Positions 1 through 64,000 of a DNA stretch of 64,000 nucleotides are shown here, in pieces. The position numbers were made by a program, and so were the translations under genes. The stretch covers positions 32,001-96,000 of the forward strand of contig JBBRPR010000008.1 of assembly GCA_038227875.1 (NCBI GenBank). The letters run 5' to 3'. This DNA is from Planctomycetota bacterium (GTDB taxonomy: Bacteria > Planctomycetota > SZUA-567 > H5-PLA8). Each line of letters opens with the position of its first letter. The first letter of the stretch is position 1. The notes under the pieces were generated by a model. It saw only the letters and a program-made list of their open reading frames with translations, searched no databases and had not been told where the DNA came from.

Positions 1-1256
1 GGCCACGCGTCCGGACCCGGCATGCCGGTGCGGATGCATTGGAATTTGCTGTGGTAGCCGAGCAACAGGCGTTGGCCGGCGAGGACTGGCGTGGCGTAGC
101 CGGCTTCTTTCGTGGAGTAGGTCCAGATCAGCTTACCATCCTCGGCGTTGAGGCAGTAGGTGGACATCTGGTTGTAGATGCTGACGGCGTAGAGTCGCGT
201 GCCGCAGACGGAAATCTGCGCGTTGACCATGCCTAGGGCATTGAATACCCAGATTTTCTCGCCGGTATCAGAATTCAGGCAGGTCACGGCTCCGTCGTCG
301 CCGCCGTAGTAGACGCGACCAGCTGAGATGGCCGGCGGAGAACTGGTCCGGCCTTCGCCTTCGTACTCCCAGATTTTTGCGCCAGTTTTCAAATCGACAC
401 AGAAGACTTTCTTGTTGTTGCCGCAGGCGTACGCGCGTCCCTTTGCGATCGACGCTCCGGCGTACGCGGAATCTCCGATTTGAAATTCCCAAATGTGCTT
501 TCCCGTTTCCACGGACAGGCAATGCACTGACATATCCAATCCACCGACGAGCACGCAACCATCGGAAATGCTGGGTGCTGAGAGAATTGTTTTTGGCGCC
601 TGGTATTCCCAGATCTTCTTTCCGCTGGCAGCATCGAGACAGAAGAGCATGTCGTCGTTGACGAGAAATAATTTTCCGCCACTGACCATCGGCGGCGTGA
701 ACGTCTGGCTGTCTTCGCTGTGAAAGGTCCAGAGCTGCGCGCCGTTTTTGGCGTCGAGGCACAGCAGCGTGCCGTCGGGGCTGCCGTTCTTGCGCGTGCG
801 GATGATGTAGACGCGGCCGTCGGCGACGGCCGGCGAGTGGAACATCATGCCTTCGATCGGCGTCTTCCAGAGCACTTTTCCGCTCTCCAGTTCGAGGCAG
901 AAAAAGTTCATGTCCTTGTTGCCGACGTAGACGCGCCCGCCGTCGACAACGGGAAGTCCGAAAACGTAGCCGGCTTCGAAATCCCACGCGAGTCCACCGA
1001 CCGGCCACTTCGCGATCAGGGCCGTGAGGCGATGCTTAGCCTCCGGGTCTTCGGCCTTGTCGAGTGCCGCTTTCACCGGTGCGGCCACCACTTCTCCCAT
1101 TTTCAGGAGCAAGTTCGTGGCGGATTCGCGCTCGGCGAAGTCCTCGCTGCTGAGATCCGCGATGGCGGCTTTGACTACTTCCGCGTCGGGCACCTTTTCG
1201 GCGCTGCACACGCGGATGGCGAGAATGAGCATTGCGACGATCGCCATGGGCCGCAT
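1..1256 (-). CDS. PQQ-binding-like beta-propeller repeat protein (BamB-like), secreted; runs off the left edge
   Basis: Not in the ORF track because it has no stop in the window. Manual translation from ATG 1256 (GAGGT SD): MRPMAIVAMLILAIRVCSA signal, then repeated 'FCLELESGKVLW', 'CLDAKNGAQLW', 'CLDAASGKKIW', 'CVDLKTGAKIW' blades. Confidence 0.85.
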   Translation of the reverse strand, partial: MRPMAIVAMLILAIRVCSAEKVPDAEVVKAAIADLSSEDFAERESATNLLLKMGEVVAAPVKAALDKAEDPEAKHRLTALIAKWPVGGLAWDFEAGYVFGLPVVDGGRVYVGNKDMNFFCLELESGKVLWKTPIEGMMFHSPAVADGRVYIIRTRKNGSPDGTLLCLDAKNGAQLWTFHSEDSQTFTPPMVSGGKLFLVNDDMLFCLDAASGKKIWEYQAPKTILSAPSISDGCVLVGGLDMSVHCLSVETGKHIWEFQIGDSAYAGASIAKGRAYACGNNKKVFCVDLKTGAKIWEYEGEGRTSSPPAISAGRVYYGGDDGAVTCLNSDTGEKIWVFNALGMVNAQISVCGTRLYAVSIYNQMSTYCLNAEDGKLIWTYSTKEAGYATPVLAGQRLLLGYHSKFQCIRTGMPGPDAW

Positions 1257-1348
1257 CGCACCACCTCGTGGGACCTTCAGGCCAATTGGCCTGAAGGTTC
1301 ATTTGTACCCGGTGACCTTGTCGACCGTGGTCGACAAGGTCGGAGCCT

Positions 1349-1726
1349 CTAGTTCGCGCCGGGAGCTTTGACCGGATTGCCGCCCTTTGACCACCCGCCG
1401 AAGCCGCCAGCCATGCTCTTCACGTTCTTAAAGCCCAGCTTTTTGAGCTGCTGCGCCGCAAACAGGCTGCGCGTGCCGCCGCCACAGTAACAGACGATCG
1501 GCGCGTTTTCGTCCTGCGTGATTTTGAGGATCTGCATCTCGAGCATGCCGCGCGGAATTGGCGTCGCGCCGGGAATGATCCCGCGTTCGTGTTCGAGCGG
1601 TTCGCGCACATCGATGAGAATGTAGGGAAGCTGGCCCTTATCAAAATCTGCGCGGACATCGGTCGTGGACACTTCCGGAATGTCTTTGCGCGCATCGTCG
1701 GCCAGTTCTTGAATGGATCGGAGCAT
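1349..1726 (-). CDS. rhodanese-like domain protein (sulfurtransferase)
   Basis: LIDVREPLEHERGIIPGA and active-site loop CYCGGGTRS. Confidence 0.9.
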   Translation of the reverse strand: MLRSIQELADDARKDIPEVSTTDVRADFDKGQLPYILIDVREPLEHERGIIPGATPIPRGMLEMQILKITQDENAPIVCYCGGGTRSLFAAQQLKKLGFKNVKSMAGGFGGWSKGGNPVKAPGAN

Positions 1727-1747
1727 GAGTTAGGTCCCTTTCTGTGA

Positions 1748-1764
1748 TGCAGTATTGTACTGCA
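1748..1764. promoter_or_regulatory. inverted repeat TGCAGTA-N3-TACTGCA, candidate operator between divergent genes
   Basis: Perfect 7-bp arms 22 bp upstream of the rhodanese start. Confidence 0.35.
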
Positions 1765-1879
1765 ATCAGCGCGGTTTTCCAAAAGAGTCAGGGGCCAATC
1801 TCACCACGTCCCCTTTGACCCGCCGCTGAAACGCTATAAACTTTGTTCACAATTGTAATTCAACTTTCCGGAGAAAACG

Positions 1880-2344
1880 ATGAAATCGCATGAGGTCCTG
1901 AAGCAGGCGATTGCCGCCGGCAATATTAAAACCATGGCGAGCAAGATGGGTCTCTCGACGTCGCTGGTCTATAAGTGGTGTCAGGAACCACCGATCAACG
2001 AGGTTCCCGACCAGAGCGGCGCGAAGAATCCGCTCGACCGCGTCGTGGAGCTCTACCGACTCACCGGTGAGCCGTTTGTGATTTCGTGGGTGTGTGAGCA
2101 GGCCGGGGGATACTTCGTGGAAAACCCCAAGCGCGAACCGGTACCGCCCGGCGCGGCTGTCTTGATGAATACGCAGGCACTGATCAAGGAATTCTCGGAT
2201 CTGCTCGGCGAAGTGTCCAAGGCAGTCGAAGATGGTTCGGGGATTGATCCGCACGAGGCCGAAAAAATCCGCCGCGAGTGGGAGCAGCTCAAACGCAAGG
2301 CGGAATGTTTCGTGGTCGGTTGCGAGAACGGCACGTTCAAGTAG
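1880..2344 (+). CDS. phage regulatory CII-family-like HTH protein
   Basis: N-terminal HTH ([15 protein letters not shown]), NPLDR motif, C-terminal '[18 protein letters not shown]' typical of the P2 CII-like family. Confidence 0.7.
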
Positions 2345-3404
2345 TCGGCGCGGGCCCGTCGTACTTCGCGATGTACTCTTCCGCCTGTTTCACCAGATCC
2401 TTGTTGCCGATGAACAGCGGCACGCGCTGATGCAGTGACGTGGGCTGGACGTCGAGGATGCCCTTGCGGCCGTCGCTGGCGTAGCCACCGGCCTGTTCGG
2501 CGATCATCGCCAGCGGCGCCGCTTCATACAAGAGCCGCAACTTGCCGTGAGGTTTCTTCGGATCCTTGCGGTCGCCGGGATAACAGAAAATTCCGCCCGC
2601 GAGCAGATTGCGGTGGAAATCGGCGACCAGCGAACCGATGTAGCGGCAGGAAAGATTGAGCGTTTCTTTCCCGGTGCTGACGGCGGGCAGATCTTCGCCG
2701 CCCTGCAGATACCGCATGAAGCGCAGCACTCCAGGGCTCCAGAACCGTTCGTTGCCGGTGTTCACGGAATAGTACTGGGCCTTGTTCGGAATTTTAATGT
2801 TGGGGTGCGAGAGAATGAATTCGCCCCAGCGGTGGTTGAGCGTGAAGCCGTGCACGCCAAAGCCGGTCGTGTACACCATCATCGTGCTGGAGCCGTAAAT
2901 CACGTAACCGGCGGCGACGAGTTTGCGGCCCGGCTGCAGGCAGTCGGCGAGCGTGCCCGGTCCGTGTGTGGAGGTGCGCTGGTAGATGGCGAAAATTGTG
3001 CCGACGCTGACGTTGTAATCGATGTTCGATGAGCCATCGAGCGGGTCGTAGAGCAGCACGTATTTTCCAGTCGGGTATTTATCAGGAATGGGAATGATGT
3101 CAGCGCTTTCCTCGGAAGCCATGCACGCCAGACGGCCGGTGTGATCGTTGAGGCGGAAGATCGTGCTGTCGGCGAATTTGTCCATCTTCATCACCTGCTC
3201 GCCCTGCACATTCTCTTCGCCGGCGCGGCCGAGCGTGTCGGTGAGTCCGGCCTGGATGACGTTGCTAGCAATGATTTTTCCGCAAAGTGCGATGTCATAG
3301 AGAATGTTGATGAGGTGGCCGCTGGTGTCGCCGAGCTTGTACTGCTGTTCGAGAATGTGGCGTTCGATGGTGATGATCTGACCGGAATTCGCGCCGTCTG
3401 GCAT
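2337..3404 (-). CDS. fbp: fructose-1,6-bisphosphatase class 1
   Basis: [52 protein letters not shown]; start taken at ATG 3404. Confidence 0.97.
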
Positions 3405-3494
3405 GTTAGTCCCCCGCATCGAGTGCCGATGCACTGGTCATACAAAAGCGCGCGGGATATGCAAATGCGCGCGCAGCGCGCGCCGACGCGCGAG

Positions 3495-3520
3495 GGGTCA
3501 GGGGTCAGGGCCAGGGGTCA
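3495..3520. repeat. heptamer short tandem repeat (GGGTCAG/GGGCCAG)
   Basis: gggtcaggggtcagggccaggggtca; the same family recurs at 44781, 44953 and 59945. Confidence 0.7.
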
Positions 3521-3585
3521 GAGATCGGGGCGAGTACGAGCAGGTCATTTGTCTCCACGCGGTTGAGTTAGAAAAAGAAGAAGAA

Positions 3586-5397
3586 CTACTCGATCTCGCG
3601 GTAAGCGACGTTGTTCAGCGCGGTGCCAGTTGCGTGAATGGCGTCGAGGTTCAGTGCGCCGCGCCGCGTGATTATTGTGCGGCCGAAGCTGAATGCGGCA
3701 TCGATGACCGTTCCCGTGGGCAGGCGTTTGACGATCAGCTCGACGGAGAAGTGGCGGTCGATGCCTTCTACGTTTGTGATCGCGAAGTCTTCGGCGTCGG
3801 CGGCGAGTCCGCGGCTTTCGGGAGCGGGATTGCCGTTTATGGAAACGCCCCATTGAATGCGGCGCTGCGCAGGTTCGAAGCGGAGTTCCAGCGCCTTCGC
3901 CGCGTCACCGAGGCGGATCGCGAATGACTCGCGGGTCTCGCTGGGTTTCACATCGAACTTCAGGTGGAACGACGTCGCCGCGGGAAGCGCGCGCGTCGAG
4001 GCTGGCGGCAGCGACTCGGCGAGTACACGCCATTCGCCGCCCGCGGGAATGAGTTCGGGAAGCCAGCGGATCTCCAGGTTGCCGTCGGCACGCTGTTGCA
4101 ATTCGCGGACGACCAGCACGCCGCCCCAACCGGCACCGTCGTAACAGCCGACCCAACCGGCGAGGATCAGGCGGCCCTTGAACGTGGCAGCCATGGGAAC
4201 CATCAGGCCATCGTAAATGTCCCACGCCGGAGTCGTCACGGGCGACGACGCTGCGGGATGCTTCCAGAACGGCCCGGCGCTCGACCGCGACATGAAGAAG
4301 CCCGTGCGGCCCATCAAAATGTAGTGCCACGAACCGAACTGGAAGTAGCACGGGCATTCGTTGCTCATGCCACTCTGTTCCGCCAGGAAATGAGCTTCGG
4401 CCAGCGTCCACGTTTTGAGATCCGCAGACGTGTATCTTTTCTGGCCGGAGATGACATTCCAAGTGTCCGTCTTGTAAACGCCGGGCTGCACGATCTCCAT
4501 GCAATGATTCTGATGCTTGGTGAAATGTTCGCCGTCGTCGCTGGTCGCCATCCACATGCCGCGGCGGCTGCGCGCGCTCAGGTAGCGTTCGCCGTGCTGC
4601 TCGTAGAACAGGACCATCCGTTCTCCGTCAGAGACGCAGGTGCCGGTACCGATCGCCTCCCACGGTTCGTCAATGGGAATCGCGGGAGGATGCTGCTTCC
4701 ACGTGCGCAGGTCGGCGGAACTCAAGTGATAAAACTGATGCGCGCCCGCCATCCATTTGCTGCCATGCTTGCGCCGGTCGTGGAGGTAGAACAAATGCAG
4801 CTCGCCCTTGTGAACGCAGAGCATCACGTCGCCGGCGGTCGTGTTGTGTCCGCGCGGACGCCAATACTGGGGAAGCTGGTCCTCCTTGCCGAGCAGTGCC
4901 GTGGCGCGCTTCTCGTCCGGTGCCGGAATCTTCGCGAAGAGCTCCGCATCGGAGAGATCGCAATTGAACACCTCCGCGCGTTTGACAAGGTCGGAGCGCA
5001 CCACGACCGGTTCACCGCGCAATGGCGTGAATGGCCACTCTTCGTCGACGAGGATGCCATCCACGAACAGTTCCACGCGGCCCGGCCGCCGACGCACCGC
5101 GACCGAAAGTTCGCGCCCGAATTCCACTGAGGTCAACGGGCAGGTCAGCGAAAAGATCCCGAACTCCATATTCAGCGGCACTCCCCAGCCGGGACGTGAT
5201 CGGCGCTCAGTGATGTCGCCGGTCGGGATCTGGACTTTGATCGTGCAGCGTAGCGTGGCGCGGGTCTCGTTCACGAGGAAGTCGAGGCGGCAGTCGCCGA
5301 GGAGAATTTCATGTTCGCCCTGTCGTGAGGGCACGCGCACGTTCAACACCCAGGTCGCGCGATCGTCGCCGGAGTGTGTTTCACCGATGTTTTTCAT
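3586..5397 (-). CDS. glycoside hydrolase, GH32-like five-bladed beta-propeller
   Basis: GDVM..HKGELHLFYLHD, HLSSADLRTW, IGTGTCV, SNECP, C-terminal beta-sandwich. Confidence 0.7.
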   Translation of the reverse strand: MKNIGETHSGDDRATWVLNVRVPSRQGEHEILLGDCRLDFLVNETRATLRCTIKVQIPTGDITERRSRPGWGVPLNMEFGIFSLTCPLTSVEFGRELSVAVRRRPGRVELFVDGILVDEEWPFTPLRGEPVVVRSDLVKRAEVFNCDLSDAELFAKIPAPDEKRATALLGKEDQLPQYWRPRGHNTTAGDVMLCVHKGELHLFYLHDRRKHGSKWMAGAHQFYHLSSADLRTWKQHPPAIPIDEPWEAIGTGTCVSDGERMVLFYEQHGERYLSARSRRGMWMATSDDGEHFTKHQNHCMEIVQPGVYKTDTWNVISGQKRYTSADLKTWTLAEAHFLAEQSGMSNECPCYFQFGSWHYILMGRTGFFMSRSSAGPFWKHPAASSPVTTPAWDIYDGLMVPMAATFKGRLILAGWVGCYDGAGWGGVLVVRELQQRADGNLEIRWLPELIPAGGEWRVLAESLPPASTRALPAATSFHLKFDVKPSETRESFAIRLGDAAKALELRFEPAQRRIQWGVSINGNPAPESRGLAADAEDFAITNVEGIDRHFSVELIVKRLPTGTVIDAAFSFGRTIITRRGALNLDAIHATGTALNNVAYREIE

Positions 5398-5400
5398 GAT

Positions 5401-6261
5401 CTATTTTTCCCACGGTCCGTTGCGGCGCAAGGCCGTCGGACTCAGCCCAATGGATTGCCGGATGAATTTGGAAAACGAAAACTGGTCGGCAAAGCCGAAG
5501 TCTTCCGCGATGACGCTGAGCGGATCGTTACTGATCAGGAGTTGTTCGATGGCGCGCGCCGCCAGTTGCTGCCGGTGCCACGTGCGCGGATTTACGCCAA
5601 ACTGTTCGCGAAACCGCCGCGAGAAATGTTCGCGTGAGCTGCCCGCGCGCGTGGCAAGCCTCGCGACATCCGCGCCGCCGGCCGGCGCGTGCGCGAGGTG
5701 TTCGAGCGTGCTCTTCCACTGGCGCGCCACCTGCAATTGAGACGATACGTCGGTCCAGCGGATGTTGACGAGCCGCCCGAGGTGCCAGCGCAGCAGCGCT
5801 TCGCTACGCAACCAGTCTTCCGGTTGCTCCATTTTCAGCGCCGACCACGCATCCAGGGAATCTCGCCTGGCGATGCGGCAGGATTTCAACTGCGCCGACG
5901 CGCCCAGCACGTCATGGCCCGGCGCAGCCTCGAGGCGAAAATGAAAACCGATCAGGCGCAGTCCGCTCTCGAATTCGAACTGATACAGCCGGCGCGCCGG
6001 GAGGAACAGGACTGTTCCTGGTTGGAGTGGCAGCGTGGTGCGGCTGGCGACATCCACGACACGACCGCCGCGCGCGGGCGAACCGTGCGGCACAATGAAG
6101 AGGCGGTGGTAGTCGATGCGATTGCGATTGAGCAGACGTGAAAAAATGTCGCGCCGTGCGTGCGGGCAGATCAGGCGCAGGACGCTGCGGCTCCAATTCC
6201 AGAGGTCGCCGGATTGTGCGGGTGGGATGCCGTCGCTGGCCTGGCGGGTTTCGGTGCTCAC
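5401..6261 (-). CDS. AraC family transcriptional regulator
   Basis: C-terminal HFSRRFREQFGVNP...IAEDFGFADQFSFSKFIRQSIGLSP. Confidence 0.9.
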   Translation of the reverse strand: MSTETRQASDGIPPAQSGDLWNWSRSVLRLICPHARRDIFSRLLNRNRIDYHRLFIVPHGSPARGGRVVDVASRTTLPLQPGTVLFLPARRLYQFEFESGLRLIGFHFRLEAAPGHDVLGASAQLKSCRIARRDSLDAWSALKMEQPEDWLRSEALLRWHLGRLVNIRWTDVSSQLQVARQWKSTLEHLAHAPAGGADVARLATRAGSSREHFSRRFREQFGVNPRTWHRQQLAARAIEQLLISNDPLSVIAEDFGFADQFSFSKFIRQSIGLSPTALRRNGPWEK

Positions 6262-7115
6262 GCGCCGATTCCTGAAACGTCGCGCGCCAATTCAACCGCG
6301 CCCAGCAGGGCCGTGTCGTAGCCCAGGGCACTGATCACGACTCGCGGTTTCGGGACCAAGGGTGTGCCCTCTTCAACGACACGTCGCGCGGGTGCGACAA
6401 ATTTCTCGCCGGCTCCAGTGACCACGCCGCCGCCGAGCGCGACGACTTCCGGCGCCAGCAGCGTTGTGGCATTGCGCAGGGCGATTCCGAGCAACCGGCC
6501 CGCATCGGCCCACACCGCGTCGTCCAATTCAGCTGCCGGCCGGCCGAAGCGCTTCTGGAGCGAGGTCCCCGAGACCAGCGCCTCCAGGCAATCGTACGAT
6601 CCGCATGCGCAAGGTACGCGCTCCGGCAAGCCGGAGGGCACCGATTGGTGGCCGAATTCTGGATGGCAGCCGTTCACGCCGTGAAAGATCTGCCCGTCGG
6701 TGATGAATCCGCCGCCGATTCCCGTGCTGACGGTAACGTAAAGCAGGCGGTGCACGCCATGCGCTCCACGCCGGAACTCCGCGAGCGCCGCGGCGTCGGT
6801 GTCGACGGCGATGCGGCTGGGCGCGCCGGTCCACGATTGAAGGTGCGCGACGATCGGAACATTGCGCCATTCCGCCTGGTGGAGCGGACTGGCGACACCG
6901 GTCTCCGCGTTCAGCGGTCCGCCGAGCGTGGCGCCGACGCCGACGATCCGGTCGGGGCCTTTTAGCTCAGCGATAGTGGAGCGAAGATACGCAAGCCCAT
7001 CGGCAAGAGATCGCGGCGTTGGCGCGCCGGTGCGGCGTAGGATCTCGCCGGAGGTGGTGGCTGCGGCCACCTGGATTTTCGTACCGCCGATGTCGCATGC
7101 GATCAGGATGCCCAT
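6258..7115 (-). CDS. ROK family sugar kinase
   Basis: DIGGTK, AAALAE, TGIGGG, EFGH, CACGSYDCLEAL; start at ATG 7115; overlaps the araC start by 4 bp. Confidence 0.93.
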   Translation of the reverse strand: MGILIACDIGGTKIQVAAATTSGEILRRTGAPTPRSLADGLAYLRSTIAELKGPDRIVGVGATLGGPLNAETGVASPLHQAEWRNVPIVAHLQSWTGAPSRIAVDTDAAALAEFRRGAHGVHRLLYVTVSTGIGGGFITDGQIFHGVNGCHPEFGHQSVPSGLPERVPCACGSYDCLEALVSGTSLQKRFGRPAAELDDAVWADAGRLLGIALRNATTLLAPEVVALGGGVVTGAGEKFVAPARRVVEEGTPLVPKPRVVISALGYDTALLGAVELARDVSGIGA

Positions 7116-7674
7116 GTCTGAAACATAGCATGGGGCGGATCCAAATACCATGGCTACATCGGATGTTGAGATGTCCGAATGTGATCTATGTTGAACGGAC
7201 CTAAGCAGAGCCCATCCTACTTTCCAAGCTAAAACTGCCGTGATGGATCTGTTGGAATACAAGACCCAATTTGCGTTGAAGCGGGACGAGTGTCGGCAGA
7301 TCGTACTCGCGAGCAGACTCAAAGTGACGTATATGAAGAAAATCGCCAGGGAATTCGTCCGAATCGTTCAGTCGTAAGGTTCCGCCAAACGATTGAATCG
7401 TCACACCGGTTGCTTCATCTGTTCGCCACTTTTCAAGATTTTTAAAAACTGTCAAAAATGAGAAAGACGATAAAGACGATGTTTGCTATAGTCTTTGCGT
7501 CAAATTAACTTCGGAAGGGCAGGTTCTCCGTGCTGCAGATCGGATGCCTGCTGTTTTGAATAAATGTGCTCGGAAGCCGTCTGACTCGCAGTTAATTATT
7601 TGGTTGACGAATGGGGACAACCAAATTAAATGCTCGGTGTGCGTTTTTGATGTCATCTCTTTTTGGAGGGGTCG

Positions 7675-8154
7675 ATGAAAAAGACTGTAATGATGGCGTG
7701 TATGCTGTTGAGTTTGGTTGCGGCTCGGGCGACGTTTGCTGCGACCGTGATGCTCGAAGATGCCAAGCTGGAGATTCCGGTTCCCGAAGGCTGGACTTCC
7801 GAAAAGGAAGCGGCCGTCGCGGTGCTCACCGCGCCCGACAAGGCCATGGCGATTGTGCTCGTCTCGCTGCCGGCTGAAAAGGCGGACAAGGCCTTTGAAG
7901 CGCTCGAAGACAAGCTCGACAAGGCCGTCGGCAAGGTGAAGTGGGACAAGAAGGGTACGAAGGACAAGCTCGCCGGCGTCGACGTTGAAATCTGGAACGG
8001 CACTGCCAAGGACGGCTCGCTCCAGGTCGAAGCGATCTACATGGATATCGGCGAAAAGACCGTCGGCATCTACTGGTTCGATTCTCCGGAATCGGAAAAG
8101 AAGTACGCCAAGGATATCGACACCATCTGCAAGGGAATGGCGATCAAGAAGTAA
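7675..8154 (+). CDS. secreted hypothetical protein
   Basis: GGAGG SD, signal peptide MKKTVMMACMLLSLVAARATFA, strong codon bias, followed by a terminator. Confidence 0.8.
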   Translation: MKKTVMMACMLLSLVAARATFAATVMLEDAKLEIPVPEGWTSEKEAAVAVLTAPDKAMAIVLVSLPAEKADKAFEALEDKLDKAVGKVKWDKKGTKDKLAGVDVEIWNGTAKDGSLQVEAIYMDIGEKTVGIYWFDSPESEKKYAKDIDTICKGMAIKK

Positions 8155-8177
8155 GTTCGGTTCGTCGTGAATGGTTG

Positions 8178-8214
8178 GCGGCCCCAGGTGAAAAGCCTGG
8201 GGCCGCTTTTTTTT
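8178..8214 (+). terminator. rho-independent terminator
   Basis: gcggccccagg-loop-cctggggccgc followed by a T-tract. Confidence 0.9.
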
Positions 8215-8246
8215 ATCTCACGCAAAGCCGCTAAGACGCAAAGAAC
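8215..8246 (+). repeat. 32-bp dispersed REP-like repeat ATCTCACGCAAAGCCGCTAAGACGCAAAGAAC
   Basis: Exact reverse complement of 38479-38510; near-identical to 38359-38390. Confidence 0.85.
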
Positions 8247-8349
8247 GGCGGGATTCGGGGTGACGTGATTCGGGATTCGATGCGAGTTCGAGTGGGCGAA
8301 GCGCGATTCTTAATCCCGATTTCCCAATGTGCGTGTCCGCTGTAGTCGG

Positions 8350-10622
8350 TCATTTTCCGGATTTAATTTGTCTTCGGATATTTTCCAGGTGCTGCCGCGC
8401 TTCGGTGTCGTTGGGGTTGAGCTCCAAGGCTCGAACGTAGTGTTGGGCGGCTTCGGCGTGTTGGTTGGTCTTCTCGAAGACGAGGCCCAGACCCCGGTGG
8501 AGCGACGCATCGTTGGGGATGGCGCGGAGCGCGGTGTCGTAGGTGTCGATGGCATCGGCGGGGCGGCCGGCTTCGAGTTGCGCGTTGGCCAGCGCGCGAT
8601 AGGCGGTTGGGAATCTAGGATTCACGCGGAGGATTTGCGTCAGGGCAAGACGGTAACTTTTGACGGCGTCTTCGGGCTGGTGCTGGGCGAGATAGATGTC
8701 GCCCATCATCGCGTGGGCGGCGGGATAATCGGGTTGAATCGCGACGGCGTTGCGTAAATGCGTCAGCGCGACATCCAGATGCTGCAGGCTGAAATGCGCG
8801 GCGGCAGAATTGACTTCGGCCACCGCGAGCTTGGGATTGAGCTTCAGCGCCTGTTCGAAATAGTCGAGCGCGGCGGCGGGCTTGTTCTGGTCAAGCATGA
8901 CCTGACCCATGTTGCTGTAGGCTTCGGCAAAATTCGGCGCGAGCTTCGTGGCGGCCTCGAAATGCGCCATGGCTTCGTCGAAGCGCTTCAACTTGCAGAG
9001 GCTGATGCCCAGCTGCGATTCGACGGTGGCGTCGGGCGCGAGCTGCAGCGCGGCATTGAATTCGGTGACGGAGTCTTCGATGCGGTCGATGGCGAAGAGC
9101 GCGTTCCCCAGCGCTGCATGGGTGCGCGCGACGGTCGCGTTCTTCTGGTTGGCCTGCGTCAGCGCGTCGACGGCTTCGGCGAAGTGGCCGAGATCGTGGA
9201 GTGTGATGCCGAGGTTGGTGAGAAAATCGGGGCGGGGGAGCAAGCGCACGGCGGTGCGGAATTCCTGGACGGCTTCTTCTTTCCGTCCGACTTCCACCAG
9301 GGCGAAGCCAAGATTGTTGTGGCCGCGCGCATGATCGGGCGCGCCTGGACGATTTTTTGCCAGACGTGGAGCACTGAATCGTAATCCTGATTCCGCACGA
9401 ACGTCCGGAGGCTCAAGGCCATGGCGAGCAGGGCGATGAGGCCTAACGCCAGCCGCCGCGCATGGGCCGGAACGACGCGGCGCGCGAGTTCGGTGAACAG
9501 CAGGACGATTGCGGTGATCACGGCAACGAGCGCCAGGTACATGCGGTATTCGACGGCCAGATCTTTTAGCGGCACGAGACTTGAGCTCGGCGCGAGCGTG
9601 ATGAAAAACCACGCGCCTAGCAGCGCGAACGGAGCGCGTTTGATCACGCCGTACACCGTCGCCAAGGCAAACGTTCCAACTATTGCGCAGGCCGGGGCGA
9701 GGTCGCTGGCGGATGCGGCGGGCCAGCCGTAATCGAAGCAGAGCGCATCGGGCCACACGGCCAGCCTCAGATAATGGAGGATCACCGCGGACGGGTTGAG
9801 CAGGTACTCCCACGACGTCATGGGATTTTCATTAATGTTGGCGGACTTTGCGACGCCGCCAAATTTCAGCAACAGACCCAGCACGATCCAGCTGGCAAAC
9901 AAGCCTGCGTAGAATAGTTTCGACTTGCGCAGCGCAGATCCGAAGGATCCGGCGACGAATTGGCGGTCGATCAGTAGTACGAGAATGGGCGCGCCAACCA
10001 TGACTTCTTTGCAACTCATGCCGAGCGTGCAGGCGAGCACGGATCCAGTCAGCAACAGGCGCCGTCGCGACGCGTAAAGGCCGCGGAGCGCCAGGTAGAG
10101 CGTCAGAAAGAAGAAAAAGCCCATCATCGATTCGCAGCGCTGGGTCACGTACGTCACGGCTTGGGTATTGAGCGGGTGGACGGCCCATAGCAACGCGATG
10201 CCTGAAGCGAGTAGCGCAGCGAGTTCGGCGAAGCGTTCGTGCAGGAGGCGGCGGAGAATTCCAAACACGAGGAGTGCGGAGCCGACGTGAAGGGCGAGGT
10301 TGACGACGTGGTAGCTCCATGGATTCAGTTCGCTGACGGCGTAGTTAAGCGCCAGTGAGAATGCGACGAGCGGTCGGCCGGTGAGCGAGGTGAAGTCGGG
10401 GGCGCTCAGCACGTATTGCAGCGGCCAGAGTGCGCGGACGTGCGGGTTGAAGACGATGGCGGTGCTGTCGTCGTAGACGAACGGCACGCGCAGCGAGTTG
10501 GCGTACGCGATGACGGTGGCGATGGCGATCAGCGGCGCGCTGATCAGCGCGTTGCCGGGGAGTTTGAAGCGTATCGGATCAGATTCAGCCAACTTAATTT
10601 GCCTCATTAGCAAGATCCGCAT
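8350..10622 (-). pseudogene. TMTC-like (GT-C membrane domain + TPR repeats) protein, split by a -1 frameshift near 9337 (true pseudogene or sequence error)
   Basis: N-part YDD...RPL..S.A.NY..YHVVNLALH..HPLNTQAV.Y..QR.E; C-part HNNLG..TPR array in another frame; junction WQKIVQARP / DHARGHNNLG. Confidence 0.85.
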
Positions 10623-10673
10623 CGTATCAGCACGGTAGACTTTTGCGAATCTTGGGCTTAATGTTGAGGCTCA

Positions 10674-11750
10674 ATGGAGCTAAAAAACGATCCTCAGGCC
10701 TTTTACAAGGCCATCCAAGGTTCGCTGCGCGGATTGGCGGGCAGGAATTTGCCCCCGCTGCTGAAACGCTGGCGGAACACGCGCAGCCACGACGTGGCCA
10801 TGCCGAAAGTCAACGCGGACAAATTGCGCTTTCTCGGGCGACTGGGGCTGCTGGATTCCGGCAGCGAAGAGCCGGAGCTCAACCGTGCGTACGCGGAATT
10901 ACTGGAACGCGTGTCGCGGGTTAGCGGCGATGCTCCGGGGATTGCTGACGGCTGGATCGAACTGTTCGCCAATGGTGAATACGGCGTGCTGGACGCCGGC
11001 GTCTGCGGCGTGGAGCCGCAGTGCGGAAAGTGTCCGCTCAGCAGTGGCTGCCGCTACCTTGCCTCGGGTGCGACCGACGCACGGTCTTTTGGTCAGGACC
11101 TGGCGGTCGAACTGCTGAGCGCGGCCGGATCGCAGCCTGCGGATTTGCGATCGGCGGACATGCTGGCGTTCGCGCTTTCCGGCGAACGCGCGGGCGGGGC
11201 GGACATGGCGCGCGCTGAAGCGGCGCTGAAAGCATCGGGCGGCTTGCGTGGGTTGTTTTCGATGAGCGGCGAGGAGTTGCGCAAGCTGGGCTTCGCTGAT
11301 CCGGCCATCGCGCGGCTGCAGGCGATCGCGGAGCTCTGCCGACATTGGGCGGAAGAGATCAAGACGCGCGGGAAAGTGTTCAGACAGGGCAAGGATTTCT
11401 ACGACCATTTCCACCTGCGGCTGCGGGATATGAAGAAGGAAGTGTTCATTGTAGTGATGATCGACCAGAAAAATCGCCTCATTAAAGAGGAGACCGTGAG
11501 CGAAGGCAGCCTGACGGAGACGCTGGTCCATCCGCGCGAAGTGTTTACCAACGCGGTGCGCGAACGGGCGGCGGCGATCGCGGTCGTGCACAACCATCCG
11601 TCGGGGGATCCGGCGCCCAGCACGCAAGACAAGAACATCACGCGCCGCTTGAAATCCGCGGCGACGCTGCTGGGCATCCGTCTGCTGGACCATGTTATCG
11701 TCGGTGACGGGAAATATTTCAGCTTTGTCGAAGAAGACATCATGGAGTAG
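10674..11750 (+). CDS. radC: RadC-like JAB-domain protein with N-terminal extension carrying a four-Cys Fe-S-like motif
   Basis: KEVF, GSLTETLVHPREVF, HNHPSGDPAPSTQD, LLDHVIVG; N-terminal CGVEPQCGKCPLSSGC. Confidence 0.9.
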   Translation: MELKNDPQAFYKAIQGSLRGLAGRNLPPLLKRWRNTRSHDVAMPKVNADKLRFLGRLGLLDSGSEEPELNRAYAELLERVSRVSGDAPGIADGWIELFANGEYGVLDAGVCGVEPQCGKCPLSSGCRYLASGATDARSFGQDLAVELLSAAGSQPADLRSADMLAFALSGERAGGADMARAEAALKASGGLRGLFSMSGEELRKLGFADPAIARLQAIAELCRHWAEEIKTRGKVFRQGKDFYDHFHLRLRDMKKEVFIVVMIDQKNRLIKEETVSEGSLTETLVHPREVFTNAVRERAAAIAVVHNHPSGDPAPSTQDKNITRRLKSAATLLGIRLLDHVIVGDGKYFSFVEEDIME

Positions 11751-11763
11751 CAAACAGCACGCT

Positions 11764-12486
11764 ATGGTGAGCGCCAACGACAGAGTGACGGAACTGGACA
11801 GGGCCGAATTGGCCGAACCCGATCCGCAGCGGCCGGACCGCCGTTGGTTTGTCTGGTTCCTGAGCGCATTGGCCTTGAATGTGATGGGTATTTTCTGGCT
11901 GGCGGTGCGCGCAGACAGCCCGGAGTCGCTCCGCAACGTGCTGGACGTGCTGATGCAGAGCGCCATCGGTATTGCGGTGGCGGTGGTCGCGTTTCGCGCA
12001 CTGACGTATTTTCCGTACCGCACCAGCGACTTGATGATCATGGTGCTGGTATTGTCCCTGGCGATGAAGCTCACGCTGAGCGTGCTGCAACGCTTCGCGG
12101 CGATCGGCCTGCTGCATCATGGCTTCGCGTCAGGCGACCATCTCGGCGAATTGGTTCAGACCTGCATGATCACTGGCAGCATTCTGATCGGCGGTGGTGC
12201 GTTTGCGCTGCGCACCTGTCAGAAACTAGAGATCCAGCGCCCGCTCCCGCGCGCGGTCGCGCTGGTTGCGGGAATGCTGTCACTCCCTGCCGCGGCGGGG
12301 ACGCTGGTGTTTGGCTTGCTGATTTTCGTGGAAGTCATCAGAGCCAAGCCGGATTACTCGTACACGCCCATGTTCGCGGCGCTGTGGCTGGGCTCAATCG
12401 GGCTGTCGCTGGTGAACGTAACGAATATGGGGCGGATGCTGATGTTGCGGGCGGTGGTTTCGGCGAAGGATCATTTGGCCAGGTAG
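11764..12486 (+). CDS. integral membrane hypothetical protein
   Basis: About 6 hydrophobic segments; starts 13 bp after the radC stop. Confidence 0.75.
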   Translation: MVSANDRVTELDRAELAEPDPQRPDRRWFVWFLSALALNVMGIFWLAVRADSPESLRNVLDVLMQSAIGIAVAVVAFRALTYFPYRTSDLMIMVLVLSLAMKLTLSVLQRFAAIGLLHHGFASGDHLGELVQTCMITGSILIGGGAFALRTCQKLEIQRPLPRAVALVAGMLSLPAAAGTLVFGLLIFVEVIRAKPDYSYTPMFAALWLGSIGLSLVNVTNMGRMLMLRAVVSAKDHLAR

Positions 12487-12507
12487 AGCGACGCAGGCGG
12501 GTGTGCG

Positions 12508-13674
12508 CTAACCCATAATTGCGGTAAGGTGCCAGGAAACAGTGTGCGCTTCGGTGGGGTCGGGAATTTCCAGTTTGTCGATGAGGCGCTCAATTACGCC
12601 GCTCGGGACTTTTGTCGGGCGTTGAGTATTGCGGCGGAGTAATTCCTGATAGGGCGTTTCGAGATAGACGATGCGAATGCGCGCCTTGTAGCCAGCGACC
12701 AGGCGAATGAGTTGGCTGCGCATCTGGCGGGAAATGTTAGTGGCGTTCCAGACGAACGACCGCGCGGCGCGTGCGTGTTCGCGGGCCAATTCTTTCGCGC
12801 GAGCGACGACGGGTCCCTGTTCGTCTTCGGGCCTTATGTTCATCTCGGTGCGAAGTAGATCGAGCGAGATTAATTCGAAGCCGGGTAGATTTTCGCGAAT
12901 CCAGTGGTCCTTGCCGGCGGCGGGCAGGCCGGAGATCAGCACGACGTCGAATTTGCAGTCGTCGTACGCGGCGTACTCCGGCGACGCGTCTTCTTTTTGA
13001 AAATAGACGAAGCGGCTGTGATCCGACGCAAACGTTCGGGGTGCGGTGAGGCATCGGTTCTCCGCGCAGAAATCTTCGAAGAGCGCGATGCGTTCCAGTA
13101 GTTCATTTTTGTCCACGCATTCGCGACCGAGGACGTCGGCTTTCGCGACGAGCGCCAGCCATTGGCACGACACGGTTTGACTCGCTTCAATCACGGCGCG
13201 CTGCGGCGATGTTTTCTCCATGAAAAGCAGGGGCAGACCGTGGTGCCGCACCGTGGCGCAGATGGCTTCACGGACGGACAGCGGCGCCATGTCTTCTCGA
13301 TACATCAGTCCTCGGACTATTTGGGTGCCGTGGCGCGCGTGGCCTTTGGAGGTGATTGTGCCGTCGTCTTGCGTTTGCGTGCAGTGCGGCTTGCCGATGT
13401 CATGAAAGAGCGCCGCCGCCAGAACGATCGAGCGTTCAACGGGCGGGAGCGTGCGCCAATCCTCCAATGATGTGAGCGCTGTGCAAACCATTTGGGTGTG
13501 GATGTGAACGTCGCCTTCCGCGTGCCAGCGCGGGTCTTGAGGGCAGTCTCGCAACGCGGAGATGCATTCCAACTGACTGTCAATGCAGTCCCAGTCCAGA
13601 ATTCCCGATTCGGGCTTCGCGAGCAAGAATGGGACAGTCCATTGGGCTTGAGCGGCTTGGCGATAGAGGCTCAT
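12508..13674 (-). CDS. HD-domain phosphoesterase fused to P-loop polynucleotide kinase (HD-Pnk-like end-healing enzyme)
   Basis: WHAEGDVHIHT, LFHDIGKP, GHA, RHH, AD; C-terminal GLPAAGKD, SLDLLR, WNATN. Confidence 0.9.
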   Translation of the reverse strand: MSLYRQAAQAQWTVPFLLAKPESGILDWDCIDSQLECISALRDCPQDPRWHAEGDVHIHTQMVCTALTSLEDWRTLPPVERSIVLAAALFHDIGKPHCTQTQDDGTITSKGHARHGTQIVRGLMYREDMAPLSVREAICATVRHHGLPLLFMEKTSPQRAVIEASQTVSCQWLALVAKADVLGRECVDKNELLERIALFEDFCAENRCLTAPRTFASDHSRFVYFQKEDASPEYAAYDDCKFDVVLISGLPAAGKDHWIRENLPGFELISLDLLRTEMNIRPEDEQGPVVARAKELAREHARAARSFVWNATNISRQMRSQLIRLVAGYKARIRIVYLETPYQELLRRNTQRPTKVPSGVIERLIDKLEIPDPTEAHTVSWHLTAIMG

Positions 13675-14477
13675 GAGAAACCGCCTTCACTTTCAAAAAT
13701 TTTGACGTCTGACCGCAATCGATTCGGAATGATCGGGCGATTGAGCCAGTGGCCTTCGGCATTGAGCACCGCTGTCAGAAATCCGCGCCGGATAAATTTG
13801 TAGCGATCTTGCACGATACCGTCCTCTTCGATCTTTACGTACAGTCCTTCCATGGTGGTGCTGGGATCTGTTTCGCGTAACGCGCGATCCACGTCTAGTG
13901 CTCGTTCGGTACAATCGCTGCGCAGTTGCTCCAGATGTGAGTCCGAAATGAAGGCGGAATGTCCCAGCAGAGCGGTAATCGCCTCTAACGATTTGATTTT
14001 CCCTGACGACAGTACGTGGACTGACGCGATCGGCAGGCCGGTGAGCAGTTGCTGACGGCGCGGAGTGCTCAGGAACGTTTCGTTTTCGACGTCCAGGATG
14101 TCGAACTCCATGAAGTAGTGTGTCAACTGGTCGTAGAAGACCGTGTGCTTGGCGTATAGCCATTCGCCGTACATGACGTGTTTGCTGCCGAGGCGATCGA
14201 ATAGCGCATCGCGATGAATCTGCGCCCACTGCTTGAAGAGCGTGAAGTGCTTCTCGCGTGCGCCACCCGTCAGAAAATGTCCGCGGCTTTGCAGTAGCAA
14301 TTCGCCGCCGGCACCGAAACTGACGGCGGAGTTTGCTCCGTCGACCTTTTCTTCGACAACGAGGTGGCGGCCGGCCAGTTCTGCAAACGGAACGCTCTCC
14401 ATGTCCTCATCGCCGGGCTGCTGGCGCGAACCGCGGAGATGCCGTGTGCGGGGGTATTTGTAGAGTCGTTGATTCAT
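13671..14477 (-). CDS. ATP-dependent RNA ligase family protein
   Basis: KYPRTRHL, motif I EEKVDGAN, QSRG, GEW, FMEFDI, EGLYVK, RYKF. Confidence 0.9.
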   Translation of the reverse strand: MNQRLYKYPRTRHLRGSRQQPGDEDMESVPFAELAGRHLVVEEKVDGANSAVSFGAGGELLLQSRGHFLTGGAREKHFTLFKQWAQIHRDALFDRLGSKHVMYGEWLYAKHTVFYDQLTHYFMEFDILDVENETFLSTPRRQQLLTGLPIASVHVLSSGKIKSLEAITALLGHSAFISDSHLEQLRSDCTERALDVDRALRETDPSTTMEGLYVKIEEDGIVQDRYKFIRRGFLTAVLNAEGHWLNRPIIPNRLRSDVKIFESEGGFS

Positions 14478-15157
14478 GACGTCACCCGGGCGACAGCGAT
14501 CAGATGGTTGAGTACATGGTCAAACGTGATCGACGATGCACCTGCGTCCTTGAACAATATTTCCAGCGTTTCCTGATTGAACAAATGAATGTGTTCTGGA
14601 TTGTTGTCCTCTTTTGAGGGCACGGAAACAATCACAAAGCGGCTGGCGACACGCATGGCCTCGCGGAGCGCGGCCTGGGCATCGGCGATATGCTCCAGAA
14701 CTTCCAGAAACGTGACGACGTCGAAGGCGCGGTCGGCGAAGGTCATGAGCGTTGCATCCATGACCTGCGCCGAGAGCCGTTCGATGCCACCGTCGCGAAT
14801 GGCCAGCAGATCATCGACTCGCCGCTCTTGCTGGTCGATGCAGGTGACGGGTAACTCCGGAAAGCAGTCCAGCAGAGGCCACAGAAACGCGCCGCGTCCG
14901 CTGCCGATGTCCAGCAGGTCCGATGGCGCGATGCCTTTCAACGCGCCGAGCACTCGATTGACGCGCCTCAGTCCCATCGTTCGCTTGAATTTGTGGAGAC
15001 GCAGGTCGGCCTGACGGCCGAGAGTCAGGATCTCCTCCAATTCCAGCGCGGTGAGGTCGTTCAACGGTTTGGCGCGGTAGTCATTGGGCAGAACGACGGC
15101 AGTCTTGCCGCGGATGAATGCGACGGCAATGCGCGTGAAGTAGTTGTCGCTATCCAT
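14474..15157 (-). CDS. class I SAM-dependent methyltransferase
   Basis: LLDIGSGRG, FDVVTFLEVLEHI, VSVPSKEDNNPEHIHLF. Confidence 0.9.
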   Translation of the reverse strand: MDSDNYFTRIAVAFIRGKTAVVLPNDYRAKPLNDLTALELEEILTLGRQADLRLHKFKRTMGLRRVNRVLGALKGIAPSDLLDIGSGRGAFLWPLLDCFPELPVTCIDQQERRVDDLLAIRDGGIERLSAQVMDATLMTFADRAFDVVTFLEVLEHIADAQAALREAMRVASRFVIVSVPSKEDNNPEHIHLFNQETLEILFKDAGASSITFDHVLNHLIAVARVTS

Positions 15158-15863
15158 GGCCCATCCCCCTGATCTCAGCGCCGTACTGCGCCTTGAGCGC
15201 TTGGATCTCTTTGGAATTCAACTGTCTCTTTCCCACGGCGTAGGCGTGGTCGCCGTAGTATTGAGCAAAAGTGGCGTACGTCTTGTGAATGCAGTAGCAC
15301 TTTAAAACCACGTCCCACACCAGGGCTCGATCGTTGGGCAGTGGTTTGAGCTGAACCTCGAACCAGATGCCGTTCAATTTTCGATACTGCGTCAGCGCAT
15401 CGACGGTGAGGTATTCCTTGGGCGCCGCGACTTTGCGGCGCCTGTAATTGGGATTCTCGCGCAGCATTCGAGTTTCGGGATCCACATAGAATCGCTGCCA
15501 GATTCGCCGTCCGCTTTGATCCAGATAGATTCCTTCGCGTTCGAAGACGTTGATGCAGACGTACTGGATGACGTGTTGCCAGATGTGTAGCTGCACGACC
15601 GAGTTCAAATTGATGCGCTCGCGGATTTCGGAGTTCACATCGTCCCAGTGCCGGCCCAGGTTGGAGCGAAGAAAGCGGCGCAGGGGCGCGAGGTTTTCGT
15701 TCAGCCATTTTGGATTGCGGCTCCAATGCCGTTGCATGCCCTCCTTCGTGGGCCATTCGTCCATGGGCATACGTTGCAACGCGCGTAAACTTCCCTTGGG
15801 TGTTTTGTATCCGCCGCCGCCGCGCGGCCGTTCCACGATGATTTTGGCCATGTCTTTACGCAT
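15150..15863 (-). CDS. conserved hypothetical basic protein, first gene of the putative RNA repair operon
   Basis: AAGGA SD; MRKDMAKIIVERPR, LNENLAPLRRFLRSNLGRHWDDV.SEI, FYVDPET, KRQLNSKE; overlaps the next gene. Confidence 0.8.
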   Translation of the reverse strand: MRKDMAKIIVERPRGGGGYKTPKGSLRALQRMPMDEWPTKEGMQRHWSRNPKWLNENLAPLRRFLRSNLGRHWDDVNSEIRERINLNSVVQLHIWQHVIQYVCINVFEREGIYLDQSGRRIWQRFYVDPETRMLRENPNYRRRKVAAPKEYLTVDALTQYRKLNGIWFEVQLKPLPNDRALVWDVVLKCYCIHKTYATFAQYYGDHAYAVGKRQLNSKEIQALKAQYGAEIRGMGHG

Positions 15864-16071
15864 GGATTTTCCTTACGAAGGCATAATTTCTCCCCGTCAA
15901 AAACGCGCAACGCGTTTTGAATGTGTGACGTCGGCTCATGCGTGGAGCGGCGCGAGAACGCGCGCTCAAACGATAGAGCACATCATCGGAATTGAATTGG
16001 GCAGGGGGCTCGGACGGAACAGATTTGGAGGCGTGTCAATGAAGACACTTGGGCATAGCGTAAGACAACGT

Positions 16072-16131
16072 TTACTTCGCGATGCTGGATCCCAATCTCG
16101 TCGGGGCACCTATAGTCGTTGGTCGCGTCAT
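16072..16131 (-). CDS. possible 19-aa leader peptide MTRPTTIGAPTRLGSSIAK
   Basis: GAAAGGA SD 7 nt upstream of the ATG, downstream of TTGACA at 16203-16208. Confidence 0.3.
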   Translation of the reverse strand: MTRPTTIGAPTRLGSSIAK

Positions 16132-16217
16132 GGACTGATCCTTTCAGGCGGCGGCGGTCAGAGCCGAAGCCAGTGGGACAATTAACCCTGCGGATTGTGG
16201 AGTGTCAAGAGTTCAGA

Positions 16218-16256
16218 GAACAAAACTCGCCGCAGGATCGCGGCGAGGTTTTGTTC
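16218..16256 (-). terminator. rho-independent terminator
   Basis: ctcgccgc/gcggcgag stem with flanking A/T tracts; same stem as 27722-27753. Confidence 0.75.
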
Positions 16257-16294
16257 GGTTCAACTTTCAACTTTCTCGACTCAACTCACCGCCG

Positions 16295-16957
16295 TTACGG
16301 CAGTTCCTCGCCGGGCGAGATTTTTTTCTTTCTCGCTTCGATCATTTCGCGGGCGGTTTTGTATTGGGGGACGGGTTCGGCGGGGTTTTCTTTCTTGATC
16401 ACCCGGACGCAGTAGGCCGGCCACTGGAAACCATCAACACGGAGGTTCTCTTCCATGTGGTCGATGGCGTAATCGCCGCGCGCCAGGCGCGCCTTGAGTT
16501 CATCGATGGCGAAGATGCGTTTGCCGGGGCCGGTGAGCTTGTCGCGGAGCGCGGAGAAGAAACCGTGGCTTGCGGGTTCGAAGAGCACCAGTTTACCGTC
16601 GGGAACCAGCACGCGGTGGAATTCGGCGAGCACGGTCCACGGCGGACGAATTGAAAAAAGTGCTTCGAACGACAGTACGGCATCGAAGCTGTGTCTGATA
16701 AAGGGCAGTCGCGTTGCTCTTCCTGCGACAATTTGTATCGAATTGGACACTCCCGATTTTCCGGCTTGCGTCAGCCGTTCAGGCGACGAATCGAGCATGG
16801 TCACGGGGTGTCCGGCGATCAACGGCAGCACGCGTTTGATGCATTCGGCGCCGTGCGGGCCGGGCGTAATCAGCAGGATGCGCTCGCTGCCTTGCAGTCG
16901 GGCGACCCGCATTGCAACGTCGACTACAGTTTCTGCCATCAACACTCCGTCCGACAC
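16295..16957 (-). CDS. class I SAM-dependent methyltransferase-like protein (degenerate motif I)
   Basis: ATRLPF..SFDAV, LAEFHRVLVPDGKLVLFE; motif I reads LITPGPHG. Confidence 0.75.
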   Translation of the reverse strand: MSDGVLMAETVVDVAMRVARLQGSERILLITPGPHGAECIKRVLPLIAGHPVTMLDSSPERLTQAGKSGVSNSIQIVAGRATRLPFIRHSFDAVLSFEALFSIRPPWTVLAEFHRVLVPDGKLVLFEPASHGFFSALRDKLTGPGKRIFAIDELKARLARGDYAIDHMEENLRVDGFQWPAYCVRVIKKENPAEPVPQYKTAREMIEARKKKISPGEELP

Positions 16958-17098
16958 GCGAAAGCTCCTTTCTGAACGGTTGAAGGATAGCCAAAGGACC
17001 CCACAGCGCCAGAGCGTTCATCACGACATGCGATTTAAATGCCAAAAATTCACGTGTCGGCTAACATTATCAGCGTTTGAACCGGCAAGGAGTGCTGT

Positions 17099-18559
17099 GT
17101 GCTCAGAAAAGTGCTGATTGTCGTCGCGATTCTCACCACGATTGCGTTCGTCGTGACGCGCTTGCGCATGCGCAGTCAAGCGGCTGTAGTTGCCGATGCG
17201 GGAGATGGCGAGCAACTCGCGGTGCCGAAACCGAAACCGGCCGTGCCGCGGACTTCCGGACCGAAGCCGCCGAACGTGGTGTTGATCGTGATCGACACGC
17301 TGCGGCGCGATCATCTCGGTTGTTACGGGTATTCGAAGCCAACGACGCCGCAGATCGACAAGCTCGCGGCTCAAGGCGTGCGCGCCGAGGAAATGATCGC
17401 CAGTTGCAGCTGGACGATTCCCAGCCTGATGAGCATCTTCACGAGTCTGCCGCCGTCGCTGCATCAGGCGACGTTTCGCACGCGCTTCGGAGCGGGGATT
17501 ACGACTCTGGCGGACGAACTGCACGGGCAGGGCTTTCAGACTGTGGGATATGCGTCGAATCCGTTCGCGAAAACGGCGAACGGATTTTCGCTCGGTTTTG
17601 ACGAGTACACGGAGTTCGACGGACTGATGGCTGAGATGCATGGCGAACGCAAGCCGCCGCCGATCTGGGAAGTGCGGTCAAGCGCGACGGTGACGCGGCT
17701 GGCGTCGAAGTGGCTCGACGGACGCAACGCGGCGCAGCCGTTTTTTCTGTTCGCGCTCTATTTTGATCCACATGCCGACTATGTCCCGGTTCCTCCAAAC
17801 GACACCTTGTTCGATCCGGATTACACGGGAACGGTGAAAGGGAATCTGCTCTCGATGCCCGATCCGAAGCTCAACGCGCGTGATCGGGCGCATGTGGAGG
17901 CATTGTACGACGGCGAGATCCGCGACACGGACGGTTGCGTCGGCGAGTTGATCGCAAAGATCGACGCGCTGGGTCTGGCCAACGACACGATCGTGGTCGT
18001 GACGTCGGATCACGGAGAGGAATTTTGGAATCACGGTCAAACGTTGCACGGGCACACACTCTACGACGAACTGCTGCGCGTGCCATTTGTCGTGCGCTGG
18101 CCGGGGCATGTGGAAGCGGGGAAAGCGTTGAGCGGACAGATCAGCAGCATGAGCATTATGCCGACGGTGATTGAGGCGGTGGGCGGGCGAATTCCCGTGC
18201 AATGCCAGAGTCCCAGCGTGTGGAATTTCCTGACCGGCAAAGCGCCACTGGAAGCGCGGCCGGTGTGTGCGGAGACCGACTATCAAGGGATCAACCTGCG
18301 CATGATCCGCACGCCGACGCAGAAGATCGTCTACGACGTGGAGAAGGGGACGAAGTCGATTTTCGATCTGGTGCAGGATCCTAAAGAGCAAACGAATCTT
18401 GCCGATAAACCGCCGATATGGGTAGCGGAGTTGAACGGAGAGTTCGACGTGTGGGCCAAGTCGGTCAACTCGATCCGGAGCACGATGGCGCCGGCGCGGG
18501 ATGCGGAGCTGGACGCCAAGACGCTGGAGCAGCTCAAACAGCTGGGATATGGGCAGTGA
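17099..18559 (+). CDS. membrane-anchored sulfatase-like hydrolase (alkaline phosphatase superfamily)
   Basis: PNVVLIVIDTLRRDHLGCYGY, WTIPS..SIFT, DPHADY, YDGEI, TSDHGEEF..HG, C-terminal LKQLGY. Confidence 0.92.
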   Translation: MLRKVLIVVAILTTIAFVVTRLRMRSQAAVVADAGDGEQLAVPKPKPAVPRTSGPKPPNVVLIVIDTLRRDHLGCYGYSKPTTPQIDKLAAQGVRAEEMIASCSWTIPSLMSIFTSLPPSLHQATFRTRFGAGITTLADELHGQGFQTVGYASNPFAKTANGFSLGFDEYTEFDGLMAEMHGERKPPPIWEVRSSATVTRLASKWLDGRNAAQPFFLFALYFDPHADYVPVPPNDTLFDPDYTGTVKGNLLSMPDPKLNARDRAHVEALYDGEIRDTDGCVGELIAKIDALGLANDTIVVVTSDHGEEFWNHGQTLHGHTLYDELLRVPFVVRWPGHVEAGKALSGQISSMSIMPTVIEAVGGRIPVQCQSPSVWNFLTGKAPLEARPVCAETDYQGINLRMIRTPTQKIVYDVEKGTKSIFDLVQDPKEQTNLADKPPIWVAELNGEFDVWAKSVNSIRSTMAPARDAELDAKTLEQLKQLGYGQ

Positions 18560-18574
18560 CGGGCGTGGAAAAAC

Positions 18575-18760
18575 ATTCAACATTCTAAATTAAGAAACGC
18601 ACGCGTTGGGAATCGATTTTTGAACTGACCGGACTGATTCCAGCCGGGCAATGGTCGAATGTTCAAAAGTCAGCATGGGGACCATGGTCCCCATGCTGAC
18701 TTCAATTCTGGCCGCAGAACGCCGCTCTAACGCGTGCGTTTTGAATTTTTAATTGTGAAT
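18575..18760. repeat. REP/MITE-like element: terminal inverted repeats around a perfect 36-bp palindrome
   Basis: aaacgcacgcgtt 18595-18607 / aacgcgtgcgttt 18729-18741; palindrome aagtcagcatggggacca|tggtccccatgctgactt 18667-18702. Confidence 0.75.
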
Positions 18761-19028
18761 TATTTTCACGCGTGATTGAAAATCCATCACGATAACGTGT
18801 GTGGATTCGCTACACAATAGTCTTCTTTTAGAGGCATCGCCCGGTGCTGCGAAACTCAAAACACAAAACAGAAAACTCAAAACTGTCTCCGTGTTGGATT
18901 TTACAACAGTATCATTAACGGTCGCAATCGTGCGATTGGCCGAAAATACAAAAAATGTTTATTCCAGCTATGGGATGGAGTTGCAAAAGCGTGTACACTA
19001 ATTGATCGATCTGGAGGCATCCCCACGC

Positions 19029-22000
19029 ATGTCGGAAGGCATGGACAAACAGTCGGATAGTTCTGTGGCCATGCCTCCCGCGCCGCCGGCTTCGGCACGC
19101 GACTCCGATGATTCGTCAGCTCCACCTCCAGCTTCTTCCAACTTGCCCGCCAACGGTTCAGGTCCGCGCGCGAATGTCAGTGGCGGACAACGGACAGTAC
19201 TGAAAGAACTCGGCGGATTTGAGCTGATCGAAAAAGTCGGGCAGGGCGGGATGGGCACGGTCTTCAAGGCGCGCCAGAAATCGCTCGACCGCGTCGTCGC
19301 GTTGAAAGTGCTGCCGACGTCGTTCTCGAAGAACAAGAAATTCATCGACCGCTTTCAGAGCGAAGCGCGCGCATCGGCGAAACTGAGCCATCCGAATATT
19401 GTACAGGGCATTGACGTCGGCTGCGATGCGGCGACGTCGGTCTGGTACTTCGCGATGGAGTTCGTTGACGGGCCGACGCTGCGGCAGGTGTTGAAAGAGC
19501 AGCGCGTGATTCCCGAGCAACGCGCGTTGAAGACGGTGCAGGACGTGGCGCGCGCGCTGGACTGCATCGCGCGGGCTGGAATGGTGCACCGCGACATCAA
19601 GCCTGAAAATATTCTGCTTACGAAAAGCGGCGTGGTGAAACTGGCCGACCTGGGCCTGGCGACGGAAGTGAACGTCGAAGACCCGCTGACGCCTCAGGCC
19701 AACCAGACCGTGGGCACGCCTCACTACATGGCGCCGGAACAGGTGCGGGGGCAGCGCGACAAGGTCGACATCCGCAGCGACATCTACGCGCTGGGCGCGA
19801 CGTTGTTTCACCTGGTGACCGGGCAGCGGCCATTTACGGGAAATTCCGCGGCGGAACTGATGGCCAAGCATCTCAACGAGATGCCGCCGAAGGCCAGCGA
19901 CATCAATAAAGAAGTGAGCCAGGCGTGCTCGAAGTTGATCCTGAAGATGATGGCCAAGGAGATCGACAAGCGGGTGCAGACGCCACAGGCGTTGTTGGAA
20001 GAAATTGAGCGCATCGTCAATCCTGCTGCATCGAAGACGGGGCCTTATGGCGCAGTCACGACCGGTCCGCGGGCGGCGGTCGGTACCGGTCCGCGCGGCA
20101 ATGTGACAACAGGCCCGCGTTCCGTGGTGCGCGGCACCACCGGTCCGCGCGACGCAGTGGAAGGAATGGAACGGCTGCGGCCAGTAGAGGCGCGGCAACG
20201 CAGCAATCAAATGCTGTATGGAATCATCTCGCTGGCATTGGTCGTAGCAGGCGCAGTGGCGTTGGCTTTCCGTTCGAGCACTCCATCGAATGCGAATCCG
20301 ACGACTCCGGGAAAGGTGGCGGTGATCAACCCGGTTCCCGCCGCGCCTGTTGTTGCGGAAGCGCCCGTCACTCCTGTGGCGCCGGCTAAGACGGAGCCTG
20401 AAAAGCCGGCGGACAAAATTGAGATCGAGAAACCCGCGGCCGCATTGGCAAAGCCAGTTGAGCCTGCTCCCGTAGTTCCGCCGGCGAAGGTGACAGAGGT
20501 CAAGGAACCGGTGAAGCCGGTCGAACCAGCGAAGGTTGTAGTCGAGCCGGCGAAAGTGGTTCCGGAGCCAGCGACACCCGTTCCGCCTGTTCCCGAACCG
20601 GCGAAGGTTGAGGTCAATCCGGCGGCGCGCGCGGCGTACGCGAAGGTGTTCGATGAATATCTTGCGGCACTGAGCCAGGGAAACCGGAAAGCGGCGGCCG
20701 ACCATCTCGACAAGGCCGAGAAGATGGACGCGCTGAAAGCGCTGCGCGGCGATCTGTTGGAATGCCGTGCGGAGCTGGCGGAGTTTACAGAACTGGATCG
20801 GGCGGTCGAAGCTGGGGCGATGAAGATCGATGTGAAGGCGGGTTACGAGCTGCGCGGACAGAGCGGCGCACCGTGGCAGGTCGGCGGGGCCAGCGGCTTT
20901 GCGGTGCTCAGCGCCAAAGACGGTACGATCATCCTGGGCAACAAGGATGTGAATCTGCCCGTGCCGGTCGCGAAGCTGCATCCGTCAACCTATCGGCGGC
21001 TGGCGGAACTGGGAATGGGCGAGTCGCCGGAAGCGCAGGCGAAACTGACGCTTCCGATCATCCTGGATGTTCATGGCGGGCGCGAGACCGAGGCTGTCGC
21101 GCGTGCTGCGATTGAAAAGGCGCGAGCGGGTGGGGCGTCGGAGTCGAAAATGCGCTTCCTTACGTCGGCGCTCGATGAAATTACCAAGGATGGCCGCGAA
21201 GCCAGCGCGCAGACCGCATTCGACGAGTTGACGAAACTCGCCGCCGCCAAGCAGTGGACGCCACTGAAGACGGCGCTCGATGCGTTTCAAAAGCAACATG
21301 GTTCCACGGATCTGGCAACGAAGAAGGCCGCGGAGATCGCAGCGCTGCAGCAAAAAGCGTTGAGTGCCGAGATGATCATGAAGGGCCTGATGGTCTGGCT
21401 GAAGGCCGACGCGGGCGTGACGCTGCAGGAAGGCAAAGTGAGCGCCTGGCGCGACCTCTCTGGACATAACTGGAACGCGATTCAACCGAATCCGGCTGAA
21501 CGGCCGACGGTGGTGGCCAACGCGCTGCAAGGCGCGCCGGCGATTCACTTCGACGGCATTTCAAGCGTGCTCTTGATCCATCAAATCACCGGGCCGATGA
21601 AGAGCTTCACGGTGTCGTTCACGCTGCGGCCGCTGGGACAGAAGAATTTCAATCAGTATATTGGATCGGGTTGGGGGCGTTTTTGCTTCCATTCGACGGG
21701 CGACGGCGGAATCTTCATCGGCACTAGTGTACAGTCGCGAATCAGCCCCAACGAAGGTCCCAAGCCAGGCACACTGGTGAAGGATACCTGGACCCAGATC
21801 ACGTACGTTTGCGATCAGGGTAAGGGAATGCTGTACAAGAATGGCAAAGAGATCGCGACGAAGAATATGGCTCCGTCGGTATTCAATGGGTTCAATCTTG
21901 GGTCGCCCGATGCCGGTACCATCAATGGTGATATGTCGGAGTTCTGTTTCTACGACCGCGCGCTTGCCGACGCGGAAATTCAGGTCCTGGAAAAGCTGAT

Positions 22001-22088
22001 GATGCGGGACGAGGCCGTGCACACATCCACGCCGCCGCCACCTCCAGCCCCGCCGCGTCCGCCACCACCGCCTCGACCCAAAAAATAA
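19029..22088 (+). CDS. Hanks-type Ser/Thr protein kinase with TM helix, Pro-rich linker and C-terminal LamG-like domain
   Basis: GQGGMGTV, VALK, HPNIV, HRDIKPEN, DLGLA, GTPHYMAPE; C-terminal GLMVWLKAD..VSAWRDLSG..YDRAL. Confidence 0.93.
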   Translation: MSEGMDKQSDSSVAMPPAPPASARDSDDSSAPPPASSNLPANGSGPRANVSGGQRTVLKELGGFELIEKVGQGGMGTVFKARQKSLDRVVALKVLPTSFSKNKKFIDRFQSEARASAKLSHPNIVQGIDVGCDAATSVWYFAMEFVDGPTLRQVLKEQRVIPEQRALKTVQDVARALDCIARAGMVHRDIKPENILLTKSGVVKLADLGLATEVNVEDPLTPQANQTVGTPHYMAPEQVRGQRDKVDIRSDIYALGATLFHLVTGQRPFTGNSAAELMAKHLNEMPPKASDINKEVSQACSKLILKMMAKEIDKRVQTPQALLEEIERIVNPAASKTGPYGAVTTGPRAAVGTGPRGNVTTGPRSVVRGTTGPRDAVEGMERLRPVEARQRSNQMLYGIISLALVVAGAVALAFRSSTPSNANPTTPGKVAVINPVPAAPVVAEAPVTPVAPAKTEPEKPADKIEIEKPAAALAKPVEPAPVVPPAKVTEVKEPVKPVEPAKVVVEPAKVVPEPATPVPPVPEPAKVEVNPAARAAYAKVFDEYLAALSQGNRKAAADHLDKAEKMDALKALRGDLLECRAELAEFTELDRAVEAGAMKIDVKAGYELRGQSGAPWQVGGASGFAVLSAKDGTIILGNKDVNLPVPVAKLHPSTYRRLAELGMGESPEAQAKLTLPIILDVHGGRETEAVARAAIEKARAGGASESKMRFLTSALDEITKDGREASAQTAFDELTKLAAAKQWTPLKTALDAFQKQHGSTDLATKKAAEIAALQQKALSAEMIMKGLMVWLKADAGVTLQEGKVSAWRDLSGHNWNAIQPNPAERPTVVANALQGAPAIHFDGISSVLLIHQITGPMKSFTVSFTLRPLGQKNFNQYIGSGWGRFCFHSTGDGGIFIGTSVQSRISPNEGPKPGTLVKDTWTQITYVCDQGKGMLYKNGKEIATKNMAPSVFNGFNLGSPDAGTINGDMSEFCFYDRALADAEIQVLEKLMMRDEAVHTSTPPPPPAPPRPPPPPRPKK

Positions 22089-22125
22089 CCACGAATGATG
22101 AATCCGGTGCTCCGGATTCGAGTCG

Positions 22126-22656
22126 TCAATTCTTCTCTGACGCGTTCAGTTTTGCCTGAGCCAGTGCGGCGGCTTTTGATTTCGGGTACCAGCGCAGCAC
22201 GGCTTTGAACGTTCGCTCCGCATTGCTGTAACCGTCGGTTTCGACGCTGGCAAGTTTGGCATAGCAGACACCGGCTTCGAACAGGGCGGTGGCAGCGCGT
22301 TCGTCGTCAGCGACGAGGTAGGTCATGGCGTTCAGATACGCCCAGCGCGCGTCGGCGTAAGCCGTGTTGGCCCAGAGCGTCCGGCCTTTGGCTTCCTGTT
22401 GGGCGGCCTCGGTGGCGCAGATCTTACCCAGCGCGGCGTAGGCGCCACCGGCGAGCGTCTGGTCGGAAAGGCGACCGGAGTTGGCATGATGATCGATCAA
22501 ATCTGTGGCGACTGACTTGGCGCTGACCCAGTCGTCGGCGGCCATGAGTTTGTGGACGCGGTCGAGGTCGTTGTTTTTCGAGTCGACTTTCTCCGCGGCC
22601 ATGAGTCCGCCGCAAGAAAGTGTGGCCAGTAAAGTGGCATTCGCGATACGCAGCAT
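22126..22656 (-). CDS. secreted TPR-like helical protein
   Basis: Signal-like N-terminus, ALFEAGVCYAKL..YPKSKAAALAQ. Confidence 0.65.
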   Translation of the reverse strand: MLRIANATLLATLSCGGLMAAEKVDSKNNDLDRVHKLMAADDWVSAKSVATDLIDHHANSGRLSDQTLAGGAYAALGKICATEAAQQEAKGRTLWANTAYADARWAYLNAMTYLVADDERAATALFEAGVCYAKLASVETDGYSNAERTFKAVLRWYPKSKAAALAQAKLNASEKN

Positions 22657-22890
22657 GGTATAGTTCCTCCATCGATGGTCCGTCAGAAGTGATACGGATG
22701 CGAACCATCGAACTTGCTTAAAAATCAAATTGCGCAGGTGCAACAAGGTGGAGCCGTCACCTTTATATGCGCGTCAGAAAGACGTGGTCAGTATGGGACA
22801 TGACCGAAAATCGACGGAGAATGTCGGTTGAGGCGACGCACGGCCGTAGCGCTTCATAGGTATAGGTACCGGTCGGATATCAGAACGGCA

Positions 22891-22905
22891 TGGCATGTAC
22901 TTTGC
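22891..22905 (+). promoter_or_regulatory. sigma-54 (-24/-12) promoter
   Basis: TGGCAT-GTACT-TTGC, 45 bp upstream of ATG 22951. Confidence 0.65.
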
Positions 22906-22950
22906 CGATACTTCAGTGTGAGGGAAGTTACCCCTTTTGAGGTGCCTATC

Positions 22951-23679
22951 ATGAATCGCTCGACTTCACTAATCATGACACTAATGACGCTGAGTTTTTG
23001 TGTGACTTCGGCGCGCGCCGCCGAACTGTTTGATACGTCTGTTGAGGGTCCGACTCCCGCACCTGCCAAAACTGTCGCGCACAGCGAGGCTGGGGGAGTG
23101 GACAAGCAGTCTGTATTTCTGATGTGTCCGAAGCAGAAGGGCTACAGCGCCTGGTCGCTGTACCTCAATGTGGATCGCAACAATCCTGAGAAGGTGTTGA
23201 GTCTGGGATTGGAAGAGCTGCAGGGTAAGAACGCTCAGGACATGACGTACGATGCCGTGGTCGCGGCTCAGAGTGACGCGAAGACCAAGCGCAAGAATCT
23301 GGGCACGCTGGACGCCGCGAAGTTTGGCTCAGGCACGATCAACGTGACCGACTCCGACGCACTGCACGTTTCGGTGGCTCCGGCGGGGAAGGACGCGCTG
23401 CGTTTGAATCTAAGCATGCGCGTGAGCTTCGACGGCCGCTTTACGGTCGGCGGAAAAGAGCAGAGCAGCAAGGACATTCTGTTCAAGTACGACGCCGCGA
23501 AGAAATCGTGGAGCGCGGTGGCCGATCACCTGAAAGACATGACCAGCGGAGTTGACGCGGCCAGCGGCGGAAATCTGGCGCTGACGGGGATCGTGTTCCC
23601 AGTTACTGGTACGGGTATCTACCGCGTGGTGGCGGCCACGCCGGATGGTGATGGCGTGGTGGTGATGGATCGGGAATAG
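22951..23679 (+). CDS. secreted hypothetical protein
   Basis: GAGGT SD, signal peptide ending SARA. Confidence 0.75.
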   Translation: MNRSTSLIMTLMTLSFCVTSARAAELFDTSVEGPTPAPAKTVAHSEAGGVDKQSVFLMCPKQKGYSAWSLYLNVDRNNPEKVLSLGLEELQGKNAQDMTYDAVVAAQSDAKTKRKNLGTLDAAKFGSGTINVTDSDALHVSVAPAGKDALRLNLSMRVSFDGRFTVGGKEQSSKDILFKYDAAKKSWSAVADHLKDMTSGVDAASGGNLALTGIVFPVTGTGIYRVVAATPDGDGVVVMDRE

Positions 23680-23686
23680 CTATCTT

Positions 23687-24678
23687 TTATTTCATGTGCG
23701 CCCAAATCAGGGCGCACATGACGGTCGTCTCCAATAAGAAAATTCCAAGCGCCGCACTTAATCCCCACAGCCGTTCCTTTTTCGCCAGGCGCGGACTGCG
23801 CTGATGCAGCTGGCTGCGCTCATCACATAAAAACTTATTCGCGCGATGGAGACTAGTGGAGCTGGCGCTTCTGTTTGAGTGATCACGGATGTGACGTTGG
23901 GCAGGCATACGAATGTGATTGCCAATGCTGTCCACATCACGGTGTCTTTGCCGTGGGACTGGAGAATGCCCGTGCTGCGAGAAATTTGTTCGGCGTCCTG
24001 CGCACGCTGGAGTGCAGCCACGCGTTCGGCGAAGAGAAAGAACACGCCGGGGCCGAAGGCAAATGTCATGACGACAAATCCTGTAGCTATTCCCAGAAAT
24101 GTGCCGAATCCAGCGCAACAATCTGTGCGTTGTCGGACGTAAATATGAGACGGCACAGCCACCAGCAGTTCTGCAATGCTTCCTGCAAGGAGATAGGTTC
24201 GGATACGGCGCAGATACCCGTATTCGTCGGACTTTCGTGATGTCAGCCAGAAAAATAAGCCCCAAAAGAGCCAACCCAGCAGCCCCGCGCCCACAGCCCA
24301 CCAGAATGCGGGAATCACTATTGCGTCTTTAAAGAAGTCCGTCGTTCGCACCTCTGAAATCGAAAAACTCAGCGTAGCGAGCAACAAGCCGAACATCAGG
24401 CCAGAGGTCACGGCCAGCAATGCCCAGCTGCGCCGCTTGACAGGCCGCTGCCGGGAAACGGCCACTGGGAAGAAAAGTGCGAACCCTTCAATGAGGCTCA
24501 GCACACTAATGATGATCCAGTACTCCCATGATCTGAAAATTTCGATATCAATGTCTTGGGAAAGATCTTTGGAAAGACATGCCAGCAAGAGCGGGAAAGT
24601 AAGTGCCACCAGCGTCGCGGCGTAGAGCCCCACCGTGAGCAGCGCCCAACGGCCCGGTTTCCAATTCTTGGGATTCAT
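23687..24678 (-). CDS. integral membrane hypothetical protein; apparent -1 frameshift in an A5 run near 23780 removes the last TM helix
   Basis: LLAGSIAELLVAVPSHI.VR.R.DCCA..GT..GI..G motif; adding one A gives ..WRKKERLWGLSAALGIFLLETTVMCALIWAHMK*. Confidence 0.7.
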
Positions 24679-24727
24679 CAGCCGGTCAGCGTAGAAGCGC
24701 GCGCGAATTAACGCAAGCAGATGAGAA

Positions 24728-26053
24728 TTACTGCGGCGGCAACGGAACTTTGCACGACCCGGGTTTCAAGGTCAGGCGCGGGCGGTAATCGTCGTCGGCG
24801 ACGTCGGGCGCGAGCTTCAGCGTCGAGACACCGTTCTGCGCGGCGTGAGCGGCCTCGACGGAATAATCCTGCGTGCGGATGCCGTGCGACGGGTGGAGTG
24901 CTTCGACGTCCGGCGCGTTGCGGTGTGAATGAATGGGTTCAGGCTCCGCGTACTGGGGCTCGGGTTCGCTTTCGTTTACTTCGGCCGCGGCGGACTGAGC
25001 GGGCGGGGGAGTGGGTGCAGGTTCCGGGGCTTTCGGTGCTTCGGGCGGATGCTGGACCAGCGCGCTCACCGGCGCGGAGTGCTCGGAGGGCGTCGCGGGA
25101 ATGTGTTCCTGCTGCGCGGAATCTCCAACGTTGCCGTTGCGGTGTTTTGCTTCGGATGCGGTTTCCGCTTTCGTTGGCGCGAACGCCGGCGCGATCAGAT
25201 CCGGCGTGAACGTGCGAGCCTTGTCACCGGAGGCTTCTTCGCGCGCGGTAATGCGTTCGGCGCAGACACTGGCCAGACAGCCGCTTTCCATTTCGAGCAC
25301 TTCCGAACCGAGCGCCTGGTACGCCTTCGACGCGTGGCAACTCGGGTCGTAGAAAACGACCGGCACGCCGTCCTTCTGGCTTTCGGCGACCTTGATGTTC
25401 TGTTTGATCGTCGTGGTGAAAATGTGCTCGCGCAGGCGGTCGTCGCGGCGCAGCGTATCGAGCGTGACTTTGGAGACGTTGGTGCGGCCGTCGAACATCG
25501 TCACCAGCACGCCCGTGACGCGCAGTTCAGGGTTCATCGCTTCGCGGATCATGCCGACGACTTCGAAGAGCTTGCCGAGACCTTCGAGCGCGAACGGATG
25601 GGCCTGTAGCGGGACGAGCACTTCCGTGGCCGCGGCCATGGCGTTGACCGTCAGCAGCGAGAGGCTGGGCAGGCAGTCGATCAGGATGTAATCGTAGTTG
25701 TTCTTGCAGTTGGCCAGCGCCTTGGTCAGGCGCGTTTCGCGGCCGATCATCGTGACCATCTCGATTTCCGCGCCGGAGAGGTCGATGTGGCTCGGCACAA
25801 GATGCAGATTTTCCCACTGCGTTTTGACGATGTACTTGGTCGCGTCGGCTTTCGGGTCGGTGAGCAGCTCGTAGACCGATTCGCTCAGGTCCGCGGCGCG
25901 CCGGCCGAGGCCCAGCGTCAGGTTGGCCTGCGGGTCGAGATCGATGACGAGAACGCGCTTGCCCCGCTGGGCGAGCACGGCGCCGAGGTTAAGGGTGGTC
26001 GTCGTCTTACCGACGCCGCCCTTCTGATTCATGATCGCAATGGCGCGAGGCAT
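24728..26053 (-). CDS. ParA/Soj family ATPase with long low-complexity C-terminal tail
   Basis: NQKGGVGKTTT, IDLDPQAN, YILIDCLPSL. Confidence 0.92.
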   Translation of the reverse strand: MPRAIAIMNQKGGVGKTTTTLNLGAVLAQRGKRVLVIDLDPQANLTLGLGRRAADLSESVYELLTDPKADATKYIVKTQWENLHLVPSHIDLSGAEIEMVTMIGRETRLTKALANCKNNYDYILIDCLPSLSLLTVNAMAAATEVLVPLQAHPFALEGLGKLFEVVGMIREAMNPELRVTGVLVTMFDGRTNVSKVTLDTLRRDDRLREHIFTTTIKQNIKVAESQKDGVPVVFYDPSCHASKAYQALGSEVLEMESGCLASVCAERITAREEASGDKARTFTPDLIAPAFAPTKAETASEAKHRNGNVGDSAQQEHIPATPSEHSAPVSALVQHPPEAPKAPEPAPTPPPAQSAAAEVNESEPEPQYAEPEPIHSHRNAPDVEALHPSHGIRTQDYSVEAAHAAQNGVSTLKLAPDVADDDYRPRLTLKPGSCKVPLPPQ

Positions 26054-26218
26054 GTGCGGTCGTTCAATCTCCAGAGTTCAATTCATGCGACGTAAGGTTA
26101 TTGCGGAAAGCGGTGAAAAGGAAAATCAAATTTGAGGAATCGTGGGGCTCAATAGGTCTGACTTGATTTGGATTCTCGCTGGCGCTAAAAACTTTCCCAC
26201 AAACCCGGAGATCACTTC

Positions 26219-27682
26219 GTGTCGCAGAAAGCATTCACGTACAAAACGACCGACCAATTGCTGGCCGGCGCGAAGGAACTGCACGTCGAGGACGTGGTCG
26301 GGGTCGAGAACGATCTCTCGGGGCTGCTCCAACCGATCCAGATCGGCGGCCGCACGGTCGGCAACCGGCTGGCCATCCATCCCATGGAAGGCTGCGACGG
26401 CGAACTGAACGGCAACCCCGGGGAGCTGACATACCGCCGTTGGGAGCGCTTTGGCCAGGGCGGCTGCAAGCTGATCTGGGGCGAAGCGGTGGCGATTCTC
26501 GATGAAGCGCGCGCGAATTCGCGGCAGCTGTGGATTCACGACGGCTCGCTTCCGGAAATGTCGAAGCTGCTCGAAAAGCTGCGCGAGAAGCACCGCGAAA
26601 ACTGGGGCGCCAACGGCTGCTCGGATCTGCTCGTGGGCTGCCAGCTGACGCATTCCGGCCGCTACAGCTACCGCAAGCCGCTGATCGCCATGCACGATCC
26701 GTCGCTGGACCCGGCGACGCTGGTGCCGCAGGGCGATGGGAAAGTGCCGATGGGCCCGGACTATCCCGTGCTCACCGACGACGATCTAAAGCGCGTGGAA
26801 GACGCCTTCATCGTCGCGGCGAAACTGGCGGTGAAAGCCGGCTTCGATTTTCTCGACATCAAACAGTGCCACCGCTACCTGCTCTGCGAACTGCTCGGCG
26901 CGCACACGCGGCCGGGGCCGTACGGTGGTTCGCTCGAAAACCGCACGCGCCTGGTCCGCAACGTGATCGCACGCATCCGCAGCGAAGTGAGCAAGGACAT
27001 TATGCTCGCCACGCGCCTGAATATGTGCGACTACGTGCCGTACATGAAAGGCCCCGACGGCTACGGCAAACCGCGCCCTTACACCACGCCGTACCAGTGG
27101 TCGTTTGGCGTGAACAAGGACCAGCCGGAGACGGAGGATCTGACCGAACCCAAGCAGGTCGTCAAGATGTTGGTGGACGCAGGCCTGTCGCTATTCAATC
27201 TGTCGCTGGGCAATCCGTACAACAATCCGCACTTCGGCCGGCCGTTCGAGATCGCTCCACTGGATGGTTATCATTCGCCGGAACATCCGCTGCTGGGTGT
27301 CGCGCGTCATTTCCGCCTCGCGGCCGAGATGCAGAAAGCATTCCCGGACGTGCCATTCGTCGGCACGGGCTATTCGTGGCTGCAGCACCATTTCCTGACC
27401 TGCGGCGCGGCGAACGTGAAGGCCGGACGGATTACGCTGGTCGGCGTCGGTCGCGGCGCGTTTGCGTACCCGGATTTTGTGAAGGACATCAAAGAGAAGG
27501 GCAAGATCGACGACGCGAAAGTCTGCATCGCGATTTCCAGTTGCACGGCGCTGATGCGCGCGAAAGGCAACGAGCTGGGTCAGTTTCCGAGCGGGTGCGT
27601 GCCGAAGGACAAGTTTTACGGACCGATTTACCGCGAGGCGATCAATGCGTTCAAGGCGGGGAACAAGCCGAAGGGCAAGTAG
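26219..27682 (+). CDS. NADH:flavin oxidoreductase (Old Yellow Enzyme family)
   Basis: NRLAIHPMEG, QLTHSGR, AGFD.LDIK.CH.YL, YGGSLENRTR. Confidence 0.9.
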   Translation: MSQKAFTYKTTDQLLAGAKELHVEDVVGVENDLSGLLQPIQIGGRTVGNRLAIHPMEGCDGELNGNPGELTYRRWERFGQGGCKLIWGEAVAILDEARANSRQLWIHDGSLPEMSKLLEKLREKHRENWGANGCSDLLVGCQLTHSGRYSYRKPLIAMHDPSLDPATLVPQGDGKVPMGPDYPVLTDDDLKRVEDAFIVAAKLAVKAGFDFLDIKQCHRYLLCELLGAHTRPGPYGGSLENRTRLVRNVIARIRSEVSKDIMLATRLNMCDYVPYMKGPDGYGKPRPYTTPYQWSFGVNKDQPETEDLTEPKQVVKMLVDAGLSLFNLSLGNPYNNPHFGRPFEIAPLDGYHSPEHPLLGVARHFRLAAEMQKAFPDVPFVGTGYSWLQHHFLTCGAANVKAGRITLVGVGRGAFAYPDFVKDIKEKGKIDDAKVCIAISSCTALMRAKGNELGQFPSGCVPKDKFYGPIYREAINAFKAGNKPKGK

Positions 27683-27721
27683 GCGGAAGGCAGCGGCAGC
27701 AGGCAGTCACGCGTGAGCTAC

Positions 27722-27753
27722 AAAAAACTCGCCGCATTTAGCGGCGAGTTTTT
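27722..27753. terminator. bidirectional terminator between convergent genes
   Basis: aaaaaactcgccgc-attta-gcggcgagttttt. Confidence 0.85.
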
Positions 27754-27765
27754 CTTCGATATTCG

Positions 27766-29040
27766 TCAGTACGTCTTGAACCTCACCTTCGGCTCATTTC
27801 CATACTCAATCACGACGTCGCGGCCTCCATTCGTAATGGAGAGGCGGCCGGCTTCGATGACGAGTTCGTTGTAGGCGCTGTTGCGTGGCGTGGCGATGAT
27901 GCCTTCGCGGTCGATTTCATCGAGAAGTTCGCGGCGCTTGAGGAGCGCGTCCTTGGCGCTGAGAAGTTCGCTCTGACGGTTGATGCGGTTGACCGCTTTG
28001 ACCAGGAATTCGATCGAGCGGTAACCGTAGCCGACGGGTTCCAAACCTTTTCCACCGCGGTTGACGAGTTGGAAGTAATCCGGATTGGTTTCCATGAAAG
28101 CGGTGTCTCCGGGGCTGCCGCCCTTCTTGAGCACGGCATGCTTGACGCCGCGGAACTGATCGGAATGCGAGATCAGGCCGGCCGCCTCGCTATTCTGCGT
28201 GTGCAGGACCATGCCCTGCGTGTTTCCGCCGGGGCCCTCGTCGGGGTAGCCGAAGCCGTTGAGAACGCTCAAGACGCCGCCGTTCTCCCAGACCACGCGC
28301 GCGTCGGTCCAGAGGTAACCGAGCTTGCCATTCGGCCACGGCTGTGGCTTTGAATAAACGGAAACCTGGACGGGCTTGAGTCCTGTGATGAAGGCGACGA
28401 GGTCGACGTAGTGGCAGCCGATGTAGGTAAACGCATCGGAGTTCTCGCAGGTACACCAGTTCTGGAAATTGGAGAAATGGTAGTACCACTTTTCGATCAG
28501 GTGGGCCTGGCCGGCTTTGAATTCGCCGAACTCGCCATTGCGGTAGCGGCCGCGGGCGATTAGGGCGCGGTCGTCGAAGCGTTTATGGTATTCGACGCCG
28601 ACGAACAGCCCCTTCTCGCGGGCGAGGTATTCGAGTTCGATCCCTTCCTTATACGTGAGCACGTACGGCTTGACGGTGATCACATGCTGATCGCAGTTCA
28701 GCGCTTCCTTGATCGCATCGTAGTGCATCTGGTCGGGCGTTGCGATCATCACGCATTGGCGCGGCGGCAGGGACTTTAGCACCTTCTTATAGAGATCGGG
28801 GTAGGACTTCCCGGCATCGGCGGAACGGTAATCGGGATACGGCGTGAACGTCTGCCCCGGAAATGCTCTCGCCAGCGTCGCGTCCTCGGCGAGCGTTTTT
28901 AACGAGCTGCACCGCGTGCCGGTGACGGAGATGTCGCCGACGAGTGCCTGCCGCTGCAGGTGGTAAAGCGAGGTGAGAAGCTGAAGCTGCGTGATCATGC
29001 CTGGACCAATGACCGCCACCTGCAGCGCATTTGAGCTCAT
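27766..29040 (-). CDS. Gfo/Idh/MocA family oxidoreductase
   Basis: VAVIGPG, IATPDQMH, HVITVKP, EYHKRFD, GCHYVD. Confidence 0.88.
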   Translation of the reverse strand: MSSNALQVAVIGPGMITQLQLLTSLYHLQRQALVGDISVTGTRCSSLKTLAEDATLARAFPGQTFTPYPDYRSADAGKSYPDLYKKVLKSLPPRQCVMIATPDQMHYDAIKEALNCDQHVITVKPYVLTYKEGIELEYLAREKGLFVGVEYHKRFDDRALIARGRYRNGEFGEFKAGQAHLIEKWYYHFSNFQNWCTCENSDAFTYIGCHYVDLVAFITGLKPVQVSVYSKPQPWPNGKLGYLWTDARVVWENGGVLSVLNGFGYPDEGPGGNTQGMVLHTQNSEAAGLISHSDQFRGVKHAVLKKGGSPGDTAFMETNPDYFQLVNRGGKGLEPVGYGYRSIEFLVKAVNRINRQSELLSAKDALLKRRELLDEIDREGIIATPRNSAYNELVIEAGRLSITNGGRDVVIEYGNEPKVRFKTY

Positions 29041-29231
29041 GAACGTCTCCGTGAAGGGTGCCTTATTATGTCCTACATTATATCGAAGGCTTTAAATGTC
29101 AACAGGGACTAAGTGTATCGCGGCTCAGCAATTCTTCTTTGCGGCTTTGCGTCTTCTGGGGTGTCCTCTAAATTATGGGAATAAGCGCGTCGCAAGCGCA
29201 GTCCTTCTTACGCAACACTCGGGAAACCTAC

Positions 29232-30032
29232 ATGCCGACACTGCCGTCTCTACCTTTGCCGTGGAAGTTGCTGATCTCGATGTTCCTGATCGTGCTCTCC
29301 TCGGGGTTCGTCGTTTCTGAATTGTATCTCATGCACACGACGGAAATGGCGGACGGCAAAGCCGGCATGTCGCTGGACGACATCACGCTGACGTTTTACG
29401 GCAACCCCGATAAGACCCAGACTCGACTGAAGACGCAGGCGCTGGGCCCAATGAAGAAATATTTTTCCGCGGACGAAGAGCCCACCAAGTTGACTGAGGA
29501 GGAGAAGGCTGATCTCGACCGGCTGATCGCCTGGAACGACAAGGGTGCGCCCGAGAGCGAGTACTGGGACGTGAAAGAAAAAGCGAAGAAGCCCGGGGAG
29601 ATCTTCGGCATTCTCGACAAGCATTGCATCGATTGCCACAGTCCGACCGGCAAGAAGAAGGAGTCTCCGTTCGACAAGTATTCCGGCGTCGCAAAATTCA
29701 CGAAACCTGACGAAGGCATGGACAAAGGCCGACTGTTGATGCTTAGCCACGTTCATCTGCTGGGCATGGGCATGATGTTCCTGCTCGCCGGTTCGTTCGT
29801 CGCGGCGTCGGTCTGGCCGACGTGGATTCGCGCGCTGGTGATCGTTGGCGGACTGGGTTCGGTACTGGTCGATATTTTCGGCTGGTGGGGCGTGAAACTG
29901 GGCGGGCCGTCGTTTTCTCCGGTGGTGATGTTCGGCGGCGTTCTGATGGGCGGCTGTTTTGCCGCCGCGGTGTTCATCGCTTTCTTCGATATGTGGATCC
30001 GCAAGCCCAAGCCCGTATCGACGCCCGAATAA
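29232..30032 (+). CDS. membrane protein with one c-type heme motif
   Basis: N-terminal TM, CIDCH, SHVHLLG followed by three TM helices. Confidence 0.75.
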   Translation: MPTLPSLPLPWKLLISMFLIVLSSGFVVSELYLMHTTEMADGKAGMSLDDITLTFYGNPDKTQTRLKTQALGPMKKYFSADEEPTKLTEEEKADLDRLIAWNDKGAPESEYWDVKEKAKKPGEIFGILDKHCIDCHSPTGKKKESPFDKYSGVAKFTKPDEGMDKGRLLMLSHVHLLGMGMMFLLAGSFVAASVWPTWIRALVIVGGLGSVLVDIFGWWGVKLGGPSFSPVVMFGGVLMGGCFAAAVFIAFFDMWIRKPKPVSTPE

Positions 30033-30033
30033 C

Positions 30034-30962
30034 TTACTTCGTCACAAGTTTCTCGACGGCCGCCGCGAGTTCGTCGCCCTTGAGATCGACGTGCCGGATC
30101 AGGCCTTCGCGATCGATCACAAAGATTTTCGGGATCGGCATGATGCCCCATTTCAGGGCGATTTCGCTTTTCGAGTTCGCCGCGATAATGGTCGTCCACG
30201 TCACCTTTTTCTCTTTGAGCACGGCCTTGACGGGTTCGTCATCGGGATCGAGGTTCACGCCGGCGATCTCCAGGCCCCTATCGTGAAACTTTGCATAGAG
30301 CTTCACCACTCGGCCATGCAGACGGGGCAGTCGGTCGACCAGAACTCGAGCACCACGACTTTGCCCTTCCACGCGGCGAGCGAGAATTTCGCGCCGTTGA
30401 GATCGGTCTCCTCAATCGGGAAGGGCGGGTTGCCGGGCTTCAGAAGCTCTTCGGCCTTGCGCATGGCGGTGATGCGTTCGACGTAAACGTTGACCTGTTC
30501 GCTGACGGTGTCGTAGATTTCGGAGTCCAGCGGCTTGATCTTCTCAACGGCGGCGCGCGCAGCCTTGTCGTCTTTCTCTTCCAAGCGCGCGGTTGCGACC
30601 CAGACCCAGCAGAGAGCCACGGATTTTGGATCGACGCCCTTGGCCGGCGCGGTGTTTCCAGCGAGTTCCGCGAACTTTGCCGTATCCTTATCGTGCATGC
30701 GGTTGAGCAGGCTGGCGAGGGTCAGTGCGGCGCTGTAGCCTTCGGGCGTTTTCGGATGCAGCTTGGCGAAATCGCCGTAGCCGCTCTTCATCTTCTCGAT
30801 GAAGGCCAGCTTGTCGTTTTCCGGCGCGTCGTCGTTGGGCTGAAGGTCCTGAATCTTCTGCTGCAGGTCGGCGAATTCTTTGCTCAGATCCGGGGCTACT
30901 TCGGCGCACCCGGCATGAAGGGCAACAGACGCCAGCAGGACGGCGAGACACCACGGCTTCAT
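30034..30962 (-). pseudogene. TlpA/thioredoxin-like disulfide reductase, frameshifted right after the CPVC active site
   Basis: GKVVVLEFWSTDCPVCMAE then TGA; the other frame continues VVKLYAKFHDRGLEIAGVNLD..IPKIFVIDREG. Confidence 0.85.
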
Positions 30963-30964
30963 CG

Positions 30965-31951
30965 TTATTTGTCCTTGTCCAGATCCTTATTGTTCTGCGT
31001 CAACAATTTTGCAATCAGCGCCGGTAGTTCGTCGTCCTTGGGATTGACTGCGCGGATGATGCCCTTGCGATCGATCACGTAAAGGCGCGGCAGCGAGAGG
31101 ATGCCCCAGCGCTTAGCGATCGCGCCGTCGAAGCCCTTGTGATCGGAGATAATCGGCCAGGGAATTTCGTTCTCCTTGATCGCGGCCTTCAGTTCCTTCG
31201 CGTCCTGATCGATGCTGATGCCGACGATCTCGAGGCCCTTGGCATGGGCGGCTTTGTAAAGCTCGGTTAAATACGGAATTTCGGTCGCGGAGTTGGGTGA
31301 CCAGAAATCGATCAGCACCACTTTGCCCTTCCACTGCGCGAGTTCAAAATCCTTGCCGGCGACGTCCTGCGTCTCAATGGGAAACGGTTCATTGCCGGGT
31401 TTGAGCAGCGCGGAGACTTCCTTGTCGCGCGCGATTTTCTTCATCAGGTCGGTGACCTGAGGCGCGATTTTATCATAGATGTCTTTGCTCAGCGGTTTGA
31501 TTTTCTCCAAGCCGGCCAGCGCCCCTTCGGAATCGCCTTTTTCCAACCGGCCTTGCACAACCCAGACCCAACAGATGGCGACTTGCTTGACGTCGACCCC
31601 GGCGCTGGGCGCGCTGGCGACGGCCAGTTCGGCATACTTCAGTGAGTCCACATGATGAAACTGCGTCAGCAGCCCGGCGATGGCGGCGGCGGACTCGAAG
31701 CCTTCGGCGGTCTGCGGATATTTTTTGGCGAAGTTTTCGTAACGGTCCTTGGCCAGTTCCAGATACGCGATCAGATCTTCTTTCGAAGAGTCGTCGCCCG
31801 GCTTGCTCACTTCGAGATCTTTTTGCAGCGAGGCATATTCGCGTTTGCGCGCATCGACGCTGGAGACCGGATCAGCGGATTCGGCGGCCGCCAGCGGAGC
31901 GAATAAACTTGCGCAGACCAATGCCCACGCCACAAATTGTTTCAATACCAT
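30965..31951 (-). CDS. TlpA/redoxin-fold protein lacking the CxxC motif
   Basis: GKVVLIDFWSPNSATEIP, GLEIVGISID, LPRLYVIDRKG; paralog of 30034-30962. Confidence 0.85.
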   Translation of the reverse strand: MVLKQFVAWALVCASLFAPLAAAESADPVSSVDARKREYASLQKDLEVSKPGDDSSKEDLIAYLELAKDRYENFAKKYPQTAEGFESAAAIAGLLTQFHHVDSLKYAELAVASAPSAGVDVKQVAICWVWVVQGRLEKGDSEGALAGLEKIKPLSKDIYDKIAPQVTDLMKKIARDKEVSALLKPGNEPFPIETQDVAGKDFELAQWKGKVVLIDFWSPNSATEIPYLTELYKAAHAKGLEIVGISIDQDAKELKAAIKENEIPWPIISDHKGFDGAIAKRWGILSLPRLYVIDRKGIIRAVNPKDDELPALIAKLLTQNNKDLDKDK

Positions 31952-32142
31952 GCGTTTCCTTTCGAGAAGAGCCGCAGATACTAACCGCAAGAATGTCGGT
32001 GACGTATCGAATTTCTATCGAAAAAAATCGACGAAAGTGACAATGTCCGTCATTTAATTTGCAACGCGCTATAACAAGCAGCGGCAGCCCGTTGATGCAC
32101 TTTGGGCTTACGCCGTGACTTTGCTGCGACCGGTGGGCTGTT

Positions 32143-33927
32143 ATGTGGCGTCAGAATAGTATTAGATTTCAAGCAGCAGCGGTGCGCGTTCTGCACCGCG
32201 TGGGGACGCCACAGCGAGTCGGGCGTGGACTGGCCGTCGGTTTGTTCGCCGCAATGGCGCCGATTCCCGGACTGCGCGTGGTGCTCAGCCTGCTCATTGC
32301 GACCCTTGTCCGCGGCAGCCGGACGGTGGCGCTTACCACTCAATTCCTGAATCTGCTCATTGGCATCGTCCCGCTGGTCGCCGCGGAATTCTGGATCGGC
32401 CGGCTCTTCTATCGCGGCGCCATCGCCACTCAGGCCGACGCGCTGGCGCTGGTCCACACGATCGAAGAGCAGTGGCGTTGGATGCATCCGATCAACTCGT
32501 CGATGGAGGCGTGGCTTAATTGCCAGAATGCCGGCCCCGCGGTGATCGGTCCGCTGTTGATTGGCGTGCTGGCGCTCGGCGGAGTGGCCGCGGCGATTGG
32601 ATATCCCGTCGGCGTGATTTGCGCGGTGAAATTCTACGTCTACCGACTGCGCCGGAACGTGCGGCGTGGATTGTCACTCCACGCGCCCCGCGGGTTGCTC
32701 GTATTGCCATCGCCCACCACCGATGAAGCGCAGATATCGGAAAGCGCCGCGCTGAGGCGCTATGCGCTCCGTCCGCAGACGTACACCCGCGCGGATCGCA
32801 TCACGCTTCTACTCGACGGCTGCCAGGCGTATCCGGAGATGCTCCGCGCGATTGCAGAAGCGAAGGAAAGCGTGGCGCTGGAAACATATATATTGCGCGC
32901 GGACAAAACAGGCGAAAGTTTCGGTCGGGAACTCGCGAAGGCCGCGCGTCGCGGTGTAAAGGTGCGGTTACTGTACGACTTCGTCGGTGCGCTGGGGTTG
33001 CCGGAGAAGTTCATTCACGAATTGCTCGCCGCGAACGTACGCGTCAGTACGTATCGCCCGCTGACGACAGCGCTGGGGCGCTCGTTGTTTACGTTCCATC
33101 GGCGCGACCATCGGAAAATTCTGGTCGTGGATGATCGCGTCAGCTTCACCGGTGGAATCAACATCAGCCATGACAATGCCGCCGCATGCGACGGCGGAAT
33201 GGCCTGGCGCGACATGCATGTGCGCATCGAAGGTGCGGCTGTCGCGGCGCAATTGAAATCGCTGATCGATGAAACTTGGAAGACCGCCGACGCATTTCCG
33301 CCCATTTCAAAAGTTGATGCGCCGTCGGACGAGCAGCCGGATGAGAAATTTCCCCCGCTGCTGCCGGCAACAAGCAGCGACGTCCTCGTTCAGGTGATCA
33401 ACAACAAGGAATTTCTGCAGCGCTATCGTCTGCGACGGGCGTACCTGCACGCGATCCGTCATGCCCGGCGGTACATTCTGATCGAGAATGCATACTTCGT
33501 TCCCGACCGTGGCGTCCGCCGGGCGCTTTACCGCGCGGTCAAACGTGGCGTCACGGTCTCCGCGGGCGTGGCGATGTACAGCGACGTGAAGATTGTGGCG
33601 ATGGCCTCGCGGGCGCTGTACTCGGAGATGCTCAGCCACGGCGTGCGCCTCTTTGAATACCCGAGAAGCATGCTGCACAGCAAGGTGGCCGTGATCGATG
33701 ACGCGTGGGCGATTGTCAGTTCGTACAATCTCGATCACCGCAGTCTGCGTCACAATCTGGAAGCCGGCGTGCTGATCGTCAACAAACCCTTCGCGGTGGC
33801 GATGCGCGACCAGATTCTCAAGGACATCACGGAGAGCCGGGAAGTCACCCCCGAATTTCACGGCGCGCGGCCCTGGGACGAAGTGCTGATGGAATCGCTG
33901 GCGTACCAGGGGCGGTATTGGCTATAG
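32143..33927 (+). CDS. DUF2062-like membrane domain fused to cardiolipin synthase-type phospholipase D
   Basis: TPQRVGRGLAVGLF..PIPG N-terminus; two HKD motifs HRKILVVD and HSKVAVID. Confidence 0.88.
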   Translation: MWRQNSIRFQAAAVRVLHRVGTPQRVGRGLAVGLFAAMAPIPGLRVVLSLLIATLVRGSRTVALTTQFLNLLIGIVPLVAAEFWIGRLFYRGAIATQADALALVHTIEEQWRWMHPINSSMEAWLNCQNAGPAVIGPLLIGVLALGGVAAAIGYPVGVICAVKFYVYRLRRNVRRGLSLHAPRGLLVLPSPTTDEAQISESAALRRYALRPQTYTRADRITLLLDGCQAYPEMLRAIAEAKESVALETYILRADKTGESFGRELAKAARRGVKVRLLYDFVGALGLPEKFIHELLAANVRVSTYRPLTTALGRSLFTFHRRDHRKILVVDDRVSFTGGINISHDNAAACDGGMAWRDMHVRIEGAAVAAQLKSLIDETWKTADAFPPISKVDAPSDEQPDEKFPPLLPATSSDVLVQVINNKEFLQRYRLRRAYLHAIRHARRYILIENAYFVPDRGVRRALYRAVKRGVTVSAGVAMYSDVKIVAMASRALYSEMLSHGVRLFEYPRSMLHSKVAVIDDAWAIVSSYNLDHRSLRHNLEAGVLIVNKPFAVAMRDQILKDITESREVTPEFHGARPWDEVLMESLAYQGRYWL

Positions 33928-33974
33928 TTCTTCGTAGAATTCATGAGCACTTCAATTGCAGAGGGAATTTTGAA

Positions 33975-34916
33975 ATGACAAACATGCCGCTTCGCGTTCG
34001 TACGCTGGTGCTGGCTGCGCTCGTTGTTGTGGGCCGCTTTGCTTTCGCGGAAGCTCCTGCGGAAGAGCATCCAATGTCTCCGACGGTCGAGGCGGGCGCC
34101 AAGATGGTCGAGCTGTTTACGGAGAAGAATTGGTACGAAGGCCCGTCGTGGGACCCGGCGACCAAGAAGCTCTACTTCACCAAGTACACGAAGCAGAATC
34201 AACAGATCCTCCGCGTCGATGAGCCGGGTAAGACGACGGTGTGGATGGATCACACCGAGGACATTAACGGCACGTACGTCACCCATGAAGGACGGATGCT
34301 GGGCGCGCAGACGAACAAGCATTCCATCGTCAGCATGAAAATCGGCGCGACGGGCCCGGAGGACGTGAAGGTCCTCTTTCATGACGACACTCTGAATCAG
34401 CCCAACGACGTTCGCGAAGCTCCGAACGGCGACGTTTATTTCTCCGATCCCGACTTCGCCAAAAAGAAGAACAGCGCCGTGTATCTGGTCAAGCCCGACG
34501 GCAAAGGCACGAAGATCATCACCGACATGACGCTGCCCAACGGCCTGGTCGTGTCGCTCGACGGCAAGACGCTCTTCGTCAGTGACAGCGCCGAGAAGAC
34601 CTGGCGGGCCTACCCAATCAAGGCGGATGGCACGGTGGGTGAGGGAAAAGTATTCTTCGAACCGAAGACCGCCGACAAGCGCGATCCCGACGGCATGACC
34701 ATCGACGAAAAGGGCAATCTTTACTGCACGGGCCGAGGTGGGGTGTGGGTGGTGTCACCGGAAGGCAAGGAACTCGGCTTGATCCCGTTTAAGGAGCAGA
34801 GTTCCAACGTCTGCTTCGGCGGCGAGGATGGCAAGACGCTGTTTGTCACCAACGGCAATCGCGTGGTATCGCTACAGATGAATGTGTGCGGCGGGCAGTA
34901 CAAGAAGGGCAATTAG
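33975..34916 (+). CDS. SMP-30/gluconolactonase family protein
   Basis: EGPSW, PND, PNG, PDGMTID.KGNLY, NVCFGG.DGKTLF. Confidence 0.92.
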   Translation: MTNMPLRVRTLVLAALVVVGRFAFAEAPAEEHPMSPTVEAGAKMVELFTEKNWYEGPSWDPATKKLYFTKYTKQNQQILRVDEPGKTTVWMDHTEDINGTYVTHEGRMLGAQTNKHSIVSMKIGATGPEDVKVLFHDDTLNQPNDVREAPNGDVYFSDPDFAKKKNSAVYLVKPDGKGTKIITDMTLPNGLVVSLDGKTLFVSDSAEKTWRAYPIKADGTVGEGKVFFEPKTADKRDPDGMTIDEKGNLYCTGRGGVWVVSPEGKELGLIPFKEQSSNVCFGGEDGKTLFVTNGNRVVSLQMNVCGGQYKKGN

Positions 34917-35135
34917 AAATTCAAAATTAAAAATTCAAATACGCACGCGGAAGACAATGGTGCCACGGATGCGCGGACGCTTGAGCGTAGCAAAAACGTC
35001 CGCTCATCCGTGCGTTGCGCGACCTCTTATTCGGAACGCGTAACACACGGATGAATAAGTTTCTTCGCTACGCTCAGAAACTTATGCATCCATGGCACCA
35101 TTTCCTCCGCATACGTATTTTTCTTAATTTTTAAT
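34917..35135. repeat. nested inverted-repeat (REPIN/MITE-like) element between convergent genes
   Basis: aatggtgccacggatgc 34956-34972 / gcatccatggcaccatt 35086-35102; catccgtgcgttgcgcg / cgcgtaacacacggatg; AT-rich ends resemble those of 18575-18760. Confidence 0.75.
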
Positions 35136-35141
35136 CGCCCC

Positions 35142-36149
35142 TCACAGATCCTTGAACGCAAACGCCTTGTCGACCGGGATGCTCTTGCCGTCGGCTTCGG
35201 CGTAGGGGTAGATGAAAAAGTTCAGCGGGTCGCCGCTCTGCTTGGGCGCCAGATTCACATCGCGGCCGTTGGTGAAGTGGATTCGGTTGGCGTCGATGTT
35301 GCCGAAGAAGTAGTCCTTCTTCTCCGGATGCTTCTGCGCTTCCGACGCGTCCAGCGGCACCCAGCCAATGCCGCTGAGGTACGTCTTGGCCCAGCAATGG
35401 TAGCCACCGATCGGGCCGGTTTTGGTTTCGGGCTTGTCGGCGACGACATCGGGCAGCGGGAAACCCATCTCAAATTTCACCGGCACACCTTTGGTGCGGC
35501 CGATGGACATGACCAGCGCATGAAAATCCGTGCAGTTTCCAAACTTGGAATCGCACGCCCACTGCGTGCTGCCCGTGCCCCAACCTGGCTTGTCCTTGGG
35601 CTTGTCGTACTTCATGGAGCCCACGGCGTAGTCGTAAGCGGCCTTGGCGATCGCGGGCGGCGTTTTGGCACCATTAATTGCGGCGTCCGCGGTCTCCGTG
35701 AACTTTCCGCCGACCAGCACGAGCTTGTTGGCCTTCAGGTATTCGGCGTACTTCGTCTTTTCGTCGTCGCTGAGTTCACGCGCCTTGTCGATGTCCTTTG
35801 CGCTGATTTCGTGGCGATTGCATTCGACGGACATCGTCACGGTGAAGCCTTTGGCCTTGGCCGCATCGAGTTTCCAATGCGCCATCAGATTGTTCTGCAC
35901 GGGATCGGCGGCAACTTCGGGATGATCCGGACCGGAAAACTGGATGTTGCCGATTTCCTGATAGGTGTCCGTCTGCGGGACCGGGATCCACAGGTCGACG
36001 CTCTTCACGCCTTCCGGGACATCCTTAATTGTAGCTGTATACATGAACTGAAACTTGCGCGAATGAGCGCCGACGGGGACGTTTTCATCGGCAGCCTGAA
36101 CCAGGAGAGCGCCGCACATATATACGGGAACCAGTAGAGCGAGTCGCAC
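35142..36149 (-). CDS. secreted transglutaminase-like domain protein
   Basis: GTG start with GGAGGT SD; GNCTDFH, YHCWA, GWVPLD triad. Confidence 0.9.
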   Translation of the reverse strand: MRLALLVPVYMCGALLVQAADENVPVGAHSRKFQFMYTATIKDVPEGVKSVDLWIPVPQTDTYQEIGNIQFSGPDHPEVAADPVQNNLMAHWKLDAAKAKGFTVTMSVECNRHEISAKDIDKARELSDDEKTKYAEYLKANKLVLVGGKFTETADAAINGAKTPPAIAKAAYDYAVGSMKYDKPKDKPGWGTGSTQWACDSKFGNCTDFHALVMSIGRTKGVPVKFEMGFPLPDVVADKPETKTGPIGGYHCWAKTYLSGIGWVPLDASEAQKHPEKKDYFFGNIDANRIHFTNGRDVNLAPKQSGDPLNFFIYPYAEADGKSIPVDKAFAFKDL

Positions 36150-36339
36150 AGTAGAAACCTCCAAAAAAGGATTATGAGCTACGCATAACCTATGCAGGCA
36201 GGGCGATATTCCAAGTAGGTTTGTCAAAACGACACATTGAAATTTCCCAGGACAAATTGATCCTGGCGAAACGTCGTGAGTCAACGGCTTCCGCTAATTT
36301 AAGTTCAAGGTCTTCAAGCAATTACGCAGTTGAGTCGCT

Positions 36340-36354
36340 TGGCACGGCTGATGC
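36340..36354 (+). promoter_or_regulatory. sigma-54 (-24/-12) promoter of the hsp20 pair
   Basis: TGGCAC-GGCTG-ATGC upstream of ATG 36413. Confidence 0.6.
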
Positions 36355-36412
36355 TTTCCTGTTTCACGTGTTGAACGTCAAACACAGTCGAAAAATCAGG
36401 GAGGACAAAACG

Positions 36413-36826
36413 ATGGTTACATGGGACCCCATTCGAGAACTTGAACGCTTCCAGCATGAACTGGATCACCTCTTCACCGGGCCAAGCGGCACGGTACATC
36501 AATATCCGTCCGTCAATGTATGGACCACCGAAAATGAAGCGTATCTGACCGCGGAATTGCCGGGCATGGAAGCCAGCGATCTCGACATTTCCGTGCTGGG
36601 TCAGAAGGTCACGCTCAGCGGCAAGCGCCAGCCTCGCGAGATGAACGAAAACGAACGACTTCACCGGCGCGAAAGACTGTCGGGAACCTTTACCCGCACG
36701 TTGCAGATGCCCTTTCGAGTGGATGCAGAGAAGGTCGCGGCTCAATTGGAAAATGGTGTGCTGACCGTAACGCTGCCGCGCGCCGAAGACGATAAGCCGA
36801 AGAAGATTTCCATCCAAATCGCCTGA
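36413..36826 (+). CDS. Hsp20/alpha-crystallin family small heat shock protein
   Basis: AELPG, RRER..GTFTRT, A.LENGVLTVTLP. Confidence 0.95.
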   Translation: MVTWDPIRELERFQHELDHLFTGPSGTVHQYPSVNVWTTENEAYLTAELPGMEASDLDISVLGQKVTLSGKRQPREMNENERLHRRERLSGTFTRTLQMPFRVDAEKVAAQLENGVLTVTLPRAEDDKPKKISIQIA

Positions 36827-36861
36827 TAAAATCATCAACCAGAGTCACTTTTTGAAGGAGC

Positions 36862-37284
36862 ATGACCATGACCGAAGCAACACCGACCACACCCGCGAAC
36901 ACGGAACTGAAAACGCCGGAGGTTCAGTCCGCCGAATCGCCGCGCGCGCGCCGGGTTTTCATGCCCCGCGCGGATATCTATGAGACGCCGGAAGCCATCG
37001 TGGTTCTGGCTGAAATGCCCGGAGTAGACGAGAAGCGCGTCGACATCACAGTGGAGAAGAACATCCTGACGCTCAGCGGCCGGGTCGATCCAGGTCCGTT
37101 GCCGCACGGCGCGCGTCTCGCCTATGAAGAGTACGAAATCGGCGACTATCGCCGCTCCTTTACGCTCACCGATCAGGTCGACAAGGAACGTATCGAAGCG
37201 TCGTTGAAGCAGGGCGTGCTGAAAGTTACGCTGTCGAAGATCGCCCCGGCCCAGCCGAAGAAGATCAGCGTAAAAGTGAACTAA
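36862..37284 (+). CDS. Hsp20/alpha-crystallin family small heat shock protein
   Basis: PRADIYE, AEMPGV, YRRSFTL, ASLKQGVL. Confidence 0.95.
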   Translation: MTMTEATPTTPANTELKTPEVQSAESPRARRVFMPRADIYETPEAIVVLAEMPGVDEKRVDITVEKNILTLSGRVDPGPLPHGARLAYEEYEIGDYRRSFTLTDQVDKERIEASLKQGVLKVTLSKIAPAQPKKISVKVN

Positions 37285-37295
37285 TTACTTCGTGC

Positions 37296-37325
37296 GTTGC
37301 GTGAGCCGCGAAAGGCTCACGCAAC
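37296..37325. terminator. 12-bp stem hairpin between convergent genes
   Basis: gttgcgtgagcc-gcgaaa-ggctcacgcaac. Confidence 0.6.
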
Positions 37326-37338
37326 ACCGAGGTATTGT

Positions 37339-38343
37339 TCAGGTGACCCAGCGCCGCTGACGCAGGGTGGCGATCAGGACTTTTTCGATCGACGTATCGC
37401 AACGCTCAAACAGACACGCGCCGCCGCGCCGCTTGAAGGCTTCTTCGACGGTCTGGCGGTGGGCTTCCAGTTCGTGCGTGTAGCGCAACCCGAGATCGCC
37501 GGACGCGGAGAGCGTGACCTCGCCGTCTTCTTCCACGGAGCGGGCGAGCAGTTCCCCTTCGACGTCCGGCTGTAGCTCCTCCGGCGCGAGCACGTGAATG
37601 CCGGAGATGTCGTACCCCGCCGCGGAGAGCCGGGCGAGAGCCGCCACGACTTCTTCTTCTGCTTGCCAGAAGTCGCTGATGACGATCGTCCGCCCGCGCG
37701 CGGAGCTGTGCTTTAGAAAATTGGAGACGGCTTTCGCGAGAAATTGTTCCGGCGCCGCGGATGCTCCCACTTCACGCCCAGGAACGACTGGCGCGACCGG
37801 GAGCGCCGCGTCCACTTCGGCCTTCTCCAGAAAATCCATGCAGACGCGAATTCCGCCCTTGGTGCCGCGCTTGGGAAATTGCTCCAACGTGCCATCGCCG
37901 CGGAAGACGTAGAAGTACACGCTGTCCTTGCTCGCATACGCCACGTGCGCGAACAACGCCGCGACACGCCGCGCGAACGTCCACTTCGACGGTGTCCCGA
38001 GACTCATCGACGGCGTCGCATCGAGCAGGATGTGGAGCACGCCTGCCTCTTCGCGCGCGAATTCTTTCACGTACGGTTTGCCCAGACGCGCGTACGTATT
38101 CCAGTCGACGTAGCGCAGCTCATCGCCAGGCGAGTAACTGCGGTGCCCGTGAAATTCCAACTGCCCGCCCTTGTACGCGCCGAGCCGATGCCCTTCGCGC
38201 AACCCGCCGCCCATGGCCTTGAGCGCGACGAGCCGCAATCTTTCCAGCGACGCCAGAAAATCCGGCGGAAAGACAAGGTCGCTGTGCGCGGCGGACTTCT
38301 GCGCGCGCGGGGAGAGTGAGAGGAGGCGGTCGAACCAGCTCAT
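37339..38343 (-). CDS. DUF58 domain protein (vWA-like)
   Basis: EFHGHRSYSPGDELRYVDWN, LLDATPSM, VISDF. Confidence 0.9.
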   Translation of the reverse strand: MSWFDRLLSLSPRAQKSAAHSDLVFPPDFLASLERLRLVALKAMGGGLREGHRLGAYKGGQLEFHGHRSYSPGDELRYVDWNTYARLGKPYVKEFAREEAGVLHILLDATPSMSLGTPSKWTFARRVAALFAHVAYASKDSVYFYVFRGDGTLEQFPKRGTKGGIRVCMDFLEKAEVDAALPVAPVVPGREVGASAAPEQFLAKAVSNFLKHSSARGRTIVISDFWQAEEEVVAALARLSAAGYDISGIHVLAPEELQPDVEGELLARSVEEDGEVTLSASGDLGLRYTHELEAHRQTVEEAFKRRGGACLFERCDTSIEKVLIATLRQRRWVT

Positions 38344-38358
38344 CGAAAGCCCTCTTAA

Positions 38359-38510
38359 ATCTCACGCAAAGCCGCAAAGACGCCAAGAACTGCAAAAGAA
38401 CTGATGGGACTTTTACTTTCAGTTCCCTAGCCCCGATCCACGGCCCCAGACCCATTAATTTAGCAGTTGTTCTTTCCTGTTCTTTGCGTCTTAGCGGCTT
38501 TGCGTGAGAT
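38359..38510. repeat. inverted pair of the 32-bp REP-like repeat
   Basis: 38359-38390 and 38479-38510 in opposite orientation. Confidence 0.85.
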
Positions 38511-38520
38511 CAAAAACACT

Positions 38521-39495
38521 TCACAACAACCCGCACGCCCGCTTCGCCTCGTCCAGGGTCTGTCTTGCCAGCGCCCGCGCTTTGGTGGCGCCGTCGCGCA
38601 GGACTTGTTCGACGACTTCCGGCTTGGCGATCAGTTCCGCGCGCTTCTTGCGGTAGTCGGCGAAGTAAGAGAGCACTTTTTCCAGGAGCAGTTTCTTGGC
38701 GTCGCCATAACCCATGCCGCCGGCGCGGTAGCGGTCGGCGAGCGCTTTCTTCTCGTCGTCGCTCGCGAAGAGTGAGTACAGCGCGTAGACGTTGTCCGTG
38801 TCGGGATTCTTGGGCTGGTCGACGGGCGTGCTATCGGTCTTCACGGACATGACGACCTTCTTTAATTCTTTCTCTTCGGCCTGCAGGTCGATCGTGTTGC
38901 CGTACGACTTGCTCATTTTTTCGCCGTCAATGCCGGGAACCTTGGGCGTCGAACTGAGCTTGGTCTCGGGACGGACAAAAACTTTCGTCTTGTACGTCTC
39001 GTTAAAATACGTCGCCATGTCCTGCGTCATTTCGACGTGCTGAACCTGATCCTGCCCCACGGGCACGAGGTCCGACTTGTAGATCAGAATGTCCGCGGCC
39101 ATCAAGACGGGATAGTAGAACAAACCGACGCTGGGCTTGATGCCCTTCTGCAATTTGTCCTTATAGCTGTGGGCGCGTTCCAGCAATCCCATGCCGGTGA
39201 CCGTCGAGAGCAGCCACGCCAGTTCGGTTACTTCGGGCACGTCGCTCTGGCGGAAGAACGTCGACTTCTGCGGATCGAGTCCCAGCGCGAGATAATCGAG
39301 CGCGACGCCGTGGACGAATTCGCGGAGCTTTGCGGCGTCCTGGACGGTCGTTAGCGAATGGAAATCGGCGATGAAGTAGAAGCGCTCGGCATCGGGGATT
39401 TCCTGCAGAGCGATGTGCTGCTTCACGGCGCCGAAGTAGTTGCCGAGATGAAGTTTTCCGGACGGCTGGACGCCGGAAAGAATGCGTTTACCCAT
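38521..39495 (-). CDS. trpS: tryptophan--tRNA ligase
   Basis: SGVQPSGKLHLGNY, YPVLMAADIL, VPVGQDQ.QH, KMSKS. Confidence 0.98.
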   Translation of the reverse strand: MGKRILSGVQPSGKLHLGNYFGAVKQHIALQEIPDAERFYFIADFHSLTTVQDAAKLREFVHGVALDYLALGLDPQKSTFFRQSDVPEVTELAWLLSTVTGMGLLERAHSYKDKLQKGIKPSVGLFYYPVLMAADILIYKSDLVPVGQDQVQHVEMTQDMATYFNETYKTKVFVRPETKLSSTPKVPGIDGEKMSKSYGNTIDLQAEEKELKKVVMSVKTDSTPVDQPKNPDTDNVYALYSLFASDDEKKALADRYRAGGMGYGDAKKLLLEKVLSYFADYRKKRAELIAKPEVVEQVLRDGATKARALARQTLDEAKRACGLL

Positions 39496-39536
39496 GGAGC
39501 GTTGTGACCCTTCGAAAACAGGTGTATCGTTAACAA

Positions 39537-39562
39537 CAGCGCCCGGACCTATCCGGGCGCTG
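39537..39562 (-). terminator. hairpin terminator after the acetylesterase gene
   Basis: cagcgcccgga-ccta-tccgggcgctg. Confidence 0.6.
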
Positions 39563-39593
39563 CTGCAGTATACCTCATGAATGGTCCTTCGCG

Positions 39594-40967
39594 CTACTGA
39601 TCGTCTTTGGTGTTGTCGCGCGTGGGGAAGCTGACGAATTCGTCGCTGCGGAAAGGGGAGGCGGGGAGACCTTCCTTATTGGTGAGATTGCAGACCGGGT
39701 TGTTCTCGAACGCGTAACGCACGGCGACCGGCGAGGCCACCGAAGCGCTGGTAACGATGACCTTGTCGCCTTCGATTTTTGCCTCAGCGCGGACGAACTT
39801 CTTGTCAGCGCCGCAAATCACGAAACCCATGACTTTCTCGCCGCCTTTGGCGACGAGACCACCGCCGACGTGCTTAAAGGCAACGACGGCTTTGTTTCCT
39901 TCGAATTTGACCGTGTCGAAAATCGGGCCGGAATATTCGATCTTCTCACCGTAGGCCAGACCGCGAGCGGCGATCGCGAGGCGCTCCCCGACGGGCTTCT
40001 TGTTGGGGTAGTGAACGTCGGCGACGATGCCCAGGTCGATGGTGACGACCAGGCCCGTGTTGGGAATCGCCGTAAGCGCTTTGAACTGTGCTTCGCGGAG
40101 CGTGCAATCTTTACCCACGCTGGGTTCTGGCGTCTGTGCGTGCCAATTGGCGAGCTGGACGACGATGAACGGGAAATCGCCCTGTCCCCAGCGGCCTCGC
40201 CAATCGGCGACCAGCGCCGAGAGGAGCTTGCGATACGTGATCGGGAAATCGCGGTTGCCTTCGCCCTGGTACCAGAGCGCGCCCTTGATGCCGTAACCAA
40301 TCAAGCCAGCGATCTTTTCGTCGTAGACATCGTGGCGTGGTACGTCGTGAAGCTTGATCGCTTCGGCGATGTCCGGCTTCGCCAGCTCTTCGGGACTCAT
40401 GAATTGTTCGATGCACGCGCCGCTGAGGGAATTTTCGATGATGCCGACCGGCACTTTCAAATGTTCCTGCAAATCCGCGGCGAAGTAGTACGCAGCCGCC
40501 GAGAAGTTGCCGCCAACATTTGGAGCAACGATGCGCCAGCTTCCTGTGTCCTGCAGATAGCGAATCTTTGGGTTGTTCATTTTGGCGACTTCAGCTGCGC
40601 CGTCGGTGGCGCGGCTGAGCGGGAAGCGCATGTTCGACTGGCCCGATGCGACCCAGACTTCGCCGACAAGCACGTCCTTGATCGTGATCGTATTCTTGCC
40701 CGTGATTTTCAATTCGAACGGGCCGCCGGCTTTCATCGCGTCGAGTTTCGCGAGCCACTTGCCGTCCTTGGCGGCGGTCGCGGTCTTCTTCTGGCCGTTG
40801 ATTTCAACCGTGACCTGTTCGCCCGCCGCTGCCGTCCCGAAAACAGGCGCGGCCATATCGGCCTGCAGAACCATGTGATCGGAGAACATGAACGGTACTT
40901 TCACATCGGCATGAACACACGTGGTGAAAATGAGCAGGGCACAGCACGCGAGAAGCTTGACGGTCAT
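39594..40967 (-). CDS. sialate O-acetylesterase (SASA/DUF303) family protein
   Basis: FSDHMVLQ, GEVWVASGQSNM, WYQGEGN, DVHYPNK, LPASPFR. Confidence 0.93.
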   Translation of the reverse strand: MTVKLLACCALLIFTTCVHADVKVPFMFSDHMVLQADMAAPVFGTAAAGEQVTVEINGQKKTATAAKDGKWLAKLDAMKAGGPFELKITGKNTITIKDVLVGEVWVASGQSNMRFPLSRATDGAAEVAKMNNPKIRYLQDTGSWRIVAPNVGGNFSAAAYYFAADLQEHLKVPVGIIENSLSGACIEQFMSPEELAKPDIAEAIKLHDVPRHDVYDEKIAGLIGYGIKGALWYQGEGNRDFPITYRKLLSALVADWRGRWGQGDFPFIVVQLANWHAQTPEPSVGKDCTLREAQFKALTAIPNTGLVVTIDLGIVADVHYPNKKPVGERLAIAARGLAYGEKIEYSGPIFDTVKFEGNKAVVAFKHVGGGLVAKGGEKVMGFVICGADKKFVRAEAKIEGDKVIVTSASVASPVAVRYAFENNPVCNLTNKEGLPASPFRSDEFVSFPTRDNTKDDQ

Positions 40968-41073
40968 TGATGATCTCCAGGATTTTCGAACGCCGTACTG
41001 CTTACCCCGTGGCGCGGCGTTTGTTCAGGATTTTATGACGGACATCTACCAGTGGTAAATTTTGAACGTGAAG

Positions 41074-42123
41074 TTAATTGCCGTTCTTGGGCGGCGCGGG
41101 TTTCATGGCCGGCGCGAGCGCGGCGCGGACATTTACCGTGGGCAGTGTAGTATTTTTTACGCCACGAACTTGGATCCGCGGCGGCGCGACCCATTGCAGT
41201 TTCACCGGGTGCGGACCAACCGTGACGTTCGGATCCTTCGGCCGGTCCAGCGTGCTCGGCCATTCCACATACAGCAAAATCTTGGACTGAATATCGGGCA
41301 CCGACAGTTCCTGATCGTCGCCGACGAGCTCGACTTCAACGGTCTTCGGATCGGCTTGCAGCGCAATCCCGTCGGGCGCGAATGTACGGATGTCGACGGA
41401 GAGCACGCGCGTCGCTTCCGGCGGTCGGATGGGAATGGTGACGCGCACGCGCTGGTTGCAACGGAATGGAATCACCCGCCCAAAGATTTCCACCGACTGG
41501 ACGACGCCGACTTCGCGGACGAGATCCTGATCGAGATCGGTGACGTCGAGTTCTTCGGTGTAGACGTTCTGAATGTGATCGACCTCATCGCTGGACGCTT
41601 CGATGTTCACCTTCTCCGGTTCGCAGCGCCATTTGCCGATCAGAAAACCCGCGCGTGGTTCGCCGCGGTGTTTGACCAGCACGCTCTTGGATTTCGAGAC
41701 GATTTCCACCAACTCGACGGCAGCATCGGGACTGTCCTTGGGCGAAATGCTGATGATGTCGAAATTCGCTTCGGCATCGGCGTCCGTCGGCGTGAAGTTG
41801 ATCACGTTGCGGCCGGGCTGCGGATTTTCGAGCTGCTTTTTCTTGAACGAGATGTTCTCTGGACTGACCAGCGGCAGCCGGCTGCGCGGTCCGCGCACGA
41901 TCACGCGGAGTTTGGGCAGCGGCGAATCTGGAGCCAGTTCCAGATTGGAGGGCAGCACCAGGTCCGTGGGACGCAGCGAGACGACCAGGTCGATCTGCCC
42001 ACTGAGTTCGCCGTCGATGTAGAACCACATCAGAATGGCAAACGCCAGGCAGATGAATTTCAGCACCCAATCTTCAAAAAGCGCCGCGCGCAGAAAGCGG
42101 GTGAGCAACGGAAATCGGACCAT
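41074..42123 (-). CDS. YbbR-like / CdaR regulatory protein
   Basis: WVLKFICLAFAILMWFYI N-terminal TM, repeated beta-rich domains, position directly after cdaA. Confidence 0.75.
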   Translation of the reverse strand: MVRFPLLTRFLRAALFEDWVLKFICLAFAILMWFYIDGELSGQIDLVVSLRPTDLVLPSNLELAPDSPLPKLRVIVRGPRSRLPLVSPENISFKKKQLENPQPGRNVINFTPTDADAEANFDIISISPKDSPDAAVELVEIVSKSKSVLVKHRGEPRAGFLIGKWRCEPEKVNIEASSDEVDHIQNVYTEELDVTDLDQDLVREVGVVQSVEIFGRVIPFRCNQRVRVTIPIRPPEATRVLSVDIRTFAPDGIALQADPKTVEVELVGDDQELSVPDIQSKILLYVEWPSTLDRPKDPNVTVGPHPVKLQWVAPPRIQVRGVKNTTLPTVNVRAALAPAMKPAPPKNGN

Positions 42124-42226
42124 GATTCTTTCGAAGTTAAACGCCGCACGGGTCGAGAGATTTTACAATTCAGAGCGGCGCTGTTTACTCGACATTCGAC
42201 ATTCGCCACTCGACATTCCTTCATTC

Positions 42227-43060
42227 CTAGGTTCCCGCCAGCTCGCCCCCCTGGTTCTGGCCTTCGACGGAGACGAGACACAGTTCGGTTAAGCGCTGCT
42301 GGAGCTCCTCAGGTGTAAGGCCGTGAATCAGCTTGCCTTCCACGCCCAGGGAAATGCGGCCGGTTTCCTCGCTGACCACAACGGTGACGGTGTCGCTTTC
42401 TTCCGTCAACCCCAGCGCGGCGCGGTGGCGCGTCCCGAGGGCCTTGGAGAGCTCCGGGTTTTCCGAGAGTGGAAACAGGCAGCCGGCCGCCGCGACGCGG
42501 TTTCCGACGATGATCACGCCGGCGTCGTGCAGGATCGTGCCGTCGCCGGACTTCCCTTTAAAGAAGATTGTTTCGAGCAGCTCGCGCGTGACTTCCGCGT
42601 TCAGCACCGTGCCGCGTTCGATGTAATCGTTCAGCGGCACCTGGCGCTGGATGGCGATCAACGCGCCGATCGATCGATTGCTCATGTTGGAACACGCTTC
42701 GACAATTTCTGCGATCGATGGCGAGTCGGCCCGGACGAATCGCCCCATTAAAGGGTGGATCCCCAGGCGGAGCAGTCCGCGCCGCAATTCCGGCTGGAAG
42801 ATGATCATCGCTGCGACGATGGAGAGGGCCGCAAGTTTTTCGAAGACCCAGACGATGTGCTCCATCTGGAACAAGTAGCGCGCCGCGACGAAAACGACGC
42901 CGATGGAGACGAAGATCACAACCAGCATGCCGCGCAGCACGCCCGCGCCGCGCGAGCCTTGGAGGAACCGCAAAACGACGTAAAACACCGCCGCGAGAAT
43001 CAGGATCTCGACGATCGCGTTGGCGCCGACGCCTTGCAGCCGCTTGATTAAGTTTGCCAT
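42227..43060 (-). CDS. cdaA: diadenylate cyclase, CdaA type
   Basis: 3 TM helices, IFQPELRR, GALI, LHDAG, LGTRHRAALG, VSEETG. Confidence 0.92.
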   Translation of the reverse strand: MANLIKRLQGVGANAIVEILILAAVFYVVLRFLQGSRGAGVLRGMLVVIFVSIGVVFVAARYLFQMEHIVWVFEKLAALSIVAAMIIFQPELRRGLLRLGIHPLMGRFVRADSPSIAEIVEACSNMSNRSIGALIAIQRQVPLNDYIERGTVLNAEVTRELLETIFFKGKSGDGTILHDAGVIIVGNRVAAAGCLFPLSENPELSKALGTRHRAALGLTEESDTVTVVVSEETGRISLGVEGKLIHGLTPEELQQRLTELCLVSVEGQNQGGELAGT

Positions 43061-43121
43061 TTACACCTCTGTGAATTCATTAAACCGATGATGGGCGCAA
43101 ATGGAAAGGGGAAAACCTTGA

Positions 43122-43973
43122 TCACGACGACCGCGACGGCTTCCGGGGAACGTCGCCGCGGTCCTGCAGGCGGTTCATCAAGACGACGCACGCGACAGTT
43201 TCTTTGACATCGTGAACGCGCAGGATGTCGGCGCCGTTGTTCACCGCGTAAAGTCCGGCGACGATCGATGCCGTGACACGGCCTTCCGGCTTGGCTTCGT
43301 TGGTCAGCGTGCCGAGAAACTGTTTACGCGAGAGTCCCAGTAGCACCGGCAGACCGAATACTCTCAGTTCGCCCACGTGGCGGATGATCTCGAAATTGTG
43401 ATCCGCGGTTTTGCCGAATCCCACGCCGGGATCGATGATCAGCCGCTTGGCGTCGATCCCGGCGTCGAGGCACGCCGCGATGCGCTCATTGAAAAATCGA
43501 TTCAGCGTGGCCATCACGTTCGTGTAGTGGGCGCGCTTCTGCATTGTCTTCGGCGTGCCGGGCATGTGCATGAGCACAATGTCGCACGTGGATTTCCTGA
43601 GCACCGCCATCATTCGCTTGTCGCCGCGCACCGCCGTGATGTCGTTGATCGTTGTCGCACCTTCGGACAGACACGCTTCAGCCACGTCGGCCGACCACGT
43701 GTCGATGCTCACCGGCGCATTGCTCTTCTTCCGGAACAACTTGAGCACCGGCAGCAAGCGGCGCAGCTGCTCCTTCGGCGGCACGGGTTCGCTGCCGGGG
43801 CGCGAGGATTCCGCTCCCATGTCGATAATGTGCGCGCCGTGCATCAGCATCGCGCGAGCGTGCTCGACTGCTGCGTCAGTATCCAGATAACGGCCGCCGT
43901 CTGAAAAACTATCGGGCGTCACATTCAGGATGCCCATGATCAACGGGTAGTTGATGCGCAGTGCCCAGGGCAT
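43122..43973 (-). CDS. folP: dihydropteroate synthase
   Basis: MGILNVTPDSFSDGG, DPGVGFGK, SRK, RVHDV. Confidence 0.97.
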   Translation of the reverse strand: MPWALRINYPLIMGILNVTPDSFSDGGRYLDTDAAVEHARAMLMHGAHIIDMGAESSRPGSEPVPPKEQLRRLLPVLKLFRKKSNAPVSIDTWSADVAEACLSEGATTINDITAVRGDKRMMAVLRKSTCDIVLMHMPGTPKTMQKRAHYTNVMATLNRFFNERIAACLDAGIDAKRLIIDPGVGFGKTADHNFEIIRHVGELRVFGLPVLLGLSRKQFLGTLTNEAKPEGRVTASIVAGLYAVNNGADILRVHDVKETVACVVLMNRLQDRGDVPRKPSRSS

Positions 43974-44758
43974 CAGTTCTTCGCTCCATGCTGGTTCATA
44001 AACGCGAGTGCCGCAGTGAGGTCCTCCGGCAGCGGCGCTTCGAAACTCAGTGCGGCTTCGGTTTCCGTCGCGGGAAGCTGCAGCGTCGCCGCGTGCAGCG
44101 GCATGCGCGCGAGCAGCACCCGGGGCGTGCCGTTGCGAATTACGTCAGATTCTTTCAGCTCCGCACGGTTTCCGTAAAGTGGATCCACCGCGAGCGGACA
44201 TTGAATGTAGTGAAGATGCACGCGGATCTGGTGCATGCGTCCCTGCTCCGGCCGGACTTCCAGCCACGACCACTCGCGCTTGGCGATCGTGAATTTCGCG
44301 AGCACATCGTAATGCGTCAGCGATTCCCGACCGGCAATGTGGACCCCGCTGGTCTTGGGTTCCGGCGGCGGCGGCACGGGCAGATTCGGATGCGTTTTTT
44401 TGAAGTAAGCGAGCGCGCGTTTCAAGCGTTCGGGCTTGCCGGTCTGATTTTCGAGAATCGGCGCATCGATTTTGCCGCCTTCGCCCACTTCCTGATGCGG
44501 CGCGCCTTCGCACAGCGCCCGATACGTTTTCACCGCGCTGGGCCAGCGCGCCGTGAGCTTCGCCGCCGTCTCCGTATTGCGCGCAAAGACAAGCACACCC
44601 GAGGCATCCTTATCCAACCGATGCACCGGCGTCAGATCCGCAAACCCGCACTCCCGCAACGTCCGCAACAACGACCCACCTGGCCCCGGCGCATCATGAA
44701 CCGCGACGCCGGGAGGCTTGTTGATGACTAAGAGGTCAGTCGACTCAAAGAGGATCAT
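43973..44758 (-). CDS. RluA family pseudouridine synthase
   Basis: NKPPG, VHRLDKDASG, GRMHQIRVHL, DPLYG, LHA. Confidence 0.93.
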   Translation of the reverse strand: MILFESTDLLVINKPPGVAVHDAPGPGGSLLRTLRECGFADLTPVHRLDKDASGVLVFARNTETAAKLTARWPSAVKTYRALCEGAPHQEVGEGGKIDAPILENQTGKPERLKRALAYFKKTHPNLPVPPPPEPKTSGVHIAGRESLTHYDVLAKFTIAKREWSWLEVRPEQGRMHQIRVHLHYIQCPLAVDPLYGNRAELKESDVIRNGTPRVLLARMPLHAATLQLPATETEAALSFEAPLPEDLTAALAFMNQHGAKN

Positions 44759-44771
44759 CAGCGGCGCGGCC

Positions 44772-44995
44772 TGAAGGCCGAGGGGTCAGGGGTCAGGGGC
44801 CAGGGGTCAGAGTAGAGTCCGATGTGAGGCTGAAGTTTGCTCACGACATTTTGGCGCGCGGACGGCGCTTTCGCGTTTCGACATTCGACGTTCGACATTC
44901 AAAAATTCCCGCTCGCATAGCGCACCCGCTTCCCGCGTGCTCGTTCCCAACTCTGGCCCCTGACCCCTGTCCCCTGACCCCTCGGCCGCAAGGCC
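44772..44995. repeat. inverted pair of GGGGTCA heptamer tracts enclosing CGACATT heptamers
   Basis: aggggtcaggggtcaggggccaggggtcag near 44781 vs ctggcccctgacccctgtcccctgacccct near 44953. Confidence 0.7.
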
Positions 44996-44996
44996 G

Positions 44997-46223
44997 CTAA
45001 GGCAGCGGCATGACGCGGCTGTACACGGCCTTCAAATACCGGCCTTCCGGCACGCGCACGACCCACGGATGATCTGCGGGTGCGCCAAATATGCCGAGGA
45101 TCTGCAGTTCCATGTTCGCTTCCGCCGCAGCGGCGCGCAGAGCCATCACGAAATCGTCTTCGCTGACCAGACCCGTGCACGAGCAACTCAGCAGCACGCC
45201 GCCGGGTTCGATGCACTGCATCCCCAAGCGGTTCATGTCGGCGTAGGCGCTCAGCGCTCGGTTCACTTCGAGCTTATTGATGGCCAGCTTGGCCGGGTCG
45301 AGAATCATGCGGCTGAACTTCGCGCCGGCTGCGCGGCGGTCGCGCAGGACGTCAAAGACGTTGCCGTGCGTGAATTTCAGGTTGTCGCCGATGTTGTTGA
45401 GCGTCTTGTTTTTCTCGGCGACGGCGATGGCGTCCTCGTCGAGATCGCAGGATTCCACCGACGTGGCGCCATTCATCGCCGCGGAAAGTCCGAATCCGCC
45501 GGTGTAGCAGAAGCCGTCGAACACGGTCTGGCCCGCGCAGTATTCGGCCATTCGCCGCCGGTTTTCGCGCTGGTCGAGGAAGTAGCCGGTCTTGTGTCCG
45601 CGGCGCAGGTCGACGTTGAGCTTCAGATTATGCTCGGTGATCACGACCTCGCGGGTCTTCGGCGCGGGGCCGTCCATTTTCAGGCCTTCGAGCTTCTCGG
45701 TGCGGAAATCGGAGCGGACGACGATTTCGCATTCCGGAAAATGTTCGGCGAAGCCCTGGCGGATCCAGTCGAGATGGCGGTGCATGCCCGCGCTGAAGAG
45801 TTGCACGACAATCGCGTTGGCGTAGCGGTCAGCGACCAGCCCCGAGAGTCCGTCGCCTTCTGAATGAACCAGGCGGTAGGCGTCGCAGGTCTTGTTGAGG
45901 TGGAGGACGTCGTGGCGGAGCTTCACCGCGCGCGTGATCGCGCCCATGAACCAGCGGCGATCGGGGTACGACTGGCGGCTGGTGGTGAGCAGACGGATCG
46001 CAATTTCGCTGTGCGGATTGTAGATGCCGCGGCCGACGAACTGGCCGGACTTGTCGTGGACTTCGACCAGTGTGCCGGGATCGATGTCGAGATTGTCCTC
46101 GCCGGCCATGCGCCGGAAGATCCACGGATGGCCGGAATTGTGATGCGTCTTCATGTCGACGATCGGGAGCACATCGCCGGCTTCGGGAAGAATGGGAGTA
46201 TCGTCGTGTTTGCGTTTTCTCAT
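44997..46223 (-). CDS. RlmI-like class I SAM-dependent rRNA methyltransferase
   Basis: PUA-like HPWIF, YRLVHSEGDGLSGL, GHKTGYFLDQRENR, FCYTGGF, ILDP, CSC, YLK. Confidence 0.92.
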   Translation of the reverse strand: MRKRKHDDTPILPEAGDVLPIVDMKTHHNSGHPWIFRRMAGEDNLDIDPGTLVEVHDKSGQFVGRGIYNPHSEIAIRLLTTSRQSYPDRRWFMGAITRAVKLRHDVLHLNKTCDAYRLVHSEGDGLSGLVADRYANAIVVQLFSAGMHRHLDWIRQGFAEHFPECEIVVRSDFRTEKLEGLKMDGPAPKTREVVITEHNLKLNVDLRRGHKTGYFLDQRENRRRMAEYCAGQTVFDGFCYTGGFGLSAAMNGATSVESCDLDEDAIAVAEKNKTLNNIGDNLKFTHGNVFDVLRDRRAAGAKFSRMILDPAKLAINKLEVNRALSAYADMNRLGMQCIEPGGVLLSCSCTGLVSEDDFVMALRAAAAEANMELQILGIFGAPADHPWVVRVPEGRYLKAVYSRVMPLP

Positions 46224-46329
46224 GGGCTGCTAAGGATCGCTTGAAAAAGTTCTAAACGCCGAAAGACATTCGGAATTGGAATGCGGGAGAGTCTAAGGGA
46301 AGCGCGGGCATTGTGCCAATGGAACGGCT

Positions 46330-47061
46330 CTACGGCTGGCTGGAGGGAATCTCGGCGGCGGGAGGTTCCGCCGCGAGACGGTCCTCGGCTGCCTGGGCCA
46401 GTTCGGCTGCGCGGCCGTAGCATAGCCGGGTTGCAACCAGAGTGGAGATGACCAGAAAGATCGAGATATAGAATTGAGGTGGAATATTGACAAATCGTGC
46501 CACCAGGAAAAATACGACATACAGAGGGATTGAAGCTGTCGCCAGCGCCGCATACGGAGTTAATGCCAACGCCGCCGATCGCGCGGCTCCGCGGGGAACG
46601 TTGTGGAAATCCAATCGGTATAGGGCGCAGATAAAACACGCGGGAAATAGCGCCAGCGACACAACGAGGATGATGATCGACATATCCTTGTCGTCCTCCC
46701 ACGTCAGCGCCTGGAAAATCAGTGGCGCGACGCCGGTGCTGAAGACCATTAGAATCAATTCTGAAAGAGTGAAGCGTGGAATGATGCGGCTGTAATCCGC
46801 ATGCTGCGCGCCGGAATTGCGTGTTTGCAGGCGGAGATGCCGCACGAATCCAACGAGATATACGACACCGAGCACGACGGCGCCGTAGATCGACATCGCG
46901 AGGGCGAAGAAGATGACATACGCAAGTGATCGTTCGCGTTTGAACTCCACGCTCGCCGACCTGGGAATGGCCAAGGGATTGAGAATGAAACGGAAGAATA
47001 ACCCACTGACCAGTGCAACAACGCCGGCAAAGACCACATAAGCGAGGAGACCGAAGATCAT
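46330..47061 (-). CDS. integral membrane hypothetical protein (tandem paralog)
   Basis: Multi-TM; shares 'IPRFT..' and 'FPACF...LYR' with 47064-47762. Confidence 0.75.
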   Translation of the reverse strand: MIFGLLAYVVFAGVVALVSGLFFRFILNPLAIPRSASVEFKRERSLAYVIFFALAMSIYGAVVLGVVYLVGFVRHLRLQTRNSGAQHADYSRIIPRFTLSELILMVFSTGVAPLIFQALTWEDDKDMSIIILVVSLALFPACFICALYRLDFHNVPRGAARSAALALTPYAALATASIPLYVVFFLVARFVNIPPQFYISIFLVISTLVATRLCYGRAAELAQAAEDRLAAEPPAAEIPSSQP

Positions 47062-47063
47062 CG

Positions 47064-47762
47064 TTAGATCACTTCCGGCGGGGCGTTCGCGGCCGCCTGT
47101 TCCATCGCTTTCGCGGCCAGGAAACGTCCAATCACCAGGATCAGCACGCAGACGATCGCCACCACGACCGCCATGGCCTTGGCGTCGTTCTTGTCCAGAA
47201 TCAGCGCGAAGAAAACGTAGGGAATCACGGCCGCCGAGGCGATGGCGACAAACGGCGAGAACGCCAGCAGCGCCATGCGCACTTTGCCGCCGGGAACATC
47301 GTGAATCTGCATGCGGTAAAGCACCGCCAGGAAACACGCGGGAAAGGTCAGAATCGCGCAGAGGAAGACAAACACCGTCTCCTCGCGGTCGAAGACTTTC
47401 ATCGACTGAAACAGTACCGGAGTGCAGCTGATGCTGAAGACCATCGCCAGCATGTCGGCCATGGTGAAGCGCGGAATCAGCGGCATTTTATCGCCGGTGG
47501 TGGGGCCGTGTGCCTGGGATTGCCGGCGCAGATGCCGGATCAGTCCGATCGCGTAGTAAAGGATTAGCAGAGGGACGCCGAGGATGAAAATCGTCATGTA
47601 CGCGATGATCATCAACCGCCGTTCGCGCGCGGCGAGTTTGGGGTAGACGTCGGGAATCTCCAGCGGCTTGAGCACGACCCGAAAAACCCACGCAAAGACC
47701 CACGAGGGCAGGTAGAGAAACAACCCCATGAGCGCCAGCCAGAAACCGATGCCGATAAACAT
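47064..47762 (-). CDS. integral membrane hypothetical protein (tandem paralog)
   Basis: Multi-TM; GLIRHLR..IPRFTMADML, FPACFLAVLYR. Confidence 0.75.
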   Translation of the reverse strand: MFIGIGFWLALMGLFLYLPSWVFAWVFRVVLKPLEIPDVYPKLAARERRLMIIAYMTIFILGVPLLILYYAIGLIRHLRRQSQAHGPTTGDKMPLIPRFTMADMLAMVFSISCTPVLFQSMKVFDREETVFVFLCAILTFPACFLAVLYRMQIHDVPGGKVRMALLAFSPFVAIASAAVIPYVFFALILDKNDAKAMAVVVAIVCVLILVIGRFLAAKAMEQAAANAPPEVI

Positions 47763-47872
47763 GCCCGGCAGGATAACGCGTTTGGCGCGGCAGTAAAAGG
47801 GGAGAGGTGCTCCGGCACTTCACGCGCGCCTATGTTTGTGTAAACTGGATCTTCAACCAGGAGTTGGTACGG

Positions 47873-48985
47873 ATGGCATTGGGACAAGACGATTCGGCGC
47901 CGTTGCGGGAACAGATCGGCGACGTGTTGCGGCAGCACATTCTCGACGGCAAGTTTGCCGACGGCCGCCTGCCGTCCGTGCGCAAGCTGGCGCAGGAATA
48001 CAAGCTCAGCAAGAGCACGGTCGCCAACGCCATCACCGAACTGAAGCAGCAGGGCCTTCTGCGCACGACGCTGAAGCAGGGCGTCTACATTGCCAGCGGC
48101 GATGCGCAAAAGCGGCCGGAGAAAAAGCGCACCGGCCGCATCGGCGTGTTTGCGCACGGCAGCGACGACATTTTGCGTGACCGCATCTATTTCGACGCGT
48201 TCAATGGCGTGCGGCGAGCCGCCAGCGCCCGCGGCTTCAACGTGCTCTACATGGGCAGCGAAGTCTCTGACGAAGATCATGAAACCGTGCCGATGGGCAT
48301 TCGCGACATCGACGGGCTGATTTACGTGGTCTCGCGGCTGCCCTCCGAAAAGTTTCTGCGCGAAATTGTCCGGCGCAACATACCGCTGGTCATGTTCGAC
48401 AGCCGCGACGCCAAGCAGAGTCTCGATTGCGTCCTGGTCGACAATGTCGAAGGCGCGAAAACGGTCACCCGGCATCTCATCGGCCTGGGGCATCGCCGCA
48501 TCGCGTTTTTGAATTCGGCCGGCGGGCAGAGCGCTCCCGAGCGCCTCGAGGGATATCGCCATACGCTCGAAGAGGCCGGAATTGAATTTGATCCCAATTT
48601 GGTCGCCGGCATTACGCCGCTGGTTTCCAACGGGCGTTCCCACCTGCGCGCGATGCTGCCGCTGAAACCCACCGCGGTTTTCGCCTTCAGCGATTTTCTG
48701 GGCATGGGCGCGATTCTCGCCGCCGAAGACGCGGGGCTTTCCGTGCCGAAAGACCTGAGCATCGCGAGCTTCGGTAACGAAGCCGCGGCAACTTACAAAG
48801 AATGCACCGGCCGTGAATTGACGACGGTGGATGTCGACATGGCTGGTATGGGCGCAGAAGCCGTTAAATTGCTGCTCAAGCGGCTGGAAGGCTCGACCGA
48901 ACCGCCGCAAGTGGTACGGCAGCCGGCGCGCCTGATTATCGGTAACACCACTATAAAATACCGCGCGCCCAAGGCTTCACGCTGA
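47873..48985 (+). CDS. GntR-HTH / LacI-type sugar-binding transcriptional regulator (AraR-like architecture)
   Basis: LPSVRKLA..SKSTV; DN..GA...HLI.LGHRRIA, ERLEGY, VPKDLSI. Confidence 0.92.
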   Translation: MALGQDDSAPLREQIGDVLRQHILDGKFADGRLPSVRKLAQEYKLSKSTVANAITELKQQGLLRTTLKQGVYIASGDAQKRPEKKRTGRIGVFAHGSDDILRDRIYFDAFNGVRRAASARGFNVLYMGSEVSDEDHETVPMGIRDIDGLIYVVSRLPSEKFLREIVRRNIPLVMFDSRDAKQSLDCVLVDNVEGAKTVTRHLIGLGHRRIAFLNSAGGQSAPERLEGYRHTLEEAGIEFDPNLVAGITPLVSNGRSHLRAMLPLKPTAVFAFSDFLGMGAILAAEDAGLSVPKDLSIASFGNEAAATYKECTGRELTTVDVDMAGMGAEAVKLLLKRLEGSTEPPQVVRQPARLIIGNTTIKYRAPKASR

Positions 48986-48993
48986 CGCGATCG

Positions 48994-49027
48994 TGTGGAT
49001 TCCACAAAGGTTGATGTGGATCGCACA
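48994..49027. promoter_or_regulatory. tandem palindromic operator-like sites TGTGGATTCCACA and TGTGGATCGCACA
   Basis: Two 13-mers starting 21 bp apart, upstream of the GH51 gene. Confidence 0.5.
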
Positions 49028-49084
49028 GATGGCGGGCGGATCGCCATGTTGTACTGTGAGTGTCTCAATCCCCGGAGACACTGA

Positions 49085-51232
49085 ATGAGCCACGAAGGCC
49101 CGCTGCTCGTCCATACGCCGCAAAAAGATTCCAGCAAAGCCAGCCTCACTGTGGATTTGAATAAGGTCAGTCCGCACACTGTGAACCCGTTTATGTACGG
49201 GAAGTTCTGCGAACATCTCGGGCAGAATATCTACCACGGCATGGACGCCCAAATCCTGCGGAACCCCACGTTTGGCAAGTGGCAATTCGGGGCGGGGGAG
49301 AGCTCCATCCACGGCGGGTCGATGGCCGAGATCGATCAGAAAAAGATCGAGCCTCAGGCGGAACGCTGGTCAAAAGGCCTCGGTCTTCCGCCATCCGCTC
49401 AACTTTATGCCGCGTACCGGGACACGCTGGCCTTCTTCTGGTCGCGGCTGGGCACGAAGGACGAAGTCCGCACCAGCGCCGATGTCGGCCCTAACGGTGA
49501 CCGCGCGCAGCGCGTTGAAATTCAGACCGGCGCGTCCCCCGAACGCGGCATCGCGCAGTGGACCGCCCTGCCGACGCACCGCACCCGGTCCTATCAATAC
49601 CGCGTCATCGCGCGAGCGCAGCGGCCCGTCGCAGTGAAGTTTACGCTCAGCGCATCCGCAGATGGCGGCCAGACGCTCAGCACATTGGCGGCGACGCAAC
49701 TTTCAGTCGGCGAAGACTGGCAGACGTTGACCGGCACATTCGAGATCGACGCGAATGAGAAACTTCCCGAAGGATCGAACTTCCGAGTTGCGCTCACGAC
49801 CGATGGCCCGGCGAATCTCGTCTTCGGTCGCGTGCTGCTCTATCCCAGCGATCACGTGCAGGGCTTCGATCCGGATGTCATCGCCGCGCTGAAAGCCGCG
49901 AAGTTGCCGCTGCTGCGCTGGCCGGGCGGAAACTTTGTCTCCGGGTACCGTTGGCGCGACGGCGTCGGCCCGATCGACGCGCGCCCGACGCGGACCAATC
50001 CCGCGTGGGACGGGCTGGAATACAATTTCATGGGCACCGATGAGTTTGTGGCCTACTGTAAAATCGTCGGCTGCGAGCCGTTCATCTGCGTCAACGGCGG
50101 TGACGGCACGCCCGAAGAGGCTGCCGCCTGGGTCGAATATTGCAACGGCTCGGTCAAGACGCCGATGGGCCGCTTGCGCGCGGAAAATGGCCATCCGGAA
50201 CCGTACAACATCCGCAATTGGGAAGTTGGCAACGAAATTTCCGGTTCGTGGCAGGTGGCGTGGACGTACTCCGGCGGCTACGCCGACCGTTACATGCGCT
50301 TCACCGCGGCGATGCTGAAGGCCGATCCCAGCATCCAGCTTCAGGCCTGCGGCGCGTGCGGCGAAATTACTGGCGAGTGGACCAGCCGCCTGATCTCCGA
50401 TTGCACGCCGCGACTGCGCTCGATCACCTACCACATTCTAAACGGCTGCGGCGTCAACTCGGAGACCGATCCGACGGAACTCTACCACGCGTACATGGGC
50501 CACTCGGTGGAACTCTCGAAGCAATTTGAAGAAGTTCGCCGCACGATGCTCGATGCGGGCATCAAGCAGCCACGCGTCTCAGTGACCGAATGCCAGCTCT
50601 TCCCGCGCTTCCGCGATGAAGTCAAACCCGGCGCAAAACTGACGCCCGCGACAACCATACGCCCCTCAACGATCTCCGAGGCGCTCTACATGACCCTGCT
50701 GGTCAACGCCTGCATCCGCATGGGCGATTTTGTTGAGATGTTTACGCATTCGGCCACGGTTAATCACGGTGGTGGGCTGCGCAAAATCAAGGAGCGCGTT
50801 TTTGGCGAACCGGTCCATCACGCGCACGTCATGAGCGTTCCGCTGATGAAGGGCCGGACCGTCGCGGTGGATCTGGCCTGCGCGACGTACGACACAGACA
50901 CGTCCTTCAGCCAGATACCAAAGCTCGCTGGCGTCCCCAACCTCGATGCGCTGGCGGTGCTGAGCGAAAAGAAGGACGCGCTGATCCTGATGCTCGTTCA
51001 CCGCAGCGCGACCGCCGGACCCGTGCAGTTGAGCTTGGACGTCAAGAATTTCGCTGCCGGTCCTCACGCCGAGGTTGTGACGCTGGCCGACGAAGTTCCG
51101 TACGGCGAAAACACCGCCCAGGAGCCGACGCGCATTCAGCCGCGACTATCGAGTGCCAAGGTCACCGACGGCCGCGTGGCGCTGACGCTCGCGCCATACT
51201 CGTTGACGCGCGTGACGCTGAAAAAGAGCTGA
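49085..51232 (+). CDS. alpha-L-arabinofuranosidase, GH51-like
   Basis: YGKFCEHLG..IY, RWPGGNF...YRWRDGVGP, GTDEF, WEVGNE, LAPYS. Confidence 0.9.
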   Translation: MSHEGPLLVHTPQKDSSKASLTVDLNKVSPHTVNPFMYGKFCEHLGQNIYHGMDAQILRNPTFGKWQFGAGESSIHGGSMAEIDQKKIEPQAERWSKGLGLPPSAQLYAAYRDTLAFFWSRLGTKDEVRTSADVGPNGDRAQRVEIQTGASPERGIAQWTALPTHRTRSYQYRVIARAQRPVAVKFTLSASADGGQTLSTLAATQLSVGEDWQTLTGTFEIDANEKLPEGSNFRVALTTDGPANLVFGRVLLYPSDHVQGFDPDVIAALKAAKLPLLRWPGGNFVSGYRWRDGVGPIDARPTRTNPAWDGLEYNFMGTDEFVAYCKIVGCEPFICVNGGDGTPEEAAAWVEYCNGSVKTPMGRLRAENGHPEPYNIRNWEVGNEISGSWQVAWTYSGGYADRYMRFTAAMLKADPSIQLQACGACGEITGEWTSRLISDCTPRLRSITYHILNGCGVNSETDPTELYHAYMGHSVELSKQFEEVRRTMLDAGIKQPRVSVTECQLFPRFRDEVKPGAKLTPATTIRPSTISEALYMTLLVNACIRMGDFVEMFTHSATVNHGGGLRKIKERVFGEPVHHAHVMSVPLMKGRTVAVDLACATYDTDTSFSQIPKLAGVPNLDALAVLSEKKDALILMLVHRSATAGPVQLSLDVKNFAAGPHAEVVTLADEVPYGENTAQEPTRIQPRLSSAKVTDGRVALTLAPYSLTRVTLKKS

Positions 51233-51234
51233 CG

Positions 51235-53016
51235 TCAGTAACCTGTTAACTCTCCGGACGCCGCGCTGAATTTTAGCGCGTGTCCGTCGATGGTGATCGC
51301 GAGATCGCTGCCGTTGCGACGCACGTCCACTTTCGGATCACCAAAGGTCAATAGCATCGGATGAATGTCGTGGTGACGGTCGTAGATGTGCCGCCACGTC
51401 AGCGTGGTGAGCGGGCCGTCCCAGTCCCAGTCTTTTGACTCCAGAAATCCCACGTCGCTCAGCAGCATCACCTTCATGCGCGCGTCGCGGCCTTGCACGG
51501 TCAGGCTGCTCTCGTTCCCGGACCAAGGTAGCCGGGTCTGCAGATACCACTTGGCGCTGGTGCGCAGCTCGGCGCTCTGCGGGCGCGGGCCGCGGCCGAG
51601 AATATCGTCGAGCACCAGCAGATGCTGATCGTCGAGCAGCAGCAGATGCCGCCGGAAATGCTGAAGCGCGTGCGGAAACCCTTCGGTCAGCTCGCACTTC
51701 AGATAGAAGCCGTTGGGCAGTGGCTTCATCGTCGTGATTTTCGCCGTCGCCGCGTCGGTCTGCTGCTGACCGCGTACGGTGACGGCGTTGTGTTGCTCGG
51801 TCATCCACGCGCCGTAGCCCGGGTCGATGAGAAAGCGCTCGGTGCCGTAGCCGAGAATGAAACTGCCGAGGTCCTTGTTGTTGTGGTTGCCGCCGTTGAA
51901 TCCGGACCGGAAACCAAGCCACGACTTGGCGCCTTTCCACGTCAGCCAGTCGATGCCCTGAAAGTGTTTCACGCCGGCAGTCACCGGCGGCGTCACCGGC
52001 TGAAACGGCTGGCGAAAGAAGAACGCTTCGACGTCGTAGTTGCAGGCATGCGTGTCGCGCCAGTCGCGCAGCGTCTGTTCTTGGAAGTGCGACCAGTCGG
52101 GCCGCTTCAACTTGTCCGCCCACCAGAATACCTGCGTGATGCCCCATTCGTTGGTTCCGGCGTCGACGTTCGAAAAATTGTACGGCCGCTCGTCGCCTCC
52201 CTTTAAGTACTGCCACGTGGTGATCGTGTCGTGGAAATCCTTGTTTTCGAGCAGGCCCAGAGTATCGCCTTCAAGCCGGTGCAGCGCGATAATGAAATCC
52301 GACATCCAGCCGATGCAGCCGCCCTGGTACATCACGCCTTCGGTGTATCCGCCGCCCGGGTAAAAGCTGTTGATGACCGTGCGCAGCCGCGTTTTGACTT
52401 CCTTCAGCACGCGCGCGCTGAGCTCCGGCGCTTCGTCGCGGATCGCCAGCGCTGCCAGCCCCGCGTTGCCGTGAATCGCGGCGCCCCAGTTGAAATCGCA
52501 ATTCTCCCACCAGTCGTGGAGCTCCAGCGCCTTAAGATACTGCGGCAGTCCCACGTCGCGGAGCGTGCTGACGCAGCGTTCGCGCTGCGCGGCGGTAAGG
52601 TGCGGTTTCAGCGCGTCGTAGCCAAACGCCACGGTGTAAAACAATTCGCACGCCGAGAGCTGCATCCCGCGCAGCCCGTTCGACGGCTTCGGCCGCCACT
52701 CCGGCGACGCGCACGTCCGCTCGATGGCGTCCCACGCGATGGTCAGGTACTCCGGTTTTTGCGTGAGGTAAAACGCGATCGTGCCGCGGATCATCCGGTT
52801 CTTCAGCACGCGTTCGTGGATCTTCGTGCGCTTGGGCTGCCCCAGTCCCAGCCGGATCGGCACGTCGGTGACGTCGTCGCCGTTCTTCTCGGCTTCGAGC
52901 AGTCGCAGCGCTTCGAGGTTGTGTTCATGAATCTTCGCGAAGAACGGGTCGGCCAGTTTGGCCTTCAAATTCAGCCATTCGTCGTGCGAGAAGAACAGTT
53001 CAGGGGTGTTGGACAT
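51235..53016 (-). CDS. heparinase II/III family (polysaccharide lyase-like) protein
   Basis: NWGA, GGYTEGVMY, NFSN, HNNKDLGSFIL...FLIDPG, HNAVTV. Confidence 0.8.
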   Translation of the reverse strand: MSNTPELFFSHDEWLNLKAKLADPFFAKIHEHNLEALRLLEAEKNGDDVTDVPIRLGLGQPKRTKIHERVLKNRMIRGTIAFYLTQKPEYLTIAWDAIERTCASPEWRPKPSNGLRGMQLSACELFYTVAFGYDALKPHLTAAQRERCVSTLRDVGLPQYLKALELHDWWENCDFNWGAAIHGNAGLAALAIRDEAPELSARVLKEVKTRLRTVINSFYPGGGYTEGVMYQGGCIGWMSDFIIALHRLEGDTLGLLENKDFHDTITTWQYLKGGDERPYNFSNVDAGTNEWGITQVFWWADKLKRPDWSHFQEQTLRDWRDTHACNYDVEAFFFRQPFQPVTPPVTAGVKHFQGIDWLTWKGAKSWLGFRSGFNGGNHNNKDLGSFILGYGTERFLIDPGYGAWMTEQHNAVTVRGQQQTDAATAKITTMKPLPNGFYLKCELTEGFPHALQHFRRHLLLLDDQHLLVLDDILGRGPRPQSAELRTSAKWYLQTRLPWSGNESSLTVQGRDARMKVMLLSDVGFLESKDWDWDGPLTTLTWRHIYDRHHDIHPMLLTFGDPKVDVRRNGSDLAITIDGHALKFSAASGELTGY

Positions 53017-53253
53017 GGAAGCTCCAAAATTGTGCGCTTGGAGCTTACTGACCCCATGGCCAATTGGCCATAGGGTTACCTCATCGTAAATTTACCACAA
53101 GGTTACGTCGATAGGCTTGCTGGGGAAACCGTTGAACCTTCGGCCACGAACGTTTTTGAGATTTAATCTATGTATAGTGGTGTGGGTCGAAGAGGGTTCC
53201 TAGCGATTGTGGATAAGGAAAATTTTCCATACGGTACTTGGAAGGGCTCCAGA

Positions 53254-53279
53254 ACCACCCGGTAAATTTACCGGGTGGT
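53254..53279. repeat. perfect 26-bp palindrome (terminator or REP-like)
   Basis: accacccggtaaa|tttaccgggtggt just downstream of the ECF gene. Confidence 0.7.
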
Positions 53280-53295
53280 CGAAAGGTCCTTTCGT

Positions 53296-55389
53296 TCACT
53301 TCGGCTTGGGGATCCGGTAGTACGACTCCAGGCTCAGCGTGGCCAAGGCGGTCGAGCCAACCGTGCCCACGTAGGCAAACTTCTGGTACGGAACACTTCC
53401 TTTTTCGTCGCCCGCGTGAATCTGCTGGGCTGGCAAAACTTCATTCAGCGCGGCGCGCCAGCGTTCCCACTCAGGGCCGCTTTCATTCGCCAGACTTGCG
53501 GCCTTGAAGTACGTCGCGTACAGCTTGAAATTCGAACCCTGAACGTTCTCTTCCGCGTTCGCGGGCATGCGCTCCAGCAGCCATGCGGCAGCGCCATTGG
53601 AATGCGTGTTCGTACCGCACAACAAGCGAAGTCCGTAAGCACCCATGGCCGTGCAGCACTCTGCGGTGTTTCCACTACCCGGCGTGTAGTGGAATCCATG
53701 GTCGTTGCTTTCGCAACCGGCCAGGTAATTTGCGGCTTTTTCGAGCATTGCGTCATTGGCGTTGAGCTCACTGCCGCGCGCCAGGTACAGAAACTGCGCA
53801 TACCACGAGGTGATCGACAAGTCGCCAGTAGACTGTGTGTCGCTGACCGTCAGCGGTGTGTAGCGCCACGCGCCGTCGTGGCATTGGTCCAGCGAGGCCT
53901 GAGTGAGCGCACGTCGCGCCGCCTCCACCGTTGCGGGATGGTGGCTCATGATCGCTGCTTCGGCGACCGCGGTCGCGGCCATGGGCTGTTCGTAGCCGTA
54001 ACATCCGGTCTTGGGAGTCAGGAACGCGCCCGTCGTGGACTGATGTTCGATCAGCCACGAGACGCCACGGTGGACATTCTCCGCGTACGGCCCGCTGTCT
54101 TCGCTGTTGCCGCTTCCCAGCAGCGCCAGCAACGCCAGTGATGTCGACGCCACCGCATATTTCGATTCCGCTTCCGCGGCCGCGCCGGGACTCCAGTGGC
54201 CGTCGGCGTCCTGATGCGCCGACAACCAGGCCAGCGCTTCGGAGACCGCCTGCTCGGTTTTCGCCGAGCCGCCGTTGGCCAGCGCAATCTCGGTGTGATG
54301 CGCGCGCTGCTCGACCATCGTCTTCAATTCCTGATCCGCGTCGATTTTGCGCAGCACGCGGGCGAGCGTCCGTGAGGGCGCTTTCTTCTGAGCTGCCTGC
54401 ACCGCCGGCCGGGCCGCCAGACCCAGCGACGCGAGTGTCGCTTCGCTCGCTTCGACATCGCTCGCGTTGGAGCTGTTCAGATTTTCGATCAGGCGCTGAA
54501 TTTTATCCTGAAGCGCCAGGTCGTCCTGCGGAGCCGCTTTGGGCTGCAGCGGAACCGGAGCCGTTTCCATGCGCGCCTGCGGAACTGTTTGCTGAACCGG
54601 CGCGGAAACAGGAGCGGCATGGGCCAGGAACAACGTCAACGCAACCAGCGCAACCGCGCCGGCCAGCGCCACGGCATGGACGGGCTGGAAACTCAAGCCA
54701 GTCTCGCGCGGTTCCGGCAGCGAAACGCGAGGACTCTGCAACAGCGCGTTCCACTGCGCCAGATTGCCAGGCGCAACAGTTGAAGTTCCCGGCGGAGTCG
54801 ACGCCAGTCCGCGCTCGATCATCGCCGCGGAAATGGGAATGCCGGCCAGCACCACCTGCTTGCGCAACCGTTCGACGGCGCGCGTGACCCGGTTCTTCAC
54901 CGCCGATTCCGTCAGCCGCAGTTCCGTTGCGATTTCGCTCAGCGACAGGCCCGCGAAATAGCGCAGTACGACTGGGCGGCGCAGCGATTCGGGGAGCGTT
55001 ACAATTTCGCGCTGCAGCACTTCGGACCATTCGTAGTGTTCGGACGCGTCCATGGTCGGAGTCCTCTCTGCCGGAATGCGATCGCGCTGCTCGCGGCGTT
55101 TGCCGGTGCGCAGCAGGCTGATGGCGAGATTGCAGGCCACGCGCGCAATCCAGGCGCGTGCCGCGGCATCGCTGGAACCTTCAAACTGCCCGGCGTGATC
55201 GCGGATGTGAAGCAGCACCTCCTGAACAATATCTTCTGCAAACGCATCGTCGCGGGTAAAGCGCCGCGCGATGCCCAGCAGCCACGGTCCGTGATCTTCC
55301 AGCAGAATGCCCCACGCTTCGGGATCGCGCGAAACAGCCAGCCGCCGCAGGGCCTCCACAGTACTGAGTCGTTGCAATGTCTCGTGCAT
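53296..55389 (-). CDS. ECF sigma-70 factor with TM helix and C-terminal prenyltransferase/squalene cyclase-like repeats
   Basis: AEDIVQE, WIARVA.N, LRYFAGLS..EIA..L; ALAWLSAHQDADGHW, GVSWLIEHQ..GAF, GAWRY; alternative start 55404. Confidence 0.88.
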   Translation of the reverse strand: MHETLQRLSTVEALRRLAVSRDPEAWGILLEDHGPWLLGIARRFTRDDAFAEDIVQEVLLHIRDHAGQFEGSSDAAARAWIARVACNLAISLLRTGKRREQRDRIPAERTPTMDASEHYEWSEVLQREIVTLPESLRRPVVLRYFAGLSLSEIATELRLTESAVKNRVTRAVERLRKQVVLAGIPISAAMIERGLASTPPGTSTVAPGNLAQWNALLQSPRVSLPEPRETGLSFQPVHAVALAGAVALVALTLFLAHAAPVSAPVQQTVPQARMETAPVPLQPKAAPQDDLALQDKIQRLIENLNSSNASDVEASEATLASLGLAARPAVQAAQKKAPSRTLARVLRKIDADQELKTMVEQRAHHTEIALANGGSAKTEQAVSEALAWLSAHQDADGHWSPGAAAEAESKYAVASTSLALLALLGSGNSEDSGPYAENVHRGVSWLIEHQSTTGAFLTPKTGCYGYEQPMAATAVAEAAIMSHHPATVEAARRALTQASLDQCHDGAWRYTPLTVSDTQSTGDLSITSWYAQFLYLARGSELNANDAMLEKAANYLAGCESNDHGFHYTPGSGNTAECCTAMGAYGLRLLCGTNTHSNGAAAWLLERMPANAEENVQGSNFKLYATYFKAASLANESGPEWERWRAALNEVLPAQQIHAGDEKGSVPYQKFAYVGTVGSTALATLSLESYYRIPKPK

Positions 55390-55554
55390 AAATAGCGCTC
55401 CCATGCCTCATTTAGTGTCTACAACTGGGAAACGCCGCCGCCACGGACTTCGACTCATTAAAAATGAAAGATTTTCAAAATTGCGCCTGACCCAAACCTT
55501 GCACCTCGTCCGATACCGGAGTACCGTAAATGTGACGGAAGTGAGGGGCGCACC

Positions 55555-55917
55555 ATGAAGCTGGTTATCGTCGACGAAAGCGCAGATACGTGCGAGATGC
55601 TGACGTTTATTCTCAAAGGCCTGGGCCACGCCGTATGGTCCGTCGATAATTTCAGCGACGGCGTCCCGCTGGTCCACGAACACTCGCCCGACATGGTGAT
55701 GATCGACCTGAACACCAAAGGTCTGCCGGTCGATCAGTTCATCAAGGCCGTCCAGACGCATTGCCCGTCGGTGGAATTCGTGGCGATGTCCGGCGCGCGC
55801 ACCGTGATGGTCCGCGGCCATGCGCTCCACCTCCGCCGCTACTTGCAAAAGCCATTTGAACCAGGCGACGTGCAGAAAGCGATCGGGCCAAAACCGCCAA
55901 AAGTTGCGCAGAAATAA
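55555..55917 (+). CDS. single-domain response regulator (receiver)
   Basis: LVIVDE, PDMVMID, MSG, YLQKPF. Confidence 0.85.
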   Translation: MKLVIVDESADTCEMLTFILKGLGHAVWSVDNFSDGVPLVHEHSPDMVMIDLNTKGLPVDQFIKAVQTHCPSVEFVAMSGARTVMVRGHALHLRRYLQKPFEPGDVQKAIGPKPPKVAQK

Positions 55918-56103
55918 CCACGCCTGTCGCAGACGTTCCCACACCTCTTGCTGGCTTAAACCCGAATGGTCTCCGACGAAGTCATCATCGCCGTACTGGG
56001 TTTTGCAGCATGGACAGATGTCTCCTAGTTGTACGCCAGTCGTGCAGCGAAATTTCTTTCAAGATTATTCTCCAACGCGCCCGCCCACCGTACACTCCCA
56101 CAC

Positions 56104-59100
56104 ATGAACGCCGTAACCGCACCCCATTCGCCCGACGAGGCGCTGCTCGACGACTTTGTCCAGCGGGGCTCTGAGGACGCGTTTCGCCAGCTCGCCGAAC
56201 GCCATGCCGGGCTGGTGCACGGGACGGCGCTGCGGCTGCTCAAGGGCGATGCTGCCGCCGCTGAAGATGCGGCGCAGGCCGTGTTCATCGTCCTTGCGCA
56301 GAAGGCCCGCTCGATCTCCAATCGCGCGGCGCTTCCGGCGTGGCTCTACCGCACCACGCTGCTGGTGGTGGAGAACATCCGCCGGGTCGACGCGCGGCGG
56401 CGAAAGCATGAAGCGGAGGCGGCAAAAATGGCGGAGCTCCATTCACACGCGTCGAATTCAGATCCCGTTGAGACACTGCCGCCCGAAGTCGATGTGGCCA
56501 TCTCGAAACTCAATCCAAAATTGCAGGACGCGCTGGTGCTCCATTATTTGAAAGGCCTGCCGCGGGAAGATGTCGCACACGCGCTGGGCTGTTCGCTGGA
56601 CGCCGTCCACAAGCGGCTCAGCGGCGCGGTCGAAAAATTACGCGCGACGCTCGCCGGCCAGGGCGTCTCGCTCTCCGCGCCCGGTCTGGTGGCGGCGTTG
56701 TCCGCTCAGGCCTTGCACGCAGCTCCGGCCGGCTGTGCCGCAAGCTGCCACGCGGCCGCGCTGGGCGCCGCGAAACTTGCCGCGGCCTCCACCGTTCCCG
56801 CTGGCTTGGCCAAAGGAGCAATCAAGATGCTGTGGTGGTCCCAGGTGAAAACCGTCGCCGTAGTGACCTGCGCCGCGCTCGCGCTGCTGGCGAGTGGGTT
56901 CAGCGTTCAGAAGTATCTTCGCGCCGACGACGCGCCCCTTCCCGAACGTCCGCCCGCGGGCGATGCCAAGCCCGTCGTTGCCGCGCCGCTGCCTTTTCCG
57001 GTCACCAAAGTGATCGGCATTGTGCTGAACAACAAAACCCATCAGCCGATCGCCGGCGTACAAGTGGGCCTCTACTGCCGGGGACCGGAACGCGCGCCGG
57101 AATTCCAATCCGATCATAAGCCGGCGGTGGAACTGAAAGCGAACGGCAGCAACCTGCTGCTGGTTCCTGGAACCGCGTCGCAGAACGGCATTCCTGTCGC
57201 AGTAACCGGCGCGGACGGCAGCTTCGAAATTTCCTTCATGTCGCCACTCCGCCAGCGGCTGCACTGCGATCTGGCGTTGATGGAAACGTCAGCGGTGCCC
57301 TGTCAGTTCACCGCCTACCAGGGCGAAACTGTGCGGCTCGATCCGGTGCAGTTGGAGCCCCGGCAGACCTTTCGCGTCAAAATCGTGGACGATAAAGGCA
57401 ATCCGGTCGCCAATTCCAAGCTCAAAATTTCCGGCAGTGACTACTCCACCGATCAGAAGGGATCTTTCGTGGCCAGTGTGGTGCCGCAAAATGGAATCAA
57501 CTGGGACATCACCGCTCCCGGTTTCGAACTCAAGCGCCAGACGATTAAACGCGCCGACGAAAAGCAGGACGTGGAAATCCGCCTGACGCCTTGCAAACCC
57601 GTGACGGGAAAAGTCGTCGACGCGCAAGGCAGGCCGGTCCCCAACGTCCGAATTTACGCGGGCACCGAATCGATGGGACATCTCCCCAACTGGTATACGG
57701 AAAGCGATGCGAAAGGCGATTTCGTCCTCGCCACGATGCCCGAAAACGGCGCGCCCACGCCGCTCTATCCCACACGCGGCTACGACACCATTGGTGCGAT
57801 TCAGCACGCGAGTCCCGGACAGACCGGCGTCGTACTGCAGCTTTACCCGGCCGGCAGCATCGAAATTTTAGTCGTCGACGAGAAGGGCGCGCCCATGGCG
57901 CATGCGCGGCCTCGATTGATGAGCGACGACATGTCCAAAACCCGCTGGACGCAGACCGACGAGAACGGCGTCGCCGTGATCGAAGGCATGGCGGCCGGCA
58001 GCTTCAAATTGGATCTTCCCAACGTCACCCGGGACGAAAAAGTTCCCCCGCCGCAGCCGGTGACGATCCAGGAAAACCAGACCACGAAAGCCCGCCTGGT
58101 CTGCGAACATCCGGCCGACGCGCGCCCCGTCATCGTCTCTGGATCGCTCGTCGACCGGCAGGGCCAGCCCGTCCTCCACGCCATGGTCATGGCCTGCGTG
58201 CGCAGCGGCGGCGCTTTTCTGGAGTCCGCGCCGCATGGCAATTCCTTTGTCGATGCCGACGGCAAATTCGAACTCGCGCTCTGGCCGGATTCCGAGCCGC
58301 TCAACCGCAGACGCACGCCCATGTGGTCGCCACTGGAACCGGAGGGCGACAACAAGCTCCGCCTCTCAGCCGTTTTCACGGACGGGCAGGGCCGTGAGTA
58401 CTTCGTCGATTCGACCGTTCCCTGGACGGCCGGCACGAAAAACTTCGATGCCGGAAAACTCACCGCCGCGCTCGATCCCGAACGCACCGTCGCCATCGAC
58501 AGCGAGCCGCGCGTCTGGCTGGAGAGAGTACAGGATGCTCAAGGCAGAGACATTCACTGCCGCGCCCTCGCGCCGGCCAACCCCGAAGCCCGCGGCTTGC
58601 GGTTCGTGGTGCGGAACTCGGGTGAGCTAAAAGCGCAGCTGCGGAATTCCACGGGAGAGGTCGTCAGCGTCACCGTTCCCTCAATCAAGTCAGGAGAAAC
58701 TCAGGCGCCTGTCGTGGCCCAATTTGCGTCCCCGCGGAAAGTAACGTTCACGATCCAGGACGAGGACGGCAAGCCGCTGGCGGGTGCGAGATTCTTCAGC
58801 CTTTCGGAGGACGTCAATGCGTTCTCGCAAGGCGTAAATCAAAAGAGCAGCGCGACTGGCGAACTGACGTTCGACTGTGCGTCCAAGTCGGCCGGGAGAT
58901 GTTTGATCTACAGCGGACTGAGCCGTGAACTTTATTTTGTAAACATTCCCGCTGCTGAAACGCCGTTCGTTCAGACGGTTAAAATTGAAAAGGCCAGCGC
59001 CGTACTCTCGGGCCGCGTGACCGACAGCAGCGGCAAGGTCATCGCGATACACCGGCTAAACCTGCAGCTCAATTGCGAGGGTCGCCAGTCCGCCTTGGAA

Positions 59101-59355
59101 TATTGCGAGGTGCCGGTGAAGAACGACGGCACCTACTCCACACCGTTGCCGGGTGGCGTGCAGGTAATGCTCTCCGCGCGAGCTGACGTCCGACCTCAAC
59201 AGTTGGATGGGCGAAGCGACTGGAAAAAAGTCGGCGCCAACCAGAATGTGACGGAGGACCTGACGCTGCTGACGCCCACCGAACAAATGACGCCGAAGCC
59301 TCCCGGACCACCGAAGCCCGCGGCACGCCCGAAAGATTCGAATTCCGATTTCTGA
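56104..59355 (+). CDS. ECF sigma-70 factor with TM helix and carboxypeptidase-regulatory-like beta-sandwich repeats
   Basis: AEDAAQAVF.VLA.KA, WLYRT, LVLHYL.G; repeated G.VVD..G.PV. Confidence 0.88.
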   Translation: MNAVTAPHSPDEALLDDFVQRGSEDAFRQLAERHAGLVHGTALRLLKGDAAAAEDAAQAVFIVLAQKARSISNRAALPAWLYRTTLLVVENIRRVDARRRKHEAEAAKMAELHSHASNSDPVETLPPEVDVAISKLNPKLQDALVLHYLKGLPREDVAHALGCSLDAVHKRLSGAVEKLRATLAGQGVSLSAPGLVAALSAQALHAAPAGCAASCHAAALGAAKLAAASTVPAGLAKGAIKMLWWSQVKTVAVVTCAALALLASGFSVQKYLRADDAPLPERPPAGDAKPVVAAPLPFPVTKVIGIVLNNKTHQPIAGVQVGLYCRGPERAPEFQSDHKPAVELKANGSNLLLVPGTASQNGIPVAVTGADGSFEISFMSPLRQRLHCDLALMETSAVPCQFTAYQGETVRLDPVQLEPRQTFRVKIVDDKGNPVANSKLKISGSDYSTDQKGSFVASVVPQNGINWDITAPGFELKRQTIKRADEKQDVEIRLTPCKPVTGKVVDAQGRPVPNVRIYAGTESMGHLPNWYTESDAKGDFVLATMPENGAPTPLYPTRGYDTIGAIQHASPGQTGVVLQLYPAGSIEILVVDEKGAPMAHARPRLMSDDMSKTRWTQTDENGVAVIEGMAAGSFKLDLPNVTRDEKVPPPQPVTIQENQTTKARLVCEHPADARPVIVSGSLVDRQGQPVLHAMVMACVRSGGAFLESAPHGNSFVDADGKFELALWPDSEPLNRRRTPMWSPLEPEGDNKLRLSAVFTDGQGREYFVDSTVPWTAGTKNFDAGKLTAALDPERTVAIDSEPRVWLERVQDAQGRDIHCRALAPANPEARGLRFVVRNSGELKAQLRNSTGEVVSVTVPSIKSGETQAPVVAQFASPRKVTFTIQDEDGKPLAGARFFSLSEDVNAFSQGVNQKSSATGELTFDCASKSAGRCLIYSGLSRELYFVNIPAAETPFVQTVKIEKASAVLSGRVTDSSGKVIAIHRLNLQLNCEGRQSALEYCEVPVKNDGTYSTPLPGGVQVMLSARADVRPQQLDGRSDWKKVGANQNVTEDLTLLTPTEQMTPKPPGPPKPAARPKDSNSDF

Positions 59356-59362
59356 CGCTCCA

Positions 59363-59485
59363 CTACTTCGCCGCTTTCTTGCAGCGATACGCCCACGTCT
59401 CGTGGTTGTTGTAGATCACCGTCACGTTCCGTTCCGGGTCGTAGTAGCCGGCGACGTTGCCGATTTTCGGCTGCTCGCCCGGTGA
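59363..59485 (-). pseudogene. 3' remnant of a beta-propeller (kelch-like) protein gene
   Basis: Manual translation PGEQPKIGNVAGYYDPERNVTVIYNNHETWAYRCKKAAK* with genome-like GC3; the frame is closed by TGA at 59528-59530. Confidence 0.55.
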
Positions 59486-59520
59486 TACCCGCAATGCCGT
59501 TCCTCGCCCATCTAACACAA

Positions 59521-59640
59521 AAGCTGCTCATTCACGCTCATTTACGCTCAAACACGCTCAAACACGCTCATTCCTGCTCATTCGCGCTCATTCCTGCTCA
59601 TTTCAAACCATTTGCTATCAAACACGCTCATTTTAGCTCA
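59521..59640. repeat. tandem array, 12 x 10 bp (consensus WWCACGCTCA)
   Basis: aagctgctca ttcacgctca tttacgctca aacacgctca aacacgctca ttcctgctca ttcgcgctca ttcctgctca tttcaaacca tttgctatca aacacgctca ttttagctca. Confidence 0.9.
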
Positions 59641-59724
59641 TTCGCAAGATTTCACTTGATTTTCGGGTTTCTCGACCGCTTATATATAGAGAGAGAATTC
59701 AATGTATTGAGGGCACTACCCACT

Positions 59725-59859
59725 GCACCCCTGAGGGGTGCTAGAAAAAACGCGATCTTTATTTGGAGCACCGCATGCCATCCACATATCTCAGGCGCAC
59801 CACAGTACGGAATTTTTCGCGACTAACGAACTCGACGTCTAGCACCCTTCCGGGGTGCC
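59725..59859. repeat. inverted pair of REP-like hairpins (GCACCCC-N-GGGTGCTAGA)
   Basis: gcacccctgaggggtgctaga vs tctagcacccttccggggtgcc. Confidence 0.6.
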
Positions 59860-59940
59860 GCCGCGATTTCGAGAGCTCTGAAAGAGCGAAATCGTCCCAC
59901 GCACGCGCCGTGCCCTACCGCCAACTTGCTGAAAGCGCGT

Positions 59941-60816
59941 CTACTCTGAGCCCTGGCCCCTGACCCCTGGCCGCTCGCGGCTTGCCGCGCCCCTTCGCCG
60001 TCGTCGAATTCTCCATTCAGAAAGGATTCCAACCAAAATAAGAATGAAAAGTGCCGTCAGCACATTGAGTACGATGCGGGAAGGAAAGTAAGTCGTTGCC
60101 TCCACGTCTGGACACGCAGCAAGCATCGATTGGTCTATCGTTGAGCCATGGTTCAGCTGTTCAGTCCAGTGATGCGTGGAAATCCGCGCCTCAAACGGCC
60201 ATCCGTAACTATCAAATGCCGAGGGATCAGATGACATGCCCTGTCGGCGCACATTTGCAAATAGGAACGCGCTCGACAGCAACATGAGCAGCATTGCCGT
60301 GCCGAGGTGAATATGAAAAATGCTCCGCTTGATCGGCAGGGATGTCGCCCCGGGCGTGCCCAATCTGCGAACGACCAGGGTCATGAACGCAAGCAGGAGC
60401 AGCCAGATCAAAATGTCGTATAAAAAATTGTCGTACCCATCCTCGGATCCCGGAGCAACGAAAAAGAGCGTCGATGGCGGAGACGATTCTGGATTCCAGC
60501 CGCTCGGAGTCGGTTTGACGCAAGTGGAACGCAACGAAAATGGAAACGGCCAGCCGAACCTGCTGTCGCAGCGGCAACAGTAGTCCGCTGGAATCTGGCC
60601 GTGCTCCAATGGATTTTGTTCGTTCCAGAATTGGATATTCTTTTGTGATTCGACTGCATTCTCAAGAGTTATGGGATGAAGTGTACTGTTGAAGAAATTG
60701 GGTTCGAGATAATCAACAGATCGCGGAATAAGATTCAGTCCAACGACAATAAAAATTGCGAGGAGGGACACTGCGCAACGCAAAACCCTTAGAGACCGGT
60801 CAGTCATGGTGAACAT
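59941..60816 (-). CDS. lower-GC membrane hypothetical protein with internally duplicated GWPF module
   Basis: RFGWPFPF and SYGWPFEA, each between TM helices; FHIHLGT motif; start uncertain (60816 or 60807). Confidence 0.65.
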   Translation of the reverse strand: MFTMTDRSLRVLRCAVSLLAIFIVVGLNLIPRSVDYLEPNFFNSTLHPITLENAVESQKNIQFWNEQNPLEHGQIPADYCCRCDSRFGWPFPFSLRSTCVKPTPSGWNPESSPPSTLFFVAPGSEDGYDNFLYDILIWLLLLAFMTLVVRRLGTPGATSLPIKRSIFHIHLGTAMLLMLLSSAFLFANVRRQGMSSDPSAFDSYGWPFEARISTHHWTEQLNHGSTIDQSMLAACPDVEATTYFPSRIVLNVLTALFILILVGILSEWRIRRRRRGAASRERPGVRGQGSE

Positions 60817-61077
60817 CCTAATGCCACCATTTAGCAAATGAGCGCGCATTATCGGCACCTCGTGCGCCGCGTGCACCAAAGAACCGCCCCCAACCGATGT
60901 AACATTCAGTAACATTATGTCGCATCCAAGACACAGGAACGAACATGCCCCGACCCCCGCCAACCTCGATTCCCCACGCGCCCGCGCCCATCCAATCCAC
61001 AATCCGCAATGCAGTTGTCTCCGCCCATTCATCACTCATCATTCATCACACATCGCTCAGAACCCCCGGAGGTCGGG

Positions 61078-62472
61078 ATGCGGACGAAACTTCAGGCGCC
61101 GTGGCGGTACGCGATCGTTGCGTTCACCGTGCTCGCCGCCTTTGCCCTCACCTGGTACGTGCCGTGGCTTAAATTCCACGGCTCGTTCCTGCTTTTCTTC
61201 GGCGCGGTCACCTTCAGCGCCTGGTTCGGCGGGCGAGGCCCAGGCTTGCTCGCCTGCCTGTTGGCGGGGCTGCTGTGGGACTACTACATCTTCGATCCGC
61301 CGGGCGAATTCTCCACCAGCGCCGAGGCCATCGTCCCGTTGATCATGTTCATCGTCGTCGCGATGCTCACCGGCTCACTGACCACGGGGCTCTCCGAAGC
61401 CGAAGCCGCCGCGCGTAAGCAGCAGCAATGGCTGCAGGTGACGCTCTCCAGCATCGGCGACGGCGTGATCGCCACAGACGCCGCCGGCAAGGTCACGTTC
61501 ATGAACGATGTCGCCGAATCGCTCACTGGCTGGCGGCGGGCGCAGATGAATGGCCAGGCGCTTGAAAACGTCTTGAACATCCAGAACGGCGCGTCAGCGG
61601 CGGACGGCAACCCGCTCAAGCGCGTCTTCCTCGAGCGTACGAAAGTCGACGCGCCGGCCGGCGCGCTGCTCTCCGCGGCCAATGGAACGCGCCTGCCGAT
61701 CGAAGGACACGCGGCGCCGATCAAGGACGCCGATGACACGATGCTCGGCGCGGTCGTCGTCTTCCGCGACATCCACGAACGCGAGGAAGCACGCGGCAAA
61801 ATCCTGGAGTACCAGGAGCGCCTGCGCTCGATGGCTTCCGATCTGCTCCTGACCGAAGAGCGCGAACGCCGCGCGATCGCCGATGGCCTCCACGACCGCG
61901 TCGGCCAGTCCCTGGCGCTGACGCGCATCAAGCTCGGCACGCTGCGCGGCCGGCTCAGCGACACGGACGTCATCGCGCAGATCGACGATATCGCGGGGGT
62001 GCTCAAGCAGATGATCGGCGAAATCCGCTCGCTGACTTTCGAACTCAGCCCGCCGATCCTCTACGAATTCGGGCTCGACGCGGCGCTGGAATGGCTCACC
62101 ACCCACGTCAAGAAGCAGCACGATCTGTCCTGCGAATTCAAAACCAGCGGCGTGGCGCGGCCCTTCGCGCCAAAGACCGACGTGCTGCTCTTCCAGGCCA
62201 CGCGCGAACTGCTCACCAACGTCGTCAAGCACGCGCAGGCCAAACAGGCGACCGTCACGGTGCTTAAAGAGACCGATTGCGTGAGCGTGAAAGTCGAAGA
62301 TAATGGAGTCGGCTTCGATACACCCGACGGCATGCTGGCGCCGGGCCAGACCAAGGGCTTTGGCCTGTTCAGCATCCGTGAGCGGATCGAGCATTTGGGC
62401 GGAAAGTTCGAGATTCGTTCCGGGCGCGGGCACGGAACTTGCATTTCACTCACGTTGCCGGTGCTGACATGA
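61078..62472 (+). CDS. sensor histidine kinase (DUF4118-like TM + PAS + HisKA_3)
   Basis: AWFGGRGPG, TLSSIGDGVIATD, ERRAIA..LHD..GQ, ELLTNVVKHA, DNGVGF, GFGL.SIRER. Confidence 0.93.
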   Translation: MRTKLQAPWRYAIVAFTVLAAFALTWYVPWLKFHGSFLLFFGAVTFSAWFGGRGPGLLACLLAGLLWDYYIFDPPGEFSTSAEAIVPLIMFIVVAMLTGSLTTGLSEAEAAARKQQQWLQVTLSSIGDGVIATDAAGKVTFMNDVAESLTGWRRAQMNGQALENVLNIQNGASAADGNPLKRVFLERTKVDAPAGALLSAANGTRLPIEGHAAPIKDADDTMLGAVVVFRDIHEREEARGKILEYQERLRSMASDLLLTEERERRAIADGLHDRVGQSLALTRIKLGTLRGRLSDTDVIAQIDDIAGVLKQMIGEIRSLTFELSPPILYEFGLDAALEWLTTHVKKQHDLSCEFKTSGVARPFAPKTDVLLFQATRELLTNVVKHAQAKQATVTVLKETDCVSVKVEDNGVGFDTPDGMLAPGQTKGFGLFSIRERIEHLGGKFEIRSGRGHGTCISLTLPVLT

Positions 62473-63155
62473 GCTTACGAGCGAGTTCCAAGCGGGTTGA
62501 GAGCCAGACCATGGTGCGCGTGTTGCTGGTCGACGATCATAAAATCATGCGCGCCGGGCTGCGCTCGCTGTTGGAGAAGGAATCCGACATCGAAGTCGTC
62601 GCCGAGGCCGAGAACGGCGAGCAGGCCGTACGTCTGGCGCGCGAGAACAAGCCTGACATCGTGATCATGGACGTCGCGATGCCCGACATGAACGGCATCG
62701 AGGCCGCGACGCGCATCCGCGCCCTGCTGCCCAACGCGCGCATCATCGCGCTCACCATGCACTCCGATAAGAACTACCTGACCGGCATGCTGCGTGCCGG
62801 AACCGCCGGTTACCTGCTGAAAGACTGCGCCGCCGAGGAGTTGGTGCAGGCGATCAGACAGGTGATCGCGGGGAAGGGCTTCATCAGCCCGGAAATCGCG
62901 CCGCTGATTCTGGAAGATTATTCCGGCCAGACCCCGGCCGCGGCGAAGAGCGATTCGGTGCTTAACCCGAAAGAAATCGAAGTCCTGCAACTGCTCGCGG
63001 AAGGCATGGGCATCAAGGAGATCGCGGAGAAACTGGAGGTAAGCGGCAAAACGATCGAACGCTACAGAACGCAAGTCATGGAAAAATTGCAGCTCTTCAC
63101 CGTCGCGGAGCTGACCAAATACGCAATCCGGAAAGGCATCACAACCTTGGCGTAG
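62469..63155 (+). CDS. NarL/LuxR family response regulator
   Basis: LVDDH, PDIVIMD..MP, GYLLKD, LuxR HTH; ATGA overlap with the kinase (alternative start 62511). Confidence 0.95.
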   Translation: MSLRASSKRVESQTMVRVLLVDDHKIMRAGLRSLLEKESDIEVVAEAENGEQAVRLARENKPDIVIMDVAMPDMNGIEAATRIRALLPNARIIALTMHSDKNYLTGMLRAGTAGYLLKDCAAEELVQAIRQVIAGKGFISPEIAPLILEDYSGQTPAAAKSDSVLNPKEIEVLQLLAEGMGIKEIAEKLEVSGKTIERYRTQVMEKLQLFTVAELTKYAIRKGITTLA

Positions 63156-63216
63156 TACTTACTTTTTTTCGCGCAAAGTGCCCAACTCTGGGCAGCATGA
63201 CTATTCAACAGCAACC

Positions 63217-64000
63217 TTACGAAGCCAAACCCAGATTCACCAAGGCTCCAGAAAGATAATTTTCGGCGGCGACCCGAGCCCGGAACTCCCGGCTGTTCGC
63301 ATCGACCGTGCTCTCCACGCCCCGCGCATACGCCGCCAACGCCGCCCGCCGCACCGCCTGAGCCCAATGACTCAGCGCCACCTGAACATTCTGTGCGCCC
63401 AGTGATTCCAGCAACTCGTTGAAAGGATTTTCCAATGTACGCCAATAGAGCTGCTGAACTGTTGCCAGCCCTTCGTGCTGTGGCAGGCCGACGAGGAGTT
63501 GCATCGCCTGGCTCAACGCCGCCCCCGTGGACTCGCAGAGCTCCAAACCGAAATGCAGTCCACTCGAGGCTTCAGAATCGTCCACGAGCCGCTGCGGAAT
63601 TGGCAGCGCCAGATCCGTCTGCGCCAGCACCTTCGCGCGCTCGTTGGCCATGCCGAGTAGCTCGCACTGGATCGCCGGCGCGACGGAGAAGCAACCGCTG
63701 CGGCAGAGTTCCTCAAACTGCCTCAACGCCGCAGGACGCTGATCGCGGTCGCTGCCGCGGCGCCAGAACAGGTAGCCGCAATCGCGCCACGGCGTCCGGT
63801 CGATGGTCTGGCGCACGCCCTGCGCCCGGCCGGCGTACAGATAGGAAAGCGTGAGCGGATCATGTGGACGCCACGAGGACGCAGACGAATGCGACGCATC
63901 GAGCAATTCGCCCTGCGCGTAATACATCAAGCGCACACCGTTGGGTTCGTGGATGAGCTGGACGCAGCGGCTCTGCCAGGTCAGCAACTCAAGGTACCCG
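63217..64000 (-). CDS. casA: type I-E CRISPR Cascade large subunit Cas8e (Cse1/CasA), C-terminal part; 5' end outside the window
   Basis: GYLELLTWQSR (frame open to the edge), YAQG, DP, PWRD, ANERAKV..LPIP, YWRTLENPF..LL..L, W...V. Confidence 0.8.
   Translation of the reverse strand, partial: GYLELLTWQSRCVQLIHEPNGVRLMYYAQGELLDASHSSASSWRPHDPLTLSYLYAGRAQGVRQTIDRTPWRDCGYLFWRRGSDRDQRPAALRQFEELCRSGCFSVAPAIQCELLGMANERAKVLAQTDLALPIPQRLVDDSEASSGLHFGLELCESTGAALSQAMQLLVGLPQHEGLATVQQLYWRTLENPFNELLESLGAQNVQVALSHWAQAVRRAALAAYARGVESTVDANSREFRARVAAENYLSGALVNLGLAS

Follow-up and report, generated by a model that had tools for sequence, protein, structure and literature searches.

A widespread methyltransferase–ligase–HD-Pnk cassette, probably for RNA repair, is joined to a protein of an unannotated family in a ∼3.8-kb insertion

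The block of genes A–D on the minus strand of the window (the whole 64-kb stretch of DNA that was analyzed) is probably an RNA-repair cassette that heals, seals, and methylates, joined in this genome to a tRNA-linked accessory protein. Its best explanation is an acquired insertion of ∼3.8 kb with two separable parts, the cassette of genes B, C, and D and the additional gene A. The 292 homologs of gene A (E ≤ 0.001) and the B-C-D order, which is repeated in many unrelated contigs, argue against a chance assembly.

The ORF list places the four genes co-oriented on the minus strand: gene A (15150..15863), a 237-aa member of an unannotated family; gene B (14474..15157), a small class-I SAM-dependent methyltransferase of 227 aa; gene C (13671..14477), a minimal ATP-dependent polynucleotide ligase of 268 aa (PF09414); and gene D (12508..13674), an HD-Pnk of 388 aa. 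The overlap between A and B, read directly from the sequence, is 8 nt (15150–15157), and B/C as well as C/D (13671–13674) overlap by 4 nt each. The ORF coordinates thus bear out the overlapping stop and start codons of four co-oriented genes described in the earlier note. Gene A is preceded by a ∼360-nt leader (15864..16225, minus strand) with a fold z-score of −0.23, in which no promoter-like site was detected against the sigma-70 consensus, no Rfam match at E ≤ 0.1, and no tRNA. Next to the leader, and 3′ of the upstream methyltransferase gene (16295–16957), lies a terminator-like GC-rich hairpin with a T-run (16226..16247, minus strand), which is a consensus match only, with 6 such sites in the region against 6.1 expected by chance. 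Beyond gene D, a convergent gene ends at 12486. Hairpin and convergent gene end together suggest that A-B-C-D and the leader form one unit.

When compared with same-family genomes, the insertion (12487..16294) comprises exactly A-B-C-D and the leader. In four of five same-family loci (L249–L252), homologs of the genes at 11692–12486 and 16295–16957 abut, with gaps of ∼10–90 bp. A mobile-element signature was ruled out, as a search for repeats flanking the insertion found none and its GC3 and composition are not deviant. The entire window contains no tRNA gene, and no ncRNA was found in the leader or the window.

Gene D consists of an N-terminal HD phosphoesterase domain (PF01966, 8.3e-9; TIGR00277, 37.7 bits, cut-off 27.6) fused to a C-terminal P-loop polynucleotide-kinase-type domain (AAA_33, 1.1e-21; weak matches to the bacter_Pnkp kinase and PSTK). 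His-51, His-59, His-91, Asp-92, Lys-95, His-112, His-145, and Asp-180 of the HD domain are invariant among 16 family members, as are Gly-249, Gly-254, and Lys-255 together with Ser-270, Asp-272, and Arg-275 of the kinase domain in the family alignment; the P-loop lysine is mostly followed by aspartate in this family. The invariant His and Asp residues of the HD domain fit the metal-binding set of such a phosphoesterase. The start of gene D overlaps the stop of gene C, and the ligase/HD-Pnk pairing is found in 14 of the 17 HD-Pnk loci of the phylum. By domains, invariant residues, and ligase overlap, gene D is assigned as an HD-Pnk, with predicted 2′,3′-phosphoesterase and 5′-OH kinase activities.

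Gene C matches the RNA_ligase family of Pfam (PF09414, 4e-31, 108.9 bits, cut-off 27) and a PHROG RNA ligase (8.1e-19), and comprises the adenylyltransferase domain only. The motif K44-x-D46-G47-x-N49, which includes the lysine nucleophile motif K-x-D-G, is invariant in a family of 48 sequences. No close solved relative was found, the best PDB match to the family profile having an E value of 0.013.

Gene B is a probable O-methyltransferase (PF13489, 8.6e-13; PF08241, 1.7e-12 in Pfam) with an N-terminal helical extension of ∼55 residues. Its structure is predicted with high confidence (AF2 pLDDT 95.4), and its closest structures in fold searches are AtmM, RebM, and other generic methyltransferases. 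Within a family of 48, Glu-152, Glu-155, His-156, Asp-184, Asn-186, His-189, and His-218 are invariant. The earlier note had proposed Hen1-like methylation of the repaired junction, which can be maintained only as an analogy. Gene B scores 22 bits against the model of bacterial Hen1 (TIGR04074), below the curated full-length cut-off of 340, whereas a genuine Hen1 from locus L126 reaches 736 bits. The top NCBIfam match is MftM, sugar and generic O-methyltransferases rank above Hen1 in the profile searches, and Hen1 is absent from the top 50 structural matches in both Foldseek and the VIA-wide search. Model score, profile ranking, and both fold searches thus rule out that gene B is a Hen1 orthologue. 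Superposition of profiles by hhalign relates gene B residues 65–184 to two genuine Hen1 proteins (96.2%, E 2.3e-9), stopping before His-189. In both hhalign and BLASTP, gene B aligns only to Hen1 residues ∼267–401, and it lacks the ∼250-aa N-terminal ligase-activating domain of Hen1. The E152-x-x-E155-H156 segment of gene B lines up with the E-V-I-E-H block of genuine Hen1, which we take to be metal ligands there. The target of gene B would be an RNA end.

Genes B–D are a widespread, tightly conserved three-gene cassette, probably for end repair, with gene B first. Among the best 80 of 433 or more metagenome relatives of gene B, 53 loci leave room of at least 900 bp, and gene C adjoins gene B in 51 of them; of the 38 loci that leave at least 2 kb, 36 contain both C and D. 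The B-C-D order is kept in 6 of the 17 HD-Pnk loci of the phylum sample. The co-occurrence of all four genes had been set beforehand as the test of the earlier note. It stood for methyltransferase, ligase, and HD-kinase as a conserved unit and failed for gene A, which accompanies the cassette at none of the other loci examined. Knowledge of the ligase/HD-Pnk pair dates back to 2017; the cassette is already known as a kind and is not the undescribed system that had been suggested. A literature search of limited reach found no biochemistry on its methyltransferase version. A ligase/HD-Pnk fusion was rejected, the ∼640-aa open frames being high-GC frames that overlap the separate genes, and so was an assignment to anti-phage defence, the PADLOC matches being to a generic methyltransferase and HD only.

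In the proposed mechanism, the HD domain of D would strip a 2′,3′-cyclic or 3′-phosphate, and its kinase domain would phosphorylate the 5′-OH. The minimal ligase C would then join 3′-OH to 5′-phosphate via a lysyl-AMP intermediate, and B would O-methylate the RNA, most plausibly at the ribose 2′-OH of the healed end. By analogy with Hen1 and ligase partners, B may also be required to activate ligase C.

It is unlikely, but deserves consideration, that the cassette repairs DNA or any nucleic acid, with the HD-Pnk healing 3′-phosphate/5′-OH ends of DNA damaged by oxidation or radiation, the ligase sealing DNA with helper proteins, and the methyltransferase having its target elsewhere. According to the available part of PMC6300522, the DR_B0100-DR_B0099-DR_B0098 operon of Deinococcus radiodurans is induced by radiation, mutation of its HD-Pnk causes sensitivity to ionising radiation, and DNA-ligase activity is reported to depend on DR_B0098 and PprA; the 2017 paper on Runella, cited in the available part of PMC6097658, has a title in which HD-Pnk is a “DNA/RNA end-healing enzyme.” However, it is not obvious what the conserved partner of O-methyltransferase type would do at a DNA break, and gene C is a member of RNA_ligase in Pfam, with further matches to RNA ligase families of phages. 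Moreover, in loci L126 and L127 the ligase/HD-Pnk pair is immediately followed by canonical Hen1 (736 and 719 bits, cut-off 340) and canonical Pnkp (1439 and 1413 bits, cut-off 750), an adjacency that links the pair to RNA repair involving methylation. Finally, the gene to which the cassette is joined here has relatives that cluster with RtcB and tRNAs.

This gene, gene A, belongs to a family found in 489 stretches of one-genome-per-species data. Sequence searches of Pfam and NCBIfam (E ≤ 0.01), PHROG, PADLOC, and the PDB gave no match, and there was no Pfam/NCBIfam match to the models of Archease, Ro60/TROVE, RlaP (PF10127), or PrfH. Its N terminus is predicted to be disordered yet conserved, followed by a confidently folded body. 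For the predicted fold, Foldseek returned nothing from the PDB at E ≤ 0.001, the VIA-wide search gave matches in the noise range only, BFVD yielded uncharacterised phage proteins only (best E 1.5e-4), and the atlas yielded unnamed clusters; the model thus appears to offer neither a confident known fold nor a functional clue. An active site could be built from its invariant His, Glu, Lys, and Arg residues. No fusion of gene A into longer proteins was found, which is weak evidence. The distribution is patchy (2 of 16 other same-family genomes), and phage contigs carry the gene as well, within rows of small genes.

Gene A is not a subunit of the cassette, as the earlier note's uncharacterised fourth subunit would have it. 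It is found upstream of B in none of the 51 metagenome B loci with room (from the best 80 of 433 or more) and at none of the 17 HD-Pnk loci of the phylum sample. Conversely, tblastn detects the cassette at 0 of the best 80 of 489 gene A loci, and the gene B profile finds 0 of 98. A four-subunit complex as a conserved system is ruled out by this failure to co-occur elsewhere. Rather, gene A comes from an unnamed family recruited beside RtcB as well as beside PF09414 ligases of three or more other kinds.

The neighborhoods of gene A, counted in the best 80 of 489 loci, read much like a catalogue of RNA-repair and tRNA-supply functions. By ORF clustering, 23 of the 80 loci have RtcB (PF01139, 2e-124) next to A in the same orientation, and by tblastn 22 do, with variable gene order; on a quick tree, this adjacency needs at least four changes, i.e. 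at least four tree positions. Five loci carry a PrfH-like protein (158 bits, cut-off 166.65), which forms a three-gene row with A and RtcB. Three other kinds of PF09414 ligase adjoin A in L037, L038, and L277, a PolyA_pol/CCA-type nucleotidyltransferase lies 3′ of A on phage contigs, and a Ro60/TROVE-vWA protein is near A in L019. Arrays of 5–27 tRNA genes on the strand of A are present in 9 of the 80 loci, and 11 of 14 loci from the phylum to which an Obscuribacterales genome belongs have a tRNA-like gene with variable anticodon 45–800 nt from A. Among 49 control loci not picked for A, RtcB occurs once, PrfH, DEAD, HNH, and Band-7 do not occur, and none has five or more tRNAs. The link of A to a DEAD-box helicase is confined to a single clade of the quick tree. 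Of the 89 tree rows, 55 lack a scored protein partner (RtcB, DEAD-box helicase, RNA ligase, Ro60, or CCA-type enzyme) nearby; 5 of these 55 rows sit at tRNA arrays, for which the tree carries no labels. The closest tree relatives of the gene in the window are among the partnerless rows, with L002 and L006 just downstream of tRNA arrays and L001, L004, and L011 without a tRNA gene.

Because gene A was recruited beside mechanistically unrelated RNA ligases and tRNA or tRNA-like genes, it would most likely be an accessory for binding or targeting that acts on what these share, broken tRNA or tRNA-like RNA. In this genome, it would steer the cassette to tRNA. Gene A is a good candidate for a missing substrate-recognition part of the defence that bacteria and phages mount against toxins cutting tRNA and rRNA. 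More tentatively, gene A may represent a widespread new family of partners of tRNA or tRNA-like RNA that plug into any available RNA ligase, RtcB or the ATP-dependent kinds. It might then be part of undescribed “translation-apparatus decoy and repair” islands in which a 23S-rRNA-like mini-RNA, an L7/L12 paralog, and AAA/vWA/ThiF proteins accompany either tRNA arrays or tRNA-like genes with free-running anticodons. In the window, the family would be united with methyltransferase, ligase, and HD-Pnk in one operon as a tRNA-targeted machine to heal, seal, and methylate.

Two other roles of gene A are improbable. It could be a winged-helix-like DNA-binding regulator of stress-induced RNA-repair/tRNA operons, like RtcR or the cyanobacterial repressor TrcR, but its winged-helix matches (residues 53–141) are within the noise range of the tool, Foldseek finds none, and Pfam gives no match to an HTH family. 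TrcR itself is ruled out, being a small ribbon-helix-helix protein unlike A; A also occurs in the small-gene runs of phage contigs, and the 8 nt that it shares with B suggest that its production is coordinated with that of the enzymes. Least probable is a chance co-inserted neighbor, or an RNA-damaging or antagonistic element countered by the cassette, that does not cooperate with B-C-D: the absence from all other cassettes examined, the patchy and phage-borne distribution, and the potential active site would fit such a role, whereas the 8-nt overlap and the single insertion of exactly four genes argue for co-expression, gene A recurs independently beside four kinds of RNA ligase, and it matches no toxin or defence family.

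Relatives of gene A in or beside arrays of 5–27 tRNAs with HNH and RtcB resemble the L-arrays, which are horizontally spread long tRNA arrays with rtcB and HNH, and the neighbors of A (RtcB, HNH, Band-7/slipin, a DMT transporter, and a PARG-like protein) resemble the TrcR regulon as listed; these systems are cyanobacterial, the available parts of PMC8421152 and PMC10272220 name no A-like protein, and the window has no tRNA genes. The five rows of A with RtcB and PrfH-like protein recall the RtcB2-PrfH operon for ribosome rescue and repair, which the available part of PMC9304027 describes as two-component without mentioning an A-like gene. In contrast to this operon, neither RtcB nor PrfH is next to A in the window.

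The cassette shares its logic with the Pnkp1-Rnl-Hen1 heterohexamer of Capnocytophaga gingivalis, in which healing enzyme, stand-alone ligase, and methyltransferase are three proteins. As far as PMC4411300 is available, this system heals, methylates, and seals, SAM stimulates its ligation, and the repaired junction resists re-cleavage. Its healing enzyme is a kinase-phosphatase of the T4 type instead of HD, its Hen1 of ∼460 aa has the ligase-activating N-terminal domain that gene B lacks, and the ligases are not detectably close. The difference in parts from the two-protein Pnkp-Hen1 system noted earlier is confirmed: HD takes the place of the calcineurin-type phosphatase, the ligase stands alone, and the methyltransferase is short.

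The claimed precedent for the pairing of ligase and HD-Pnk exists, in Deinococcus and Runella (available parts of PMC6300522 and PMC6097658). Similar to the present cassette, the operon of D. radiodurans comprises ligase (DR_B0100, LigB/DdrP) and HD-Pnk (DR_B0098) and is patchy among relatives, but it has a PARG (DR_B0099) in place of the methyltransferase, and its phenotypes are radiation and DNA-damage resistance. In Runella slithyformis, the ligase ORF's 3′ end likewise overlaps HD-Pnk, which unites HD phosphoesterase and P-loop kinase in one protein, and the cluster includes Tpt1 and a methyltransferase. There, the methyltransferase is fused, as MTase-HIT, and belongs to a two-gene unit of its own, whereas here it is a stand-alone protein directly upstream of and overlapping the ligase; Tpt1 is absent here, and gene A has no counterpart in Runella as far as the source covers it. 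The Runella ligase self-adenylylates and joined none of the substrates tested (PMC6097658, available part). The methyltransferase found fixed beside the ligase in dozens of contigs that are unrelated suggests a directly testable reason for this lack of joining: like Hen1-dependent ligases, the enzyme may depend on the methyltransferase itself or on an end that has been methylated.

Four co-oriented genes with overlapping stop and start codons, as described in the earlier note, are borne out by the ORF listing and, at the A/B junction, by direct inspection of the sequence. All lie on the minus strand: in order of transcription, gene A (15150-15863, 237 aa), gene B (14474-15157, 227 aa), gene C (13671-14477, 268 aa), and gene D (12508-13674, 388 aa), with overlaps of 8 nt at A/B and of 4 nt each at B/C and C/D. 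The gene downstream of D is convergent and ends at 12486, and a terminator-like hairpin (16247-16226, minus strand) is found 3′ of the gene upstream of the unit. The hairpin is a consensus match only, because terminator-like sites in its region are about as numerous as expected by chance (6 observed versus 6.1 expected). From the hairpin and the convergent gene, we delimit the unit as four genes plus a ∼360-nt leader, in which we found no sigma-70 consensus promoter, Rfam family, tRNA, or unusual RNA folding (z = -0.23).

The convergent gene (11692-12486) encodes a 264-aa membrane protein and belongs to the family core, with a homolog in 13 of 16 other same-family genomes. In four of five fetched same-family loci, this homolog abuts that of the gene at 16295-16957, with gaps of ∼10-90 bp. 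Therefore, the interval 12487-16294, which holds exactly genes A-D and the leader, is an insertion. Neither flanking repeats nor compositional deviation (GC3 0.65-0.73 versus 0.73 ± 0.06) were found for it. The 8-nt overlap of A with B and the joint presence of exactly these four genes in one insertion speak for co-expression of A with B-C-D in this genome; the combination of A with B-C-D was found in no other locus examined. The gene at 16295-16957 (minus strand) encodes a methyltransferase outside the insertion, and four same-family genomes carry its homolog in the corresponding position. Immediately upstream of the insertion, a gene that is syntenic in relatives (10674-11750, plus strand) encodes a 358-aa RadC-family protein with a C-terminal JAB domain and a ∼150-aa N-terminal extension; this protein scores 183.7 bits against the NCBIfam model, whose cut-off is 180.

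Gene B encodes a class-I SAM methyltransferase (PF13489, 8.6e-13) and gene C a PF09414 RNA_ligase (4e-31, 108.9 bits) that is also matched by phage RNA-ligase PHROGs. Gene D encodes an HD-Pnk, with an HD domain in its N-terminal part (PF01966, 8.3e-9; TIGR00277 over cut-off) and a P-loop kinase (AAA_33, 1.1e-21; weak matches to bacterial Pnkp kinase and PSTK). Across the phylum, a sample of 400 other genomes yielded HD-Pnk relatives of full length (E < 1e-70) in 15; the eight same-family genomes gave weak and partial matches only.

The conserved unit is B-C-D. Around 17 HD-Pnk loci of the phylum sample (∼6-kb flanks), six carry B-C-D in this order and one further contig ends inside C; C-D without B is found at seven, with one more holding a partial C, and D stands alone at two. 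Gene A is absent from all 17, and no further conserved neighbor beyond the cassette genes was found around them. A metagenome scan with the B family as bait gave at least 433 relatives, and the loci of the best 80 were scored with family HMMs (E ≤ 1e-5). Among these best 80, 53 loci leave room of 900 bp or more, and in 51 of them C adjoins B; of the 38 that leave 2 kb or more, 36 carry both C and D, a few in the order D-B-C. A is missing from every one of the 51 loci that extend 800 bp or more upstream. Of the four-gene conservation anticipated earlier, the three-gene part thus stands and the inclusion of A does not. Residues invariant within the families are candidates for catalysis, namely E152, E155, H156, and H189 of the methyltransferase (n = 48), K44-x-D46-G47 of the ligase (n = 48), and the HD His/Asp set, the P-loop, and S270-x-D272-x-x-R275 of the HD-Pnk (n = 16). 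A close solved structure for the ligase family was not found, the best profile match having an E value of 0.013.

Judged by its sequence, B is not a Hen1, and the junction methylation of Pnkp-Hen1 systems to which the earlier note pointed remains an analogy. The bacterial Hen1 model gives 22 bits versus a cut-off of 340, and the best NCBIfam match, MftM (63 bits), is likewise below cut-off. A PDB search with the single B sequence returned Hen1 catalytic domains as 5 of 12 matches; with the B family profile, Hen1 ranked sixth to seventh, after RebM (3bus, 5.9e-10) and a glucose O-methyltransferase (6uv6, 1.5e-9). In profile-profile comparison with two genuine Hen1 proteins, B residues 65-184 aligned with 96.2% probability (E 2.3e-9), a score of the kind generally expected among class-I methyltransferases. 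The E-V-L-E-H block of B aligns with E-V-I-E-H of Hen1, the alignment ends before H189, and B lacks the ∼250-aa N-terminal domain present in Hen1. A Hen1-like role for B therefore rests on context, that is, on its fixed position beside the ligase and on two comparison loci, L126 and L127, in which canonical Hen1 (736 and 719 bits) and Pnkp (1439 and 1413 bits) directly follow a ligase/HD-Pnk pair. In these two phylum genomes (L126:5240-12119 and L127:3702-12016), Hen1 comes directly after the pair and Pnkp after a ∼1-kb gap, so that two different RNA-repair systems stand side by side.

Gene A has no match in Pfam, NCBIfam, PHROGs, PADLOC, or PDB sequences. Its 292 homologs (E ≤ 0.001) are all unnamed, and one-genome-per-species data hold 489 stretches, in taxa that include Planctomycetota, Myxococcota, Pseudomonadota, Bacteroidota, Acidobacteriota, and Melainabacteria. 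The family also occurs at 18 loci on viral contigs (8 distinct), in Myxococcus phage Mx1, and on four plasmids. The window's genome has one copy, and 2 of 16 other same-family genomes carry the gene. Invariant residues are E11, R12, P13, R14, K52, E56, W73, H93, and H97 (alignment, n = 31); the AF2 model (pLDDT 81.8) is confident for residues ∼55-230, with an N terminus that is disordered yet conserved.

The neighbors of A elsewhere are of another kind. Among the best 80 of the 489 genomic loci, tblastn found B, C, and D within ∼6 kb of none; across 98 gene A loci, the B profile matched nothing and the C and D profiles gave weak non-cassette matches only. RtcB (PF01139, 2e-124) lies beside A in 23 of these 80 loci by ORF clustering and in 22 by tblastn, co-oriented, mostly as the immediate neighbor, and on either side. 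A PrfH-like protein (158 bits, just below the cut-off of 166.65) is the third gene in five loci; other neighbors are Band-7/SPFH (eight loci), a DEAD-box helicase (eight), and HNH (five). PF09414 ligases of other kinds adjoin A in L037 (with a PHA02142 OB domain, ∼450 bp away), L038 (229 aa, immediately upstream, with RtcB downstream), and L277. Further neighbors are Ro60/TROVE-vWA (L019), a microbial PARG (L017), and a small methyltransferase (L016). On phage contigs, A is followed by an uncharacterized 137-aa protein and a PolyA_pol/CCA-type nucleotidyltransferase, with an AAA_33/Zeta_toxin-type P-loop kinase close by, a row that looks like a phage tRNA maintenance kit. This row lies on one strand in L134:5998-9706, likewise in L135, L137, and L138, and in L149 and L151, and the 137-aa protein is conserved.

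A quick tree was built from 89 rows, namely the window, 80 genomic loci, and 8 distinct viral ones, after removal of 10 near-duplicate viral rows. On this tree, the RtcB label requires six changes, at least four of them forced by well-supported branches. RtcB-bearing rows make up 7 of 9 in a Myxococcota clade and 14 of 18 in a Gamma/Betaproteobacteria clade, besides two separate Planctomycetota rows. The DEAD-box link is confined to a single clade and may be plain synteny. The window's A groups with Phycisphaerae and Tepidisphaeraceae copies that themselves are without these protein partners. Among 49 control loci not chosen for A (519 kb; L117-L133, L248-L252, and the longer B loci), RtcB occurs once and PrfH, DEAD, HNH, and Band-7 not at all. 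The RtcB-bearing control locus, if a B-C-D locus, would be another neighborhood with two repair systems. The window's own genome has four RtcB loci, each scoring above the Pfam cut-off; they lie on contigs other than that of the window (C59, C102, C26, and C3), and none adjoins A.

tRNA genes are the other recurrent feature of A loci. ARAGORN found at least one tRNA in 18 of the 80 genomic loci and 5-27 in nine, all from Planctomycetota: L002 (26), L006 (18), L007 (27), L020 (22), L027 (9), L014, L019, and L044 (7 each), and L012 (5). The arrays (L002:268-3195, L006:226-2620, L007:4539-11906, L020:450-5428, L027:74-1841, L044:4653-5531, L019:3211-5808) share the strand of A, which sits within or just after them; that of L007 encloses A, an HNH endonuclease, and RtcB. 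Overall, the A set holds 143 tRNAs in 846 kb versus 6 in 519 kb of control, where none of the 49 loci has five or more. Lysobacter-type loci (L021, L029, L030, L038, L057, and L079, at ∼3600-4500 each) show the row tRNA-like gene(s), Band-7/SPFH, A, RtcB. Their tRNA-like genes are single or paired in tandem, and ARAGORN could not assign the anticodon loops of several; in L038, the additional 229-aa PF09414 ligase sits between Band-7 and A. An SPFH system with a tRNA-like RNA was reportedly described by Burroughs and Aravind in 2016, and this row may be that system.

Gene A was also found in 16 of 300 further genomes from the phylum to which an Obscuribacterales genome belongs (presumably Cyanobacteriota). 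Of 14 loci fetched from this phylum, 11 have a tRNA-like gene on A's strand at a distance of 45-800 nt, with Rfam tRNA scores of 35-57 bits. Such genes flank A at L272:5883-5956 and 7500-7570, with equivalents in L270, L271, L273, L276, L278, L279, and L283. The copies directly 3′ of A have homologous acceptor, D, and T arms and varying anticodons (tag, caa, taa, aag, cta), a pattern that points to a decoy, or to a tRNA evolving under diversifying pressure, more than to an ordinary tRNA. Three A clusters hold, at equivalent places (L272:2197-2252, L273:3317-3372, L276:2396-2451), a 56-nt match to bacterial 23S rRNA (RF02541 1093-1148, 51-53 bits), which we take to be possibly the stalk/GTPase-associated region, and the A cluster of L271 encodes an L7/L12 paralog (L271:6880-7272; PF00542, 1.2e-23). 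Other products encoded in these clusters are an AAA ATPase, a vWA protein, ThiF, and an uncharacterized but conserved 285-aa protein.

Most likely, B-C-D is a methyltransferase-bearing version of a known type of RNA-repair cassette, joined here to a member of a new family with links to both tRNA and RNA ligases. Gene D would heal RNA ends, C would seal them, and B would methylate the RNA. A rival role in DNA repair is suggested by the Deinococcus DR_B0100/0099/0098 operon, for which the part of a review available to us gives radiation induction and DNA-damage phenotypes (PMC6300522). Because the A family partners mechanistically unrelated ligases, it more probably recognizes an RNA substrate than activates one particular enzyme; A might instead be a regulator. 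Lastly, A might be a passenger, unrelated or antagonistic to the cassette, a reading to be weighed between its absence from the other B-C-D loci examined and its joint insertion here.

A stand-alone methyltransferase-ligase-HD-Pnk cassette was not described in the literature searched, and may already have been published. The pairing of ligase and HD-Pnk has the precedent claimed for it: in Runella, as far as the accessible part of the report goes, the ligase ORF overlaps HD-Pnk, with Tpt1 and an MTase-HIT protein close by, and the ligase forms enzyme-AMP, yet joined none of the tested substrates (PMC6097658). Pnkp1-Rnl-Hen1, in the portion of its account at hand, is a three-protein complex in which each protein is required and SAM speeds ligation at least 10-fold (PMC4411300). 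On the side of gene A, long tRNA arrays are described, in the sections available, as horizontally spread and induced by translational stress, with HNH and rtcB neighbors (PMC8421152). TrcR itself is ruled out as gene A, being a ribbon-helix-helix protein according to the available text (PMC10272220). The TrcR regulon, as that text lists it, comprises rtcB, HNH, slipin with an adjacent hypothetical gene, a TIGR02452 protein, and a DMT transporter, and it resembles the neighbor set of A (PMC10272220).
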